Shown one piece after another: positions 1-64,000 of a stretch of 64,000 nt of DNA. This DNA comes from a virus, in the IMG/VR virus record IMGVR_UViG_3300040770_000184. The stretch is one strand, 5' to 3'. The notes under the pieces are model-generated. The model had not been told where the DNA came from, made no database searches, and saw only the letters and a list, made by a program, of their open reading frames with translations. Position 1 is the first letter of the stretch; every line of letters begins with the position of its first letter. The position numbers and the translations under genes were made by a program.

Positions 1-86
1 TTTGCCAAACCAGCTCGTCTTTCATGTAGCTCGCTGTTGCCGGAAGTGAGTCTTCCGGCTTTCTCTAACATATCTCTAGAGACCAT
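1..86 (-). CDS. Partial small early ORF running off the window start
   Basis: ATG overlaps the TAA of 86..334 (TAATG coupling); frame stays open to base 1. Confidence 0.3.
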   Translation of the reverse strand, partial: MVSRDMLEKAGRLTSGNSELHERRAGLA

Positions 87-334
87 TAGAGAAAGCCGTT
101 TTTGGTTTCAGTAGGCTCGTAGCCGAGTTCCTTTAACCGGTCAATGACACCGAGATCAAACGCATCTTGGATGGCTGTTTTGCTGATGCTCTTACCAGCG
201 TGGTAGTAGAGGACATCAACCATGTCTTGTTTGTTGTCAGCATTCTGCATAGCAGTTTCAGCAACACAGCGACCATCGGCATATGCCTCTGCTTCGGTGT
301 GTATTGTTAGCCAAGCAATGAGTCTTTTAAGCAT
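86..334 (-). CDS. Hypothetical early protein (82 aa)
   Basis: ORF with AAGGA-type SD, overlapping upstream gene, co-oriented in early cluster. Confidence 0.7.
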   Translation of the reverse strand: MLKRLIAWLTIHTEAEAYADGRCVAETAMQNADNKQDMVDVLYYHAGKSISKTAIQDAFDLGVIDRLKELGYEPTETKNGFL

Positions 335-557
335 GAGATATTCCTTCCTTCGCTTCTTGCTTATTGATAAAAGCAGTCAATTGAGCAACCAATAGTTTCG
401 CTTGGTCTGTATCCAGGTAGACACTGACCTTACCGGCTTCTTTTACGTTTTCTGATTCTGATACCAGAGCAAACAAGGGACGGAAAGGTTGACTATCTCG
501 GGTTGGATAACTGGTTAGCTTGTCTTCAGGGCAGACAGTGCAGGTCAAACAAAGCAT
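327..557 (-). CDS. Hypothetical early protein (76 aa), N-terminal CxxCxxC
   Basis: SD AGAGGA upstream of ATG; co-oriented early cluster. Confidence 0.7.
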   Translation of the reverse strand: MLCLTCTVCPEDKLTSYPTRDSQPFRPLFALVSESENVKEAGKVSVYLDTDQAKLLVAQLTAFINKQEAKEGISHA

Positions 558-569
558 GATCTATTCCTC

Positions 570-725
570 TTACTCCAGTTCTTGGGAGTATTCGTAGGTG
601 AGGGTTAGTTGGGTGCTATCTGCAATCTGTTCACCCAAGCAGCTTGCATGTACGTCATCACGGGCATACACAGTGTGGTACTGATTTCCTGCTCTTGAGC
701 TGAAGACCAACAGGTAGTTTTTCAT
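570..725 (-). CDS. Small hypothetical early protein (51 aa, MKNYLLVFSSRAG...), not in ORF track
   Basis: Hand translation; same AGAGGAATAGATC leader as the gene at 557; fills the gap exactly. Confidence 0.65.
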   Translation of the reverse strand: MKNYLLVFSSRAGNQYHTVYARDDVHASCLGEQIADSTQLTLTYEYSQELE

Positions 726-854
726 TGGATCTATTCCTCTAATTTATGTTTAGCCCAAGACATTTAGTCTTTAGGCTGTATTACCGAAAAAAAGGTAAAA
801 AGTTGAACTTAGTGTTTAGATAGTTGAAATGATCTATCTATCGTAAACATTTAA

Positions 855-880
855 TAAGGACACTCCGAAGAGTGTCCTTA
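855..880 (-). terminator. Intrinsic terminator after gp2-like gene
   Basis: Perfect 11-bp stem TAAGGACACTC/GAGTGTCCTTA with C(UUCG)G tetraloop on minus strand, followed by AT-rich run. Confidence 0.75.
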
Positions 881-884
881 TGGG

Positions 885-1277
885 TTACAGCGAGAGTTTC
901 TTGATGAACGGATTGGCACCGTTATCAATTGGAGCAGCTTCGTCGTTTACACGACGCAACTGGATTTGCAGGTTCAGGATGCAGGACTCGCCAGCAGCCA
1001 ACTTGGCAGCGTGAGCCTGGATCTGGTCCAACAAGTCGTTACGACTGCTTTGGAAAGCAGCGAACTCGTTGTTGCGACTGTTAGTCGGCAGATGGTCCTG
1101 CGTATCAAGCGGGATGCCTTGCGGCAAGCTGATGAAACGAGGAGTGCCATCCTCGTCGATTACATCAGACTCGTAGCCCAAATTGATCCAGAACTGTGCC
1201 TTCGGCTTATCAGCCGCTGCCTTTGGGGCAGAAGCAGCAGAGAAGGTCTTGGTGAAGTCGATGCCGGAAGTAGCCAT
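885..1277 (-). CDS. N4 gp2-like ssDNA-binding cofactor of phage RNAP II
   Basis: 130 aa; KAQFWINLGY, FISLPQGIPLDT, ARND-like motifs as recalled for N4 gp2; position behind an early hairpin promoter. Confidence 0.8.
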   Translation of the reverse strand: MATSGIDFTKTFSAASAPKAAADKPKAQFWINLGYESDVIDEDGTPRFISLPQGIPLDTQDHLPTNSRNNEFAAFQSSRNDLLDQIQAHAAKLAAGESCILNLQIQLRRVNDEAAPIDNGANPFIKKLSL

Positions 1278-1331
1278 GTTAGATGCTCCATTTTGGAAAG
1301 ATAGGACAGGATTGTCCAGAAGGGGATTTAC

Positions 1332-1351
1332 CCCACAAGGCGCGCAGCGCC
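1332..1351 (-). promoter_or_regulatory. N4 vRNAP-type hairpin promoter (Pe2-like) driving leftward transcription of gp2-like gene
   Basis: Template (+) strand CCCACAA-GGCGC-GCA-GCGCC: 5-bp stem, GNA triloop, G at -8, CC at +1/+2, same geometry as N4 P1/P2. Confidence 0.8.
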
Positions 1352-1376
1352 CTTTTGACTTTGATTTACCAATTCT

Positions 1377-1556
1377 TTAATTGGCAAATCGGTTGTAGCT
1401 TTTAACAGGTTTAGCAGTAGGAGCACTGAGTGCTCCAAGGATAGAGATGACTGGGATTATGGCAATTGCCAAACCCAAAGATATGTTGCCAACGCATACA
1501 GCGTTGACAACAAGAGAGATGATAGTCCCGACTATCATTAGAGTTAGAGCGTGCAT
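1377..1556 (-). CDS. Small two-TM membrane protein (59 aa, MHALTLMIVGTIISLVV...), not in ORF track
   Basis: Hand translation; two hydrophobic stretches and a basic tail; between gp1-like and gp2-like genes. Confidence 0.65.
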   Translation of the reverse strand: MHALTLMIVGTIISLVVNAVCVGNISLGLAIAIIPVISILGALSAPTAKPVKSYNRFAN

Positions 1557-1617
1557 AGATTGTCTATCCTATGGTAATGAGGGCTACCAGCGGAAGCTGG
1601 TAGCCTTGAGGGAGGAC

Positions 1618-1944
1618 TTAGCCCTGGGTTGCAGGGCGAAGGAGTTTAGTGAATGTGTCATACGCATCGGCGTAGTGCTTGGCGTGCTGTGCTGATTTAG
1701 CACAGAAGGCTTCGACTTTGAGAGCACCGATTGAACGAGCTTCAGCTCGTTCTTGGATGAGGTTCTCAAGGAAGTCTTCACGATTGGCTACGTTACGTAG
1801 CTTCTGATCGATGGAGGCTTCGGTGACGAAGGCTGATAGCATGCCGACGCCATTGTTGGTGGCGTCTAATGCGGTTGTCACTGTAGCTGCGGCATTCTGG
1901 ATTGTGCCGAGGATGGCACCGAATGCTAGGCGAGTAGTGGACAT
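1618..1944 (-). CDS. N4 gp1-like early protein (108 aa)
   Basis: Size, MSTTRLAFGAILGT N-terminus and position as first gene after hairpin promoter. Confidence 0.7.
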   Translation of the reverse strand: MSTTRLAFGAILGTIQNAAATVTTALDATNNGVGMLSAFVTEASIDQKLRNVANREDFLENLIQERAEARSIGALKVEAFCAKSAQHAKHYADAYDTFTKLLRPATQG

Positions 1945-1977
1945 GGAGATACCCCTGTAGTTGTTGAGGCATGATTG

Positions 1978-1997
1978 CCCACAAGCCGGGCACCGGC
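1978..1997 (-). promoter_or_regulatory. N4 vRNAP-type hairpin promoter (Pe1-like) driving gp1-like gene
   Basis: Template (+) strand CCCACAA-GCCGG-GCA-CCGGC; identical CCCACAA and GCA loop to the 1332 element with a different compensating stem. Confidence 0.8.
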
Positions 1998-2391
1998 TAG
2001 GGATATGAAGGGGGTGGGTGAGTGAGTGTAAGCTTGAGGATACCGGGGGGGTAGTTGTGTAAGCTTGGGGGTGTAAACGTGTAAGTACTACAACGGAAGG
2101 TACATACCAAAAATATAGGAAGTTTTTAAAATATATAGAACTATGTTTGAAGTAACCCCCATAAAAAGACCGGAAGCAGCTGGGGGAACTGTCCGGTCCT
2201 GTCAGGTCTGTTAGGTGCCTGACTCATCTATCAGATCATCCCTCTAATAAAGCCCTCTTCAGCACAGGCATCTTGAAGAGATAAGGAGTCGAAGAACTCT
2301 GACGGCGGCTGTTATTTTCCCATGAAGCCCACTATCCGCAATAGGTTGACCGGTCTTCCTACAGACCACTCAAGGCAAGCTGACTTTACCA

Positions 2392-2661
2392 CTAGATACG
2401 GTTTCTATCATAGGGGTCATACGTGAGAAAGATATTGGCATAGTGCTTCTCCCATTTGTGTAGTTCGATCGGTGTGGTGACCGTAGTGATATTGATGAAC
2501 AGCTCTCTGCCCATTAGGTAGCACATGCCTGACATAAAGTCGTATTCCTCTTGGTTCTCTACCAGAAGAACTGACCTACCTTTTCTATCCCTATACACCC
2601 ATTCCAAAGGAATCTCTTCAGGACTGCTGCCAAACTTCTTTAACCAGAACTGTAGATTCAC
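2392..2661 (-). CDS. Hypothetical protein (89 aa)
   Basis: GTG start with GGGG/AAGG-rich SD; protein-like composition. Confidence 0.55.
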   Translation of the reverse strand: MNLQFWLKKFGSSPEEIPLEWVYRDRKGRSVLLVENQEEYDFMSGMCYLMGRELFINITTVTTPIELHKWEKHYANIFLTYDPYDRNRI

Positions 2662-2810
2662 CCCTTATCCCCTTGGTTCCATTGCGAAGCGATGGGCAAT
2701 AGCCCCCCTTACCCCCGTCCTTGTCAGGAAAGAGATTGAGTTTTATCTAAAGGTAGCCTAAAGTCTATCTTAATTCAAAGAACGATTCACATTAACTACT
2801 GGGGAAAATT

Positions 2811-3620
2811 ATGCGTATCACTGAAGCTGAGTTGAAAGCCGCTGCCGTAGCACCACGAGTGACACTGGAAGATGTCGAAGCAGCCATTCGTTACGAACAC
2901 TATTTCACTGCCGGTGACGGTGTGCAAGGGGCAACCGATGGGGTAAACGTCTTCTACCCGGATAACCTGAACCGAATGACCTTCTGTGTGCTGACATTGC
3001 AAAACAACTTCACGGTACAAGGACAGTCTTCCTGTGCCAGCCCTGGTAACTATAAAGTAGAGACAGGCCGTAACCTTGCCCGCGAAGATGCTTTCAACAA
3101 GCTATGGGCACTCCTTGGTTTCGAGCTGCGTACCAAACTCAGCATGATTGAGAAGGCAGGCCCTGCCATGGGTGAGATCCTGAAATTAGGAGATCCGACT
3201 ACTTATATAGGCACAAAAACTATCCGTGCCGTAGCCATGACCCGTGGTGGGTACAACGATTACCGTGGTTGGTCCCAGCCTGCAAACGAATGCAGTGATG
3301 ATAATGGTTACCTGACTGAGACTGTGGGTGCCGAAGCAAATGTCCCAGGCCACGCAGGCTATGTAAGCTGGTCCCCACGAGATGTGTTTGAGAAAAGCTA
3401 TGACGTAGGTCTCCGTCTACGTACCCTTACACACACCGATCGTATGGTTGTGGAACGTAACGATCTACATGATAAGTACACAAGGGGGGCAGCTTTCAGT
3501 AAATCTCCTTCCTTTATGAACCTGACTAATGAGGCCAGGATGGATTTGCTAGATCAGTTGCGTGCTATGCACGACTACCTGATAGTCCTTAATCGACGAA
3601 TCGAACGCGATTCCAAATAA
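2811..3620 (+). CDS. Phage Gp49-like / DUF2829-like / C-terminal helical fusion protein
   Basis: TFCVLTLQNNFTVQGQSSCASPGN (Gp49-like), YIGTK..YNDYRGW..SWSPRDVFEKSY (DUF2829-like), LLDQLRAMHDYL tail. Confidence 0.75.
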   Translation: MRITEAELKAAAVAPRVTLEDVEAAIRYEHYFTAGDGVQGATDGVNVFYPDNLNRMTFCVLTLQNNFTVQGQSSCASPGNYKVETGRNLAREDAFNKLWALLGFELRTKLSMIEKAGPAMGEILKLGDPTTYIGTKTIRAVAMTRGGYNDYRGWSQPANECSDDNGYLTETVGAEANVPGHAGYVSWSPRDVFEKSYDVGLRLRTLTHTDRMVVERNDLHDKYTRGAAFSKSPSFMNLTNEARMDLLDQLRAMHDYLIVLNRRIERDSK

Positions 3621-3623
3621 AAA

Positions 3624-3650
3624 ATCTAAGGGGCTACGGCCCCTTTAGAT
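3624..3650 (+). terminator. Stem-loop after 2811..3620 (terminator or processing site)
   Basis: ATCTAAGGGGC-TACG-GCCCCTTTAGAT, C(UACG)G tetraloop. Confidence 0.55.
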
Positions 3651-3670
3651 ATTAGTTAGAGGAAAAAGTC

Positions 3671-4339
3671 ATGCTGACTAAGCTAGAAGTGGAACAAGCA
3701 GTACCGGCTACGCTGAAAAACACCATCACCCAGCAATTCGTGGATACGGTGAACAATGTCGTAAACGATCCGGTGGTTGCTGAGCAGGTGCGTGAGAATT
3801 TCATTTCTTACACCAGCGTGTTGAAAGACGGGAAGTACAAGACCCAGGATTATCTGAATGCTGTGGTGTACGTTAGTTATAAGTTGATGGGGGATAGCAA
3901 CCACGACGCTTACGCCAAGACGTTCCCACAACGCTATGCCTCTTTGGTAGCAGCAGGCAAAAGCAAGAAGGATGTCAGCTCCTACGTATCCATGTACGCC
4001 GGGAACAAGCTGGTCAATGCCATCTTGGAGCAAAGCTTTATCCCTACTTGGGTTTTGAACCGTGACGTACAGCAGAAGGCGATCAACCATCTTGCCACCC
4101 TGATGACTGGGGCTATGAGCGAGAAGGTCCAGTGCGATGCAGCTGCAGCACTGCTTACTCACTTGGCTAAGCCTAAAGAAGTAGGGCCACTGATCAACTT
4201 CGACCTGCGTGAAACCTCTGGCATGAACGAAATGAAGGAAATGCTTGAGCGTATGGCCACTACCCAGCAGCAGCTCATTGCCAATGGCCACACCACCAAA
4301 CAGGTAGCTGGTGAGCGTATCTTTGAGATGAAGCCATGA
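3671..4339 (+). CDS. N4 gp69-like protein (candidate terminase small subunit)
   Basis: 222 aa, directly upstream of terminase as in N4 synteny. Confidence 0.7.
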   Translation: MLTKLEVEQAVPATLKNTITQQFVDTVNNVVNDPVVAEQVRENFISYTSVLKDGKYKTQDYLNAVVYVSYKLMGDSNHDAYAKTFPQRYASLVAAGKSKKDVSSYVSMYAGNKLVNAILEQSFIPTWVLNRDVQQKAINHLATLMTGAMSEKVQCDAAAALLTHLAKPKEVGPLINFDLRETSGMNEMKEMLERMATTQQQLIANGHTTKQVAGERIFEMKP

Positions 4340-4557
4340 TCACCTTATTTTATGCAGATAACTTTAAGGAAGTAATCGCAAGTTTTGACTCTGTGCCCAC
4401 GGTAAGACGTGGCAGGTTTCAACCAAGCGTCATTTACTTGAGTGGGTTGGATGCTGTAAATCCGCAGACAGTAACCAGAGCCATGTCGTTGGTGCATCGT
4501 AATACCGGAGCAGTTTTCTTAGAGGGGGAGTCACTATGGCCATCGAAACTGGTTTGA
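4336..4557 (+). CDS. Hypothetical protein (73 aa)
   Basis: ATGA-coupled to upstream gene, overlaps terminase start. Confidence 0.55.
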   Translation: MITLFYADNFKEVIASFDSVPTVRRGRFQPSVIYLSGLDAVNPQTVTRAMSLVHRNTGAVFLEGESLWPSKLV

Positions 4558-6158
4558 TCAAACAGAAGCTAGATGACTGGCTGAACCAGGTGGATTACGC
4601 CTCACTCAATTCCAGCACCTACATACCCACTACTTTTGCCCTGACCTTTATGAACTGGATCAAGATGGTCAACGGTCAGGAAGGGGAAAGTCACAAGACC
4701 CCACCAGTTCACCTAAAGATGTTGGATAAGATTGTTGAGGTCAATCCAATCACCCGAGCAGTCAACGACTACGTAGCCAACCTGTGCTTTCGAGGGGCTG
4801 CAAAGACGACTCTCTTTATGGAGTACTTCGTGTTGTTTTGCGCCCACTTTGGGTACATCCCCAACTTCGGAAAAGTGGAAGGCATGATCTACGTGTCTGA
4901 CTCGATGGACAACGGTGTGAAATCTGCACGTAAGAACATTGAGTTCCGGTACAACAACAGCGAGTTCCTGCAGTACTGGATCCCCGATGCCACCTTCACG
5001 GATAACTACCTTGAGTTCAGAAACCGTGAAGGCCACCGTCTTGGCTGCAAAATGTTTGGTGCCAAGACCGGTCTTCGTGGTACGAAGATCTTTGGTAAGC
5101 GTCCTGTCATTGCCATTCTCGATGACCTCGTGAGTGATGATGACGCCAAGTCGAAGGCAGCAATGTCTGCCATCAAGGACACCGTATATAAAGGTGTAAA
5201 CCACGCACTCGATCCTACCCGACGTAAAGTCGTGTTCAACGGTACACCCTTTAATACAGAAGACATTCTGATCGAAGCTGTGGAATCCGGTGCATGGGAC
5301 GTGAACGTGTGGCCCGTGTGCGAGAAATTCCCCTGCGAGAAAGCAGAGTTTGTTGGGGCATGGGACGATCGCTTTAGCTACGACTACGTGGCAGCTCAGT
5401 ACGACATGGCTGTAAAAACAGGCAAGCTCTCTGCCTTCTATCAAGAACTAATGCTACGTATCAGCTCTGAAGAAGAACGTCTTGTTCAGGATGAGGAGAT
5501 TGGTTGGTACAGCCGTGCTGACTTGTTGAAGAACAAAGAGATCTACAACTTCTATATGACGACTGACTTTGCTACCTCTGCCAAGCAGACAGCCGACTTC
5601 AACGTAATCAGTGACTGGGCATACAACGCCAACGGGGACTGGTTCTGGGTAGACGGTATCTGTGAGAAGCAGACGATGGATAAGACAATCGATGCCTTGT
5701 TTGCTCATGTACTGAAGTACAACCCCCAGCAAGTTGGTGTTGAGATCACCGGTCAGCAGGGTGCTTTTATTCAGTGGCTGCAGCGAGAGATGATGAGTCG
5801 GAACATTTGGTTCAACTTTGCATCGAGTGAAAAGAGTGGTGCTCCGGGCATACGGCCATCAACTGACAAGTTGACGCGATTCAATACTGTAGTCCCTTGG
5901 TTCAAGATGCGTAAAATTTGGTTCCCACAAGAGATGAAAAACTCCGTAATTGTGGGACAATTCATGGAACAAATTCGCCTAGCTACCAAGAGCGGTCTCA
6001 AAGGTAAAGACGACTGCTTAGATACAATTTCTATGCTGGGTTATCTCAATCCATGGAAACCATCTCAGGCATCTCCCACCACTGAAGCTGAATTAAATAT
6101 GTGGGATGATGATGATAAGCAGCCCACTATTTCCGGCCTGTCTTCCTATATCGTGTGA
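4536..6158 (+). CDS. terL: Terminase large subunit (N4 gp68-like)
   Basis: FRGAAKTT Walker A, ILDD Walker B, C-terminal RNase H-like TDFA...D and GKDDCLD motifs. Confidence 0.95.
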   Translation: MAIETGLIKQKLDDWLNQVDYASLNSSTYIPTTFALTFMNWIKMVNGQEGESHKTPPVHLKMLDKIVEVNPITRAVNDYVANLCFRGAAKTTLFMEYFVLFCAHFGYIPNFGKVEGMIYVSDSMDNGVKSARKNIEFRYNNSEFLQYWIPDATFTDNYLEFRNREGHRLGCKMFGAKTGLRGTKIFGKRPVIAILDDLVSDDDAKSKAAMSAIKDTVYKGVNHALDPTRRKVVFNGTPFNTEDILIEAVESGAWDVNVWPVCEKFPCEKAEFVGAWDDRFSYDYVAAQYDMAVKTGKLSAFYQELMLRISSEEERLVQDEEIGWYSRADLLKNKEIYNFYMTTDFATSAKQTADFNVISDWAYNANGDWFWVDGICEKQTMDKTIDALFAHVLKYNPQQVGVEITGQQGAFIQWLQREMMSRNIWFNFASSEKSGAPGIRPSTDKLTRFNTVVPWFKMRKIWFPQEMKNSVIVGQFMEQIRLATKSGLKGKDDCLDTISMLGYLNPWKPSQASPTTEAELNMWDDDDKQPTISGLSSYIV

Positions 6159-6164
6159 GGTTTT

Positions 6165-6866
6165 ATGGACATCGCAGAACTTTTTCAAAAGCTGTCTTAC
6201 GGGGAACTCTCCAACCTCGCCATGTCTGGAGAAGGTTCAGGTGAGATCCTTGAGGCATACCACCCCAAGATTGTTCTCTATACAAACGAGGGGCTGACTC
6301 GTCTACATTCACGGTTCCCTCTCAAAGAGAATGATGTCCTGGTTGAGATGCACAGCCACATTACGAACTACCACTTGCTGCCTCGCTTCTCCAGACAGCA
6401 TGAACCAAAGCTGGAAAAGACATGCTACATCTTGGACCTTCCTCTTGAACCTTTTGTTGATGAGGTAATCAAGGTCACAGCTGTATACAATACGTATGGT
6501 GAGCGTCTACCGCTAAACAACGACAATCACCCTGAGTCTGTATTCACTCCCCAGGCAAAGGTGCTGCAAGTACCACGTCCTCAAGAAGGGGCTGCTCTTA
6601 GTATCGTGTACCAAACAATGCACGAGACTTTGGATCACACCAAGTTGAACCAGCCGATCTCCCTGCCTGATACATTAGTGACTGCCCTAACTGCTTACAT
6701 TGCGTACAAGGTGTATAGTCACATCAATACTGCTGAGGCATCCAGCAAAGCTCAAGAACACTACGCCTTTTACGAAAGTGTATGCGGCGAAGTTATCGAG
6801 CATGATTTGGTTAGTGCCACAGTTTCCACTAGCAATACTCGCTTTTATAATGGAGGCTGGAAATAA
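6165..6866 (+). CDS. N4 gp67-like virion structural (head-tail connector) protein
   Basis: 233 aa, follows terminase; N4 synteny. Confidence 0.7.
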   Translation: MDIAELFQKLSYGELSNLAMSGEGSGEILEAYHPKIVLYTNEGLTRLHSRFPLKENDVLVEMHSHITNYHLLPRFSRQHEPKLEKTCYILDLPLEPFVDEVIKVTAVYNTYGERLPLNNDNHPESVFTPQAKVLQVPRPQEGAALSIVYQTMHETLDHTKLNQPISLPDTLVTALTAYIAYKVYSHINTAEASSKAQEHYAFYESVCGEVIEHDLVSATVSTSNTRFYNGGWK

Positions 6867-7285
6867 TGTCTTTTCGTCCAAGCACTGACCCAATGGGCGG
6901 CTCTGCCCCTCTAGTGGATAAAATGATCGGCACTGCCTACGACAAGGTAGCCCTGGTTTCTAAAAATCTTGAGCTTCTTCAATACGTTGCTGACCACATG
7001 GAAGACCTGTTACTGGTATCCACTCAGCTGCGTAACTCACAAGTTGTTGAGGGTGTGTCCGGGCAACTGGGGGCATTGGTCACTATCCCGCTGCCTGAAG
7101 GCGTAGCCCAGAATATGGTTGTTGCCAGCTCAATAATCCTTGTTGCGTCTGACGGTGCCCTTTATGGGGAAGAGTATTTCTCCTCCTACATTTTAGAGAA
7201 TGCTCTGAAGATCAGCCTAAAGATGAGCGCCCCCACTAGCCTTATTGGTTCAGGCATTCGCTGGTATGTGACCTACGGGGTGTAA
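6866..7285 (+). CDS. Tail appendage anchor/adaptor protein
   Basis: N-terminus PLVDKMIGTAYDKV resembles the virion-attachment N-terminus of N4-like tail fibres; no enzymatic C-terminal domain. Confidence 0.55.
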   Translation: MSFRPSTDPMGGSAPLVDKMIGTAYDKVALVSKNLELLQYVADHMEDLLLVSTQLRNSQVVEGVSGQLGALVTIPLPEGVAQNMVVASSIILVASDGALYGEEYFSSYILENALKISLKMSAPTSLIGSGIRWYVTYGV

Positions 7286-7287
7286 TC

Positions 7288-7938
7288 ATGTCTGAAGACA
7301 ATATGTCGCTAACCGAGTTCTCTAAAGAGAACCCTATAAGGAATCACTCAAGCCGAGTGATCCCCTTATGGGTGGGTGGTAAACCACCTTTCCTTGTTGA
7401 CATTAGTCCACGAGTTTTGGACTACGGTACTAGGGTACTCGGCTCGGTCACTCCTTTGGAATTTACAATCACCAATACGGGTTTTCAAACCCTGGTTGTT
7501 AAGTCCATTAGCTTGAATGGGGTTGCGTTTACTTTCCCCACAGTGCTTCCCACCGAAATTAAGGCAGATCGTGATTTCAAAATTGAGATCGTATTTGCCC
7601 CCCAAATTGAGGGAAATTTTACTGGCTACTTCGACATTGAGTTTGAGAACCTCCCGAAAGAGCGGGTTAGCTTAATAGCTGCCTCTTCGTTGGATTACCT
7701 GGGTCTCACTAACAAGATGCTTACGGGTCTGTGGGAATTTCTTCAACGGGCGACACTACCGGCGATTACATCAACCGGTCCTGCCCTATCTATGTCTCTC
7801 ACTGAAGTGTCATACGTAGATCCCGTTGAATTAGGTAGCACCTCTGGGGTTACCACAATCCGTTTATCGAACGTGGGTAACCAACCCCTGATAATAGACA
7901 ACCTCACTGTGACCGGTGATTTCGAGATAATCCCATGA
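7288..7938 (+). CDS. Ig-like (ASH/choice-of-anchor-D type) domain tail protein; ends in half an Ig domain
   Basis: ITNTG..LVV..I...F...IVFAP..G pattern; C-terminus is the first half of a second such domain. Confidence 0.75.
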   Translation: MSEDNMSLTEFSKENPIRNHSSRVIPLWVGGKPPFLVDISPRVLDYGTRVLGSVTPLEFTITNTGFQTLVVKSISLNGVAFTFPTVLPTEIKADRDFKIEIVFAPQIEGNFTGYFDIEFENLPKERVSLIAASSLDYLGLTNKMLTGLWEFLQRATLPAITSTGPALSMSLTEVSYVDPVELGSTSGVTTIRLSNVGNQPLIIDNLTVTGDFEIIP

Positions 7939-10900
7939 CTGAAATTACTATTCCGCCGTTTGGTTCAGTTGACGTAAAGGTACGGTTTAATCCCATAGCT
8001 ACTGGGGTACGTACTGGGTCGCTTAGCTTTACGAGCAATACCCCAAGCAGTCCGCACACTCTTTCTTTACGTGGGGAGAGTTTTGAGAATGTGCCTGCTC
8101 CGGAATTTGGTATTACCCCTACCAACATCATTTTCCCATCTACGGTAGTTGGGAACATTTCTCCGAACCTTACGGTTACCCTACGTAATCCGGGTGAGCT
8201 ACCCCTACTGATTAGTAGTGTGGCCGTGCCTATTGGTTTCAGTATTGTTGGGGCTTACCCGACAGAGATTGCTGCAGGTGGTAATGCACCCCTTGTCTTA
8301 CGTTTCTCTCCTACCAGCGTAGGTACTAAGACAGGCAGTCTGTTGGTGTACTCAAACGCCAAGAACACTGCCCATGAGATACCTATGAGTGGTGTGGCTA
8401 CGGCTGCAAGCCTGTCTGCTCTTACTTACCTCTCGGCTGATGGCAGCAAGTTGAAAGACAACAAGGGTGCAGGCTCTGTTGTTCAGCTGCGTTCTGTGAA
8501 CTGGTACGGCTTTGAGCAGATTGGTGTACCGAGTGGTGCGTGGACCCGTCCATTCCGTACCAAAAGCATTAACGGCGTCCTCAAGGAAGGTATGCTGGAA
8601 GAGATCAAACGCCTTGGCTTCGACTCTATTCGCCTTCTCTTTTCTCAGGACGTTACGTGGGCGGGTACTAAGCCAAACACCATTGGTGGGGATTGGAACT
8701 CTACCTACATTAACGTAGATGCTAACCCTGAGTTTCTTGTCTCTACTGTGGGAGAAAACCCTCAGAACGTGAAGACAACTATTCAGATCTTGGATCTGTT
8801 TGTTGATTGGTGTGAGGCCCTAAAGCTACGCATTGTCTTTGATATGCACACTCTAGCTCCTGACAACGACAACGTGTTGGCTACCCACGGTAAGTGGTAC
8901 ACCACTACTAATCCTAATGATCCTGGCCAAACTGGTGGCATTCGTCGAGAAGCTCGCAACGAAGCTCAGGCAATTGCTGCTCATGTCTTCTTGGCCAATC
9001 GCTATAAGAACCGCCCTGTTGTGTGTGGTTTCGACATCATCAACGAGCCGCATAACTGCGTATGGGACCGTAACCCGGTAGACGGTATTCTCGGTTTCTA
9101 CGAGCGGGCTGGTAATGCCATTCACGCTGTAAACCCCGATGTACTTGTTATCTGTGAGGGAAACACAGGCAACATTGACCACACCCCTGTTGGTCATGAG
9201 ACTGATGCAGCAAGCCTTGAAGGCAAATACACATGGAGCACTTGGTGGTCGGGTAAGCTGGATGAAGCTCGTATGGAACCAGTGGTACTAAACGTACCTA
9301 ACAAGGTTGTCTACTCCCCCCATGAGTACGGTGCGTACCTACAGGGCGTTGCCTTGCAACCTTGGTTCACTCCTGCAACACGAGTCGGGAATACTTACGC
9401 TGGCTTGGCTTTCCCAGCCAACATGCCAGATGTTTGGAGCCGACAGTGGGGTTACTTGGTTGAAGAGAATATCGCCCCTGTTTGGATTGGTGAGTTCGGT
9501 TCTTACCTCCGAATTGGTGGTGACCCTATCACTGGTGGTGGCTCTGCTTACAGTGCCCAAGACCTTGCGTTAGATGAGCAGTGGTTGGATACCTTGGGTG
9601 CGTACTGTGAGCAGCATGCTGTTGGTTTTGCTTACTGGGCGTGGCCTCCTGGTGGTGACCCAGACGGTCTGGTAGGACAACAACCTGCGGGTACTTGGGG
9701 AGCTGCTCAACAATTTAAGCTGCCTTATCTGGATACCTTTATTACTCCGGTTGTTGTCGCACCGCTGACTCTTTCAGGAACTCAATTGAGTTTTGCTGAA
9801 ACTTCTGCGGGCACCGTTTCCCAGAAAACATTGACTGTGTACAACAACTCAGCTTTTGCGATCTCGGTATTGAACACAGTAAGTGGGGCTGGATATACAG
9901 TCTCCCCACAGAATGTGACCGTGCTTCCCGGTAGTAGCTCGACTATTACAGTTACCTTCACTCCAAGCACTGAGGGTTCGTTTACTGGGACATTGAGCAT
10001 TACCCCAAGCACAGGAAGTATTCTTACTGTCTTGGTGAGTGGTTTTGCTTCCAACATAGGCACACCCGTAGATCCAGATCCAACAGGTCCGTTGGTTAGT
10101 ATTACTCTGCCAAGTAATGCTTACGGCATTACTGCGGTAGGTGACTCGCTTACCGAGGGTGGTCTGTATCTCAGCAATGGCTGGATGCAGAAAGCCTGCT
10201 TCTATGGTAACCAAGTGTTCCGTCATCGAGGCAACGTGGCTGTGTCTGGTAGTACGCCGCAGCAGTCTCTTGAGCTGCAGCTGTCCAAGGTCATGGACAT
10301 GGTTCCTCCACCAAAAGTCTGTGTGGTTGCTTCTGGTACTAACAGTATTTACGGGGGCATCTCTGCCTTTACGTATATCCAGCAAATATGTACTGCTCTT
10401 GTTGCTCGTAACATCTACCCAGTGCTGTGGACGATTCCTCCACGTAACGACACAACTGGACAAGATGCCAATATGGCCGTGTGGAACCAAGCAGTTAAGG
10501 ACTACCATTTGGAGACTGGTATCCCATTGTTTGATGCGTTTGAAGCGTTACGTGTACCTGGGTCTTACCGTGGTAAAGCCGGGGTAATGAATGCTGACGG
10601 CCTGCATTTCAGTAACTACGGGTATACGGTTCTTGGTAAGTACCTGATTGACAGTAAGTGCTTAGCTGGCATCCCTATTGACGGGAAGCTTGGTTTGGCT
10701 ACGACTGTTGGTGGCAGCAACCTTTGCCCTAACCCGCTGTTTACTGGTGGTTCTAATGGTGTTTCCACAAACCTCACACTACCTGCGGGATATACTGGGG
10801 AGCAGATTCCAAGCGAAGTGGCTGGGAACTGGCAGCGGATTACCCGAGAGGCTAATCAAACTGTGGTTGGGGCAAACGTCACCAAGACCGCAACCCTTGC

Positions 10901-11372
10901 AGTAATCCCAATTGTTGCCGGGCAGAAGCATACCCTGGCTGTCAAAATTCGCTGGGATGCTAAGGTCAAGGGCGGCACCAACATGGAGTTTGCTGCATGG
11001 CATGTAGGCTTGCTGTTGATGGTTACTGACCAATCTTGGTCAAGTTACCCAAATAATTTGTATGTTGCTTTTGGTCCGCAAGGTGCCGAAATAGAGGAAG
11101 GCACCATCTTTGTTGAGTTTACTGCCCCAGCCGGTGCTAACCGTTTGGCTCTTAACTTAATGTCGATTAACCCAGACGTGCCAGATAACGCGCTACCAGT
11201 CTCGATCGATTACTCACAACTTACTGTGATTACCGGGTCGTTCCCTTACAATAATATCGACCCGTCCCCTGGAGTAACTACAGGCCCTGTCGTCACACCA
11301 GCTATGTTGACTGATACTGCAGGATCAGTAATGACAGATTCGCTTAACTCCCCTATTGAGGCATCCGCATGA
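7935..11372 (+). CDS. Multidomain tail/depolymerase protein: Ig-like domains + GH5 endoglucanase + Ig-like + SGNH esterase + CBM-like sandwich
   Basis: GH5 motifs VNWYGFE, FDIINEPH (E371), VVYSPHEY, PVWIGEFG (E520), YWAW; SGNH motifs GDSLT, SGTN, DGLH. Confidence 0.9.
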   Translation: MTEITIPPFGSVDVKVRFNPIATGVRTGSLSFTSNTPSSPHTLSLRGESFENVPAPEFGITPTNIIFPSTVVGNISPNLTVTLRNPGELPLLISSVAVPIGFSIVGAYPTEIAAGGNAPLVLRFSPTSVGTKTGSLLVYSNAKNTAHEIPMSGVATAASLSALTYLSADGSKLKDNKGAGSVVQLRSVNWYGFEQIGVPSGAWTRPFRTKSINGVLKEGMLEEIKRLGFDSIRLLFSQDVTWAGTKPNTIGGDWNSTYINVDANPEFLVSTVGENPQNVKTTIQILDLFVDWCEALKLRIVFDMHTLAPDNDNVLATHGKWYTTTNPNDPGQTGGIRREARNEAQAIAAHVFLANRYKNRPVVCGFDIINEPHNCVWDRNPVDGILGFYERAGNAIHAVNPDVLVICEGNTGNIDHTPVGHETDAASLEGKYTWSTWWSGKLDEARMEPVVLNVPNKVVYSPHEYGAYLQGVALQPWFTPATRVGNTYAGLAFPANMPDVWSRQWGYLVEENIAPVWIGEFGSYLRIGGDPITGGGSAYSAQDLALDEQWLDTLGAYCEQHAVGFAYWAWPPGGDPDGLVGQQPAGTWGAAQQFKLPYLDTFITPVVVAPLTLSGTQLSFAETSAGTVSQKTLTVYNNSAFAISVLNTVSGAGYTVSPQNVTVLPGSSSTITVTFTPSTEGSFTGTLSITPSTGSILTVLVSGFASNIGTPVDPDPTGPLVSITLPSNAYGITAVGDSLTEGGLYLSNGWMQKACFYGNQVFRHRGNVAVSGSTPQQSLELQLSKVMDMVPPPKVCVVASGTNSIYGGISAFTYIQQICTALVARNIYPVLWTIPPRNDTTGQDANMAVWNQAVKDYHLETGIPLFDAFEALRVPGSYRGKAGVMNADGLHFSNYGYTVLGKYLIDSKCLAGIPIDGKLGLATTVGGSNLCPNPLFTGGSNGVSTNLTLPAGYTGEQIPSEVAGNWQRITREANQTVVGANVTKTATLAVIPIVAGQKHTLAVKIRWDAKVKGGTNMEFAAWHVGLLLMVTDQSWSSYPNNLYVAFGPQGAEIEEGTIFVEFTAPAGANRLALNLMSINPDVPDNALPVSIDYSQLTVITGSFPYNNIDPSPGVTTGPVVTPAMLTDTAGSVMTDSLNSPIEASA

Positions 11373-12823
11373 GCAAGTTAAACACGTACCAATTGAAGAC
11401 AACCCACACTGACTTGTTTGAGTTAATGGCCATTATTGATGGTGTGGGGGGTGCTTTTGAAACGGTTCGTATAAGTAAAGCTGCTTTGGCTGCTTTCATT
11501 ATAGCCACAGTGCCAGCCGGTGCTCCCGGCACAAATGGCACAAACGGTACTGCTGGTACAAACGGTGTTGCTGGTGCTGATGGGCGACAAGTTGAGCTAC
11601 AAAAAACAGCAACTCATGTCCAATGGCGATACGTTGGGGATGTTGGTTGGAATAACCTCCTTCTCTTGACGGACATCAAAGGTGATAAAGGGGATACCGG
11701 CACCGGCCTTACTAACAAAGGGAACTGGGCTGCAGCTACGTTTAACCCAGGCGACTACGTTTTCTCTACTGGCTCAGTCAACCCAACTTCTATGTGGGTA
11801 CTGAATGCTACGGTGCCTTACGTGTCGTCGGTACTACCAAGAAACAACACGGCTAATTGGATTGAGTTGGCAGCACCAGCAGGTGCTAATGGGTTATCTG
11901 TTGAGTTGCAGAAAACAGCGACTGCTGTTCAATGGCGTCAAGTAGGCGGCAGCTGGGCAGACTTGGTTTTGCTGAGTGCTATTACAGGATCTGCAGGCAC
12001 TAACGGCACTGCAGGCACCAATGGTACAAACGGTACTAATGGCACGAACGGCAATACTGTATTGACTACTACAGGTGCTCCTTCAGGTGCTACTGGCGTA
12101 AACGGTGACTACGCATTAGATGTAGCAGCTCAGCTGATTTACGGTCCTAAAGCAGGTGGAATATGGCCTGCAGGTATATCGACCCGAGGGATACAGGGTA
12201 TAGCGGGCATAGCAGGTATAGCTGGTGCTACTGGTGCCAAATGGCTGACCGGTACTACTGTTCCTGCTGGTGGAACTGGGGTAGACGGGGATTTCTACTT
12301 ACGTTCTAACGGTGACTATTACGGTCCTAAAGTAGCAGGTGCTTGGGGTGCAATTGTTGCCAGTCTCAAAGGTGCGACTGGTTCTGCAATCCCTGTTGGC
12401 GGAGCAACTGGTCAAGTACTAGCTAAAGCCAGTGCTGCTGATGGGGATGCTACTTGGCAGACTCCTGCAGCCGGTGGCGGCGGCGGTGGGGCCAGTAACA
12501 TCAGCGGTAACTTTACAGTACCAAATGATGGTGTGATTTCTTGGAACATTGCAGCTAACTCTGCAGGCTGGGGAATGGTTTACCTAGCCGCACTTGGTTC
12601 CCTACCAGTTACTCAGTTTGCTTTTAACACAGCAGGCACTCCCACAATTTACCCTACTTTGGCGGGGGGAGGTGGTGTGTTGACCGGGATTCTTTCGGGA
12701 ACTACAGGAGCAGCTGGAAAAATTACAATTTCCGTCGCTGCAGGTAAGGTCTACTTAGAAAACCGTATGGGTTGGGCAGTAGGAATTACAGTATTCTTGT
12801 CCATTCCCGGTACTCTAGTCTAA
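11369..12823 (+). CDS. Collagen-like tail fibre protein
   Basis: Gly-X-Y runs (GTNGTNGTAG, GIQGIAGIAG); duplicated VELQKTAT..QWR and GD..L....YGPK.AG.W modules. Confidence 0.8.
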   Translation: MSKLNTYQLKTTHTDLFELMAIIDGVGGAFETVRISKAALAAFIIATVPAGAPGTNGTNGTAGTNGVAGADGRQVELQKTATHVQWRYVGDVGWNNLLLLTDIKGDKGDTGTGLTNKGNWAAATFNPGDYVFSTGSVNPTSMWVLNATVPYVSSVLPRNNTANWIELAAPAGANGLSVELQKTATAVQWRQVGGSWADLVLLSAITGSAGTNGTAGTNGTNGTNGTNGNTVLTTTGAPSGATGVNGDYALDVAAQLIYGPKAGGIWPAGISTRGIQGIAGIAGIAGATGAKWLTGTTVPAGGTGVDGDFYLRSNGDYYGPKVAGAWGAIVASLKGATGSAIPVGGATGQVLAKASAADGDATWQTPAAGGGGGGASNISGNFTVPNDGVISWNIAANSAGWGMVYLAALGSLPVTQFAFNTAGTPTIYPTLAGGGGVLTGILSGTTGAAGKITISVAAGKVYLENRMGWAVGITVFLSIPGTLV

Positions 12824-12839
12824 GGCATAGGTAAAGAAG

Positions 12840-15800
12840 ATGATCCCACCTCTAATTACAACTGAGGGCTTAGTCCTCAATAATCAGATGCCGGACTCTG
12901 GAGCGTTGGGTGGCTACACGCCACCCGGCACTGCTTCTAGTGAGGGTGTCTCTATTTTAATGCGTGGGATTATGCGGGCAGCTGCAGCAACACAAGATCC
13001 TGCAATGCTGGCTTACGGTAAGTTTCTTTATGAAGGAGCCATCAATGGTTTCTTCAAAGGGGTGCGTCCTGAAGATGCTGACGACAATGGTTGGCACCAC
13101 TCTTGGATTTGTAACGGTGGTGCTGTATTTAACGCACGGGGTCCCCTTCAAGCAAGCGGTGACCTCGCGTTAAGTGGTTACATCTACGGACGTGATCCAG
13201 AAGCTGCAGTGACTTTCACTAACGGTGTTGGTCAACTAACTCCACCTGCAGCTATTGTTTATCAAGCAGTCTCTGAAGATGCCAAGTTTGTTTGGAAGAA
13301 CGTATTCGCGGATTTGACCGAAGGTAGTCGTGTTGAGATTGACTACTACATTGACGCTGGGGGCAACAAGGTATTTGGTGCTCAACGCGGTGGTAGCTTT
13401 GGTCAACCGGCCATTCCTGCAGGAAAACATGACGATGGCGAACCAGGGAAGATTCAGCTAAAGACCGCCATAAATGGCGTAATCGGTGTCAGCTATTGTG
13501 TGAGTATTCCTGACGTTGCTATCGGCTATGGTGAGCTGTATGAAGCATGGCCTATGTGGCGTAAGTTGGCAGACCAAGAAGTATCCACGGCTGCTGATGG
13601 TATCCATTGGTTCATTGACGCTTTCAAGTTGGGTGTAGATCTGGAACCAACGAATCCAATGTGGGCCGTTGCTTACGATGAAATGATGAAGGTTTTTGTC
13701 ACTACCTGTGGGCAGGAATCGAACACTACTCGCATATTCCAAGCCAGTCCGTTGGGGCCTCATAACAACTTTCCACTGACCTACTCTTATGCTTACGGTC
13801 GTGAAAACATAGATGACCCTTCGACCAATTGGGATGCCGTATCCCCTAGCACTAAGTACTACGCTAGCCGTACACCCGACGGTTATGTAACTTTTGATCT
13901 CCCTTCGGAGAACGCAGTCATCAGTACTGGTGAGGCTGTGCGCTATGGTCTTGTTTTTGAAAACAAACCTCTGTACCTCACTTACGATACTGGGTCTTCT
14001 GTTTCTTTCGACGTTAAGTCTTCTGTAGAACAGGTAGTAAGCGTAACTATTCAAAGTGAGGCAGGTCTTTCTTACAGTACCAATTTACATATTGGGCCTG
14101 CTTCTGATGTACAGGAAATTAGCATTAGCCAATTTAAGCAATTTCAACAAATTCCTGGGGACTCTCTTGGGGAGAAATCTGGTGTTTGGATTGACGGGCC
14201 TGCTGAGTGGGTTGTACCTGCGTACGCTGCTGTACCTTTCCCTGGGCGTCGTGGTGCTGACGTTGGTGACTCAATTACTCACCTAAATACGGCTTACATT
14301 CCTAAGCAGCCAGGACCAAACCGTTATGAGGTATACGGTAACGGCTATGCAGGTTGGTGGGTAATTGCTGAGCAGATCTTAGGTCACCGTACTGTGCTTG
14401 AGCACGGTATTCAGCCTAACTTGACAGGTGCCAACTCAGGTACTTCGTTTGCTGTTGCCAGTTCTAAAGTGGCTACATGGTGGGAAGAGGCTCAGTTTCT
14501 GGGTAGCAACACCTTTGAGACAATGGGGCCGATGTACGGTGCTTTGAATAACCTGTCTAGTTTTGATATTTGCTACATGCTTGGTGGTACTAACGATCTG
14601 TCAGCAAACGATCCGGCACCGCTCATTTTGAGCAACATCAAACGGGCTGCTACTGATATTGCTAAAAACGGTAAGTGGGTCTTCTTAGGTACGATTTTGC
14701 CCCGTACTCGCTTCTATTTGGCTGGGTATCCGTTGGAACAACAGGCGACTATCCTTACTCGCTTGCAGGAAATTAACCAAGGGATTCGTGACTGGATCAA
14801 CATTGACCAGCCCCCTAACATCTTCTTGGTAGATTTCTGGGATAGCTTTGTAGGTCCTAATGGTATCGACCCTGCTGGCCACATATCTAACTTAGTGGAC
14901 CCACTAGGTGCTGATACTGTGGGTAACTTCCGTCCAGATGCCCCAGGTTTGTTGTACACCAACGATGGCCTGCACCCTACCGCAGCTGGCGCTTATGCAA
15001 TGGGTAAAGTCCTTGCTGCTGCCATGATTGCTGCTGGCGTACCTGCTCGTGAGGAAGGAAAACTAGGTCCTCTTACTTTGGGTCCAAACTTGGTAACCAA
15101 CCCGACGTTTGCTTTCACCCAATTTGATACGGCTACGAACAGTGCTTCGTGGGCAATGTCAGACATTGGTTGGGCAACCGGTCTCGGTCCACAAGTGAAA
15201 GTGGGTACTCTGCATAACGGTTACCAGTTCGGTAAGGTGCCTGACAACTGGAAATTCTGGCGTTGTTCTAATGCTGAAGACATCCCAATTGGTATGGGTG
15301 TTGGTGGCACGTACTCCAACTTTATGTCCTACATTTTCTCAGACTTGGTTGGTGAATTTCCAAACATGGCTGCGTACATGCAAGACAGTAATTGGGCACC
15401 GGGTGGTGTAACAGTTACCCCAATTGTTCACGAAGGAACTCCTTCGCTGCGTATTGTGGTCAACATGCCCGTAACAGGACACAAGAACCAGGGCTTTATT
15501 CTTGTGGCTCAGATGCCTAAGCGTCAGCATGGTGTGTGGGATAACTATGGGTACAACGGTCCTGATGCGAACTTGCCTAATCCACTGGCAGTACCCAACA
15601 CAATCATCTCCCCAGGAGATCGTTTGAGTGCTGAATGCGATGTCATTGTGTCTGGGATGAACAACACATGTTTTGCTATGCACCAAACTCTGGCCTGTTA
15701 CCAGAACCAGATTGGGGTCAGCTACGGTACTAAGGTAACTTCTTACGGGAATCAGCCGTTCTTCTGGCCACCTTCGGATATGGATTACTGCCGTCTTCCT

Positions 15801-15989
15801 ACTGAAGATCGGGTTATAAAGATGCACTCGCCTGCACTTGTGGTGCCTACTCCGTTACCATCAGAGAACGCACACTACTGGGAGCTTCATTACGAGTTTT
15901 CGTTTGATGCCTCGCAGATTGGTCCCCAAGCAACAATCATCATAAAGAACCCGAGCGTTCGTAAAATCATAGGAGGTTCTTTGACATGA
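12840..15989 (+). CDS. Tail-associated protein: GH8-like N-terminal region + SGNH esterase + CBM-like domain
   Basis: SSEGVSILM (E35) and STAADGIHW (D253) resemble GH8 motifs; clear SGNH blocks GDSIT, GGTND, DGLHP. Confidence 0.75.
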   Translation: MIPPLITTEGLVLNNQMPDSGALGGYTPPGTASSEGVSILMRGIMRAAAATQDPAMLAYGKFLYEGAINGFFKGVRPEDADDNGWHHSWICNGGAVFNARGPLQASGDLALSGYIYGRDPEAAVTFTNGVGQLTPPAAIVYQAVSEDAKFVWKNVFADLTEGSRVEIDYYIDAGGNKVFGAQRGGSFGQPAIPAGKHDDGEPGKIQLKTAINGVIGVSYCVSIPDVAIGYGELYEAWPMWRKLADQEVSTAADGIHWFIDAFKLGVDLEPTNPMWAVAYDEMMKVFVTTCGQESNTTRIFQASPLGPHNNFPLTYSYAYGRENIDDPSTNWDAVSPSTKYYASRTPDGYVTFDLPSENAVISTGEAVRYGLVFENKPLYLTYDTGSSVSFDVKSSVEQVVSVTIQSEAGLSYSTNLHIGPASDVQEISISQFKQFQQIPGDSLGEKSGVWIDGPAEWVVPAYAAVPFPGRRGADVGDSITHLNTAYIPKQPGPNRYEVYGNGYAGWWVIAEQILGHRTVLEHGIQPNLTGANSGTSFAVASSKVATWWEEAQFLGSNTFETMGPMYGALNNLSSFDICYMLGGTNDLSANDPAPLILSNIKRAATDIAKNGKWVFLGTILPRTRFYLAGYPLEQQATILTRLQEINQGIRDWINIDQPPNIFLVDFWDSFVGPNGIDPAGHISNLVDPLGADTVGNFRPDAPGLLYTNDGLHPTAAGAYAMGKVLAAAMIAAGVPAREEGKLGPLTLGPNLVTNPTFAFTQFDTATNSASWAMSDIGWATGLGPQVKVGTLHNGYQFGKVPDNWKFWRCSNAEDIPIGMGVGGTYSNFMSYIFSDLVGEFPNMAAYMQDSNWAPGGVTVTPIVHEGTPSLRIVVNMPVTGHKNQGFILVAQMPKRQHGVWDNYGYNGPDANLPNPLAVPNTIISPGDRLSAECDVIVSGMNNTCFAMHQTLACYQNQIGVSYGTKVTSYGNQPFFWPPSDMDYCRLPTEDRVIKMHSPALVVPTPLPSENAHYWELHYEFSFDASQIGPQATIIIKNPSVRKIIGGSLT

Positions 15990-17422
15990 GTTCCCTTAAC
16001 ACTTGGTTCCCAGGTCAGTCCATCTATGACTTTAACGACGGGGTAACCCGAAGCTTGGTTCGGATACCTGGGGACGTAGGTACAGCAACTGTTCTGTGCG
16101 AGTCATTCAGTATTCCGAATGCTCAAGCTGGGTTTGGTATTACTTTTGATATGGTTAGCCCTGCATTTGAAATTACCAAACCCCCTAAAGTCTCTTATGC
16201 CAGTACCTCTGAGATGCTGTTTATTCTCAAAGACGCTGATAATTGGCTTTGGGCTGCTCCTTGCCCAATGCAAACAAAGGTCACTGAGCGTGGTTGGGCA
16301 TGGTCCCAGTTTGTGTTGCATTCTGTGCAGGACATGACGGGCACCCCACCAACTGATCCTACTCCTGGGAGGATTCAGGCATTCCAGTTTAGTGGGGCAG
16401 AAGGAGTACACGGGGATGACCCGGTAGTAGCACAGACAATCAGCATTGCTTACATTGCTGGCCGCTCTCCTGTAGGTACAACCGTTGGGGACATCCGTAT
16501 GGTCTCCATTCTGGATAACAGCCCTAACGCACACTCGTTAAAGGTGGGTGATGTTGAGTTGTTGAACGGTGAGCGTAAAGAAATCAAATACCTTGGAGCA
16601 TTGCCTTTCGGTCTGCAGCTAAATGGCCCTCGTTCAAACTTGGCTGTACTACCTTACCGTGGTCCGTTAATTGCTGGCTACCAATCTGGCACTCCTTGGG
16701 TCGCTTCAGGAGACAACACGCAATTAGCAGGCATGTTGGACTTTATGCTGGAGTCTCAAAACCAGTTTACTCAACGTAGTCCACAAGGACTGGTTGGTCC
16801 GTGGATGCACATTTACCTACAAGCATTGTGGGATTGTGAGCAAAACGGTGAGATTGATACTTGGGTTTGGGATGGTCCTGATGGCAACCCTGCGTGGGAT
16901 GGCTGGCAGTATCGTGCCTATGACTCAATGGGACGTACTCTTGCTGAGGCTGCAGAAACCTCATTGGTTTCTGCTGAGAATAAGGAAAAACTGCTGCTTA
17001 CGGTTAGTCGTTTTGGAGACTGGTTATACAACTGGTTGGTGGCTAACCCAACGGCAGGCGGTGTTCCTAACGATTGGAGACCTGCAGGTTGGACGCAAGG
17101 TATCCCTCTCAGCCCATCAAGCCACCTTGATCCTAAGTACACGCACCCAAGTCAGCACGACATCTCCCTAGCTTTGAAAGGGGTTATCTTCAGTGCTCTT
17201 GGTGGTTACGATGACACTAAAGCTCGCTACATGATTCGCCGGTTGCTGCTTGCATTGATTCCTTTGCAGTACACAGACCCGGATAACCTTGATGAAATGC
17301 GGGGTGCCTTTACTACTAACCCGGTTGGCTTTGAGGTTTACGGATTTGAACAAGGGGAGATCCTGGAGGCATTGGCATTGTGCTTACAACATCCTGAGCT
17401 ACTTCCCCAAGTTGACGACTAA
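15986..17422 (+). CDS. Tail-associated protein with beta-sandwich N-half and aromatic-rich helical C-half (possible glycosidase barrel half)
   Basis: ATGA-coupled to 12840..15989; W/Y-rich helical C-terminus (WDGWQYRAY, YGFEQGE). Confidence 0.7.
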   Translation: MSSLNTWFPGQSIYDFNDGVTRSLVRIPGDVGTATVLCESFSIPNAQAGFGITFDMVSPAFEITKPPKVSYASTSEMLFILKDADNWLWAAPCPMQTKVTERGWAWSQFVLHSVQDMTGTPPTDPTPGRIQAFQFSGAEGVHGDDPVVAQTISIAYIAGRSPVGTTVGDIRMVSILDNSPNAHSLKVGDVELLNGERKEIKYLGALPFGLQLNGPRSNLAVLPYRGPLIAGYQSGTPWVASGDNTQLAGMLDFMLESQNQFTQRSPQGLVGPWMHIYLQALWDCEQNGEIDTWVWDGPDGNPAWDGWQYRAYDSMGRTLAEAAETSLVSAENKEKLLLTVSRFGDWLYNWLVANPTAGGVPNDWRPAGWTQGIPLSPSSHLDPKYTHPSQHDISLALKGVIFSALGGYDDTKARYMIRRLLLALIPLQYTDPDNLDEMRGAFTTNPVGFEVYGFEQGEILEALALCLQHPELLPQVDD

Positions 17423-17448
17423 CCGTTTAATAAAAAACAGATTAGTGT

Positions 17449-17481
17449 TGCTGGCAGGAGTACGAGATAATCCTGTCAGCA
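17449..17481 (+). promoter_or_regulatory. Stem-loop upstream of lysis cassette
   Basis: 11-bp stem TGCTGGCAGGA/TCCTGTCAGCA (one G-U), 11-nt loop, followed by TTCATTT. Confidence 0.5.
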
Positions 17482-17506
17482 TTCATTTAGCATAGGACGA
17501 GTTATC

Positions 17507-17839
17507 ATGAGCGGGGAATCCACAGAAGTACAGATTGCACGCATGGATGAGAGAATCTCCCAAATTCTGCGAGAAATGTCTTTATCCAGTGAGGGCAGAA
17601 AACTGCAATACGAAAAGCTGGAAGACATGAACCACCAACTTCTTTCCATTGGTTCTCGTGTTGAAAATGTGGAGAGTTCTCTGGCTAAAGCAGGCCCCAC
17701 TATCGATGAGTTTCTTATCATTAAACATAAGGTCGTCGGTGCCGGTATAGCGGGTAAGTGGGCCTGGGCTATTGGTGGTGGCTTACTTTCTTTTCTATTT
17801 GCTAGTCGGGAAACGGTAGCTAACTGGTTAGCAAAATGA
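17507..17839 (+). CDS. Holin-like protein (N4 gp63-like)
   Basis: 110 aa, coiled-coil then C-terminal TM segment; first gene of lysis cassette. Confidence 0.65.
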   Translation: MSGESTEVQIARMDERISQILREMSLSSEGRKLQYEKLEDMNHQLLSIGSRVENVESSLAKAGPTIDEFLIIKHKVVGAGIAGKWAWAIGGGLLSFLFASRETVANWLAK

Positions 17840-18084
17840 GAAAAGTGACCTTAATTGACAACTGGAAAAATGCTTGGAAATTTGCTTCTATCCAGTTGAA
17901 CACTATTGGGTTATTTCTGATGGCTGCTTTGGAAATTCTCCGGCAGTCTTGGGAATACCTACCCCCACATTTACAACAGAAAATCCCACACGCTACTGAG
18001 CTGGGGCTGATTCTTTTTGCCTTAGCCATAGTAGGGCGTCTGTTTGTCTTAGAGAAAAAACCTGATGTCATCGACCAAGACTAA
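17836..18084 (+). CDS. Two-TM holin/antiholin-like protein (N4 gp62-like)
   Basis: 82 aa, two hydrophobic helices, W...S.Q motif, directly before endolysin. Confidence 0.7.
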   Translation: MRKVTLIDNWKNAWKFASIQLNTIGLFLMAALEILRQSWEYLPPHLQQKIPHATELGLILFALAIVGRLFVLEKKPDVIDQD

Positions 18085-18667
18085 AGTTGCCGGTGGTTCC
18101 TCTATAATCATAGCCTCAATCATTGCGGCTATTTTTGCTATGGAGGGGGGTTACGTCTTCAATCCCTCAGACCCTGGGGGAGAGACTAATCATGGGGTTA
18201 CTAAAGCTGTAGCTGTGGATTACGGTTACACCGGCTCTATGCGTGCTTTGGGCAAGGACACAGCCACTAATATCTACGTCACCAACTATATCAATAAGCC
18301 TGGTTACCGGGAATTGATAGCCACCTCCCACGTTGTGGGGCACAAAGTAGTGGATGCTGGTGTAAACGCAGGTACAAGCCGATCCTCTAAGTGGCTACAA
18401 GAAGCCCTTAATTCTCTCAACAGAGGGGGGAAAGATTACCCTCCTATTTATGTTGATGGTAAAGTTGGCTCAGGTACAATCAACGCCTACGCCGGATTGC
18501 AGAAAGCTCGGGGCAGAGTCTTAGCTTGTGAGATGGTTATTAAACTGATGGATGCCCAACAGGCAAACCACTATATGAGCTTAGAGCACCTCAGTATGTT
18601 TACCCCTGGTTGGGTATCCCACAGAATTGGGAATGTGCCCGTATCTCGCTGTAAGGAAGAAGCATGA
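18065..18667 (+). CDS. SAR endolysin, glycoside hydrolase family 108 (N4 gp61-like)
   Basis: EGGYVFNPSDPGGETNHGVT motif; weakly hydrophobic G/A/S-rich N-terminal anchor after basic residues. Confidence 0.92.
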   Translation: MSSTKTKVAGGSSIIIASIIAAIFAMEGGYVFNPSDPGGETNHGVTKAVAVDYGYTGSMRALGKDTATNIYVTNYINKPGYRELIATSHVVGHKVVDAGVNAGTSRSSKWLQEALNSLNRGGKDYPPIYVDGKVGSGTINAYAGLQKARGRVLACEMVIKLMDAQQANHYMSLEHLSMFTPGWVSHRIGNVPVSRCKEEA

Positions 18668-19191
18668 CTACGTACCTTATGAGATATGGCATTATGGGTC
18701 TCTTAGCAGCCAGTCTCCTTGCTGCTGTTTTTCTGTTGGGTAAGGCTAGCGGCATCTCAGAAGTAAGTGCTGAATGGACAGAAGCCGATGAAAGACGCCA
18801 TGCAATCATTCAAGACATTGCCCTAGACGTAGCTAAAAAAGAAGCTACTCACTTACTCGAAAGCGAGAAAAACAGTGAAGCACTTATCAAAGCAAAAACA
18901 GATTACGAAGCATCTCTTGTTAAGCTGCGTGCTGATCTCTCTGACCGGCTGTTGGTTAGTGAAGAAAGAGCCGGTCTATATAAACGTAAGGCCCAAGGTA
19001 CAACCTCTGAGCGAGACCGTCTTGCAGAGCATGCAACCGAACTCGACCGATCCCTTGAACAGGGCAGATCTCTGGTACGAGAACTCGGGCAAATTGTTAG
19101 ACAGCATGAAGTGACTATTCGTATCTTGGGCAACCAAATACTTAGGGACAGAACTCTCCTAACAGAATCGAGTGAACCAAATGGAAAATGA
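18664..19191 (+). CDS. Rz: Inner-membrane spanin (Rz-like)
   Basis: N-terminal TM then coiled-coil; follows endolysin. Confidence 0.85.
18875..19114 (+). CDS. Rz1: Outer-membrane lipoprotein spanin (Rz1-like), embedded in Rz in +1 frame
   Basis: Signal peptide ending in lipobox LTGC; Pro-containing periplasmic part; nested position. Confidence 0.85.
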   Translation: MKHLSKQKQITKHLLLSCVLISLTGCWLVKKEPVYINVRPKVQPLSETVLQSMQPNSTDPLNRADLWYENSGKLLDSMK

Positions 19192-21388
19192 ACAAGCTCC
19201 TACTTCTGAAGTCACTAAGCTGACGGACTGGGCTAAAGAACCGGATATTCGGGATCTTAAATACGATCTCGAAAACGCCCGTCCTTCTCATCAGATGCAG
19301 ATGGCAAAGATTGCCCATTGGAACAACCTGATGAAAGTCACGGGTTCTTCCAAGATCAAAGCCAAGCCTGGGCGCTCTTCTGTTCAGCCTAAGCTAATTC
19401 GTCGCCAAGCAGAATGGCGATACTCGGCACTGAGTGAGCCTTTCCTTGGTTCCAACAAGATTGTAAAAGTTTCCCCTACTACGTTTGAAGACACCGAAGC
19501 AGCCAATCAAAATGAGCTGGTGCTTAATTGGCAGTTTCGTACCAAGCTCAATCGCGTAAAGCTTATTGATGACTTTGTTCGTTCTACTGTCGATGACGGT
19601 ACGTGTGTTATCCGTACTGGCTGGAAGCGATCGGTAATTACTATTCAGGTCGAGACACCGGTCTACGAGCATTACTCAGTAACTAGCGAAGAGCAGGTAA
19701 CGGCTCTACAAACAGCTCTAGAGCTTAAAGCAGAGAATCCTCGTGGCTATGAGGAGAGCATAGACCCTGCTATGCGGGCAGCTGTTGATTACTACGAAGA
19801 GTCTGGTGAACCAACTATTGCCATACAGACTGGCGTACAGATGGTGCCTACAGAGAAAGTTCTTGAGAACAAGCCTGTAGTAGACATTCTGAACCCACAG
19901 AATGTAGTAATTGATCCCTCGTGTGAGGGTGACATTACCAAAGCATCATTTGTGATTGTCTCTTTTGAGACAAACAAAGCTGAGCTTTTAAAAGAACCCA
20001 CTCGCTATAAGAATCTTGAACAAGTCAACTGGGAGGGAAACAGTCCTCTGAGTACTGAAGACCATAGTACCGATACCCCAGACTCCTTCAATATGAAGGA
20101 CCCACTGCGTAAAAAGGTAGTAGCGTATGAGTATTGGGGCTTTCTTGATACCAAGGAAGACGGCACCCTGACTCCTATTGTTGCCACTTGGATCGGTGAT
20201 GTAATGATCCGTTTGGAAGAGAACCCTTTCCCAGACGAGAAGCTTCCCTTTGTTGTAGTCAACTACCTGCCTGTTAAGCGTGCCCTGTATGGTGAGCCAG
20301 ATGCAGAGCTACTACAAGACAACCAAGACATCCTTGGTGCTGTTACTCGTGGCATGATTGATCTGCTGGGTAAGAGTGCGAACTCTCAACAAGGCTTTGC
20401 TAAAGGGATGCTTGATCCACTTAATCGGCGTCGTTACGACTCAGGGCAAGACTATGAATTCAACCCAAGTGCTAACCCTGCTCAGCAGTTAATTGAGCAT
20501 AAGTACCCGGAGTTGCCACAGTCTGCTTTGACTATGGTGTCCTTGCAGAACAACGAAGCTGAGGCTCTTACCGGGGTTAAGTCATTCTCTGGTGGTGTAT
20601 CAGGCGAAGCTTACGGTGATGTTGCTGCAGGTATTCGTGGTGTTTTGGATGCTGCATCTAAGCGTGAGATGGCAATCTTACGTCGCTTAGCTAAAGGCAT
20701 GACTGAGGTCTTCACTAAAATTATTGCCATGAACGCAGTGTTCATGTCAGAAGAAGAAGTGGTTCGGGTAAGCAATAAAGAATTTATCCCTATCCGTCGT
20801 GAAGATTTGAAAGGCAACTTTGACCTTGAGGTCGATATTTCGACTGCTGAGATAGATGACGCCAAAGCTCAAGATCTTGCCTTTATGTTGCAGACTATTG
20901 GTCCGAACGGCGATTCCAGCATGGTCATGTTGGTTCTGGCAGAGATTGCAGAACTAAAGCGTATGCCTGAATTGGCCCAGAAGATTCGTACATTCAAGCC
21001 ACAGCCTTCTCCTGAACAGATACGGTTGCAAGAACTTGAGATTGAAAAAGCTGAACTTGAGAACGAAAAGATTCGTTCTGAGATTGATCTCAACACTGCT
21101 AAAGCAGAACGTGAACGAGCAACTAAAGACAAAACTGATTTGGATTATGTTGAGCAAGAAACTGGTACGTCACACGCCCGTGACCTGGAGAAATCCAAAG
21201 CCCAGTCTCAAGGTAACCAGAATCTTCAAGTTACTAAAGCCCTCACCTCCCCTGTAAAAGAGGGGGATAAACGTCCAAATATCGAAGCTGCTATCGGGTT
21301 CAACTCTGTAAGTGATAAGTTGAATGAGGAACCACCATCGAGTACGATACAGCGAGATGAGTTGGGGGTAGTTCCTGCCCCTCTCTAA
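19181..21388 (+). CDS. Portal protein (N4 gp59-like)
   Basis: ~735 aa, [12 protein letters not shown] and LPFVVV motifs, position before scaffold/capsid; alternative GTG start at 19172. Confidence 0.9.
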
Positions 21389-21393
21389 TAAAA

Positions 21394-21413
21394 GTCCCAC
21401 TTAACGGTGGGAC
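21394..21413 (-). terminator. Hairpin between portal and next gene, U-tract on minus strand
   Basis: GTCCCAC-6nt-GTGGGAC; TTTTATT follows only on the minus strand. Confidence 0.45.
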
Positions 21414-21455
21414 AGTACTTAACCCTGATTACTAACATCTAAAGGACCAATCAGC

Positions 21456-21794
21456 ATGTCTGAAGTCATTAACCAACTTGAAGACCAACTTGTTCGTGAA
21501 AAAACCTTAGTTAAGATGCGGGACGCAGCTATACGTCTTGCAGAAAACAAGGATTTTCGTGAACTGATTCTTAACGGCTTCTGTCTCACTGAGGCAGCAC
21601 GCTACGTACAAGAATCTGGTGATCCGCTGCTTCCTGCTTCAAATCGTGCAGATGCTTTGGCTATGGCCCAAGCTTCCGGCCATTTGAAACGCTTCCTGTC
21701 GTTTACCATCCTGATGGGCAACACTGCTGCTAATACGGTACGTGAAGTGCAGGATGCCATCGACGAGATGCGTGCTGAGGGGAGTGACGAATAA
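21456..21794 (+). CDS. N4 gp58-like protein
   Basis: 112 aa helical protein between portal and scaffold; synteny. Confidence 0.7.
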   Translation: MSEVINQLEDQLVREKTLVKMRDAAIRLAENKDFRELILNGFCLTEAARYVQESGDPLLPASNRADALAMAQASGHLKRFLSFTILMGNTAANTVREVQDAIDEMRAEGSDE

Positions 21795-22966
21795 TGTCCG
21801 GTATCTTGGGTATGTCAGACGAGGAGGTTCTTAACATGGACACTCCTCCGGAATACGTGAAGGAAGAGGAGACTGAGTTTCTTGAGCCAGTGGTGCTGGA
21901 TACTGAGCTAACAACCGAACCAGACGTTGTTGCGTTGGTAGAAGAGCCTGCGGTTGTTGCTGCAGTTGGTGAAGATCTGAGCGACGAAGAGTTGCTTGTT
22001 GCAGTTCCCCCTGTTGCTGCTAAGGAAGAAAAGGCTCAACCCTTAGTTGATCCTTCCAAGCCGGTTACTCCTGACACACCAGTTACTGCTGAAACTAATG
22101 GGGAGAAGCCCCCAGAAGTTGCGATTGATTACGAAGGTTTTTACAAAAAAGCAATGGCTCCTTTCCGTGCTAATGGAAAAGAGATTCAATTGAAAAGCCC
22201 AGAAGAGCTGATGCAGCTCGTCAAGATGGGCGCGAACTACACTCGCAAAATGCAAGACATCGCACCACATCGTAAAGTGTTGCTGATGTTGGAAAACAAC
22301 GGTTTGTTGGATGAGGGTAAACTCTCGTATCTGATCGACTTGGATAAGAAAAACCCTGACGCAATCAAGAAATTGATTGCTGACAGTGGTATCGACCCCC
22401 TGGATATTGATACCACTACCCCTCCTGCCTACACCGCAGGCAATCACCGTGTGACTGATGAAGAGTCGGCTTTCCGTTCTACGTTGGATGAACTTAGTTC
22501 CAACGAAGAAGGCGTTGCTACCCTCCAAGCCATCAACTCTACGTGGGATCAGGCCAGTAAGGAGCAGTTGTACAAAAGCCCAGAGATCATGGATGTAATG
22601 GTTCAACAACGTAAGGCCGGTTTTTACGATCGAATCGTTACGGAGATGGAACGTCAACGTACTCTGGGTGCAATCCCTGCTGGTCAGAGCTGGTTGCAGT
22701 CGTATAAGCAAGTTGGTGATCAATTGGTTGCAGTGAACGGGTTTGCAGATTTGGTTGAAAAGCCTGCTCTAACTACGCAAACTGTTGCTCAAGCACCAAC
22801 ACCGGTCGCTACTCGCGTAGCTACTGCAAAACCGACTGTTGCCCACAATGACAAGGCAAATGCTGCGGCCCCTACTCGGGTAACCCCGCAAGTAGCTAAG
22901 GTCATCGTCAACCCACTTAGTGTGTCCGACGACGAGTTTCTTAAACAAATGCAAAATCGCCTCTAA
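21794..22966 (+). CDS. Scaffolding-type protein (N4 gp57-like)
   Basis: Acidic, Pro/Ala-rich N-terminus; MGANYTRKMQ motif; directly before capsid gene. Confidence 0.75.
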   Translation: MSGILGMSDEEVLNMDTPPEYVKEEETEFLEPVVLDTELTTEPDVVALVEEPAVVAAVGEDLSDEELLVAVPPVAAKEEKAQPLVDPSKPVTPDTPVTAETNGEKPPEVAIDYEGFYKKAMAPFRANGKEIQLKSPEELMQLVKMGANYTRKMQDIAPHRKVLLMLENNGLLDEGKLSYLIDLDKKNPDAIKKLIADSGIDPLDIDTTTPPAYTAGNHRVTDEESAFRSTLDELSSNEEGVATLQAINSTWDQASKEQLYKSPEIMDVMVQQRKAGFYDRIVTEMERQRTLGAIPAGQSWLQSYKQVGDQLVAVNGFADLVEKPALTTQTVAQAPTPVATRVATAKPTVAHNDKANAAAPTRVTPQVAKVIVNPLSVSDDEFLKQMQNRL

Positions 22967-22978
22967 GGGTACTCAGTC

Positions 22979-24208
22979 ATGCTCAATTACAACTCTCCAA
23001 AAGACGGTCAGAAGTCCACTATTGATAGTGCTTCGTCTGACCAAATGAACACCTTCTTCTGGATCAAGAAAGCTTTGATCGAAAGTCGTAAGGAACAGTT
23101 CTTCATGCCAATGTCCTCGACCCTCAATTTGCCGAAGCATTTCGGTAAAGCGGTCAAGGTATACCAGTACATTCCTTTGCTCGATGACCGTAACGTCAAC
23201 GACCAAGGTATTGACGCCAACGGTGTTACCTCTGTTGATGGTAACTTGTACGGCTCCAGCCGAGACATCGGTACTATTGTTGGCAAACTGCCAACCCTGA
23301 CCGAGAACGGTGGCCGTGTGAACCGTGTTGGTTTCACCCGTCTGGAGCGTGAAGGTTCGCTGCACAAGTTTGGTTTCTTCACCGAGTTCACCCAAGAATC
23401 GATGGACTTCGATTCGGATGACATGTTGAAAGAACACCTGAGCCGTGAGCTGCTGACTGGTGCTGTTCAGCTGACTGAAGCCGTATTGCAGAAAGATCTG
23501 TTGGCCGCTGCTGGTACTGTTCTGTTTGCCGGTGCTTCTGTTTCCGATGCCACCATTACTGGTGAGATCACCCCGGCTGCTGGTGCAGTTCCTGAGTTGC
23601 CAGCTTCGGTTGTCAGCTACAAGAACCTGATGCGTCTTGATCAGATCCTGACCGACAACCGTACTCCCAAGACCACCAAGATCATCACTGGTTCGCGTAA
23701 CATTGATACCAAGGTGATCTCCGGTGGCCGTGTGATGTACGTCGGTTCCGAGCTGGTGCCTCTGTTGAAAGGTCTGACCGACCTGTTTGGCAACAAGGCA
23801 TTCATCGAGATCCAGCATTACGGTGACGCAGGCACCATCATGAACGGCGAGATCGGTTCGATCGATGCTTTCCGTTTCGTGCAGGTTCCTGAAATGCTGC
23901 ATTGGGCTGGTGCTGGTGCCATTGCTGTTGATAACCCTGGTTACCATTCGACTATGGTCGGTGGTGACGAGCGTTACGACGTGTTCCCAATGCTGGTTGT
24001 CGGTGATGACAGCTTCCAGAACATCGGTTTCCAAACCGACGGTAAGACTGTGAAGTTCTCGGTACTGACCAAAATGCCAGGTAACGAAACTGCTGACCGT
24101 AATGATCCATACGGTGAGACCGGTTTCAGCTCGATCAAGTGGTACTACGGTATCCTGATCAAGCGTCCTGAGCGTATTGGCCTAGTCAAATGCGTAGCCC
24201 CTATCTAA
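22979..24208 (+). CDS. Major capsid protein (N4 gp56-like)
   Basis: 409 aa; [18 protein letters not shown] and [16 protein letters not shown] motifs; strong codon bias. Confidence 0.93.
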
Positions 24209-24222
24209 GGGACTGACTCCTG

Positions 24223-24242
24223 GGGGTAGGACTTCCTACCCC
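24223..24242 (+). terminator. Stem-loop after major capsid gene
   Basis: GGGGTAGG-ACTT-CCTACCCC followed by TTGGTT. Confidence 0.55.
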
Positions 24243-24277
24243 TTGGTTCTAACAAAACAGTATCTAGGAACTCAAAA

Positions 24278-24922
24278 ATGAGCACTTCCGATCCAGTAGT
24301 TACATCGAATGTAGATGAACAAGACGACCTCGTAATGCCGAGTGAGCTTGACGTACTCAAGGACCGTGCCCGTTTGATGGGTGTAGCGTTCTCCAACAAC
24401 ATCAGTCTGGAAACTCTCCGTGACCGTGTTGCTACCAAACAATTGGAGCTTGACGCTCCTGATGCTGCCCCTGCTGTGGAAACACCTGCAGTCAAGGCAG
24501 CAACGAACCCATTGGTGAGCAAGGCTGAACAGCCTGACGCCAAGCCCATGTCTCTGCGTAACTACCTGCTGGGCGAAGCCACTAAGCTGGTACGTCTGCG
24601 TATTACCAACATGGACCCAAAGAAAGCTGATTTGCCCGGTGAAATTCTCACTGTAGCGAACGAGTACATTGGTACGATTAAGAAGTACGTTCCTTTTGGT
24701 GAGTCCACTGACAGTGGTTACCACGTTCCTTACTGCATTTATGAAATGCTGAAAAGCCGTCAGTTTTTGCAGATCAAAACCAAGACTCATCCAATCACTA
24801 AGCAGATCGAAACTCGGACCCAGTGGGTACGTGAGTTTTCTTTGGATGTGTTGGATCCATTAACACCAGCTGAATTGAAGCAACTGGCCACTACGCAAGC
24901 AGCGTCGGGCAGTTTACTTTAA
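24278..24922 (+). CDS. N4 gp55-like protein
   Basis: 214 aa after capsid; synteny. Confidence 0.7.
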   Translation: MSTSDPVVTSNVDEQDDLVMPSELDVLKDRARLMGVAFSNNISLETLRDRVATKQLELDAPDAAPAVETPAVKAATNPLVSKAEQPDAKPMSLRNYLLGEATKLVRLRITNMDPKKADLPGEILTVANEYIGTIKKYVPFGESTDSGYHVPYCIYEMLKSRQFLQIKTKTHPITKQIETRTQWVREFSLDVLDPLTPAELKQLATTQAASGSLL

Positions 24923-24940
24923 GCGTCTGATGTCACATAT

Positions 24941-24977
24941 AACGGCCCGTTCTGTTTTAATAGACGGGCCGTTTTTC
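24941..24977 (+). terminator. Intrinsic terminator
   Basis: AACGGCCCGT...ACGGGCCGTT stem followed by T run. Confidence 0.75.
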
Positions 24978-25000
24978 ATTGAACACTTGAGGTACACCAA

Positions 25001-25858
25001 ATGAGCTGTGGAGCAGATACAGAAGCCAATGCGCTGATGCAGTCTTTGCTGGGTGAGGAGTCTTTTGAACTACCTGACATTGACTTAACTGATGCCAGAT
25101 TTAATTTTCCAGGCGGGGCTGATGGTGCTCTGTATCAGGCAGTTAATAAGATCGAAATCAGTGACCTTACTACCCGTACAGTAGGTGGTGCTGGTGTTTT
25201 TGATGCTTTGATGGAAAGCTTCAGCAATCATTTAAAGTCTGAGTACGAGAAGGGCCGAATTACTGGTGCTGAGTATACGAAGGCGTATACCGCACTGACA
25301 GAAAGTGCCATGAACCAATCGGTAGGATTCTTACTGGGTAAGGATCAGGCTTTCTGGCAAGCACAAGCAGCACAGCTACAGGCATTTACTGCCCGTGTGC
25401 AGCTGGAGCTGGCTAAAGTACAGCTGGTTGCTCAACGAGTAGAAGCCAGTAATCAGAAAGCAAACTACGCATTGACCAAGGTAAAACTGGCAAACGAGTC
25501 TGCTGGATACTGCACTGCATTGTTCAACCTTGAAAACATCCTGCCACAGCAACTGACAAACTTGATTGGTCAGCACGGCTTAATTAGCGAGCAGATGGAA
25601 GCACAACGTGGCCAAACGTCAGACCTACGTTCTGATGGAGCTGTTGTTGCTGGCGTGATGGGTAAGCAAAAGCTTCTCTACGCACAGCAAATCACCTCCT
25701 ATCAGCGAGATGCTGAAGTCAAGGCTGCGAAGATGTTTACAGATGCCTGGATTACACAGAAGACTCTTGATGAAGGCTTGCCACCACCTAACGGCTTTAC
25801 CAACGCCAGTTTGGATACTGTCCTTACCAAACTGAAAATCAACAATGGGCTGACCTAA
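25001..25858 (+). CDS. N4 gp54-like virion structural protein
   Basis: 285 aa; G.GVFD.LM..HL..EY..GRITG.EY..AY motif; synteny. Confidence 0.75.
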   Translation: MSCGADTEANALMQSLLGEESFELPDIDLTDARFNFPGGADGALYQAVNKIEISDLTTRTVGGAGVFDALMESFSNHLKSEYEKGRITGAEYTKAYTALTESAMNQSVGFLLGKDQAFWQAQAAQLQAFTARVQLELAKVQLVAQRVEASNQKANYALTKVKLANESAGYCTALFNLENILPQQLTNLIGQHGLISEQMEAQRGQTSDLRSDGAVVAGVMGKQKLLYAQQITSYQRDAEVKAAKMFTDAWITQKTLDEGLPPPNGFTNASLDTVLTKLKINNGLT

Positions 25859-25860
25859 AT

Positions 25861-28521
25861 ATGGGCTGGTTCAGTGCTAAGAAGAAAACTTATGTTTCCT
25901 CGACCACTTACAATTTGGCCGGGGACGAGAAGGTAAGGTTCTTACCTACAGCAGTTTTCTCAAACATTATTACTGGCTCTCGGGACAGTATTAGCGCAAC
26001 GGTCACCGGGTCTTTACTTAAAGGCCCTGGCATCCGTATGCGTAGTTTTGCACGCTGGGCCAGAACCCAAGGTTACTCAGATGCCGTGGGCTTAACGGGG
26101 GCCACTCTCCATCTTGGGGACAGTATTGATAATGTTCTGTTAGCCAATATTCTCCCCCATGATCCTGAAGAGCTTGTAAGTATTCAAGATTCTTTTATTG
26201 ATGGTGCTGACTACGCAGCTTGGGCAGATCGTTGGTTATTGGAAAATCATCCAGAAGAGCTTACAGATGATTTTGAGATAGATTTCTCAGAACTACTTAA
26301 CACCATTTATTTTAGAAGAGATGGCTTGTTGCTGTATTCGTTTTCTCCTGTTGGATTTAACCCAGCTTCTCGTTATTTATACGCCAACTACACATTGTCC
26401 CGTGATGGTGATCTTCAGCCTGTAGAGCCAGGCCCGGTTACTGTCGTGTCCTCTCCAGCACAGTACTTAAATATTTCAGATTGGAATTTGATAACGTCGT
26501 CTTCTGTAAGTAATTCTGTTTCTGTGACAGACACAGAAACCACAGAATTAAGCTACTCAGATGCAAGGCCGACTACTGCATCAACAGCGAGCACCTCTCT
26601 AACTTTGGCTCACACCAGTACCGAGGTGAGCTATGAAAAGACAGCCTACATTGGCCGGAATCCGTCGAGCAACTCGACAGAGTTTGTTAAATCTTTCTTG
26701 GCTAACAGGAAAGGCTACTCAATTGTGCCAACCACTACGACAGTAACCACAACGGAAACCATCGAAGGTGGTGTTGTAAAGACTACGGTCGTTACGACAG
26801 TTACCCATGCTTTAGAAAATTTGTTCTCATATCAGCTGGATACCCAATTGATCGTAGATACCATTTGGTCAAATAACCAAGTGTTCATTTACGAATACAA
26901 TACGGGCAACCCTACTCTTGATGCTATGTTTGCCACTAATCAAGGTTTTGCAGATTTTCTGCCATTTATTCCTGTGCGGGTAAACAACAGAACACTGAGT
27001 CCCTCTTACAAAGGAAGCCTTTATTCAAAGAACCTAAAGGCATACACAAGGGCTACAGGAGCCAAGTATCCAGATCTTGTTGAGAGTGTTATGGATAATG
27101 ACTCCATTGACGATATTGACTTTGTTTACGTAGTCTTTGGTGTAGCTTTAAATACAAAAGACAAGTCTGCTTTGAAATACATCTTTACCTTTTTTGAGGA
27201 GATTCTTCGGCAAGGCGGTGGCAACACTGGTTTTGACGCTTGGCAAGCAAGCTGGAACATTGCTGACATAAGTAATCATACCTGGGGTTCTTGGATCGAA
27301 GCCCAATCTGAACCGAGTTCCCCGTTGTACGGTACTACTGAACCTGTAAGGCTTCCTTATCCTGCAGCACCTACGCGCTCTATTAGCTTGATAGGACGAG
27401 ACCTAAATTACAATATCAAGATTTCATGGTCTTCATTGAAGAGTGAGAGTTACTCAGGGCTTGGTAAACCTGGTGCTAAGCAAGGAGATATTTGGTGGTC
27501 TACCACCGATTACTTAGGCTTAGTTCAGTTGCTATTTAATAGAGGCGAAGTAGTACCTATACCTATTAGTTTTGACGGCCAAAAACTAATTTGGCAGGAT
27601 ACGCCAGATTCTTATAAGCTAATCCACCTGCAAGGCTTACAGCATAACAACATGATTTGGGATGGTAAGTCCGTTAATACCAGTGGTACTGCCGCTCTTG
27701 CTGATCTGGACATTGCTTCGTTTATTATCCCTATGCAGGAAGGGATTTTACGAAAGCTGTCTTTAGCGCATTCGACCCAAATGGCAACTGATAATAGCTA
27801 CCTTGTTTTTAACACTTACCAAGTGGTTAAGCAGAAGTGGTATCAGACCACCTGGTTCAAAATAATTTTGGTGATTATTATAATCATCATTACCATTTTT
27901 ACTTTTGGTGCAGGAGCACCGGCTGGGGCAGGTATTTTAGGTACGGCTGCAAGTGTGGGTGCTGCTTTGGGCCTTACTGGGGCAATTGCTATAGTCGTGG
28001 GTACATTGGTAAACGCTCTTGCTGCCATGCTTATTACCCATTTACTAACTAGGCTTGCTACTGCCTTGTTTGGTCCAGAAGTAGGTGCAATTGTTGGTGC
28101 TATTGCTTCGGTGGCGGTGATCTCTGTAGGCACCTCATACATGGGTGGGCAGGGGTTAGCAGCAGGTTTTTCAAACCTGGCTAGTGCAGAAAACCTTATG
28201 AAACTGTCTGTAGCTGCAGGCAATGGTATGTCTGAGTATCTGGGAGCCAAGACTACAAATACGATTAAGGAAACTCAGCAAGCCTTAGCAGATTACGAAA
28301 CCCAATCAAAGATGATTTCGGATGCTTATGAGGAAAACCTGGGTGCAAGTAGCGTATCCTTGGATCCTATCCTGCTGACAGATTCTTCTAAGTGGGCGTA
28401 CATTCCGGAAAGCTCAGAAGTTTTCTTAAACAGAACATTGCTCGTAGGATCGGACATTGCTTTAATGACCCATGAGCTTCTTGCTAATTTCACTAAAATC
28501 ACGATAAGCACAGAACTTTAG
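25861..28521 (+). CDS. N4 gp53-like virion protein with C-terminal hydrophobic Gly/Ala-rich segments
   Basis: 886 aa; very hydrophobic IILVIIIIIITIFTFG helix and further Gly/Ala-rich TM-like stretches; synteny. Confidence 0.75.
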   Translation: MGWFSAKKKTYVSSTTYNLAGDEKVRFLPTAVFSNIITGSRDSISATVTGSLLKGPGIRMRSFARWARTQGYSDAVGLTGATLHLGDSIDNVLLANILPHDPEELVSIQDSFIDGADYAAWADRWLLENHPEELTDDFEIDFSELLNTIYFRRDGLLLYSFSPVGFNPASRYLYANYTLSRDGDLQPVEPGPVTVVSSPAQYLNISDWNLITSSSVSNSVSVTDTETTELSYSDARPTTASTASTSLTLAHTSTEVSYEKTAYIGRNPSSNSTEFVKSFLANRKGYSIVPTTTTVTTTETIEGGVVKTTVVTTVTHALENLFSYQLDTQLIVDTIWSNNQVFIYEYNTGNPTLDAMFATNQGFADFLPFIPVRVNNRTLSPSYKGSLYSKNLKAYTRATGAKYPDLVESVMDNDSIDDIDFVYVVFGVALNTKDKSALKYIFTFFEEILRQGGGNTGFDAWQASWNIADISNHTWGSWIEAQSEPSSPLYGTTEPVRLPYPAAPTRSISLIGRDLNYNIKISWSSLKSESYSGLGKPGAKQGDIWWSTTDYLGLVQLLFNRGEVVPIPISFDGQKLIWQDTPDSYKLIHLQGLQHNNMIWDGKSVNTSGTAALADLDIASFIIPMQEGILRKLSLAHSTQMATDNSYLVFNTYQVVKQKWYQTTWFKIILVIIIIIITIFTFGAGAPAGAGILGTAASVGAALGLTGAIAIVVGTLVNALAAMLITHLLTRLATALFGPEVGAIVGAIASVAVISVGTSYMGGQGLAAGFSNLASAENLMKLSVAAGNGMSEYLGAKTTNTIKETQQALADYETQSKMISDAYEENLGASSVSLDPILLTDSSKWAYIPESSEVFLNRTLLVGSDIALMTHELLANFTKITISTEL

Positions 28522-28541
28522 GCTTTGTGACCGGAGGGTGT

Positions 28542-28976
28542 ATGACTACTGCAAATATGGGACAAGATCCTGGTGGGTTGATGGATTGGTTGAAGAACCT
28601 CATGGGTAACGACGGTGCCCAGACCTTTGGGGCAGGCCCAGATACCGCCCAAGGTCTCACTTTTAGTGGAGCCAATGGCAATCTTCCAGGCGGTGATCTT
28701 GGAGCAAGTACCGGTATCGGTATGAACATCGGTACAGGCCAGATGGCTATTAAAGGTTTGGCTACCTTGGGTAATCTGTATGGCTCCCTGCAGTCCAGCA
28801 AGCTTGCCAAAGAGCAGTTCAAATTTAGCAAAGACTTTGCTAACAAGAATTTGGCAAACCAGACTCAGACTTACAACACAGCTTTGAGCGACAGGCTTAC
28901 TTCTCGTGGTGTTGCCCTAGGCCAGTCTTCTGCCGAAGTTCAGACAGCAATTGATAAAAACCGACTTGCTCGGTAA
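28542..28976 (+). CDS. N4 gp52-like small virion/ejection protein
   Basis: GGAGG SD before ATG at 28542; Gly-rich; QTQTYNT motif. Confidence 0.7.
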   Translation: MTTANMGQDPGGLMDWLKNLMGNDGAQTFGAGPDTAQGLTFSGANGNLPGGDLGASTGIGMNIGTGQMAIKGLATLGNLYGSLQSSKLAKEQFKFSKDFANKNLANQTQTYNTALSDRLTSRGVALGQSSAEVQTAIDKNRLAR

Positions 28977-28985
28977 GGATTGAAA

Positions 28986-31217
28986 ATGGCCGTTCTCACT
29001 TGGCGAAATGTGGATGCTCCTGACTTTCGGTCAGTAACAGACGCAAGCCGCAATGCCTCTGATTTAATGAATCAAGCGTTCAAATCAGCCAGTGATGGCC
29101 TGACTCAATTCAAGGATCAACGTGCCGAGGGGGCTGACCAAGCTGCTTTGGCTGAGTCCCTGAAGTTCACTGATCCTGCTGCTTACCAAGAAGCTTTGCG
29201 TAGTGGTGCTATTCAGCAGCAGAACATGTCCAGCAAGGGCACTGCTGCTCTGGGTGCCCGTGTGGGTGACTTGATTGCCCAAGCGAGTAATAAGCTTACT
29301 TTGGATCAAGCTCCTGAATTGTTTGCTCAAAACACCCAAGCAAACGCTGACATCAGTAATGGCCGTCAGCAAGCTTTTGCTAATACTGACTACGGTCAAG
29401 CTCGTCGGGTTGGTGACGATGAGCGTACAGATACTCTTCGCGCAGATACCGAAGCATCTGATGCGATCTTTAGTCAAATTTCTGAGAAGGCTCTGACTGG
29501 TGATAGTGCGAGTGAGCGGTTTAGGGAAGCTAAAGCCAACCTTACTCCCCAAGGTCAAAGACTGCTTCAAGCAAAACTTGAAGGGCGTTATAAAGTTGCC
29601 TTTGATGGTCCTGATCGGGTTATGGAACAGGTTCTTACGGATAATGATGGCAATACCCTCTTTCCAGAAAACGGGTCTGATTATGTTACTGACATCCCAG
29701 AGACCTTTTACAACCGTACTGTGGCTGATACTCCCCACTCGGGTAAGCCAATGTCTGCCAGTACTGTTGACGAGTGGGCGGCTTCTGCAGAAGAGGTCCG
29801 TAAGGCTACAGAAGGCCGTAAAGACTTACGCCTGAAGCCGGGTGAAGGCTCTTCGGCTAGTGGTGCTTACCAAATGATTTACCCTACTTTGCGTGCTGCT
29901 GCAGAGGAGGTATTTGGTAAAAAAGAGGCTGGCAGCGTTGTATTGACTCCCGCAGTTCAGGAGCAATTGGCCGAGCATATTTATAACCAAAAGAAGGGTG
30001 GCGATCTTTCTAAAACTTGGCAGGGCCTGGAAAAGTTAGATCGTCCTGCTGGGCATTACAAGGATGTTCCTTGGTCTGAAGCCCGTAAGGACATTCTCAG
30101 TAAGGAAGTAGGTGCTACCCCTACTGCTACCGCCCCAGTACAGAATGCACCAGCTCCTGTTGACCCAGTTGCTGAATTGATAGCTGCTGTACAGCCAACA
30201 ATACAAGGCAGTCAGCAAGAGGTACAAACCCCAAGTACCGCTGCGAGTGCAGGTCCTTTGGACCGATTAGCTTCGCTGGGTAACGGGGTAACTAATGTTC
30301 TATACGGGACTGGTAAAGCTGCTCTCTCTACTCCGTTAGATTATCTTTACCAAGCCGGAACGGTGGCAGCAGATGGCAATACAGAAACAATGCCAGGAAG
30401 CGGTCAGGGCTTTAGAGGTAATGCAACCAATACCCTTAACACGGGGCTTGATCAGGTAGCTTCTGCTTTTGATGGCACTGGGGCACTTGCCCGTAAGTTA
30501 CTTGGAGTTCAGCAAAACAACCCAGAATTGTACCAAGCAGCAACTGCCCAAAATACAGAAGCAGGGGTAGCACCCACGGGTACTCAACCGGGAGCACCTG
30601 TCCGTGTAAACGACTCTGCTCAAGCAGTTGCTGCTACAGCTTTGGATCAGCAAGACTCTTTGATGCGGGATCGGGTAACCTCTGGAGCTGCTCAGGATTA
30701 CATTGAAAACATTGAGAGTAAGGCTAGCGTACCGGAAGTAGTTGATGCCCTTATAGGAAAGGAATTTCCTGGGGCTGATCGTCCTGCCATGATTAACCAG
30801 ATCAATCATCTCGTAGCAGAGACTGGAGTAAACCCAGCTATTGCTGCTGCAATGATGAAACGTACTCAGGAAGGCTCCGGGTTCTGGTCAAAATTTAATG
30901 TCATACACAATAACCCTACCACCAACAGTAATAACCTTGGTGGTGGTAACCGCATTGATGACACCCGTATGGCTACCCTAATTGAGGCCATGAGAACCCG
31001 TGCTTCGTTGGGTCAAGCATACGATCAGGGTACTCAAGAAACGGCTACTACTACGTTAAGAACAGCCAGTGACCAATTGATTGCTGCTACCAAAAGTCTT
31101 TCTCAAGTTCGTAACTTGGCTGCTAACGGAGGGACAGATCAAAGAGAGGTTGATAGAGCTGCCCAAAGACAGCGACAGGCACAGGCTCTGTTGAATAGCA
31201 TTACAGGGAAGCAGTGA
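28986..31217 (+). CDS. N4 gp51-like ejection protein with central lysozyme-like domain
   Basis: LTWRNVDAPDF N-terminus; SSASGAYQM...QEQLA...W.GL resembles lambda-type/GH104 lysozyme. Confidence 0.75.
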   Translation: MAVLTWRNVDAPDFRSVTDASRNASDLMNQAFKSASDGLTQFKDQRAEGADQAALAESLKFTDPAAYQEALRSGAIQQQNMSSKGTAALGARVGDLIAQASNKLTLDQAPELFAQNTQANADISNGRQQAFANTDYGQARRVGDDERTDTLRADTEASDAIFSQISEKALTGDSASERFREAKANLTPQGQRLLQAKLEGRYKVAFDGPDRVMEQVLTDNDGNTLFPENGSDYVTDIPETFYNRTVADTPHSGKPMSASTVDEWAASAEEVRKATEGRKDLRLKPGEGSSASGAYQMIYPTLRAAAEEVFGKKEAGSVVLTPAVQEQLAEHIYNQKKGGDLSKTWQGLEKLDRPAGHYKDVPWSEARKDILSKEVGATPTATAPVQNAPAPVDPVAELIAAVQPTIQGSQQEVQTPSTAASAGPLDRLASLGNGVTNVLYGTGKAALSTPLDYLYQAGTVAADGNTETMPGSGQGFRGNATNTLNTGLDQVASAFDGTGALARKLLGVQQNNPELYQAATAQNTEAGVAPTGTQPGAPVRVNDSAQAVAATALDQQDSLMRDRVTSGAAQDYIENIESKASVPEVVDALIGKEFPGADRPAMINQINHLVAETGVNPAIAAAMMKRTQEGSGFWSKFNVIHNNPTTNSNNLGGGNRIDDTRMATLIEAMRTRASLGQAYDQGTQETATTTLRTASDQLIAATKSLSQVRNLAANGGTDQREVDRAAQRQRQAQALLNSITGKQ

Positions 31218-31239
31218 CGTAACGATTAGGTATACACTT

Positions 31240-31267
31240 AGCCCTACCCCACGGTAGGGCTTTTTTG
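31240..31267 (+). terminator. Intrinsic terminator before vRNAP gene
   Basis: AGCCCTACC-CCAC-GGTAGGGCT then TTTTT. Confidence 0.85.
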
Positions 31268-31321
31268 TTTCTATTGGTTCAGGTATCCTACCTACAACTT
31301 ACCTCTATTTAGGTGCTATGT

Positions 31322-34300
31322 ATGCCCACCTTTGATTCCTTTCAGACCTTACTTGATCAAGCAACTGGTGTGCAGCCTGCTACCCCTACAGACACTAAGA
31401 CGGATGTCTTAGATAGGGCTGGGCAGATTAAGAAAAATCAAGTCGCCCAAGCGAGTGCCCGTAAGCAAGAAGCTATGGGTCCAGGCGTTGATTCTGCTTA
31501 TAACATTGCTTTGTCTAAGTTGAGTTCGTTAGGGACATTGGGACGTAGCGATAAAGAAAACGACCTCCGTGAGATGACCCCAGGCCAGCTGTATCAAAAA
31601 TACGGTGACCAAGCAGGGACTCTTATTAAGCAGGTTGCCCAAGGCACTAACGCTGTCATGGATACCATGAACACGCCTGACCGTAATGCTGGTCAAGTGG
31701 CGTATGACGGTGCTACAGACATTGCCAGTGGTTTTGGTAATGCGTTAGGTGGCATTGCTGCCTTGGGTGTGGGCACTGTTAGTTCTCGTGGTGGTGCCGC
31801 AATCAGCCGTGAGTTGGAAGAAGCAACTCGCTTGAATGCTGCCTACCAAAGTGATGAGCTGCGTGTACGTAAGCAGTTGGCCGAAGACAAGAATGCACTG
31901 GCTGGCCGTGATAACGTCGAGCAACGTGCCACTGACATCAGTAATGGTGACTCCGAGCTTATTGCGGGCTTGAAGAGTATTGGCCGTGAAACAGTGAATG
32001 CCGTGAGCATTGCAGGAAGTGACCCTGCTGTCCTTGGTTCAGGCGTAAGCAACGCTGTCGGCTCTCTGTTGGCTGCAGGCCCTGTTAGTAAAGGAGTTAG
32101 TGGTCTTGCTGGCCTTGCCAAGCTTGGGGACATTGGTAGCAAGATAGCCACCCCTGTGGCCATTGGTGCAATGGAATCCGGTGGTAGCTACACCCAGACT
32201 GTAAACGACGTAATGGGACGTAGCCATGATCAGCTTCTGGCTGAAAGTGAGGATTACCGTGAGCTGGTTAAAACCATGTCTCCTGACGATGCCAAGCTGG
32301 AACTGGCAAACAGCACTGCCTTGAAGGCTGCTGCTTTAACGGCTCCTGCTGCTATTGCAGCCGGTAAGTTGGTGTCTAAATTTGAAGGTGCTCCTCTGAG
32401 CACAATGATTCGGAAAGCCCCTGGATATGTGTTGAAAGAACCAGTGGAAGAAGGGATCCAAGGTGCCAGTGGTCAACTGGCTCAGAACTTAGCAATACAA
32501 GGCAGCGTAGATGAAAATCAGGATCTAGCTGAGGGTGTTGGTCGCCAAGCTGGTGAGGGTGCCTTGTACGGTCTAGGTATGACTGCTGTTATGGGGGCAC
32601 CAAGTGGTGTTGTACAGGCAGTTGGTCTAGCTGGAAAGGGAACTCTTGCTGCAGGTAAGGCTGCCTTGGGCATGATGGCAGATCGCGTAGACAAGCAGCT
32701 TCAAGCGAATAAGGAGGCATCTCCTCTCGCTGATAAAACTGTCTTGGCTGCTGCGACAGAAGCTCAAGCAACTGCCGGAGTAGAAGCCCCTGTTATGCGA
32801 CAAGCTGTTGAGGAAACCGACGCTACACCAGAGCAGAAAGCAGAAGCCAATTCTTACATTGATAGCTTAGTGGCCGCTAATACCTACGATGTGGAAGCTG
32901 ACGCCACTCCTGAACTGTTGAAGCCCATCATGGGAGATGTGAAAAATCGTGTAGAAGCTATTCAACGTGTTGCCCAGTACGTAAACACAGTTGAAGAAGG
33001 CAGTCCTGCTCAAATGGAGGCAGGGGTGTATCTGTACGATTTGGTAAACGGTTACCAGAAGCTAATCAACAGCGACCCTGAAGCGTTACAGAAAGTTCCA
33101 CAGGATCACCCAGCTCGCACAATCGTTGGCCAATACGTTGGCTTGATGGACTCACTCGGAAAAACCCCAAAGGTAATGGATGCCATTGGAAAAATTCAGA
33201 GTGCTCTTGAGAAGCGTGCAGCGAAGGCGGTGGAAATCACTGATGAAATGCTGGAAACGCCGGAAGGTCAGAAAGCCGTAAATGATGTTATCAATGTGGC
33301 TATTTTGGCACCAGAGAAAGGCAATCTGGAAACTACTGAGCGAGTCTTGAATCAGGTCTCGCGGGGTAAGCTCCAGATCTCTCCTGAGCAAAAAGCTGCA
33401 CTTGATACGTCAGTGGCGATGCTTCGTGCTGTGGCTGCTGCCGATAAAGAAGCTCAAGCGTTGGGCGAGACTGATCCAGTATCGCTCAACATTAGCTCGG
33501 TAGAGGGGGAAAAGGGGCCATCCCTGACACAGCACGCTAAGGGCATCATGTCTGCGTGGAAGGCGGGTGACAGAAATACTGCAGCTGCCCGTCTGGTCGA
33601 GTTTCATAATTTCGCTAAGGGTATGAGTAATAAACTCGGAGCTATTAACACTCACTTTGCTGCGGGAGACCCGAAGGCAGTAGGAGTCGGCTACAAAATC
33701 TACGTCGGAGGGAACCTTAAAGACAGCCCCAATGTGTGGCGAGTCTATCCCAACAATGTGGGTTCTATAAAGATGGCGCAAAAGGTCGGTCGTGAAGCAA
33801 AAATGTTGGCCGATGTGTACAACAACCTGGTTACAGCGTTTCCTGATCTTAAAGGTGACCATCTTGATTTTATCCCGTTAGACCCACGTTTAGGCATTCC
33901 TGCCGAAGAATTTGTAGCCAACCATGGTAAAACAACTACCCCGGCTGAAGATGCAAAAACTGATACAAAAGCTGTACCGAGTGGGGCAAATGATACACGT
34001 ATCCCTGCCGGTGTCAGTAGCCTTAGTAATGCTGTTTTAGCCACTCGTCTGGGCAATACCAACACCAACGATCCTCGCTATGAAATTTACCAAGCTGAGA
34101 TGGATCGTCGTGAAGACGCAGCTACCTTGGCTGAGCAACAGGTTGCCGAAAAAATAGCCAAAGCCAAAGAGAAGGCAGCTATAGAGGAGACCCCGAAGGT
34201 TGTTGAAAAGTCCCCTGCTGTAGAAAAGGAAGCAAAGCCCGCCGACAAACCAGCGGTGACGCCTGTAGAGGAGGAAGTAACCAGTCTTGCATCAGAGCTA

Positions 34301-37300
34301 GAACAAGTAGGTGGTTTAGCTCAGTTTTTGGGTGTTAGGAACACTGGCGTGGAACCGGGTGCTGTACCTACGCTGCAACAAATTACTGATAGCTTGGCTG
34401 GGTTACTAAAAGCCCTGTCCGAAGGCGCTGTAACTAAACAAGCTTTAGCCTCTTTGCTTTCATGGGTCGATACGTCCCAAGAAGCAGACGCAAAGCGAAT
34501 GGAACGAGCAACGTATAAGAAGACAGACGCTAAGGGTGAGGCTCTTCCTGCCGAGCAGGTAGAAGCTAACAAAGCTAAGTATGCAGAGCGTGTTGCTCTT
34601 AAAGCGGGAACTCCTCGTCAGTACTTGACTATGCAAGTAGCCGAAGAACTGATTGAAGTACTGGAAGCTTACCTACAGAACAGTGATCTTGCCCCAGATG
34701 CACCTATCTTTAAGCTACTGGAAGCTCAAAAACGAATCCTTAAAGAATACCGTTTTGGCGCAGGTACTCTAGTCAAAGATGGGGGCAGTCCTTACAACGG
34801 GCTGAAAAACTATCAGGCAGTAGAGAAGGCACTTGAAGGCATTGATATACCCGTAGCGTGGCGTGAAACAGGGGTAATTGAAGCTGATGTACAAGCGCTT
34901 CTTGCAGAAGAAATAAAGAAGCTTAACCCCACCATGCAAGCGGTGACGCTTGCGAAAGTTGCGGTGGAGGCGCAGCCGCAACCGACGACTGTGAGCAAGG
35001 CGGAACCGACTGAGACAGGTAGCAAAACTCCTGAGTTCGATAAGCTTCCTTCGTATGACGAAAATAATCCCTCGTTTACCTACGCTGGCATAGGAAGTCG
35101 GCAGACTCCGCAAGCCATCCAAGATCTGATGACTACGCTGGCTGAGCGGCTTTCTGAGCTGGGCTTTACTTTAATGTCAGGAAACGCCAAAGGTGCTGAC
35201 CAAGCTTTCGAGGCGGGCGTTGGTAAAAACAGCAAAGAGATATTTCTGGTTAAAGATGCTACAGACACTACTCGCGCTATTGCGAAAGAAATCCACCCTT
35301 CTCCTAATAGTCTTGGGGACTATGCCCTGGACCTAATGGCCCGGAATACGAATCAGTTGTTTGGTAAGTATCTTAAATTACCTGTTGATTTTGTACTTGC
35401 GTGGACTCCAGATGGTCTAGAAAAGTCAGCCGATCGTTCTATTAAATCCGGTGGTACTGGGCAAGCTATTGATATGGCTTCCCGTAAAGGTATCCCTGTA
35501 TTTAACTTAGCTACTCCTGATGGATTGGCACGTTTTGAGGCACATATTCAAAAGCTAGAGTCTGCCGCTGCTGCAGAGGGGAAAGCAAAACCTGTTGAGG
35601 TGATAATAGTAGAGGAAAGCTTAGAGGACTCAGATTCCCTAATCGACTTTGATGCTGCTATGCAGGAAGCCACGGTGCGTGATGATGCCCCGATGTTCAT
35701 GCTGGAAGACACCACTACCGAAGCACCTGCTGCACCAGTAGTACCCACTTCGGTGGATATGACTCAGAAGCTGGATGTGGAAATGGATGAAGTTCCTCTT
35801 ACTAAAGAGGAGCTTGATGTCCCAATCATGGAAGCACCGATCGATGACTCTGGTGAAGGCGTTGCTGCTTTGTTCCCACGGATCATGGGCGTAATTAAAG
35901 GGGTGTTTAGTACTTCTTACAAGCTACCCAAGGTCCAGAAAACTCGTACTATCGGTACAGAGACTCCAATCTCGTTCCTACGTTCGGCTTTGAGCAACTC
36001 AGCCAACTTCACTAACCTCATTGGTTCATCCCCGAAGGGGAAGTACGATGCTAAGACAGCTGCTGAATACGGCAATCTGCTGGATCGTGCTGAAGAGATC
36101 GTTGAAAAGCTGAAGCAAAATCTGGCTAATAAGCTGGCTACTGATTACAAGAAAGGAGCCAAAGGGACCACTATTCGTGAGCTTGCTCTTGGCCTGAAGC
36201 AGATTAAAACCGCTAAGGGCGTTGTGTACGATCCTTTCCGTGCTGCAGATACTAAGTCTATGGGTATCACAGAGCAGCTAAACAACACCTTGGAATACAA
36301 CCCTGAGTTGTTGGAAGGTGCTGTGCTGGCTGGTATCCAATGGTTCATTGATTCGGATACTCGCAGCGATAACCTGGATGAGGCAGACGTGGCGTCAATG
36401 ACTGGTATCGACCGTGCTTTTGTAAGCTCCAGCATGGTGGATGCAATGAATACAGGCACCAGCCTGCTTGATGCAAAGGCAGCACTGTCTTCCAAAATTC
36501 TTAATTACTGGGGCCTGAGTAAAGAAAACAGCGGTCCTATTGGTTACCAGTCAGGCGTACCAGAAGCCATTGCTGGCGAGATCATGCGTACCTTCAAAGA
36601 ATTTGGTTGGTTGAATGCTGACTACTACGGTGTGACTAAGGGGGGACAGTTTGTTAAATATGACGCAGACGGTAAAGCACCTCTTGAGATGGTTAAGACG
36701 CTTATCCAAATCAGAACGGAGCCTTTGTCTAAAGACAGTGCAGTAAGGGCTTACCCAAATGCTCTAGATATGGCTGTTCTGATTGAGCCAGAAGAGAAGA
36801 CCATCATTGGTGATGAGGGGGAGCTTGCTGTCTCTCCTACCCAGATGCGTAACCCGGATGTGAAGAACACTCCGCAGCAGTTGAAGACGATTGCTAACGA
36901 GCAGAACACTCCGTACTTCCTCAATCTACCTATGGTCAATCTGTTTACGGCAATGGGGATTGACGAGCTTAAAGAAGCTTTTGTTCAGGTGGATACCAAG
37001 AACACCTTGATGAACAAGAACCATCGTATGTCCGTAGAGGGGCAGACACAGGCTCTTGCCTCAGCTTTCCAAAGCCTCACGGATACTGCTAATCGTGTTG
37101 ACGGCTATGCTGAAGGCGGTCCTTTGGATCAAGTACCTATCCGCTACGCTTTCAACATGAGTCGGGTTTCCCGTCTGCAGATGCTGGGTAAATACACCCC
37201 CCAGTCCAATAAACTGATTCGTGAGGCAATCATGCCTACTCGATCGGTTTTGGATCTGACCAACGCTAAAGACCTGTTCCGTTTCCAACTGGGTCTAGCA

Positions 37301-40300
37301 CAGGCTTTGGGAATCAAAGTTCATCACAAGATGCCAAGTGCTATAAAGAAAGACTTGGCTAAGCGTCTGGATGCTCTTGCACCTACTGTTCAGATCTTGG
37401 AAAGCTGGGTTGAGAAAATGGGTGGATTGCCCACTTCTTTAACGCCGACGATGATTAGTAACTTCAAAGAAGCAGGTATTGCCCTGACTCCTGTTGCTCT
37501 ACACGCACTTGTTGAGAAGGCTCGGTATAACAAAGGCATGAGTTTGAATGCCTTTAACACCGCCATCTACGTTGAAGCTGACGGAATCTCTAACGGCCCA
37601 ATCAACGCAATGATGTTGTTTACTGTAGGTGGGTTTACTGCCCAATGGCTCAAAACAATTGCCAAAGGCGGTATGTTTATTGGTCATGATCGTATGACCA
37701 TGAACGAGCACTTCACTACTACAGATGCAGTGGACCTGTATAAAACTACAGCCAACATTCATTTGAAAAAGATGGCTACCTTACGTAAAAAACTTCTTAA
37801 AGTGGCACCTGATGTAGCAGGGCAGATGGATCAGTTACTTGTTTTGATGGACCTGTTCATGGGTTCTGATATGTCCTTCAAAGAGGGTGTGCTGACTATT
37901 GATCGGGGCCTTACAAAGAACCCGCTGACCATTACCCTGTACGGCTCGGGAGCCAAAGGTATTGCAGGTAACTTGGTTCAATCTCTAACTGATGCCCTGT
38001 ATGAGCGTATGAGTCAGACAATTGAAGCAACTTCTAATCAGGGTATGTCCCCTGCCGAAGCGATGTTTGGCAAACAGTCTTCCTCGTTAGAAGAAGCGCA
38101 GGAAAAGTATGCTAAGTTTGAAAAAGCATTTGAGGCACTTACTACTAAGGTAGCTGTGCTGAATGAAGACGTTGGTTACGCTTTGGAGAGTGTTCCAGAA
38201 ACTAAGCGCAGTGAGAAAGAGAGTTCCCTAATTGAGTTTACTCTCTCCCAGCAAGAGCTTTCGGCTCTTCGGAACAACATGCACCTACTGTTTGTTACCC
38301 CACTGACTTACGCTATTAAAGACACAGTAGGCGATAGTCTGTTGGAAACAACTAAGCTCCTGCGTAAAGCAACCCAGGTACAGTCGATCTTCTTGGCTCA
38401 TGCTTTTAAAGCTGAGCTGGCTAAAGTGTTGTTGGAAAAAGGCAAAGATCCATTATGGAATCGTAATGACTTCTTAACCGTTGAAGAGGTCAATAAGATC
38501 AAGGCAAGCATTGCTCACCTTGCCCCCAACATTGTTACAGAGGATCAGGTTTTCTCTATCGCCACTGGCTTAGTAAGCCCCGTGGGTGCCACTACTTTTG
38601 GTAGTGCTCTTGATGGTAGCTTCCGCAGTGATCCGTATCTACACGCTCCTAAGAATGCCGGTGTATCGGGCATTCCTTACATGACCATTGGTGCTGGTGA
38701 TGGTTTGATGATGCAGCTGATTTCAACCTACAGTGATGCCATTGAAGGCACCTTGAAAATCTTTGACGGTATGAACATGCCGTTGGACAAAATCGAAGAA
38801 GGTAGTCGTCAAGCTAACGCTGCAGTGTTTGAAAGCTGGTCACGTAACCCTTTGAAGGCTGTTTACGAGAGCTACCTTGCGTTTACAAAAGTAGCCGACA
38901 CTGAGACTCTTTTTGAGGAGATGCGCCCTGAGTTGACTTTGGCTCTGATAGGTTTTACTAAGGAACCTGTTAGTTACAAAAGAATCATGTCTGAATTTAA
39001 TGCCTTGCCTAATATGCTTAATTGGGCACAGCAATCCATTGAGGCACGTCACCGTACCGTTAAGAAAGTAAACCTATCTGTTGATCAGATGGCTGCTGTC
39101 GGTGAGCCACATGTGAACAAGGGAACTGTTGTTCTTGACAACTCCAGCTACGAGGCTATGGAAGCGCAAATAAATGTTATTTACGAAGAGGAGCTTGCTG
39201 ATATTAATAAAGCAGAACGAGTAGATCGTACTTTGAATGCTGAATTACTTCTTCTCACTGAGTCTCACGCTTCTGGTGTGGAAGTTCTTCCTGCCTCTAG
39301 GCTGGGTGAGCTGACTACTCAAATGCCTAAAACACAGGCAGCAGTGATGAAAGAGATCATTGATACCTTGGCAGCAGAAGGCTACCGGATTGTGTTTGGC
39401 GGTCCAGAGCAGATTGCTAAGTTCAATGATGCTGAGGGTCTTTATGGTAACGGTGGTAATTCCAGCGAAGGTTTACAGGGTTACACCAATATCGACAGCA
39501 AAGTAATCTACCTGCACAACAACACTACTGAGACCTTCACTCACGAGTTGATTCACGCAGCTACTTTCCAAGCAGTGCTTGCTCATTACTTAGGTACTGG
39601 GACTCGTCGAGCATCTATGGCAGTGTTACGAATTGAGGAATTGATGAATCAATTCTTGGATCTGGAAAGCTCTTTGATCCAAGTGAACAGTGATGTTCGT
39701 GACTCTTACGCAGATGCTAAAGCCGCTATTGAGGACTACCTCTTAGACGATACCCCTGGCAGCAAAGCAGCAGCTCTGAACGAGTTTATGGCGTGGACAT
39801 TGGCTAACGAGTCTTTGGCTAACATAGCTAAGAACACTACGGCTACTAAGTTTGCCCGTATCAGAGAGGCCGTGCTGTCCTTCTTGAAGCAGTTGTTCAA
39901 CATTAAGCAGGAAGTGGGCAAGGACATGCTCAGCAATCTGTTGTTTAACAGCACCATTTTGATCCGTAGCCAACCGACTGTGAAAGAGCGGTTTACCCGT
40001 ACCGTACTGATGCAGAACAGCATCTATGGTGACAACGATCGCCTTGTGAGTATTAACGAGAGCCTCAATAAAACGATCGGGCAGTATCTCAAAGAGAAGG
40101 TTCACCCTAACAAGGTAGATGCCACTGTGGCTCTGCAGACAGGGATCATGCAGTCATACCGTGTAAGCCAATCGTTTATGGCTCACGGCTTTGATATGAA
40201 TATGCAGGAGGCTTCCACCTTCAATACCATTGTGGCTACCTTGGCTACTGAAGCCAAGATAGACGCTAATGCTATGGCTACTGCCCAGAAGCTGTATGTA

Positions 40301-43300
40301 CATGCCATGAAGAATCTTTCTTATGTGGACTTCATGGCTGACCCAGAGAGCACTGATCCTAACGTCGAAGCGTTGGCCCGTGAGAAGTTTGACGTGCTGT
40401 CAGGTAAGTATCTGGTAGCTAAAGACGGTCTTGGCCGCTCAACCCTCCTCCCTGCTTTCTTGGCTCTAGCTACTGTTAATAACGAGTTCCGTGCGGTATT
40501 GGCTAAAGTCCCTGTTCCAAAAAATACCCATAACAATGCGGGCACACTGGATGCTTTGCTTGAGAACACAGGTAATCGCCTGACTGGTAAGCTGTCAAAT
40601 CGTATGTCGGGCATCAGTAAGAACTCAACCAATACCCAAGAAGCTATTGATGATCTGAACACCCACATCGGCAATATCATCGAAACTCGGGAAACCTTTT
40701 TTGACCAAGTGGCTAGTAAGAGCGGCGGTTTAATAGATCGTTCTAACGAAATCGTTACCAACGGTATGTCACTACTGTCTAGGAAGCTGATTACGCTTGC
40801 TAAGAAATCAGAGAAGCCGGGTACAAACAAGGTTCTGAAGTTTGCAGCCCAAGCCTCTACCGGTTTGGCCGCTGTTCTTGATGAGGAAATTGCTGGGGCT
40901 GTGGCAGATAACCTGCAGGGCGCTATAAACAAAACCAATATGTGGACCCCGGTACGGGAAATGCTTGGTGAGTTTATTGGCCGTACCGACAGTAATGCCA
41001 ATGTCTACGACATGATTAAAGCTGTATTGACCACTGTTCAGCAGACACGTCAGCAATACCGTGAGCACTTACCTGTCTTGATCCGTGAGAAGTTCTCACG
41101 GGAACTCAGCAGCGAAGAGTGGGGCGGTCTGCATCGTGTCTTGGCTAAAGGGGACATAACTGCTCTCAGAGACAACTACACCAATGCGGAGCTGTTGAAG
41201 CTGATGGTCTCCCCGAGTGCTGTAAACAAGGCAATCGACGATCTTCAGAACCAATTGAAGAATACTGACAGTGCAAACTACGCTCTCTTAGATGAGAAAA
41301 TGCGTCAGCTTGCTCAGTTCATGGTGGACGGAGTTCCTCAGAAAGCCTTGCTTCGTAACGCTACAGCCATCTCTCGTTTGCTGATGACAGGGGTAAAGAG
41401 CGGGTTCACTTCTCCAGCTTCTGTTAAGCAAATTGACAGTTTGGTAAGCCTGTACGCTCTCCAGAACCAATCGAAGGATGACATGGCCTCTCTTCGCACT
41501 TTGGCTCAAGATGAAAATGCTGGTCTGACCTTTGTTCTCTCTTACCTTGATGGTCAGCGTAAAGGCGAGGCTAGTAAGGAAGCTACTGCAGCAGCACGCT
41601 TGAACGTCTACAAGGGTTACATCCCTTCCCAGAGTAACTCTGAGTCTTCAATCCAAGTGTTTGATGACTCCAAGTACTCGGAATTGGTTGCTAAGTCTTT
41701 TGAGCGAATTGGTGATTATGTAGGCTCTTCGGTGGAGAGTAACCGTAACCGTGGTTACTACTACCTGCCGGTGGCTTCTCGCTCCACCTTTGAGCAAGGG
41801 ATTATTCAAAACGTCCGTGAAACCATTGGTGGTGTTGACGCAACTACCGGGCAAACTGTTGCACAAACTGCGGGTGTCATTGCTAATCCGATAGCTGTAC
41901 GTCGTATCCTGTCCCGTATCAAATCGGATACCAATGTGGAATCGTTGATGCCGGTATTTGACGCTGATGGTGACGTGGTGGCTTTTGAAAGAAGCCTAAA
42001 CCCAGCCATGATGGAGCGCCTGGGTACTGAAAGTGATCTTTCTAAGATGCTGGGTGTATGGCGTGGTCGCCAAGTGGAAGAGTCCTTTGCTCGTAATTAC
42101 AACGAGACTCTGATCAACCACTTGGGTGCCATGCTTGATAAAGATTTGGCTGAGTCAGCAAATAACATTAACGAGTATGTTGATCTCAACAAAACCAAAG
42201 ATCCCGTTTTGATGAAGGCCGTTTCTCTGTTTAGCCCTGCTACTAAGAAGTACGCTGAGCAAGTATTCCACGGTAAGTTCATGGTTCGTAAGGACATGTT
42301 GAATGATGTCCTTGGCTACCATGCAGCCACTGTAGGAGACTTTTGGACAGGTAACGGTCGTTGGTCTCCAGAGACCCAGAAAGCTGTTAGAAACATTGCT
42401 GTCTCTGTTTTTGGTAACGCTGCTTATCGCAAATTAGTGACAGCCGAATCAGTGCTTCAAAATGTTGTCTCTGATGCGCGTGTGTTGATTGTTATTAAAT
42501 CGGTGATCGTGCCAATGGCTAACCTGCTCTCTAACGTGTATCAGCTAATAAGCCGGGGCGTGCCTTTGGCCTCTATCACCAAGGGAATGGGTAAGAAGGT
42601 TGCTGAGATTGAGGCTTACACTCATGCACGTCTGCGTGAAATTGAAGCTGAAGCTGAGTTACGTGCAGCCAGTGGTAACGCTATTCTTGAACGTCGTTTG
42701 AAGACAGAGCTGCAATCAATCAAAGATTCGTACACACGTATGAGCATTTGGCCATTGATTAAGGCAGGCGAGTTCAGCGGTATCTCAGATGCTGGCTTGC
42801 TTCGTGCTGATGTGGATTTGACCTCGGGCCGTCTGCAGGCTTACATAGAACAAGCTGCTGCCAAGCTACCGGGTAGTGCTGCCACGGTTGGTCGCTATGC
42901 TTTGGTAACCAAAGACACGGCTCTTTTCCAAGGCTTGCAGAAAGCAGTTGAGTACGGTGATTTCTTGGCTAAAGCCATTCTGTACGATGACTTGACCCAA
43001 CGTAAGGGATTGTCTGAGGCTGCTGCCCTTGCCCGTATCACAGAGGAATTTGTGAACTACAGTCGTTTGAGTGGGCGCTTCCGGGGTGCTTTGGAGAACA
43101 ACGGTATACTGTGGTTCTACAACTTTAAGCTACGTATTGTGAAGATCGCTCTATCCACTATCAGGAATAACCCGGTACACGCTCTGTTGGCTACCGTGGC
43201 TCCTGCTCCAACTACCTTTGGTAGTGTGGGTATGCCAACAAGTGATAACTTCTTTACGAAGCTGCTTGAAGGGACACTAGATAACTCTGTAGGCCCAGGA

Positions 43301-43351
43301 CAGGCTCTAGATAGTCTTTCCTTGAACCCTTGGGTCAACCTCACACAGTAA
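31322..43351 (+). CDS. Virion-encapsidated RNA polymerase (N4 gp50-like), ~4,009 aa, with inserted SLOG-like domain
   Basis: T7-family motifs YVEADGISNGP (A), RGLTKNPLTITLYG (B), KIFDG (C); size; HELIH motif in C-terminal part; ATG at 31322 preferred over GTG at 31313. Confidence 0.95.
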   Translation: MPTFDSFQTLLDQATGVQPATPTDTKTDVLDRAGQIKKNQVAQASARKQEAMGPGVDSAYNIALSKLSSLGTLGRSDKENDLREMTPGQLYQKYGDQAGTLIKQVAQGTNAVMDTMNTPDRNAGQVAYDGATDIASGFGNALGGIAALGVGTVSSRGGAAISRELEEATRLNAAYQSDELRVRKQLAEDKNALAGRDNVEQRATDISNGDSELIAGLKSIGRETVNAVSIAGSDPAVLGSGVSNAVGSLLAAGPVSKGVSGLAGLAKLGDIGSKIATPVAIGAMESGGSYTQTVNDVMGRSHDQLLAESEDYRELVKTMSPDDAKLELANSTALKAAALTAPAAIAAGKLVSKFEGAPLSTMIRKAPGYVLKEPVEEGIQGASGQLAQNLAIQGSVDENQDLAEGVGRQAGEGALYGLGMTAVMGAPSGVVQAVGLAGKGTLAAGKAALGMMADRVDKQLQANKEASPLADKTVLAAATEAQATAGVEAPVMRQAVEETDATPEQKAEANSYIDSLVAANTYDVEADATPELLKPIMGDVKNRVEAIQRVAQYVNTVEEGSPAQMEAGVYLYDLVNGYQKLINSDPEALQKVPQDHPARTIVGQYVGLMDSLGKTPKVMDAIGKIQSALEKRAAKAVEITDEMLETPEGQKAVNDVINVAILAPEKGNLETTERVLNQVSRGKLQISPEQKAALDTSVAMLRAVAAADKEAQALGETDPVSLNISSVEGEKGPSLTQHAKGIMSAWKAGDRNTAAARLVEFHNFAKGMSNKLGAINTHFAAGDPKAVGVGYKIYVGGNLKDSPNVWRVYPNNVGSIKMAQKVGREAKMLADVYNNLVTAFPDLKGDHLDFIPLDPRLGIPAEEFVANHGKTTTPAEDAKTDTKAVPSGANDTRIPAGVSSLSNAVLATRLGNTNTNDPRYEIYQAEMDRREDAATLAEQQVAEKIAKAKEKAAIEETPKVVEKSPAVEKEAKPADKPAVTPVEEEVTSLASELEQVGGLAQFLGVRNTGVEPGAVPTLQQITDSLAGLLKALSEGAVTKQALASLLSWVDTSQEADAKRMERATYKKTDAKGEALPAEQVEANKAKYAERVALKAGTPRQYLTMQVAEELIEVLEAYLQNSDLAPDAPIFKLLEAQKRILKEYRFGAGTLVKDGGSPYNGLKNYQAVEKALEGIDIPVAWRETGVIEADVQALLAEEIKKLNPTMQAVTLAKVAVEAQPQPTTVSKAEPTETGSKTPEFDKLPSYDENNPSFTYAGIGSRQTPQAIQDLMTTLAERLSELGFTLMSGNAKGADQAFEAGVGKNSKEIFLVKDATDTTRAIAKEIHPSPNSLGDYALDLMARNTNQLFGKYLKLPVDFVLAWTPDGLEKSADRSIKSGGTGQAIDMASRKGIPVFNLATPDGLARFEAHIQKLESAAAAEGKAKPVEVIIVEESLEDSDSLIDFDAAMQEATVRDDAPMFMLEDTTTEAPAAPVVPTSVDMTQKLDVEMDEVPLTKEELDVPIMEAPIDDSGEGVAALFPRIMGVIKGVFSTSYKLPKVQKTRTIGTETPISFLRSALSNSANFTNLIGSSPKGKYDAKTAAEYGNLLDRAEEIVEKLKQNLANKLATDYKKGAKGTTIRELALGLKQIKTAKGVVYDPFRAADTKSMGITEQLNNTLEYNPELLEGAVLAGIQWFIDSDTRSDNLDEADVASMTGIDRAFVSSSMVDAMNTGTSLLDAKAALSSKILNYWGLSKENSGPIGYQSGVPEAIAGEIMRTFKEFGWLNADYYGVTKGGQFVKYDADGKAPLEMVKTLIQIRTEPLSKDSAVRAYPNALDMAVLIEPEEKTIIGDEGELAVSPTQMRNPDVKNTPQQLKTIANEQNTPYFLNLPMVNLFTAMGIDELKEAFVQVDTKNTLMNKNHRMSVEGQTQALASAFQSLTDTANRVDGYAEGGPLDQVPIRYAFNMSRVSRLQMLGKYTPQSNKLIREAIMPTRSVLDLTNAKDLFRFQLGLAQALGIKVHHKMPSAIKKDLAKRLDALAPTVQILESWVEKMGGLPTSLTPTMISNFKEAGIALTPVALHALVEKARYNKGMSLNAFNTAIYVEADGISNGPINAMMLFTVGGFTAQWLKTIAKGGMFIGHDRMTMNEHFTTTDAVDLYKTTANIHLKKMATLRKKLLKVAPDVAGQMDQLLVLMDLFMGSDMSFKEGVLTIDRGLTKNPLTITLYGSGAKGIAGNLVQSLTDALYERMSQTIEATSNQGMSPAEAMFGKQSSSLEEAQEKYAKFEKAFEALTTKVAVLNEDVGYALESVPETKRSEKESSLIEFTLSQQELSALRNNMHLLFVTPLTYAIKDTVGDSLLETTKLLRKATQVQSIFLAHAFKAELAKVLLEKGKDPLWNRNDFLTVEEVNKIKASIAHLAPNIVTEDQVFSIATGLVSPVGATTFGSALDGSFRSDPYLHAPKNAGVSGIPYMTIGAGDGLMMQLISTYSDAIEGTLKIFDGMNMPLDKIEEGSRQANAAVFESWSRNPLKAVYESYLAFTKVADTETLFEEMRPELTLALIGFTKEPVSYKRIMSEFNALPNMLNWAQQSIEARHRTVKKVNLSVDQMAAVGEPHVNKGTVVLDNSSYEAMEAQINVIYEEELADINKAERVDRTLNAELLLLTESHASGVEVLPASRLGELTTQMPKTQAAVMKEIIDTLAAEGYRIVFGGPEQIAKFNDAEGLYGNGGNSSEGLQGYTNIDSKVIYLHNNTTETFTHELIHAATFQAVLAHYLGTGTRRASMAVLRIEELMNQFLDLESSLIQVNSDVRDSYADAKAAIEDYLLDDTPGSKAAALNEFMAWTLANESLANIAKNTTATKFARIREAVLSFLKQLFNIKQEVGKDMLSNLLFNSTILIRSQPTVKERFTRTVLMQNSIYGDNDRLVSINESLNKTIGQYLKEKVHPNKVDATVALQTGIMQSYRVSQSFMAHGFDMNMQEASTFNTIVATLATEAKIDANAMATAQKLYVHAMKNLSYVDFMADPESTDPNVEALAREKFDVLSGKYLVAKDGLGRSTLLPAFLALATVNNEFRAVLAKVPVPKNTHNNAGTLDALLENTGNRLTGKLSNRMSGISKNSTNTQEAIDDLNTHIGNIIETRETFFDQVASKSGGLIDRSNEIVTNGMSLLSRKLITLAKKSEKPGTNKVLKFAAQASTGLAAVLDEEIAGAVADNLQGAINKTNMWTPVREMLGEFIGRTDSNANVYDMIKAVLTTVQQTRQQYREHLPVLIREKFSRELSSEEWGGLHRVLAKGDITALRDNYTNAELLKLMVSPSAVNKAIDDLQNQLKNTDSANYALLDEKMRQLAQFMVDGVPQKALLRNATAISRLLMTGVKSGFTSPASVKQIDSLVSLYALQNQSKDDMASLRTLAQDENAGLTFVLSYLDGQRKGEASKEATAAARLNVYKGYIPSQSNSESSIQVFDDSKYSELVAKSFERIGDYVGSSVESNRNRGYYYLPVASRSTFEQGIIQNVRETIGGVDATTGQTVAQTAGVIANPIAVRRILSRIKSDTNVESLMPVFDADGDVVAFERSLNPAMMERLGTESDLSKMLGVWRGRQVEESFARNYNETLINHLGAMLDKDLAESANNINEYVDLNKTKDPVLMKAVSLFSPATKKYAEQVFHGKFMVRKDMLNDVLGYHAATVGDFWTGNGRWSPETQKAVRNIAVSVFGNAAYRKLVTAESVLQNVVSDARVLIVIKSVIVPMANLLSNVYQLISRGVPLASITKGMGKKVAEIEAYTHARLREIEAEAELRAASGNAILERRLKTELQSIKDSYTRMSIWPLIKAGEFSGISDAGLLRADVDLTSGRLQAYIEQAAAKLPGSAATVGRYALVTKDTALFQGLQKAVEYGDFLAKAILYDDLTQRKGLSEAAALARITEEFVNYSRLSGRFRGALENNGILWFYNFKLRIVKIALSTIRNNPVHALLATVAPAPTTFGSVGMPTSDNFFTKLLEGTLDNSVGPGQALDSLSLNPWVNLTQ

Positions 43352-43352
43352 T

Positions 43353-43386
43353 AAAAAAAGCCCCTCAAATGAGGGGCTTCTTCTTT
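43353..43386. terminator. Bidirectional intrinsic terminator between convergent late and middle transcription
   Basis: AAAAAAAGCCCCTC-AAAT-GAGGGGCTTCTTCTTT; 7-T tract on minus strand. Confidence 0.9.
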
Positions 43387-43650
43387 GAACACCGGCTTGC
43401 GCCTGTTCCGGCAGATCTTTGGGTGTAGTAGCCCTGGCGGTTCTGCTCCTGCATACCCTGATCCGAATGCTTGATGCCTCCCGGCATTACTTTCCCAGTG
43501 AATTGCGGCAAAGCGTTTACTGGTTTTGATACGCGAAAATGCGCATCGGGGTGCGGTCGTCACCTTGCGGGCCAGGACGGACTATTCACCGTTTCCCGAC
43601 CCCGGAGAATCGAACTCCGTAGACCACACTCCGATACGATCTCTTGAAGT
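43385..43650 (-). ncRNA. Candidate structured non-coding RNA of unknown class
   Basis: No credible ORF; T-arm CGGAG-TTCGATT-CTCCG, GNRA-capped hairpins ATGCC-GGGA-GGCAT and GGC-GCAA-GCC, several further stems; bounded by hairpin terminators. Confidence 0.6.
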
Positions 43651-43673
43651 AAAGCCCCCTAACTCGGGGGCTT
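43651..43673 (-). terminator. Terminator-like hairpin overlapping stop of the 59-aa ORF
   Basis: AAGCCCCC-GAGTTA-GGGGGCTT followed by short T run. Confidence 0.65.
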
Positions 43674-43838
43674 ATCCTTTTGATCACCTGGGTAGTCTAT
43701 CCAATACAGGATACCGACGACTACTCCCACAACTAAGCCCACTGCAATAATGGGGGCTGCTGCAATGATGGCAGCAGTAATTACTACCACAGCCATCACT
43801 ACCATAAACGCCCAAAGCAGTATTTTGTTGATGAACAT
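43659..43838 (-). CDS. Small two-TM membrane protein (59 aa, MFINKILLWAFMVVMAVVV...), not in ORF track
   Basis: ATG overlaps TAA of 43838..44284 (TAATG); two long hydrophobic helices and charged tail. Confidence 0.75.
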   Translation of the reverse strand: MFINKILLWAFMVVMAVVVITAAIIAAAPIIAVGLVVGVVVGILYWIDYPGDQKDKPPS

Positions 43839-44284
43839 TAACCGTTGTTCGGCTTACGCAGGTTTGCAAACAGCGACTTTGGTGCAGCTGCTGCAAGGAC
43901 TTCAGGTTTCTCATCGTCCACTACAGGCTCTTCAGCCGGGGCCTGGGGGGCTTCCTCTTCCTTAACCGGCTCTGCTTCCGGCTCTGGCTCAGCTTCCTTA
44001 ACAACAGGCTCTGGCTGGGCTTCGGCAACCGGCTCTTCCTTTGCAGGAACAGCAGCGGCTTTTGTAGCAGTCTTGCGTGCTGGCTTGACTGCGGCCTTAA
44101 CAGGCTCAACCACTTCCAGCTCGGCTACTTCAGGAACGATGTCGATTAAAGCAGTGGTGCCTTCTTCGCCACGAGTGGCTTTGATGGTGATTGTGATGGT
44201 CATACCTTCGTTCACCGATACAAGATCGTTGACGTAGTTGGTGATGGCCTCTTCGATTTCCACTTGGTTCAACGTGATTTGCAT
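43838..44284 (-). CDS. Hypothetical N4-like protein with low-complexity P/E/A-rich middle
   Basis: MQITLNQVEIEEAI N-terminus, KSLFANL C-terminus; synteny next to vRNAP. Confidence 0.75.
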   Translation of the reverse strand: MQITLNQVEIEEAITNYVNDLVSVNEGMTITITIKATRGEEGTTALIDIVPEVAELEVVEPVKAAVKPARKTATKAAAVPAKEEPVAEAQPEPVVKEAEPEPEAEPVKEEEAPQAPAEEPVVDDEKPEVLAAAAPKSLFANLRKPNNG

Positions 44285-44291
44285 GATAGGT

Positions 44292-44846
44292 CTATACCTC
44301 TGCGAATAATCGCATTAACTGTTGAAATACCGAGGTCTGTACCCCGGCATGTATAGCGGCAATGGCATCGGCCACATGCTCTTCGTTTTCTTGGGGGACC
44401 CCGTTACGGAGCCTCCAATTTGCCTCTGGGTAGAGACTAAAGGCAGTGTCGATCATCAATCGCTTAGGGGCATTCTTGTTGCCGGTGAATACCTTTTTGG
44501 AGTCGATAGCCCCTACGATAATCATTGGTACTCCGAGAGCCTGAATAGCCCCCAAGATCCCAAGGACAACCCCATAAGACTTCATGCCATTGGCGCTCTG
44601 CGAACCTACAGGGACTTCGACAAATACAACCTTAGCTCGTTTAGCCACTTGAACTGCCAATTTAGCTAGTTCGGTAGCACGCTCCATATCGTCAGAGTTG
44701 ACCCTGACGTTTTTGGCTTTGCTTTTGCTGGTCTCAGCGGTCTGCAGTTGTACGTTGTCGAGCATCCCTGTATCTAGGCAGAGTGTTCCCTCAGCCACAC
44801 CCCAGTGGGTAAGGCTTGGGTCAAACCCAGCTACAGGGATTTTCAC
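44292..44846 (-). CDS. RuvC-like Holliday junction resolvase
   Basis: AGFDPSLTHWG, VFVE.P and EHVADAIA acidic catalytic motifs. Confidence 0.85.
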   Translation of the reverse strand: MKIPVAGFDPSLTHWGVAEGTLCLDTGMLDNVQLQTAETSKSKAKNVRVNSDDMERATELAKLAVQVAKRAKVVFVEVPVGSQSANGMKSYGVVLGILGAIQALGVPMIIVGAIDSKKVFTGNKNAPKRLMIDTAFSLYPEANWRLRNGVPQENEEHVADAIAAIHAGVQTSVFQQLMRLFAEV

Positions 44847-44849
44847 GAA

Positions 44850-45614
44850 TTAGCCTTTGTTAAACAAAGACTTACGTGGAGCTGCAGCAGCACCGGCAGC
44901 AGCACCCGATTTAGGTGCAGCTTTGCCAGCAACGGAACCTGCTTGGCCGTCTTTGATCTTACGGTTGTCACGAACGACACCCTTGTTCTTTTCGACCCAC
45001 TGGTCCCAGAACTCGCCAGCTTCTTTGCCTGCACGAGCTTCAGCCATCGTCATCTTGGTTTCCGTGTGGAAAGCCTTGACGATGCTGTTGATCTCACGGG
45101 TTTCGGGACCCGGCTCGTAGCTGCCATCGGCCTGCTTCTCGCCCTTGTTTTCCAGAATTTTCTGGATGCCCAGCGATACGGTTTTACCGATCACATCGAC
45201 GGCCATCATCACAACTGTTGGTACTTCCTTTTTCAGGTCGTAGTCATACAGCTTGATGGTCTTTTCTTCCCACGCTTGGTCAGCCAGGGCTTGACCCGTG
45301 GCAGCAAGACAGATGTCGTCAATCGTGGTGAACCCAGGCAACGGCACCTTTTTGGTGTTGTCTTCTTTGTTCAGGAACCAGTTTTCACCCTTTTTGTTGG
45401 TGACGTAAATGGTTTCACGGTATTCCTTGTCACCGACTTGAAACAGGACGGACACGTTGCGGGCATCGCTGGACTTGGATTTGCCTGCATAGAAGGCTTT
45501 GATCACGCCAGTGTACAGATCGGTCTCAAGCGGCTGGTAACCGCCACCAAGGCGATCCTCAGTTTCTGTGAGGCCGTCGTTAGTCAGGTTGCCAAATGGA
45601 TTGCTCATGTTCAA
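44850..45614 (-). CDS. ssb: Single-stranded DNA-binding protein (N4 gp45-like)
   Basis: EDRLGGG, YRETIYVT, LPGF motifs, KSLF C-terminus; synteny. Confidence 0.85.
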   Translation of the reverse strand: MNMSNPFGNLTNDGLTETEDRLGGGYQPLETDLYTGVIKAFYAGKSKSSDARNVSVLFQVGDKEYRETIYVTNKKGENWFLNKEDNTKKVPLPGFTTIDDICLAATGQALADQAWEEKTIKLYDYDLKKEVPTVVMMAVDVIGKTVSLGIQKILENKGEKQADGSYEPGPETREINSIVKAFHTETKMTMAEARAGKEAGEFWDQWVEKNKGVVRDNRKIKDGQAGSVAGKAAPKSGAAAGAAAAPRKSLFNKG

Positions 45615-45638
45615 ATTCTCTTTAATAATTGGGGCATG

Positions 45639-45662
45639 CTCTAGGGGAAAATTCCCCTAGAG
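45639..45662. repeat. Intergenic inverted repeat upstream of SSB
   Basis: CTCTAGGGG-AAAATT-CCCCTAGAG, perfect 9-bp stem. Confidence 0.6.
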
Positions 45663-45676
45663 AGTTTCACGCTGGC

Positions 45677-46444
45677 TCAGTTGTAGTACTCATGCAATCG
45701 AGCAAAGACCTGGGCCATATCGTTGTCGATGTACAGCTCTTTCCGGTCCCACAAGCCCATAGCCGACCGCATCTTACTGCCTGCAGTCTCTTTGGTGATC
45801 CGAGTACAGAAGACGTATTTAACGCCATCCTCCTGCTCGTTATCAGTGATGTGGAGCAGATCATTTTCAAAGCCTTCCAGCTTTTTAATGGGAATCTGCA
45901 TCGTAGAAAGAATGGTGGTGAAGTCTGCTTCAACCCCCACTTTACCCACAGCACCCTTGATGGGTACTCGGCTTTCCATCGTCATCGCTTGCTCATTCAA
46001 CGAAACGTCTTCGTGAGCATTGATAACGTAGTCTTTACTGCCGGATTTGATCTCATGGATAAACTCACGGTAAAAGTTCCCGTAGTCTCCCCATGCAGAT
46101 TGGCCCTGTTTGGTGCCAGCCAGCGGTACGACATACTGACGCTCGTACATACCCATCAAGAAGGTCAGGGTATCCAACACAGCACCAGTGACTTCAGGAT
46201 TTCCTTCGATCTCCTGAATGTAATCAAGAACATCCGTAGCATTTGCAATCTCTACGTTTGCCATGAATCGATCACGAAAGGGAATCTCTTTCAGATCCGT
46301 GTTCAGGTAAACCATGCTTTCCTGCTTCAAGTTACGAAGCGAGGTGGTTTTGCCTGTATTCGGCTTTCCCATGACGAGAACGATGTTTTTGTTTTGAGCC
46401 ATGCTCAATCTCCTTTGCATAGTGCCCAGCAGTCTTTGAACCAA
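45677..46444 (-). CDS. AAA/Sak4-like ATPase (N4 gp44-like)
   Basis: GKPNTGKTT Walker A, AVLDTLT Walker B; between primase and SSB. Confidence 0.85.
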   Translation of the reverse strand: MVQRLLGTMQRRLSMAQNKNIVLVMGKPNTGKTTSLRNLKQESMVYLNTDLKEIPFRDRFMANVEIANATDVLDYIQEIEGNPEVTGAVLDTLTFLMGMYERQYVVPLAGTKQGQSAWGDYGNFYREFIHEIKSGSKDYVINAHEDVSLNEQAMTMESRVPIKGAVGKVGVEADFTTILSTMQIPIKKLEGFENDLLHITDNEQEDGVKYVFCTRITKETAGSKMRSAMGLWDRKELYIDNDMAQVFARLHEYYN

Positions 46445-46468
46445 GAAAGGACTGCCGGGCTTCCGCTA

Positions 46469-48622
46469 TTACGCTGATCGGGTGTATCGCTTGGCTACCG
46501 ATACCATAATGGTGTTGTCGATCTCGTCTTCACCCAATGGCGTATTCAGTTTGTTGTTGAATGCGTGAACCTGCTTGCTCACCTCGATCAAAGACATACC
46601 ATTGTCCACAAGGGCCAAGGCATACTTGATCATCTGATTGTTGCGGTTACCCGAAGCAATCCGACCAGCAAACCAGCGTTCCAGGTTGTCCAATGACTCG
46701 ACTTTCTGGAACCCCGTTTTGAACTCTTCGTTCTTACGGGTCTTGGGGATGAATGGAAGTACGTCAAGCAACTGACCTTCCATGTTCAGATAGTAGTCAC
46801 CATCGTAAGCCTCCCACTTCTTAGCCCGTTGGTTCGCAGACTCGTCTGAGTTCCAGGGTAACCAAGCCATCACTAAGTCCATGAACTCCTTGTATTCCAA
46901 GGTGTCCAGCTCCAAGCGGTAGTTCATCGGGATCATGATGCGGAATCGATCGTGCCCCTCTGTCTGGTGTCGTTTGGTGGTGTACGTCATGAACTTGTAT
47001 TCAGACAGCAGGTCATGCACGGTGGCCAGAGACACGTCACCATCACAGTCGATGGTTATCATGTTGAAGCCAGTACGGACATTTTCCTCAGCACGGTGCC
47101 CATCTTTGAAATGGTGATTGCACCAGTGCATACCATTTGCTTGGGTAAGCATGTGCATCTGGTCAAAAGGCACTACCTCATTAAGATAGTTGTATGCCCA
47201 GTGCTCAGAGTAGGACACGACCATCTCATCCAGATTGGTTTCCTCCAGGGTTTCCCCACGGAAGAACTCAATACCGTCCACGAAGGACTTCTTGATGATG
47301 ATGTTGTTTTTGTAGCCGTGAGCTACAGCCATTGTCATTAGCTCATTACGAGCTGCGTTACTGGCCTTGTAGAACGGAAGAGCCTCGTGCAAGTCAGCAT
47401 GAGTCAGGTCAGACTTCACAGCAGCAATGTATTTGGCCAACTTAACGTAGGTCTTTTCTCGGTTGAGAATTGCTTGGAATGCCTTACCAGACTCTTCGAC
47501 CAGCAGCACAGCTTGCTTCAAGTGGATCATCTCAATTTCGATGCTCCCATCGATAAAGGCATACGCCCCTGCTAACTTGAGTGCCTTGAAGTAGCGGTGC
47601 TCCATTTCTGCTTTACGAATTTCTTCGTGCTCAGCATAGGTAGAAGCCAGTTTCTCGCAGTGAATCTTGTAGGTCAGCAGCTCGATGCCTACCTCATCTT
47701 CCACAACCATTTTCCAACCAAACACAGCCGGGTCGGCCAGTGAATGGAAGTGGTTAGCCCACTTATCCACAATTGCATGGTTGGTAGGGTTGATGAGATT
47801 TTTGTAAATCTCAGTCGGAGAGAGAGTGTTATGGGCCTTGTTGGCAGTGAAGCCCCAACCAAACAAGCAACGACGGGCGTAACCTGTTTCCAAGAACGAG
47901 TAAAACATGTCCTCGGTTGGTCCACCGTCTAGCAGCTTACCGGGAGTACCGAATAGCAGCATGTTGGTGGGGGTCTTACCATCCAGCTCCTCAGCCCTTT
48001 GGTTCTCGGCTGTATTCTTGGTCAGCTTTTGCTTAACAAGACCCTGGTCATACAGCTCCAGGTACAGCGTAAGAACTTCAGTTTGAGCAATGAGGTTGGA
48101 GCCAATCTCATCGATCTGCAGATTGAGGGAACCACAGTTAGCCATTACCAGCTTGTGTCGTAGCTGTTTAACAGCGGGCGTTGTAGCACTGTCGAAGGTG
48201 AATGGGATAGCACCAGCCCGACGAAACTCGGTTTCTGCTTTCTCAAATTCTTCTTGCTGGTCTGTTGCATTGCGGAGAGCACGCTCGTTGGCTATGTCCC
48301 ACAGATGCTTTTCTGCGACTACTGGAAAGGTATCCTCCATGAATCGCTTTTTAAAGCCAGCTAGAAAATCGCCTTCAACGATTGCAACAGAATGCCCTTT
48401 ACCGAAACCAGAGGTTGCTAAATTAAGGGCATACATATTGACCGGGATGTCGCCCCGATCTTTGGTGGAAATTGTTGCACGCATGCAGCTAGCAACTTTG
48501 GCCAAAAAGTAGGCCATTTCCACTCGGAAGAAGCCTCTGTCGGTGTTCTGCGTTTTGTTACACAGAACCTCAACAATTTCTTCGATGGCAGGGTGGTGTT
48601 CCACCCCGGTCAGATCAATCAT
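46469..48622 (-). CDS. DNA primase (N4 gp43-like) with C-terminal PriCT-like domain
   Basis: TIDCD, YTTKRH, RFRI primase-polymerase motifs; GNRNNQM C-terminal motif; N-terminal SGFGKG. Confidence 0.85.
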   Translation of the reverse strand: MIDLTGVEHHPAIEEIVEVLCNKTQNTDRGFFRVEMAYFLAKVASCMRATISTKDRGDIPVNMYALNLATSGFGKGHSVAIVEGDFLAGFKKRFMEDTFPVVAEKHLWDIANERALRNATDQQEEFEKAETEFRRAGAIPFTFDSATTPAVKQLRHKLVMANCGSLNLQIDEIGSNLIAQTEVLTLYLELYDQGLVKQKLTKNTAENQRAEELDGKTPTNMLLFGTPGKLLDGGPTEDMFYSFLETGYARRCLFGWGFTANKAHNTLSPTEIYKNLINPTNHAIVDKWANHFHSLADPAVFGWKMVVEDEVGIELLTYKIHCEKLASTYAEHEEIRKAEMEHRYFKALKLAGAYAFIDGSIEIEMIHLKQAVLLVEESGKAFQAILNREKTYVKLAKYIAAVKSDLTHADLHEALPFYKASNAARNELMTMAVAHGYKNNIIIKKSFVDGIEFFRGETLEETNLDEMVVSYSEHWAYNYLNEVVPFDQMHMLTQANGMHWCNHHFKDGHRAEENVRTGFNMITIDCDGDVSLATVHDLLSEYKFMTYTTKRHQTEGHDRFRIMIPMNYRLELDTLEYKEFMDLVMAWLPWNSDESANQRAKKWEAYDGDYYLNMEGQLLDVLPFIPKTRKNEEFKTGFQKVESLDNLERWFAGRIASGNRNNQMIKYALALVDNGMSLIEVSKQVHAFNNKLNTPLGEDEIDNTIMVSVAKRYTRSA

Positions 48623-48640
48623 GTGCTACCCCATTGTTTA

Positions 48641-49639
48641 TCAAGTTGGTTGGTATTTGGGAAACTGATCCTTCTGCTTGCACAGATCGAAGGCGTCACA
48701 GTAATCGCAACGCTTTGGTTCCCCTTTTTCGATAATGACTATGCCCTTACCGGCTTTTTCAGCCTGATACGCACGAGCTTCTTTTTCAGTATCGAAGTTT
48801 TTGGTTGAACGCCCTGCCGTGTTGGCTGGGTTGGCGTAGTACTTAAACTTTGGATCCGACATCCACAAGTCTTCTTCAGAGCAGAGAGGCACATCCTTTT
48901 CAGGAACCTCCATGAACTTCAGGACTTGCGTGAGCTTATCTACTACCCAGTTCTCGGTAGCAGCCACTTCCAGTAGAGGAATGTCTTTGTGCTCAACCCG
49001 TTGTTTTGGGTACTTGGGGTTTTGCTTAGTCTGGGATTTCTGCCAGTCCGTAAAGATGTAGTTAATCCTGATGAAATCTTCATAGATTTTATCCGGGTTC
49101 AGCCAGCGGTAGATGCTGCCTTGTAACTGGTGTTCCTCATCACGCCCACCGTACACCCAGGTGTAGGCAGAAGTGGTCTTGGTATCTTGAACGATACCCT
49201 CGGTCACCATGTCGAACTTACCCCCCACAGTCCACGTCAAACCGCCTGCCTTTACTTTCTTCAAGGCACGCTGCTCAACGTACACAGCAATGGAGTTAGG
49301 GATTGCAGCCAGCTCTTCAGGAGTGGCATTGACCAAGATACGATCAATTACGTCCTGTGGATAACCCAGCTTAGCTAGGTTGACCTTGTAGCCTTTGACC
49401 CATGCTTTCTCCACAGAATCGTGGATGGAATGGCCAAGTGCCCGTGCAATGTAATCTTCCACGTCAGCAGTTCGGCTACCGGGCGGTACACGACGGCCCA
49501 GAACGATTTGCCGCAAAGGCTTCATCAAGGCAGTAGCCGAGATGTAGTTTTCCTCTTTGCTGTAATCGTATTCGTCATGCACCAGCCATACGGCCAGGGC
49601 CAGCGAGATGCCGGTGTTGTTTGTAATGGTGTTTTTCAC
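48641..49639 (-). CDS. PD-(D/E)XK exonuclease (N4 gp42-like)
   Basis: GKFD..DTK..Q...Y nuclease motifs; C-terminal RCDYC..C cluster. Confidence 0.85.
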   Translation of the reverse strand: MKNTITNNTGISLALAVWLVHDEYDYSKEENYISATALMKPLRQIVLGRRVPPGSRTADVEDYIARALGHSIHDSVEKAWVKGYKVNLAKLGYPQDVIDRILVNATPEELAAIPNSIAVYVEQRALKKVKAGGLTWTVGGKFDMVTEGIVQDTKTTSAYTWVYGGRDEEHQLQGSIYRWLNPDKIYEDFIRINYIFTDWQKSQTKQNPKYPKQRVEHKDIPLLEVAATENWVVDKLTQVLKFMEVPEKDVPLCSEEDLWMSDPKFKYYANPANTAGRSTKNFDTEKEARAYQAEKAGKGIVIIEKGEPKRCDYCDAFDLCKQKDQFPKYQPT

Positions 49640-49679
49640 GGTGGGACCCTCAGAACTGGGGCTTATTTAGCCCCTTGGT

Positions 49680-49976
49680 TCAGCTTGCTTGATTTGGGTA
49701 GATACCTGCGGCTATCAGCTCACTTTTCAAGGAGCGTTGGGCATAATGGACCCGTTTTTCAGCGTCGTACACAGCCTTGTGATCTGGCTTGCCATTGCCC
49801 AAACGTGCTGCAGCAGTACGCCAGATAGCCTTAAACTCACAGAACTCGTCTGGAGTCATTTTAAGGGCTTGAGCGATGTCCTCACACTCAGCCTGGTAGG
49901 GCATTTGGTCTTTCCGTTGGGGATACAGAACCTGAGCCAAGTAGTAATTAACTTTCCCCCCAGTGAGCTTACTCAC
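49680..49976 (-). CDS. Conserved N4-like hypothetical protein
   Basis: TGGKVNYY, FKAIWR, YDAEK motifs; synteny. Confidence 0.75.
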   Translation of the reverse strand: MSKLTGGKVNYYLAQVLYPQRKDQMPYQAECEDIAQALKMTPDEFCEFKAIWRTAAARLGNGKPDHKAVYDAEKRVHYAQRSLKSELIAAGIYPNQAS

Positions 49977-50275
49977 TATTGCACCGTTGGGATTTCAGGA
50001 ACGTTGAGGAACTGGACTTGTGTCATGGCACCCAGCGAAAAGATCGTAGCGAATTTCACGTCTACCACGATGATTTCAATACCCTGCACTTTGTTGTGCA
50101 GTTGAACTTGCATTGCCTGCTGGGCACGACCGAGATCGGTGGTGTTCAGATAAACATTTTCGCTGGCAATGACAGCGTTTTCAAAGGTGGATTGGACCTC
50201 CTCCGAGTCTTTTTCATGGAAGAAGACGTGACCGGTGGCCATAAAGTAGTTCTTGGTAACTTCTTGTTTACTCAC
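49976..50275 (-). CDS. Hypothetical protein (99 aa)
   Basis: Coupled ORF downstream of DNA polymerase. Confidence 0.7.
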   Translation of the reverse strand: MSKQEVTKNYFMATGHVFFHEKDSEEVQSTFENAVIASENVYLNTTDLGRAQQAMQVQLHNKVQGIEIIVVDVKFATIFSLGAMTQVQFLNVPEIPTVQ

Positions 50276-50328
50276 AAGTTCTCTCCAGTTTTGTAGGTCA
50301 CCAATTGATGACCGGGTGTACCTGTCCC

Positions 50329-52950
50329 TTATGGGTACAGGCTGGTAACGTGTTGCTCGATGACGTGGCGTATCTCTTCCTCGGAAGCCCCGTTTGGTAT
50401 CTCAGCTTCCTTACCCCAATGAGGCCAGAACAGGGATAAATCCCCGCCTAAGCCAACGTCAGGGTGGTATATATCAGGATGATCCTGCCACTTGACTGCT
50501 TTCACCAGATGCTCGTTGGTGTACATAACGGCATCGATGTTGTCACGGATGAGGTAATAGCTTGCGTCATGGATTTGGGCACACGGACGAATATCTAGCC
50601 GGTACTCGCTATCTCTGACCTTCCCCATAAACTCCGATGCTGCACGGGAGTTCAGTAAGCACCAGCCTTGCCCCAAAGCATTGCCTGCAGTACGTCCTTC
50701 AGCTTCTGCTTCAAAGGGAGTACGTGAGTTTCCACGAATCACTTGATGCAGTAGTGGGGTGCGTACACGCAATCCAAAGGCTGTTGTGATGTAACCGTCT
50801 TTGCTAGCCTGATCCAGCTTATCAGCAATCCACTGGTCTGAAACGACGTATAGAGCGTGGTACTGCTTCTCTACTGATTTGGACATAGCTTCGGAGAACC
50901 CACAGTTGGCCATCAAAGTAATGTAAGTACCTTGATATGTCAGGGCAAAAGTAGGCGCTTTTGAGTCTCCCCGTAGATCTGGGTACTTTTTCTGAATACT
51001 GTTAATTGATTCAACAGTGTCCACAATATCGGGGAGTTGGTCCCGAAAATACGCAAACGTCCGTAAGCAGTGACCATCATAACCGTCGGTGTAAACCTTT
51101 AGCTTGTTTGGGTCTTTGGTGGTCAGGGCACTGATTCGATCCTCAAGGGATGCAAAATCGAGGCCCATAAACAACCAACCGGGTGGGGCTTCAAAACAAG
51201 ATTTGATGAGCTTGGCGTAGCGTGAGCTGGCCGGTAGGTTTTGCATGTTCGGTTTGCTTGAAGACAACCGTCCAGAAACCGTCCCACCAAGGTTGTAGTT
51301 ACCAAAGAGGTAATACCAACCGTCTGGGCCTAGAGCAGCCCCCTCCATTGCAACAATGAAGGTAGTGAGAATCTTGTTTACGTCTTTGAAATCCTGCAGG
51401 GCCTGCAGCAGAGTTTTGATCTCTGGGTCAGCAGTGTGATTCAGCAATGCTTTTAGCGCATCGCCGTCAGCAGATGGTTGCTTTGTTTTGGTGCGGGAAA
51501 TGATGGGCAAGCCCAGCATGTTAAACAGTAAATCAACCAACTGATCTGGTGAATTGGGGTTAAACACCTCATTTACGTCAGCAATTGTGATGACTTTCTT
51601 TTTGTACTCTTTGTTCTTTTTGATCACCAAAGCTTCGTTTGCTTGGTAAGTAAAGCGTTGAATCAATGGAGAACCTTGAATTAGGGACATGGCCCGTTTT
51701 TCTTCGGTTAGCAGGATCTGCTTTACCTCTTTAACCCGCTTCATGTTGATAGGCATGCCCGTCAACTGCATCTGTAAGATGTCTTTGGTAGCTGGTTTAA
51801 AGATGGTTTCGTAGATCTCTTCCTGCTGGTCTGCCAGCATTTGAGGCTTACGCTTTTTATGCACGAACCAAGTAGCAAGACCATCCACCAGGTTGTATTC
51901 CAGTAGCTTGGCTCTTGGAATCCGGGTGATGTCCTTTATGTCCTCGCTATCCATTGCGTAGTTACCAGCGAACTCATGTGCCTGGTCTTTGAGACTGAGC
52001 TTGTTTCCAGAACAGGAGTTTGTAGCGAGGTAGGAAATTAGCTTGGTGCAGTCCCAGTTTCTGAGCATGCAGTCGATACCGTTAAGCAAGCCTTCGGTAT
52101 CGAGTATGCCATCCATGAATAGCTGGTATGCGAGCACGTATGCGTCAAAGGCAATGTTGTGATAAATCGCTTTTTGCCGGTAGCTCTGGAAGAACTCTTT
52201 CAGCAATGCACGTACCTCAGTGTTGTACACCTGACGCCCGTAGTGCTGTATCTCGTTATCACCTACCACTTCAATCCAAGGATCGTCTGTGTAGTCCACA
52301 GGAAAGGCAATGCCTTCGTGTTCGTTCCAAGCGATAGAGATGGTGCCAATGCCTGCCTTATGGTGCTTTAGATCGAATGTCTCAATATCGAACGTCAGTG
52401 GGCAGTTCATTGCCAATAGCTTTTTAAGCCACTGTGCGATGTCTGCTACCTCTGTCGGGTATTGGGCAAAGTGGATGATCCCGCTGCCCGGTGCTTGGTA
52501 GTTACCACCCTGGGCTGCTACAAGAGCTTCCATGCTCATGTCGATTTTGGCAGTAACCTTAATCGGGTCATAGAACTTGGCTTTGTAGTTGGGCACATAG
52601 ATGACCTTAAAGTCCCCCATTGTGGAGTCCAGTAGGTAACCTAAGTGAACGTCAGCCTTGGCTGTTTTGGTGAGTGCTTTGAAATAGTCAGCATCAGCAA
52701 CCATTACATACTTGGTTCCAGCATCCTTTAATACCGGGCAAATGATTTCTTCCAAATAACGACGCATCTCAGCCATTGGGGTTTTCTTTTTGCCTGGGGC
52801 GTAGTGCAACCCCAGTATCAATACCTCTTCTTCATTTACTCCGTATGGCGTGATGTAATGCTTTTTCAAGTCATCCTTACGGATTTGCGGCACTAGGAAG
52901 GTAACTGGGTAGGTTTCCTGTTCTTCTTTTGAGAAATACAAATAGTGCAT
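50329..52950 (-). CDS. Family A DNA polymerase (N4 gp39-like), 873 aa
   Basis: FDIET 3'-5' exonuclease, TVSGRLSS, LDFASLEDR (motif A), SKAPTFALTYQG (motif B), QIHDA (motif C); start MHYLYF at 52950. Confidence 0.95.
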   Translation of the reverse strand: MHYLYFSKEEQETYPVTFLVPQIRKDDLKKHYITPYGVNEEEVLILGLHYAPGKKKTPMAEMRRYLEEIICPVLKDAGTKYVMVADADYFKALTKTAKADVHLGYLLDSTMGDFKVIYVPNYKAKFYDPIKVTAKIDMSMEALVAAQGGNYQAPGSGIIHFAQYPTEVADIAQWLKKLLAMNCPLTFDIETFDLKHHKAGIGTISIAWNEHEGIAFPVDYTDDPWIEVVGDNEIQHYGRQVYNTEVRALLKEFFQSYRQKAIYHNIAFDAYVLAYQLFMDGILDTEGLLNGIDCMLRNWDCTKLISYLATNSCSGNKLSLKDQAHEFAGNYAMDSEDIKDITRIPRAKLLEYNLVDGLATWFVHKKRKPQMLADQQEEIYETIFKPATKDILQMQLTGMPINMKRVKEVKQILLTEEKRAMSLIQGSPLIQRFTYQANEALVIKKNKEYKKKVITIADVNEVFNPNSPDQLVDLLFNMLGLPIISRTKTKQPSADGDALKALLNHTADPEIKTLLQALQDFKDVNKILTTFIVAMEGAALGPDGWYYLFGNYNLGGTVSGRLSSSKPNMQNLPASSRYAKLIKSCFEAPPGWLFMGLDFASLEDRISALTTKDPNKLKVYTDGYDGHCLRTFAYFRDQLPDIVDTVESINSIQKKYPDLRGDSKAPTFALTYQGTYITLMANCGFSEAMSKSVEKQYHALYVVSDQWIADKLDQASKDGYITTAFGLRVRTPLLHQVIRGNSRTPFEAEAEGRTAGNALGQGWCLLNSRAASEFMGKVRDSEYRLDIRPCAQIHDASYYLIRDNIDAVMYTNEHLVKAVKWQDHPDIYHPDVGLGGDLSLFWPHWGKEAEIPNGASEEEIRHVIEQHVTSLYP

Positions 52951-52960
52951 AACAGGTTCC

Positions 52961-53467
52961 TTAGTAGAGCAACCTAGTTGCCGTATACAGTTGAATTTTA
53001 GGGAGGATTTGCTGGTACTGGCGATACGCTCTTTCGTCACTTTTGAGTAAATACCCATCAGTGAACTGTCGAGGCATGGCCTGTAAGTCGGGGACAAGGC
53101 TAACAAGAGCCTCGGGTAAGCAGTCCCTTACCTCACGAGCGTCGTTGCATTGAACGAGCAGTTTATAGAGAACCTGCTCAATCATTTTCCGGTCGTGTGC
53201 CACCATCTCCATGCTTTGCTTGAAGTCTTTTGCTACCTTGTTTAAAGAGAAAGACAGCGATGTGTGGCGTTGACCTCCGGGCAAATACGGTGAATTTTTG
53301 GGCGTGTACTGCACTCCTTCATAAATGAAACCGTAGGAGTTATGGCCTTTGGCTTCCCGGTTCTGTTGATCCAGATCCTCCACCATCTTATCCAGCCTAC
53401 GGTACTCAGCCACGAATAGAGCGTCTGTCAGTTTTGTTATCAACTGATCCATACGCTGAATGGCCAT
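52961..53467 (-). CDS. N4 gp38-like hypothetical protein
   Basis: Between helicase and polymerase; AGGT SD before ATG at 53467. Confidence 0.75.
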   Translation of the reverse strand: MAIQRMDQLITKLTDALFVAEYRRLDKMVEDLDQQNREAKGHNSYGFIYEGVQYTPKNSPYLPGGQRHTSLSFSLNKVAKDFKQSMEMVAHDRKMIEQVLYKLLVQCNDAREVRDCLPEALVSLVPDLQAMPRQFTDGYLLKSDERAYRQYQQILPKIQLYTATRLLY

Positions 53468-53474
53468 AAGGCAC

Positions 53475-54776
53475 CTATTGAATGAACTCACCGTACTTCT
53501 CTGCCAAGGTGCCATAGAAGGCAACCCGGTTACGGGCACGGGATACAGCTACGTAAAACAACCGTGCTGCTTGGTTTTGGTTGTGGCATGACGAGAGATT
53601 CGTCACGTCTACGTAGACCGTGTTGCACGAAGAGCCTTGGGCTTTGTAGACGGTGGCCGCATCGCGTTGACGGAAGTCTGGGTAGGTATTTTTCAAATGA
53701 AAGTACCGGGTCCAGTCTTTGTTTTTTTGGTAATACTTTACCAAGGCCGTGTAATGGGCACGGTCAGCAGGGATTGGTACGTCGTACAGAATTTCCCCAC
53801 GGGAGTTCTGAATGGTGGCTAAACGAATGTCCATCTGCACATCAGGAGCAATGTCCACCGAGGTGACAATGGACGACACTGTCTGTAGGTAGATTTCTTC
53901 TTCTACAGACAGTCGTGCTTTACCAATACGGATGGCAGCGTTATTCACTACATACTCACCGGCTTGGAAATCAGCAGGCAAGCTACGAATTTCACGGATA
54001 AACGAGTTGTAATCGATCACACGTTGGTTTGTGTAGGCCAGAATACGATCGTCTGTCTGTACAGCGAAACGGGCAGTAACCTCGTGCTCCATCTGCTCAT
54101 CATCAAGATGATCGATGATGCCTGGAACCAATTGGATTGGATTGAACTTGCCTGTTTGAACAGTGGTACGGAACTGGGCATTCAAAGCCTGCAGCGCAGG
54201 AACACTTGTTCTCATTGGTTCAAGCAGTTCAAAGATAGGCAGCTTCTGGTTGTAAACAGGGCTGATCTTTTCTTTTACAGGGGCCAATTGATCTTTGTCC
54301 CCTACGTAGATGATCTTGCACTTCATTGTGCCTTCTTTGATCGCATCGTAAAGATCCGAATCGATCATTGAAGCTTCGTCGATAAAGATGATTTTGCGTT
54401 GGTGAATTTGCCAACTACGGGACTTGGAAATTTTTACCACACCAGTGCTGAAATCCTCTTTAACTACGAGGTTCATAAAGCTGTGGATTGTCTCGGTAGG
54501 TCGCATGGTCTGCGTACCCAGCACTTCTGCAGCCTTGTTGGTCGTGGCTGTCATAACCACTTCTTGAAACTCAGCTGGAATGTTCATCAACTGGCACGCC
54601 TCGAAATACCGGGGCAGTACAACGTCGATGAGGTTACCCATCAGGAAGGTTTTACCTACGCCACCGGGACCGCTAATGCACAGTTCCTTTTGATCACTGA
54701 AGAGGAAATTAAAGAATCCTTCAGAGGCTGCTTCTTGTCCCTCATTTAGAGGGAGTCTTTGTACATGATCGAACAT
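53475..54776 (-). CDS. SF1B Dda/RecD-like DNA helicase (N4 gp37-like)
   Basis: GPGGVGKT, FIDEASM, VGDKDQL, TVYKAQGS, YVAVSRA motifs. Confidence 0.93.
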   Translation of the reverse strand: MFDHVQRLPLNEGQEAASEGFFNFLFSDQKELCISGPGGVGKTFLMGNLIDVVLPRYFEACQLMNIPAEFQEVVMTATTNKAAEVLGTQTMRPTETIHSFMNLVVKEDFSTGVVKISKSRSWQIHQRKIIFIDEASMIDSDLYDAIKEGTMKCKIIYVGDKDQLAPVKEKISPVYNQKLPIFELLEPMRTSVPALQALNAQFRTTVQTGKFNPIQLVPGIIDHLDDEQMEHEVTARFAVQTDDRILAYTNQRVIDYNSFIREIRSLPADFQAGEYVVNNAAIRIGKARLSVEEEIYLQTVSSIVTSVDIAPDVQMDIRLATIQNSRGEILYDVPIPADRAHYTALVKYYQKNKDWTRYFHLKNTYPDFRQRDAATVYKAQGSSCNTVYVDVTNLSSCHNQNQAARLFYVAVSRARNRVAFYGTLAEKYGEFIQ

Positions 54777-54790
54777 TGGGGGATTCTCCT

Positions 54791-54816
54791 AAGAAAAACC
54801 CCCGATATACGGGGGT
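54791..54816 (-). terminator. Intrinsic terminator
   Basis: ACCCCCG-TATAT-CGGGGGT followed by TTTTCTT on minus strand. Confidence 0.75.
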
Positions 54817-54836
54817 CTTTACTGCCTGATTCCAGC

Positions 54837-55316
54837 TTACTGCTGGGGAAGGTATGGACGGAGCACAGGCTTGCTGTAGTTCGGTCCTTTCATGATCTTG
54901 CGGTTTTCGTTGAAAATGGGGTTACCTTTTTCATCGAACTTACTGAAGTTGGAGCGATTGACCTCGGTCATTGCACCGACCATATCCATGCCAAGCATGT
55001 GACCTGTACCAGTAGCAGTAACGATTTGATCGCATAGAGCGTCCAAGAAAAGCTCTGCATTTTCGCCTTTAGGTACTTCAATGGCATACTCGTTTTGCTT
55101 GAGAATGTCAGCTACAGCGGCCATAGCCATGGCTGCGGCACTAAGAAGCATGGTGACCATTGCATCGTTGCCTTGCAGGGCTTCCAAGGATTCAGCCACT
55201 TCCTCGTAATGCACACCCAGCTGAGTGCTGAAGTTTTTACGAGTAGGATTTGGCACTGCCTTGTCAAACCAGGTTTTGGTGTCAAGGAGAGTACAGTTTT
55301 CAAAAGTACGGTTCAT
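54837..55316 (-). CDS. MazG-like NTP pyrophosphohydrolase (all-alpha HAD/PRA-PH-like phage family)
   Basis: EEVAE, LDALCDQIVT, EVNRSNFSK..GKIMKGP-like motifs. Confidence 0.85.
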   Translation of the reverse strand: MNRTFENCTLLDTKTWFDKAVPNPTRKNFSTQLGVHYEEVAESLEALQGNDAMVTMLLSAAAMAMAAVADILKQNEYAIEVPKGENAELFLDALCDQIVTATGTGHMLGMDMVGAMTEVNRSNFSKFDEKGNPIFNENRKIMKGPNYSKPVLRPYLPQQ

Positions 55317-55325
55317 TTTGGATCC

Positions 55326-55634
55326 TTACGGAATACGCTTTTTATGAGCCTCCACCAACAAACGACGAACGTATGTTTTGATGGAGATGTTTTGGGTCTC
55401 CAACAGGTCGGCAAGCCATTCCTGCTGGTCTGTATTAAGCTGAACGAACACGTCTTCCATAAAGGTTCGACGGGTATCTGACGGCTCCACTCCCAAGGAT
55501 TTGAGTCGAAGGGTTACCGTTGTCGGGTGACACCCTAAGAGCTTGGCAATAGTAGCCAGCGAGAGACCTACGCTATTGAGGCGAACAATGTCGCCATCAG
55601 TAGCCTTACGATTTACACGATATGCGGTTGACAT
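55326..55634 (-). CDS. HTH DNA-binding protein
   Basis: SLATIAKLLGCHPTTVTLRL helix-turn-helix; start MSTAYR preferred. Confidence 0.8.
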   Translation of the reverse strand: MSTAYRVNRKATDGDIVRLNSVGLSLATIAKLLGCHPTTVTLRLKSLGVEPSDTRRTFMEDVFVQLNTDQQEWLADLLETQNISIKTYVRRLLVEAHKKRIP

Positions 55635-55698
55635 GGCCGTACTTCTCCATAAAAGATACCTCCAGTCTATAAGACTAGAGGTATCTAGGGGAAGAGCC

Positions 55699-57381
55699 TT
55701 AGCTGATTCGGTTGACCATACGCTTGCCGATTTCATCAGTCAGACCGAGGACGGTCCACGATTTCTTCGACTTTTGCTTGTGGGTAACCAAGGCACGGGC
55801 ATTAGAAATGTCCGGGTTCTTTTGGTACAGATCCCAAAGATGCTGGGCTTTTTCAGACTGAGACATCTCAGCCGTTGGCTTAGAAGTGGTCACAGGTTCT
55901 GCCTTCATTTCTGGAGCGGGTGGGGGAGGGGTGGCTTCTACTGCAGGCTGTGGTTTTTCAGCATCAGCAATGACTTTGTAGCAATCATCACCAGCAGTGA
56001 CCGGCAAGCCCAGAGCAGGCCAGCCTTTCTTTTTAGCCTTCTTGAACGCCAGTAGCTCAACAGCAGCCTTGAGATCACCGGATTTCATCAGGTCGTAAAG
56101 CTGACGCTGAGGGGTAATGAAAATAGTTGCTGGGGCTTGATCTTTCAAGGCCAACTCTCGGGCGTCTACTGAGGATTTCTCCTGCAGAATAGGCTCAAGG
56201 TTGTCCAAGGACTCACTGCGGCGACCGTTGTCTTCCATAGTGAATGGATTGGCTTCGGTTACCGGAGTAACAATCAGACCACCACCACGATCCTCAGTGA
56301 TTTCCACAGTTTCCAAAACTGGAGTGTGGTTACCGGAAGCAGCATTGCCAAGCAAGGCCGTGTCCTGCAGAGGACGATTGCGGACCACGTTGTCATGATC
56401 CACTTGGCTCAGCTCTGCAATGATGAAGTAAGCACGAGCACGTAGCTTACGAGCATCACCGTGAGGCACTGCAATCACGTCTTCTGGGGCTAGTTTAGCG
56501 AGTACGCAGACGTTACCACTGAAGGAGTCCAGATAGTCACGACGGGCCACATGCAGACCATTGGAGCAGTCCACGCTACGACGGGCATCAACCATCTTTT
56601 CATCCATGAAAACGTAGCTGCCGACACGTTGCTTAACGCTACTGGAATGGCAGTCTACGTAGTAGCTTTCGCTACTACGGTTAAGGCGTTTGTAGACCAG
56701 GACAGTACCGTCGTCCGCAATTGGCAGTTCGCCTTTCTCCATGAACTTCAGGAGGTCTTGGGCAGCATGGTTACGCTTTACGCTGGCCAGTCGCTTGAAG
56801 AAGTTTTGTAAACCTTCTGGTGATCCCATTTTGGAGACCACTGCTTGCATCTGAATGCTCAGCTGCTCCATGCCACCGATTACCGTACCATCAGGCATGA
56901 CAGCCACAATGGTAGTTGGCTCACTGCCGGGATGGTCAGTAGCACCAAAGTTCGGATGGGAGGTAGACATAGCCCCTTCCATGATTTCTGCAACAGCAGC
57001 CATGCTTTTGGTAATCGGTGCCTTCTCTTCAACCTGCTTCTGCTGCTCAACATTCCGCTGGTTGGGTACTTGCCCCACAACCAAAGGCGTCACTGCTTCA
57101 GTGGCAAAACGAGCCATGATTTCATCAGCTTTTGCTTTCATCACACGGAAGAAAGTAACGAGACCATTAAGGCTCTCTTCAGCTTCCTTGTACGGTGAGT
57201 AAACGGCCATGTCTTCTTCGGTCAGCAGACACTCACCGCTGTTCTCCAGAGCAGGAACAATAGTATCTACCAACTTACGAACACGAGGGTCTCCTTGGGC
57301 AATGGTAATAGTTTCGCCATCATCTTTATAGAGCGTTAGGTTATGGACATCCACAACCAATGCAATAATGCGGGTCTTCAT
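55699..57381 (-). CDS. rIIB: rIIB-like protein
   Basis: LPIADDG..L.YK, CSNGLHV, PEDVIAVP...KLR motifs; follows rIIA. Confidence 0.9.
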   Translation of the reverse strand: MKTRIIALVVDVHNLTLYKDDGETITIAQGDPRVRKLVDTIVPALENSGECLLTEEDMAVYSPYKEAEESLNGLVTFFRVMKAKADEIMARFATEAVTPLVVGQVPNQRNVEQQKQVEEKAPITKSMAAVAEIMEGAMSTSHPNFGATDHPGSEPTTIVAVMPDGTVIGGMEQLSIQMQAVVSKMGSPEGLQNFFKRLASVKRNHAAQDLLKFMEKGELPIADDGTVLVYKRLNRSSESYYVDCHSSSVKQRVGSYVFMDEKMVDARRSVDCSNGLHVARRDYLDSFSGNVCVLAKLAPEDVIAVPHGDARKLRARAYFIIAELSQVDHDNVVRNRPLQDTALLGNAASGNHTPVLETVEITEDRGGGLIVTPVTEANPFTMEDNGRRSESLDNLEPILQEKSSVDARELALKDQAPATIFITPQRQLYDLMKSGDLKAAVELLAFKKAKKKGWPALGLPVTAGDDCYKVIADAEKPQPAVEATPPPPAPEMKAEPVTTSKPTAEMSQSEKAQHLWDLYQKNPDISNARALVTHKQKSKKSWTVLGLTDEIGKRMVNRIS

Positions 57382-57390
57382 ACGTAATCC

Positions 57391-59796
57391 TTATTTAAGG
57401 AGTTTAAGAGCAATTTCACACGCAATTGCGTAGTGCTCTGAGGAGGGTTGGGCCTTATCCAATTTATGTACCACATGGTCCATATCAAGGAAATACTTCC
57501 AAGGAGAACTATCGATTTTGTGAACCAAGGTATCGTAACCAGGGTAGGGCTTTACTTTTGCAACTAAGGCTCGGCACTTTGGTAAATCAAGAGCGTAGAA
57601 CTGCCTGTGCTGAGACTCTTCGTAGAAAGTGATTAACATATCAGTTTCTGGGGTAATGTAGAAACGCAAACCCAAGTCACTCATCACTTTTTCGTGCCTA
57701 ATAATACTCCCTAAAAACTTATGGGTATCAGCACGATACTGTTTATCTTTCGCTAACTTACCAAATGCCAAATAACGTGGAAAGTCAGGACGAGTAGATA
57801 AAGCTGCATCTACGTAGTTGCCAATAAATGCGCTCACTTCAGGCATCCCTTTATCAATTAGTTTTTGGACTTGCGTGCTGATAACTACAGCAATCTTATC
57901 CCCAAAATGTGTGGCTACAAGTTGAGCAGACTTACCGCTCAGTTTAGAAAACACGGTAGGACATTCAGTTGAGTTATTCAGTACTACGTAAGCCACTGGG
58001 TCATGAACTTCTGACTCAGGAGTAGCATTGGCTCGGGCTGTACTTAACAGAAAGGTTTCTGTTACTGGGTTAAAGCTACTTAGCAGAGACAGGAAGCCCT
58101 TACGCTTGGGTGCTGCAGGCTTACGCACTGGCTTGGGAGCCAATGGGTCAATCTCTTCCACTACCTTCTCAGGGATCACGTTACGCACGTCATACCCTAA
58201 GCCGACCAAGCCATCTGTGATTGCCTGGATGGTCTTTTCATTGTTTTGGCAGAGGTATGCAACCCAGCCATTTGGGTACTCTTGGTCTGACAAAAAGTCT
58301 TGTATCGCAGTTTTACTACGGCCAACTACTGCACGTTTAAATGCAAAGCTAACTGCTTTCTCTACATCGCCATGAGTAATACTCAACTTACTTGGACGGA
58401 TAAGCTCAAAGCTACGATAACTATATCGACTAAAGGTGTAATAAAGACGGTCTTTAGTTAATTTTTCATCTTGGGCAATGAGGTTATTGAGAGGAAGAGT
58501 TAAGTACTTGTGGATTATTGCTTCGTAACTACTTGTAAAGTAGCTTCTTTTTGTAGAAATGTTCTTGGCGTACTTTGCCTTTTTAAGCAACGCATTCCCA
58601 AACTTTACAGGTATACGTGCTTCTTTTACCAACTTCTCCAGCCGCTTTACAACAAGTACATTGGGGCTTACTGACGTACTTCTTTGCAACTCGTGGTTAA
58701 GAAAGGCCCTACGAGTGGTGTAAGCAATTATCCCTGTGGGATGTTGTTCGCTGGTTATCCGAGGCAACTGGATATGGTTGGCGAAATTACTTGGTTCAAC
58801 GATGGTCTCTTCAGAGATCAGTTTATTAGTTCTGGCTTGAATGATTTGCTGTGAAGATACTTTAGCAACTTCAGCCAATGAACTATCAAACGACAAAAGA
58901 AGACCTTTTAAAGTTGCTACTGTTGCGTCTGTCAGAATTAAAGCCTCACGGCTTGGGGCAATGGAAACAGTGTCAGGAGCACACATAAAAATAATGTTTG
59001 CTCCATTCCACAGTTTACTCATGCCTTCCAGTACACGCTGCCACTCGATTAAGTAACCTTCGTGCTTTGGTAACGGGTACACAACATTGCCGTAACGGAC
59101 GTTAATGCGGCTTGTTAGAGTGCCTGAGAAACTGTTAATCAGGTAACCAGTTGGGCTGTTCTCAAGGGGCAGTCCCTCAACTGGGTCTTTACCATTGACG
59201 CTGGCTTTGATCTCACCAAGGATCAACACTTCGTTGATGAGGCGTAAAAACTCATCAGCGTGCTGGTGCTGGATGCCCAGCTTGACTTGGATACCGGTCT
59301 CTGTGGTGGGCATGCTTACGATTGTATCAATCGAAGGCTTACCGCCTTTTTCCATAGAGGACTTGGACACACGGTAAACGGTCTTTACTCCACTGTTGTG
59401 GGAGATAACTTCAAAGTTATCAACGTAAGCAAGGGGGGCTTTGCTGCCCAGGCCGAAGCCACCGGTTACAGTAGAGTCTTCGCGTTTGGTTGAGTTACCA
59501 AACACACCATAAATCTGGCCGATTTTGGCATGTGGGATACCAGGGCCAAAGTCACGAATTGATAACTGACCGTCTTTCAGAATGATCTGCAAAGGCGTGT
59601 CTGTTTTGTTGGCAGTGATGTGACCATCCCAACCATTACAAATAATCTCCCGTACTGTGGCCAAACGGGGGTATGTGTACAGGGTTGTGGAAAAGATGTG
59701 CATAAGTGCAGCACTGTCGCTGACACCCATCTCTACGGATTCTTGCTTACCAATCACCGCATGAGTGATTGCATCGGAAAGAGCTGCTACTTGCAT
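57391..59796 (-). CDS. rIIA: rIIA-like protein
   Basis: GHKL-type N-terminus: REIICNGWD, IRDFGPGI, GGFGLGSKAP. Confidence 0.9.
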   Translation of the reverse strand: MQVAALSDAITHAVIGKQESVEMGVSDSAALMHIFSTTLYTYPRLATVREIICNGWDGHITANKTDTPLQIILKDGQLSIRDFGPGIPHAKIGQIYGVFGNSTKREDSTVTGGFGLGSKAPLAYVDNFEVISHNSGVKTVYRVSKSSMEKGGKPSIDTIVSMPTTETGIQVKLGIQHQHADEFLRLINEVLILGEIKASVNGKDPVEGLPLENSPTGYLINSFSGTLTSRINVRYGNVVYPLPKHEGYLIEWQRVLEGMSKLWNGANIIFMCAPDTVSIAPSREALILTDATVATLKGLLLSFDSSLAEVAKVSSQQIIQARTNKLISEETIVEPSNFANHIQLPRITSEQHPTGIIAYTTRRAFLNHELQRSTSVSPNVLVVKRLEKLVKEARIPVKFGNALLKKAKYAKNISTKRSYFTSSYEAIIHKYLTLPLNNLIAQDEKLTKDRLYYTFSRYSYRSFELIRPSKLSITHGDVEKAVSFAFKRAVVGRSKTAIQDFLSDQEYPNGWVAYLCQNNEKTIQAITDGLVGLGYDVRNVIPEKVVEEIDPLAPKPVRKPAAPKRKGFLSLLSSFNPVTETFLLSTARANATPESEVHDPVAYVVLNNSTECPTVFSKLSGKSAQLVATHFGDKIAVVISTQVQKLIDKGMPEVSAFIGNYVDAALSTRPDFPRYLAFGKLAKDKQYRADTHKFLGSIIRHEKVMSDLGLRFYITPETDMLITFYEESQHRQFYALDLPKCRALVAKVKPYPGYDTLVHKIDSSPWKYFLDMDHVVHKLDKAQPSSEHYAIACEIALKLLK

Positions 59797-59824
59797 CAGG
59801 GATACTCCTAATTAGAAATAAGGC

Positions 59825-59846
59825 AACCCACCATTGCTGGTGGGTT
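59825..59846 (-). terminator. Stem-loop after thyX
   Basis: AACCCACCA-GCAA-TGGTGGGTT on minus strand (GNRA loop). Confidence 0.6.
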
Positions 59847-59864
59847 ACGAACCAAGAAAAGTGA

Positions 59865-60650
59865 TTACACTTTTTCAGTGTCGAAGCGGACTTCAGCGAT
59901 ACCGTCCACTACGGAGACTTTTGCGTCTTTGTACAGTGCTGGGTAACGCTCCAGCATTGCGTAAAAGACAGGTACGAAGGCCAAACGCACTTCTTCTTCA
60001 GCATGGCGATCGGTACGCATCTGGATGATGTGACGAATAGCCCGGTGATTTGCCGAGAAGAAAATAGCGTTGGCACGGCCTTCAGGAAGTACCCGGCGAA
60101 GTGCCGAAGTCATCTTCTTTTTCCAGTTGAAGTCAGGGGAATCGTTGATACCTGACAGGACTACCAGTTTGGTGTACTGCTCTTCAATGTTTTCTGCAGC
60201 TTCAATGAAGGCTTCCAGCAAGGCTGGTTGCTCGCTGATGATGCTCGGGATGAACATGCCCAGCTCACGGCGTACATAACGACCAGACTCCTGAGAGAAG
60301 GCAGTACCGTCACCATGGCGTACCAGCTCATGAGTGAGTACACGGGACACGTCAAGCAACACGAAGTTGACTACTGTGTGTTCCAGAACAGAGCCATGCT
60401 TGGTGGCAATGATGCCTTCTTGCAAGTACTGCTCGTTGTTACGCATACCAGTGCGGGTAAGGTTTGCGTTCAGATCGGTGTCAAAACTCATGTAGCAGAG
60501 CTTGCCAGCCACTTCTGAGAGCATTTCAGCATCAGAAGCAGCATCTGTATGCCAATCAGGAACCCCCAAGTGATCCAGCATGGCCTCCATGCCTTCTTTG
60601 ATTTGGGTGGACTCACCGATTACAAACACTTTAGGTGTTACAAGTTTCAT
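59865..60650 (-). CDS. thyX: FAD-dependent thymidylate synthase
   Basis: HGSVLEH, ELVRH..FSQESGRY, RRVLP, EEEVR motifs; start MKLVTP at 60650. Confidence 0.92.
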   Translation of the reverse strand: MKLVTPKVFVIGESTQIKEGMEAMLDHLGVPDWHTDAASDAEMLSEVAGKLCYMSFDTDLNANLTRTGMRNNEQYLQEGIIATKHGSVLEHTVVNFVLLDVSRVLTHELVRHGDGTAFSQESGRYVRRELGMFIPSIISEQPALLEAFIEAAENIEEQYTKLVVLSGINDSPDFNWKKKMTSALRRVLPEGRANAIFFSANHRAIRHIIQMRTDRHAEEEVRLAFVPVFYAMLERYPALYKDAKVSVVDGIAEVRFDTEKV

Positions 60651-60683
60651 GAAAAATTCCTTTGTTAGTGAAACAGCTTTCAA

Positions 60684-60716
60684 ACAAAAAACCCCCTCAC
60701 ATAGAGGGGGTTTTTC
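60684..60716. terminator. Bidirectional-type intrinsic terminator
   Basis: AAAAAACCCCCTC-ACATA-GAGGGGGTTTTT. Confidence 0.8.
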
Positions 60717-60743
60717 TTACGGTGCTAGACCGGCGCAGGGATT

Positions 60744-61055
60744 TTAACTGAGGTAGAAGGACACCGTACTACCAGTCGTGCCCTTGGCCACCTCGTCTGC
60801 GGATACTTGCATGAAACCATGGGAGGCAGTAATCAAGGCACCAGAGTTACCATTACACATTCGCTCACTAGCGATCATGTAAGCCTGTTCGGCGTGGAAC
60901 TTGGCGGTATCAGTACCGATGGCACCGACATCAGCCAGAACGAAGCTGAGTACTTGACCATACTCAACCGGATCAGTGGCGGCGTAGGCAAACGAGCCGA
61001 AGCAGAAAGCTGCCACGGCAATGGCCATATGGAGCAGACGGCGAGTGGACTGCAT
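60744..61055 (-). CDS. Small protein with predicted Sec signal peptide
   Basis: RR-basic N-terminus, hydrophobic core, AYA cleavage motif. Confidence 0.75.
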   Translation of the reverse strand: MQSTRRLLHMAIAVAAFCFGSFAYAATDPVEYGQVLSFVLADVGAIGTDTAKFHAEQAYMIASERMCNGNSGALITASHGFMQVSADEVAKGTTGSTVSFYLS

Positions 61056-61108
61056 AGTCGTATTTCCTTTGGTTCAGTTGGTGGGTTTTACAGAATGTGC
61101 AGTATGCC

Positions 61109-61420
61109 TTAACGGCTTACCAACACAAGGCTGCTCGGGTCAACGCCAAGAACTTTGGCGATAATTTCTGTTGCTTGACGCATCAGTTTCTCGTTTTCAT
61201 CCGAGACTTTTGGTGCGGTATCAGCAGTATCTGCTTCACCTTGGCTCGGGCCTTCGGTTTCAGCTTTAGGCAGTGCTTCGGCAATCAGCAGCAGGACTTG
61301 ATCACGCAGCTCAATTTCGCCCATGTCATCCAAACGATCTGCTGAGTTGGTCAGCTTCTCGATGGTGTCGGCACGCTTACCTTGCATGTCCAGTTCAAGC
61401 AAATCACAGTCGATACACAT
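61109..61420 (-). CDS. Hypothetical protein (103 aa)
   Basis: GAAGGAAG SD, co-oriented. Confidence 0.7.
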   Translation of the reverse strand: MCIDCDLLELDMQGKRADTIEKLTNSADRLDDMGEIELRDQVLLLIAEALPKAETEGPSQGEADTADTAPKVSDENEKLMRQATEIIAKVLGVDPSSLVLVSR

Positions 61421-61473
61421 AACACTTCCTTCTTAGTGAGAGTTAAAGGGGCCTTGCCCCCAAGACAACATAA

Positions 61474-61692
61474 CTATAACTTCTCTGCGGCCAACATGTC
61501 AGCTAACCACTCTTGCAACTTTTCTTCGTAAATCTCCTCACCTTCGCAGTTATTTAGGAGATACGCAGTGAAGCGTTCCCACATCTCCAGTTCTTTAATA
61601 CGGGCACCGGCTACTTTAAGAAGCTCACCTTGCTCAACAATGGTTTTACGCTGAGCTTCGTTTCGTTGCTCAAGTGTCCGTTCGGTCTGCAT
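61474..61692 (-). CDS. Hypothetical coiled-coil protein
   Basis: GGGGAG SD before ATG at 61692. Confidence 0.65.
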   Translation of the reverse strand: MQTERTLEQRNEAQRKTIVEQGELLKVAGARIKELEMWERFTAYLLNNCEGEEIYEEKLQEWLADMLAAEKL

Positions 61693-62044
61693 CTTCGATC
61701 TCCCCAATGGTGTAAAGGAACCCTCTGATTTCGATCAAAGTGCGGATCTGTACAGTGCCTTCAGCCTCTATTTTGGCTAGATACTTAACAGCATCAGCCA
61801 GCATGGTTTTAGCCATACGGGCCTCTTTTTCTGCTTGACGCAAACTGTTCTGTGCCAGCAAATTGTGATCCTTGGCTACTTGTAGCTCAAGATTCAAACG
61901 ATTCTCGCTTGGCTGAGCGAACAGCTCGGTCCCGATGGGAACCTCTTTTGCGTCGAACACGGCCATAGTCCATATCTCGGTCGTGATCCCCGGCATCTCT
62001 GTAACTGTGCCCAGTGGTTTCCGGTATTTCGGTAGGTCGGTCAT
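61670..62044 (-). CDS. Hypothetical protein (MTDLPKYRKP...)
   Basis: GAGGAA SD before ATG at 62044. Confidence 0.65.
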   Translation of the reverse strand: MTDLPKYRKPLGTVTEMPGITTEIWTMAVFDAKEVPIGTELFAQPSENRLNLELQVAKDHNLLAQNSLRQAEKEARMAKTMLADAVKYLAKIEAEGTVQIRTLIEIRGFLYTIGEIEDADRTDT

Positions 62045-62261
62045 CCGGTAATTCCTCAATAGGTTTTTCCTGCTCATAACGAGCAAGGGCATCGAGAATG
62101 ACAGCACGAGGATTACTACTCCCGGCTATCAAGTAGAGCGGGCCACGATTGGCCCTAGATACACTTTTAATGATTTTCATCACTGCCAGCGAGATCGTCT
62201 TTTTGTCCGTATGGATCTCAGCAATGAGAGCCAATTGGAGCATCAATTCATCCTGAGTCAC
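61887..62261 (-). CDS. Hypothetical protein overlapping downstream gene
   Basis: GTGA-coupled to 62258..62455; C-terminal ~50 aa overlap the next gene. Confidence 0.45.
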   Translation of the reverse strand: MTQDELMLQLALIAEIHTDKKTISLAVMKIIKSVSRANRGPLYLIAGSSNPRAVILDALARYEQEKPIEELPDDRPTEIPETTGHSYRDAGDHDRDMDYGRVRRKRGSHRDRAVRSAKRESFES

Positions 62262-62455
62262 TTCATCTGTCCCCAACGGTTTCTTGGACCTTTGGGTCCT
62301 TTTTTAGGATCGGCCTCAGTCATAAACTGTTTTGGCGTAGCTAAATCGTCAAAAAAGGCAACATCTGGGTTTCTCCCAGAAACTACCATTCGATCGAGTG
62401 CCAGCAACTCAAGTGCAGCAAAACAACCACCGATAACTAGGACGCGAGATTCCAT
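62258..62455 (-). CDS. Hypothetical protein (65 aa)
   Basis: Co-oriented ORF with plausible SD. Confidence 0.55.
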   Translation of the reverse strand: MESRVLVIGGCFAALELLALDRMVVSGRNPDVAFFDDLATPKQFMTEADPKKGPKGPRNRWGQMK

Positions 62456-62478
62456 AAAATTCTCTTAATTTGGGGGAA

Positions 62479-62511
62479 GACGTATTGGAAACAGTTAGTT
62501 TCCAATACGTC
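62479..62511. repeat. Perfect 14-bp intergenic inverted repeat
   Basis: GACGTATTGGAAAC-AGTTA-GTTTCCAATACGTC. Confidence 0.85.
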
Positions 62512-62555
62512 CTTGTGGGGCGTATTGGGCTTTGGCCTCTGGGCTGAGGTGCTAA

Positions 62556-62777
62556 TTACTCAGCAGTTTCAGCAGCCTTTTCAGGCAGAACACCCTGGGC
62601 TTTCTTAACGTAGCCACGCAGCGAGCGAATGGTATCGGTCACTTCCAGGTAGTCACGGTTGGCCAGAATAATAGTACTGCCTTCACCACTACTTGCACCG
62701 GAAAAGTGGGTGACGTGGTTGATGTTCAGCTCTACTTTAGAACCGTCGGCTTTCAGGGTTACGCGAATGAAGGACAT
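62556..62777 (-). CDS. Small beta-rich protein, FlbD-like pattern
   Basis: FIRVT..DG..V.LN..H......G..STIIL.N..Y..V..T. Confidence 0.65.
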   Translation of the reverse strand: MSFIRVTLKADGSKVELNINHVTHFSGASSGEGSTIILANRDYLEVTDTIRSLRGYVKKAQGVLPEKAAETAE

Positions 62778-62824
62778 GCAGATGACTCCAGTTGATTAAG
62801 GGCAATTCAGCCCAAAGAAGGGTT

Positions 62825-63343
62825 TTATTCTTGTGACGGTGTTGCTATGGCAGCTACCGGTTTATCAGCTTGATGCTGATATTTCCCAGTGTAACGAGCC
62901 TCTTCTATCGTGAAATGGAAGATTACTTGAGCAATCCCAGAACCAGCTGGAATTACAAGGTCTCCTTCACCGTGGTATACAAGCTCCAAGGTCAAGAAGC
63001 CTTCCCAACCCGGTTCGATAACCGTGTTGAATACCGACAGGCCACGACGTGCCCAGGTGGACTTGTCGTGGACAATGCCTGTCAGATTATTGGGCATAGT
63101 GAAGCGTTCCATAGCTGATGCTAAAGCAAAACGGCCATGTTTTTGTTTGATTCCCCCAAGACCGTCTGACACGGTAATGACACGTTTACCGTAGTCTCGC
63201 CCACGAAAAGCCACTTCTTGTTTGATACGGATGTCGTACCCAGCCTCCCCAAGACCATAGCTAGTACCGTGGGCAGTCATCTTATTACTAACCATATCCA
63301 CTATAGGGGTACGTAGTAGCAACTCTTTGCCATTAACAATCAT
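62825..63343 (-). CDS. dcd: dCTP deaminase (trimeric dUTPase fold)
   Basis: AGYDIR, HDKSTWARRG, TVIEPGWEGFLTLE, GIAQVIF, Y.GKYQ motifs. Confidence 0.9.
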   Translation of the reverse strand: MIVNGKELLLRTPIVDMVSNKMTAHGTSYGLGEAGYDIRIKQEVAFRGRDYGKRVITVSDGLGGIKQKHGRFALASAMERFTMPNNLTGIVHDKSTWARRGLSVFNTVIEPGWEGFLTLELVYHGEGDLVIPAGSGIAQVIFHFTIEEARYTGKYQHQADKPVAAIATPSQE

Positions 63344-63346
63344 GGT

Positions 63347-64000
63347 TTACTTCCTGATGTGGATGAGTTCACCAAATGGCACAGTCTTTCCTGCTGCCCG
63401 GATGGCTACCCAGATGGTTGGAATATCGAAGGTGAGTGGACCCATTGGAGGACACTGCAGGTCTGAAAAGACAATAGCAGCTGTTGGCTTGATGCTCTCC
63501 ATGTGCTGACGGACACATTCCAAAGAAGTGCCGCCCCGACCAACTATGACAATTTCATCAAAGGGGTCGTACTCACCAAACTCCCGTACCTGCTGGATAG
63601 TCGTGTCGAATTGCACCAGCGTTAGTTTCTCTGGTTGCATGACTTCCTTGATGTACTTCACTTCAGAATTGAAACGCAGTACGTCAGCATCGCTGCAGGA
63701 GCCTGACACGTCCAGGTAGTAGGCCAAGTGCTCAAGTCGCCCATCATCGACATAGGTCGATGGTAGGTATACCTCTTGGCTCCGACGATTAGGCCGACGC
63801 CATGTATAGCTTGAGTCCAGTAGCTCGGTCATAAACCGCATGAGAGTTACCTCCCATGGGATTACTGGCTCCAAGAATTTCTTAATGGTGCTGGTAACCG
63901 AACCAGGGATACTGCCTGCTTCACCGGCCAGCGTGGCCTCGTGTATGGCCCGCAAAACATTACCAATGGTGTCGTTTATGGTGTCCTTGTTAGCAGGCTT
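63347..64000 (-). CDS. N4 gp25-like vWA/DUF2201-type protein, 3' part (5' end beyond window)
   Basis: YTWRRPNRR, LDVSGS MIDAS, GRGGTSL, FSDL motifs; frame open to 64000. Confidence 0.85.
   Translation of the reverse strand, partial: KPANKDTINDTIGNVLRAIHEATLAGEAGSIPGSVTSTIKKFLEPVIPWEVTLMRFMTELLDSSYTWRRPNRRSQEVYLPSTYVDDGRLEHLAYYLDVSGSCSDADVLRFNSEVKYIKEVMQPEKLTLVQFDTTIQQVREFGEYDPFDEIVIVGRGGTSLECVRQHMESIKPTAAIVFSDLQCPPMGPLTFDIPTIWVAIRAAGKTVPFGELIHIRK

What the first reader, a model, noticed from the sequence alone, without database searches (positions are those of the whole stretch)
43385..43650. Orphan ~270-nt structured ncRNA candidate with a tRNA T-arm and GNRA hairpins, between vRNAP and replication genes
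This is one of the largest ORF-free gaps in a tightly packed genome, bracketed by two hairpin terminators. Seen on the minus strand: a perfect T-arm CGGAG-TTCGATT-CTCCG (43619-43603); GGTCG/CGACC (43601-43597/43559-43555) enclosing ACGG-TGAATAGT-CCGT and a weak CC-GCAA-GG; GATGCGC/GCGTATC (43547-43528); CCAGT/ACTGG (43523-43495); ATGCC-GGGA-GGCAT (43487-43474); GCAGA/TCTGC enclosing GGG/CCC (43446-43411); and GAACA-GGC-GCAA-GCC-GG-TGTTC (43408-43387), then a 7-U terminator. GGTGAAT can also pair with ATTCACT as a pseudoknot or switch. The T-arm is at the 5' end with no D/anticodon arms or CCA, so it is not a tRNA. Inference: a tRNA-mimic or large tertiary-structured RNA. It could be a decoy for anticodon nucleases or tRNA-sensing defences, a ribozyme, or an RsmA/CsrA sponge (8 GGA trinucleotides counted, only modestly above chance).
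Basis: partly seen in the sequence, partly recalled or inferred. Interest (0 to 1): 0.85.

Follow-up and report, generated by a model that had tools for sequence, protein, structure and literature searches.

The report
Portable sealed tRNA-like RNA module
The flagged gap of this N4-like phage does not hold one 270-base RNA but a compact 93-base RNA fold that copies the upper half of a tRNA with its acceptor end sealed. This fold is the only sequence the phage shares with an unrelated Pseudomonas phage, which points to a small exchangeable RNA gene that probably mimics tRNA or tmRNA.

Summary
Partly confirmed. The real feature is a 93-nt module on the minus strand (43636..43544). It has a 15-17 bp closing stem, a canonical T-arm, an 8-bp acceptor-like stem sealed by a variable hairpin, and an invariant 10-nt stem-less D-loop-like joiner.

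The module recurs at 81% identity in the unrelated P22-like Pseudomonas phage AH02, with which this phage shares nothing else. All 12 stem substitutions between the two copies keep pairing (simulation P <= 7e-5). The G-U pairs and folding energies favour the minus strand.

The other ~150 nt fold no better than shuffles (z +0.63). A 40-codon ORF there is broken by stops in a relative, and relatives carry other cassettes in this region.

The topology matches the tRNA-like domain of permuted tmRNA and of YrlA Y RNAs. An N4-like relative carries a genuine permuted tmRNA in the same slot. The module nevertheless fails the tRNA, YrlA and tmRNA membership tests: no Rfam hit, no Ro60, no CCA, no tag frame.

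Best reading: a trans-acting tRNA/tmRNA-elbow mimic, a decoy or scaffold for a host factor. Function is inferred and expression untested. This scan has noted other permuted tRNA-like phage RNAs, but not this sequence.

The parts
43652..43673 (-). T1: GC-rich hairpin overlapping the stop codon of the 59-aa ORF. Its tail on the minus strand is weak (UUUACUU). It is probably a leaky intercistronic hairpin that lets transcription run into the module.
   Evidence: Read directly and listed by the scan. Similar hairpins with weak U tracts stand between genes of the same minus-strand operon, so read-through is normal there. Read-through here is inferred.
43544..43636 (-). The module: a 93-nt three-way-junction RNA. 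The closing stem can extend by two or three pairs, to 43638/43542.
   Evidence: 81% identical to phage AH02 (L001:3001-3092), the only hit among 50,697 phage records. The same MFE fold is predicted independently in both copies, with z -4.4 and -4.8. 31 pairs are 98% paired, against 48% or less when the partners are slid. Simulation P <= 7e-5.
43622..43636 (-). P1, 5' strand of the long closing stem. It corresponds to the 3' strand of the anticodon stem of a tRNA, or to helix P2 of tmRNA.
   Evidence: 15 pairs. Two G-C to A-U double changes, one A.C to U-A change and one U-G to U-A change separate the window from AH02.
43603..43619 (-). T-arm: a 5-bp stem and the loop UUCGAUU, with G53-C61, U54, U55, C56, R57 and A58 all canonical. 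A 2-nt linker UA (43621-43620) precedes it.
   Evidence: Read directly. It is the only such site in the window. The loop and linker are identical in AH02.
43569..43602 (-). P3: an 8-bp acceptor-like stem that follows the T-arm without a gap (13 stacked pairs). It is sealed by an internal loop and a 3-bp apical hairpin (43591-43578), so there is no free 5' or 3' end and no CCA.
   Evidence: One G-C to C-G double change and one G-C to G-U change. All five loop substitutions and the single 1-nt indel between the copies lie in the apical part.
43559..43568 (-). Joiner GCAAGGUGAC: an unpaired, stem-less D-loop analogue with a GG that could dock on the T-loop.
   Evidence: 10 of 10 identical in AH02. 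It resembles the D-loop analogue of the Rfam permuted-tmRNA consensus (..UGGuUUCGAC) printed. The docking is inferred.
43544..43558 (-). P1, 3' strand.
43380..43543 (-). Spacer between the module and T2. It is not significantly structured and not coding.
   Evidence: z +0.63. The 40-codon ORF 43487..43365 (-) acquires three stops in a relative's contig. Relatives diverge at 43395, 43412 or 43490 and rejoin at 43629-43642.
43352..43379 (.). T2: a bidirectional intrinsic terminator, with a 9-bp stem and a 7-U tail on the minus strand. It is shared with relatives and is the likely 3' end of the transcript that carries the module.
   Evidence: Read directly and found by the scan. 82-85% identical in phages CL and Arace01 and in L191.

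Best explanation
Shown:
- The functional unit is a self-contained ~93-97-nt RNA on the minus strand (43636..43544).
- It folds into the upper half ('elbow') of a tRNA: a canonical T-arm stacked on an acceptor-like stem, a conserved stem-less D-loop analogue, and a long closing stem where the anticodon stem would be.
- The acceptor end is sealed by a hairpin and there is no anticodon loop.
- This is the topology of the tRNA-like domain of a permuted tmRNA precursor, and of YrlA Y RNAs.

Inferred:
- With no free acceptor end and no anticodon loop, it can be neither charged nor decoded.
- It is transcribed at the 3' end of the replication/recombination operon, by read-through of the leaky hairpin T1, and ends at terminator T2.
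- The 17-18 bp closing stem may allow it to be cut out.
- It acts in trans as a mimic that binds a host protein which reads the tRNA or tmRNA elbow. Candidates are SmpB, TruB/TrmA, RNase P and Ro60/Rsr.
- The effect would be to titrate that protein or to recruit it. No phage-encoded partner is shared by the two carrier phages, so the partner should be a host factor.
- It moves between unrelated Pseudomonas phages as a small cassette.
For: - Only one record among 50,697 phage records matches: the P22-like phage AH02, exactly over the module.
- Apart from the module, the two genomes share no DNA stretch and no credible protein; blastp gave only two marginal hits (27-32 aa, E about 1e-3) that I judge spurious.
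- Of 17 substitutions, 12 lie in stems and none breaks a pair. There are 3 double compensatory changes, one mismatch repaired by changes on both sides, and 4 changes to or from G-U. Random substitutions leave 22-24 of 31 pairs, and the probability of reaching the observed value is <= 7e-5.
- The T-loop, linker and joiner are 19 of 19 identical, while the apical loop of P3 differs at 6 of 12 positions.
- There are 4-6 G-U pairs, and the sense-strand MFE is -47.6 and -42.2 against -38.7 and -29.9 kcal/mol for the antisense strand. This fixes the strand.
- A 1-nt indel between the copies excludes a shared ORF.
- When un-permuted in silico, both copies are called a D-armless tRNA by ARAGORN in -mt mode only.
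- The N4-like relative L192 has a genuine permuted tmRNA in the same slot, directly 3' of the homologous small ORF on the same strand (Rfam RF04321, 84.7 bits).
- In AH02 the module also lies at the 3' end of the early/recombination operon, after ninG.
- There is a precedent. A coding-sequence-less mini-tmRNA of mycobacteriophage DS6A inhibits the host tmRNA when expressed in E. coli (Mao et al. 2009, as cited in PMC11915505).
- YrlA Y RNAs have the same arm order and are substrates of tRNA-modifying enzymes (PMC4201824).
Against: - Only two full copies are known, so the covariation rests on one pairwise comparison.
- There are no RNA data at all, and no sigma-70-like promoter. Expression depends on assumed read-through of T1.
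- No binding partner is identified. The choice among SmpB, TruB, RNase P and Rsr is open.
- The module fails the covariance models of YrlA and of permuted tmRNA, so the resemblance is one of topology, not of demonstrated homology.
- Close relatives do without it and carry other cassettes, so it is dispensable for the phage type.
Confidence: 0.55

Rival explanations
1. It acts in cis. In this reading it is a tRNA-shaped processing or stability element at the 3' end of the operon, either an RNase P or RNase III entry site or a barrier to 3' exonucleases. It would define or protect the end of the upstream mRNA rather than act in trans.
For: In both phages it lies at the 3' end of an operon, in sense orientation. 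The 17-18 bp closing stem is near RNase III substrate length. Hairpins between cistrons are common in this operon.
Against: A plain hairpin would do for stability. The invariant T-loop and joiner imply recognition of a tRNA-like tertiary shape. The sealed acceptor offers RNase P no 5' leader to cut. In the window a hairpin (T1) already ends the last gene upstream of the module.
Confidence: 0.2
2. It is a decaying relic of a tRNA or permuted tmRNA gene that once stood in this RNA-gene hot spot, and it has no present function.
For: Relatives carry tRNA-Gln, tRNA-Asn and sometimes tRNA-Asp next to the same terminator. One relative carries a permuted tmRNA in exactly this slot. The module lacks CCA, G3:U70 and a tag frame.
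Against: A relic would not keep 31 of 31 pairs through 12 stem substitutions. It would not be the only sequence shared with an unrelated phage. There is no sequence similarity to the relatives' tRNAs or tmRNA. The tRNAs of relatives are on the other strand and on the other side of the terminator.
Confidence: 0.12
3. It is a selfish DNA element with terminal inverted repeats (MITE- or REP-like), or a DNA-level signal such as a cruciform or an origin. The RNA fold would then be incidental.
For: It has 15-18 bp terminal inverted repeats and lies in intergenic sites of two unrelated phages. One boundary of homology with relatives (43638) coincides with the foot of the stem. Its GC content is 61% against 48% for the window.
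Against: There is a single copy per genome. Neither phage encodes a transposase, and no target duplication is seen. The 4-6 G-U pairs would be A.C mismatches on the other strand. The internal helices also covary. The canonical T-loop and the joiner are invariant.
Confidence: 0.08
4. One reading: one ~270-nt tertiary-structured RNA spanning the whole gap, acting as a ribozyme, a CsrA sponge or an anticodon-nuclease decoy.
For: The whole gap folds with z about -4, and many hairpins can be drawn.
Against: Without the module and the terminator, z is +0.63. AH02 shares only 93 nt. Relatives swap the rest. GGA is not enriched. There is no anticodon loop.
Confidence: 0.03

Closest known systems
tRNA-like domain of two-piece (permuted) tmRNA (Rfam RF04321, RF01849), and the coding-sequence-less mini-tmRNA of mycobacteriophage DS6A (Mao et al. 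2009, cited in PMC11915505)
   Same: - The order of parts in the gene is the same: long helix, short linker, T-arm, acceptor 3' strand, loop, acceptor 5' strand, stem-less D-loop analogue, long helix.
- The T-loop UUCGAUU equals the model consensus.
- The joiner resembles ..GG..GAC of the consensus.
- A real permuted tmRNA occupies the same slot and strand in the N4-like relative L192.
- DS6A shows that a phage RNA with only the tRNA-like domain can interfere with host trans-translation.
   Different: - The acceptor is sealed by a short structured hairpin, with no CCA and no G3:U70.
- There are no pseudoknots and no tag reading frame downstream.
- The covariance models give no match at E <= 10, and ARAGORN finds nothing.
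- The presumed hosts (Pseudomonas) use one-piece tmRNA.
YrlA-type bacterial and phage Y RNAs (Rfam RF02553; Chen et al. 2014, PMC4201824)
   Same: - It is a circularly permuted tRNA mimic: T-arm, then a sealed acceptor-like stem-loop, then the D region, all closed by a stem formed from the RNA's flanks.
- It also occurs in phages.
   Different: - No D-arm stem and no V arm.
- No GNCGAAN0-1G Ro-binding motif.
- No Ro60/TROVE gene in the phage.
- No model match.
Phage tRNA genes next to the same terminator in Schitoviridae relatives (tRNA-Gln, tRNA-Asn, tRNA-Asp in Zuri, Arace01, CL, UCB24)
   Same: They lie in the same intergenic region, downstream of the vRNAP gene, and have a canonical T-arm.
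   Different: They are on the opposite strand and on the other side of the shared terminator. They are complete cloverleaves, and there is no sequence similarity.
Other permuted, acceptor-sealed tRNA-like RNAs of phages noted earlier in this scan (with Ro60-like or DUF7873 neighbours)
   Same: The design principle is the same: a tRNA upper half with a sealed acceptor, in phage genomes and absent from Rfam.
   Different: The sequence family differs, since the sequence look-up found none. Apart from two marginal short blastp hits judged spurious, no protein gene co-occurs with it in the two carrier phages.

Membership tests
canonical tRNA | Cloverleaf with D-arm, anticodon arm and a free acceptor end, recognised by tRNA finders | tested here: not met
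   ARAGORN finds 0 genes in the window and in AH02. There is no Rfam tRNA match.
canonical tRNA | T-arm with G53-C61 and loop U54 U55 C56 R57 A58 | tested here: met
   CGGAG-UUCGAUU-CUCCG at 43619-43603.
YrlA (RF02553) | Match to the Rfam covariance model (gathering score 69 bits) | tested here: not met
   No match at E <= 10 in the whole phage genome.
YrlA (RF02553) | Arm order: T-arm, sealed acceptor-like stem-loop, D region, closed by a terminal stem | tested here: met
   The fold and the pair counts agree. The order is as described in PMC4201824.
YrlA (RF02553) | Nearly invariant D stem-loop and a GNCGAAN0-1G motif near the 5' end | tested here: not met
   The joiner is 10 unpaired nt. The motif is absent upstream of the stem in both copies.
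YrlA (RF02553) | Ro60/Rsr (TROVE) gene nearby on the same strand | tested here: not met
   PF05731 is not found in the 73-kb phage genome. The host genome is unknown.
tmRNA (permuted form, RF04321/RF01849) | Match to the covariance model or to ARAGORN | tested here: not met
   The same tools do find the tmRNA of relative L192.
tmRNA (permuted form, RF04321/RF01849) | Chargeable acceptor stem: free ends after processing, G3:U70, 3' CCA | tested here: not met
   The stem is closed by a structured 18-nt cap. GAAA or GUUA follows the 3' strand. The wobble pairs are U.G and G.U at other positions.
tmRNA (permuted form, RF04321/RF01849) | Tag reading frame ending in Ala-Ala-stop downstream of the tRNA-like domain | tested here: not met
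   No frame in 43543-43352 ends that way (reading). AH02 shares nothing downstream.
tmRNA (permuted form, RF04321/RF01849) | Topology of the tRNA-like domain: long helix, T-arm, acceptor, stem-less D-loop analogue | tested here: met
   Compare the structure line with that.
MITE / REP-like repeat | Several copies per genome, target-site duplication, transposase-recognised ends | tested here: not met
   One copy in each of the two genomes. No duplication is seen.

The most novel reading that the evidence does not exclude
The module is a sealed, unchargeable mimic of the tRNA-like domain of tmRNA. Unrelated Pseudomonas phages exchange it and use it to soak up SmpB or another reader of the tRNA elbow. 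This would switch off host trans-translation or a tRNA-sensing defence during the replication phase. It would be an RNA-only anti-host device of under 100 nt.
Probability: 0.15. Interest if true: 0.8.

Novelty: new variant of a known kind. Interest (0 to 1): 0.5.

Why it matters
Phage RNAs that imitate tRNA without being tRNA are only beginning to be catalogued: Y RNAs with Ro60, and mini-tmRNA.

This one is unusually small and has no protein partner shared by the two phages that carry it. It is the only sequence shared by two unrelated phages, which argues that the RNA itself is the selected, transferable function.

One carrier, AH02, is a cultured phage with a cultured host. The idea is therefore directly testable by northern blot, pull-down and deletion.

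If the partner is SmpB or a tRNA-modifying or tRNA-processing enzyme, this would show a new and very compact way for phages to interfere with host translation quality control or tRNA metabolism.

The finding also marks the region downstream of the vRNAP gene in Schitoviridae as a hot spot where tRNAs, tmRNA and tRNA-like RNAs are swapped.

Tried and rejected
- **Rfam 15.** Searched at gathering score and at E <= 10. Only terminator-like noise came up.
- **Known families.** The YrlA model, the TROVE domain and the permuted-tmRNA model were searched in the phage genome, and the last also in AH02. None matched.
- **Search for more copies.**
  - Five pattern scans of IMG/VR, one of 185,579 species genomes and one of JGI metagenomes, using T-loop, P3 and joiner motifs, gave only chance matches in coding regions or next to ordinary tRNAs.
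  - The covariance model R1 was run over nine N4-like relatives and 120 candidate loci, with nothing found.
  - The plasmid collection gave nothing.
  - An even sample of 401 genomes of the class containing G001 (a contig labelled an uncultured Klebsiella MAG; no names or kinship are told for these genomes) gave only 24-37-nt chance hits.
- **Decayed tRNA-Gln or tRNA-Asn on the plus strand.** The alignment to relatives was unconvincing, and BLAST found only the shared terminator.
- **Small protein.** The 40-codon ORF 43487..43365 (-) has an SD-like GGGA. It gets three stops in a relative, and its substitutions show no codon periodicity.
- **Shared protein partner.** blastp between the two carrier genomes gave only two marginal short hits that I judge spurious, and blastn found only the module.
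- **put-like antitermination RNA.** Considered because AH02 lacks Q. AH02 also lacks the late terminator that PAJU2 has, and in the window nothing lies downstream to be antiterminated.
- **Promoter.** No sigma-70-like site was found.
- **Expression.** No RNA run holds the stretch. The runs labelled RNA-Seq are probably DNA and only show relatives' contigs.
- **Relative with the alternative cassette.** It could not be fetched from IMG/VR.

Full report
**Context.** The window is a Schitoviridae (N4-like) phage genome of 73 kb. The 4012-aa virion RNA polymerase gene ends at 43351 on the plus strand. The replication/recombination operon runs on the minus strand, with a primase, an AAA_24 (Sak4-like) ATPase, and further genes that by synteny with the annotated relatives correspond to SSB and a resolvase (no Pfam hit here), and it ends with a 59-aa ORF (43659..43838). 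The flagged gap, 43352-43658, lies between these converging units. The closest relatives have only 60-68% amino-acid identity in the C-terminal part of vRNAP. They infect Pseudomonas, Erwinia and Stenotrophomonas.

**Check of the observation.**
- ARAGORN finds no tRNA or tmRNA, and Rfam 15 finds nothing.
- The whole gap folds better than shuffles on both strands, with z about -4. When it is split, a 93-nt module gives z -4.4, while the other 150 nt give z +0.63 on the minus strand and -1.1 on the plus strand.
- A T-arm of this pattern is expected 0.35 times per window by chance.
- GGA is not enriched, at 8 against 5.8 +/- 2.0.
- So only the module and the terminators are more than chance.

**The module.** BLAST against 50,697 phage records finds one hit, the P22-like Pseudomonas phage AH02. 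The hit covers exactly 43636..43544 at 81% identity, in an unannotated gap and in the sense of the flanking genes.

Both copies independently fold into the same three-way junction:
- P1, a closing stem of 15 pairs, extendable to 17 in the window and 18 in AH02.
- A 2-nt linker.
- A canonical T-arm.
- P3, an 8-bp stem that follows the T-arm directly and is sealed by an internal loop and a 3-bp hairpin.
- A 10-nt unpaired joiner, GCAAGGUGAC.

The two copies differ by 17 substitutions and one 1-nt indel. Twelve substitutions lie in stems, and none breaks a pair. There are three double compensatory changes, one A.C mismatch turned into U-A by changes on both sides, and four changes to or from G-U. 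In 100,000 simulations with 17 random substitutions, only 22-24 of 31 pairs stay canonical on average. The observed 31 is reached with P <= 7e-5.

The T-loop, linker and joiner are 19 of 19 identical, whereas the apical loop of P3 differs at 6 of 12 positions. By my own hypergeometric estimate this contrast has P about 0.001.

Four to six G-U pairs and the lower energy of the sense strand fix the window's minus strand as the functional one. The indel rules out a shared reading frame.

**The rest of the gap.**
- The 40-codon ORF 43487..43365 (-) acquires three stop codons in a relative's contig from wastewater.
- Contigs of relatives match the window up to 43395, 43412 or 43490 and again from 43629-43642. 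They carry 175 or 262 other letters in between.
- The interior of the gap is therefore a swappable cassette, and one boundary (43638) coincides with the foot of P1.
- In other relatives the two genes are 12 or 130 nt apart.
- Phages CL, UCB24, Zuri and Arace01 carry tRNA-Gln and tRNA-Asn, and Zuri also tRNA-Asp. These lie on the vRNAP strand, between the vRNAP stop and the shared bidirectional terminator. That is the other side of the terminator from the window's insert.
- No trace of those tRNAs remains in the window.

**What the module resembles.** Read as a tRNA, the parts map as follows:
- P3 is the acceptor stem, with the T-arm 3' strand running straight into it.
- The joiner takes the place of positions 8-26, with GG but no D stem.
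- P1 takes the place of the anticodon stem.
- UA takes the place of the variable loop.

The acceptor is closed and the anticodon stem is open. When the construct is re-opened and re-closed in silico, ARAGORN calls both copies a D-armless tRNA in its mitochondrial mode only. This is a heuristic test.

The same topology is described for YrlA Y RNAs (PMC4201824). However, the YrlA model gives no match, there is no D stem and no GNCGAAN0-1G motif, and the phage has no TROVE protein.

The nearest match in design is the tRNA-like domain of permuted tmRNA. The Rfam consensus has the same order of parts, the same T-loop UUCGAUU and a stem-less D-loop analogue ending in GAC. The N4-like relative L192 carries a genuine permuted tmRNA directly 3' of the homologous 60-aa ORF, on the same strand (RF04321 84.7 bits, RF01849 58.5 bits, ARAGORN tag ending in LAA). 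That is the slot of the window's module.

Even so, the module has no CCA, no G3:U70, no tag frame and no model match. It works like a tRNA/tmRNA upper half but is not a member of any of these families.

**Genomic logic.** Apart from this module, the window's genome and AH02 share no DNA stretch and no credible protein; blastp gave only two marginal short hits that I judge spurious. Each has a single copy.

In AH02 the module follows ninG at the 3' end of the early-right operon. It lies just before a 115-nt element that AH02 shares with PAJU2-type phages, where it lies between the Q gene and the lysis genes. AH02 lacks both Q and the terminator that follows this element in PAJU2.

In the window the module follows the last gene of the replication operon, behind hairpin T1. 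T1 has a weak U tract and resembles several hairpins that stand between genes of the same operon. The strong terminator T2 follows 160 nt later.

I infer transcription by read-through and a trans-acting product. No promoter was found and no RNA data exist.

**Mechanism proposed.** The steps below are inferred.
- The RNA presents a tRNA/tmRNA elbow that cannot be charged or decoded.
- It binds a host factor that reads this shape. The two carrier phages share no protein that could serve as a phage-encoded partner.
- SmpB is the most specific candidate. This rests on the tmRNA-like D-loop analogue, on the tmRNA in the same slot of a relative, and on the report that a coding-sequence-less phage mini-tmRNA inhibits host tmRNA (Mao et al. 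2009, cited in PMC11915505).
- TruB/TrmA, RNase P and Rsr are alternatives.
- Rival readings are a cis-acting 3' processing element, a relic of an RNA gene, and a selfish inverted-repeat element. They are weighed in their own sections.

**Reach of the family.** Seven pattern scans, model searches and BLAST found no further full copy. Two short wastewater contigs match parts of the stretch at about 88%. One covers 43573-43615, inside the module. The other covers 43520-43553, across the module's 3' edge and into the adjacent spacer. Both are far beyond chance by my estimate, so more variants exist but could not be retrieved.

**Earlier notes of this scan.** They describe other permuted, acceptor-sealed tRNA-like RNAs in phages with Ro60-like or DUF7873 neighbours. 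The sequence look-up found no copy of this one.

**Verdict.** This is a real, conserved, strand-specific structured RNA module of a tRNA-mimic kind, not in Rfam, and a new variant of a known kind. The 270-nt reading, the sponge, the ribozyme and the anticodon-nuclease decoy are not supported. The function remains an inference.

Noticed in passing
L192:5298-5662 (minus strand); IMG/VR contig IMGVR_UViG_3300043409_001646: An N4-like relative carries a complete permuted (two-piece) tmRNA gene directly 3' of its 60-aa ORF, which is the slot of the window's module. Scores are Rfam RF04321 84.7 bits and RF01849 58.5 bits, and the ARAGORN tag is VNDNQPVMALRLAA.
   Followed up: partly
L121, L122, L123, L124 (phages CL, UCB24, Zuri, Arace01), about 50-350 nt downstream of the vRNAP stop: These relatives carry tRNA-Gln(ttg) and tRNA-Asn(gtt), and Zuri also tRNA-Asp. 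The genes lie on the vRNAP strand before the shared bidirectional terminator. The window has no tRNA gene at all.
   Followed up: yes
L001:3097-3211 (AH02); L223:1501-1615 (PAJU2): A 115-nt non-coding element just after the AH02 module is 86-88% identical in PAJU2, Shamal, YA3, D14C and other P. aeruginosa phages, and 74% identical in Cronobacter phage ES2. It lies between Q and the lysis genes. AH02 lacks both the Q gene and the terminator that follows this element in PAJU2. It has no Rfam match.
   Followed up: partly
window 43395-43642, seen through contigs of runs X2-X6, X19, X20: Relatives in wastewater and freshwater metagenomes keep the flanks but carry 175 or 262 other letters in place of the module region. 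The loose end of one short contig contains AAGGGTGACGATC, which is close to the module's joiner plus the start of P1. This may be a deleted or rearranged derivative.
   Followed up: partly
window 43573-43615 and 43520-43553, contigs of runs X20 and X23: Two very short contigs (78 and 42 nt) match at about 88%. The first lies inside the module. The second spans the module's 3' edge and the adjacent spacer. They hint at further variants in wastewater. One is flanked by what I recognise as library adapter sequence.
   Followed up: no
window 45615-45676, 49640-49679, 54777-54836, 59797-59864, 60684-60743, 61421-61669 (minus strand): GC-rich hairpins, some with U tracts, stand between many genes of the replication operon. 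They look like partial terminators or RNA-stability elements that must be read through.
   Followed up: no
window 43544-43636: The module has 61% G+C against 48% for the window, which fits acquisition from elsewhere.
   Followed up: no
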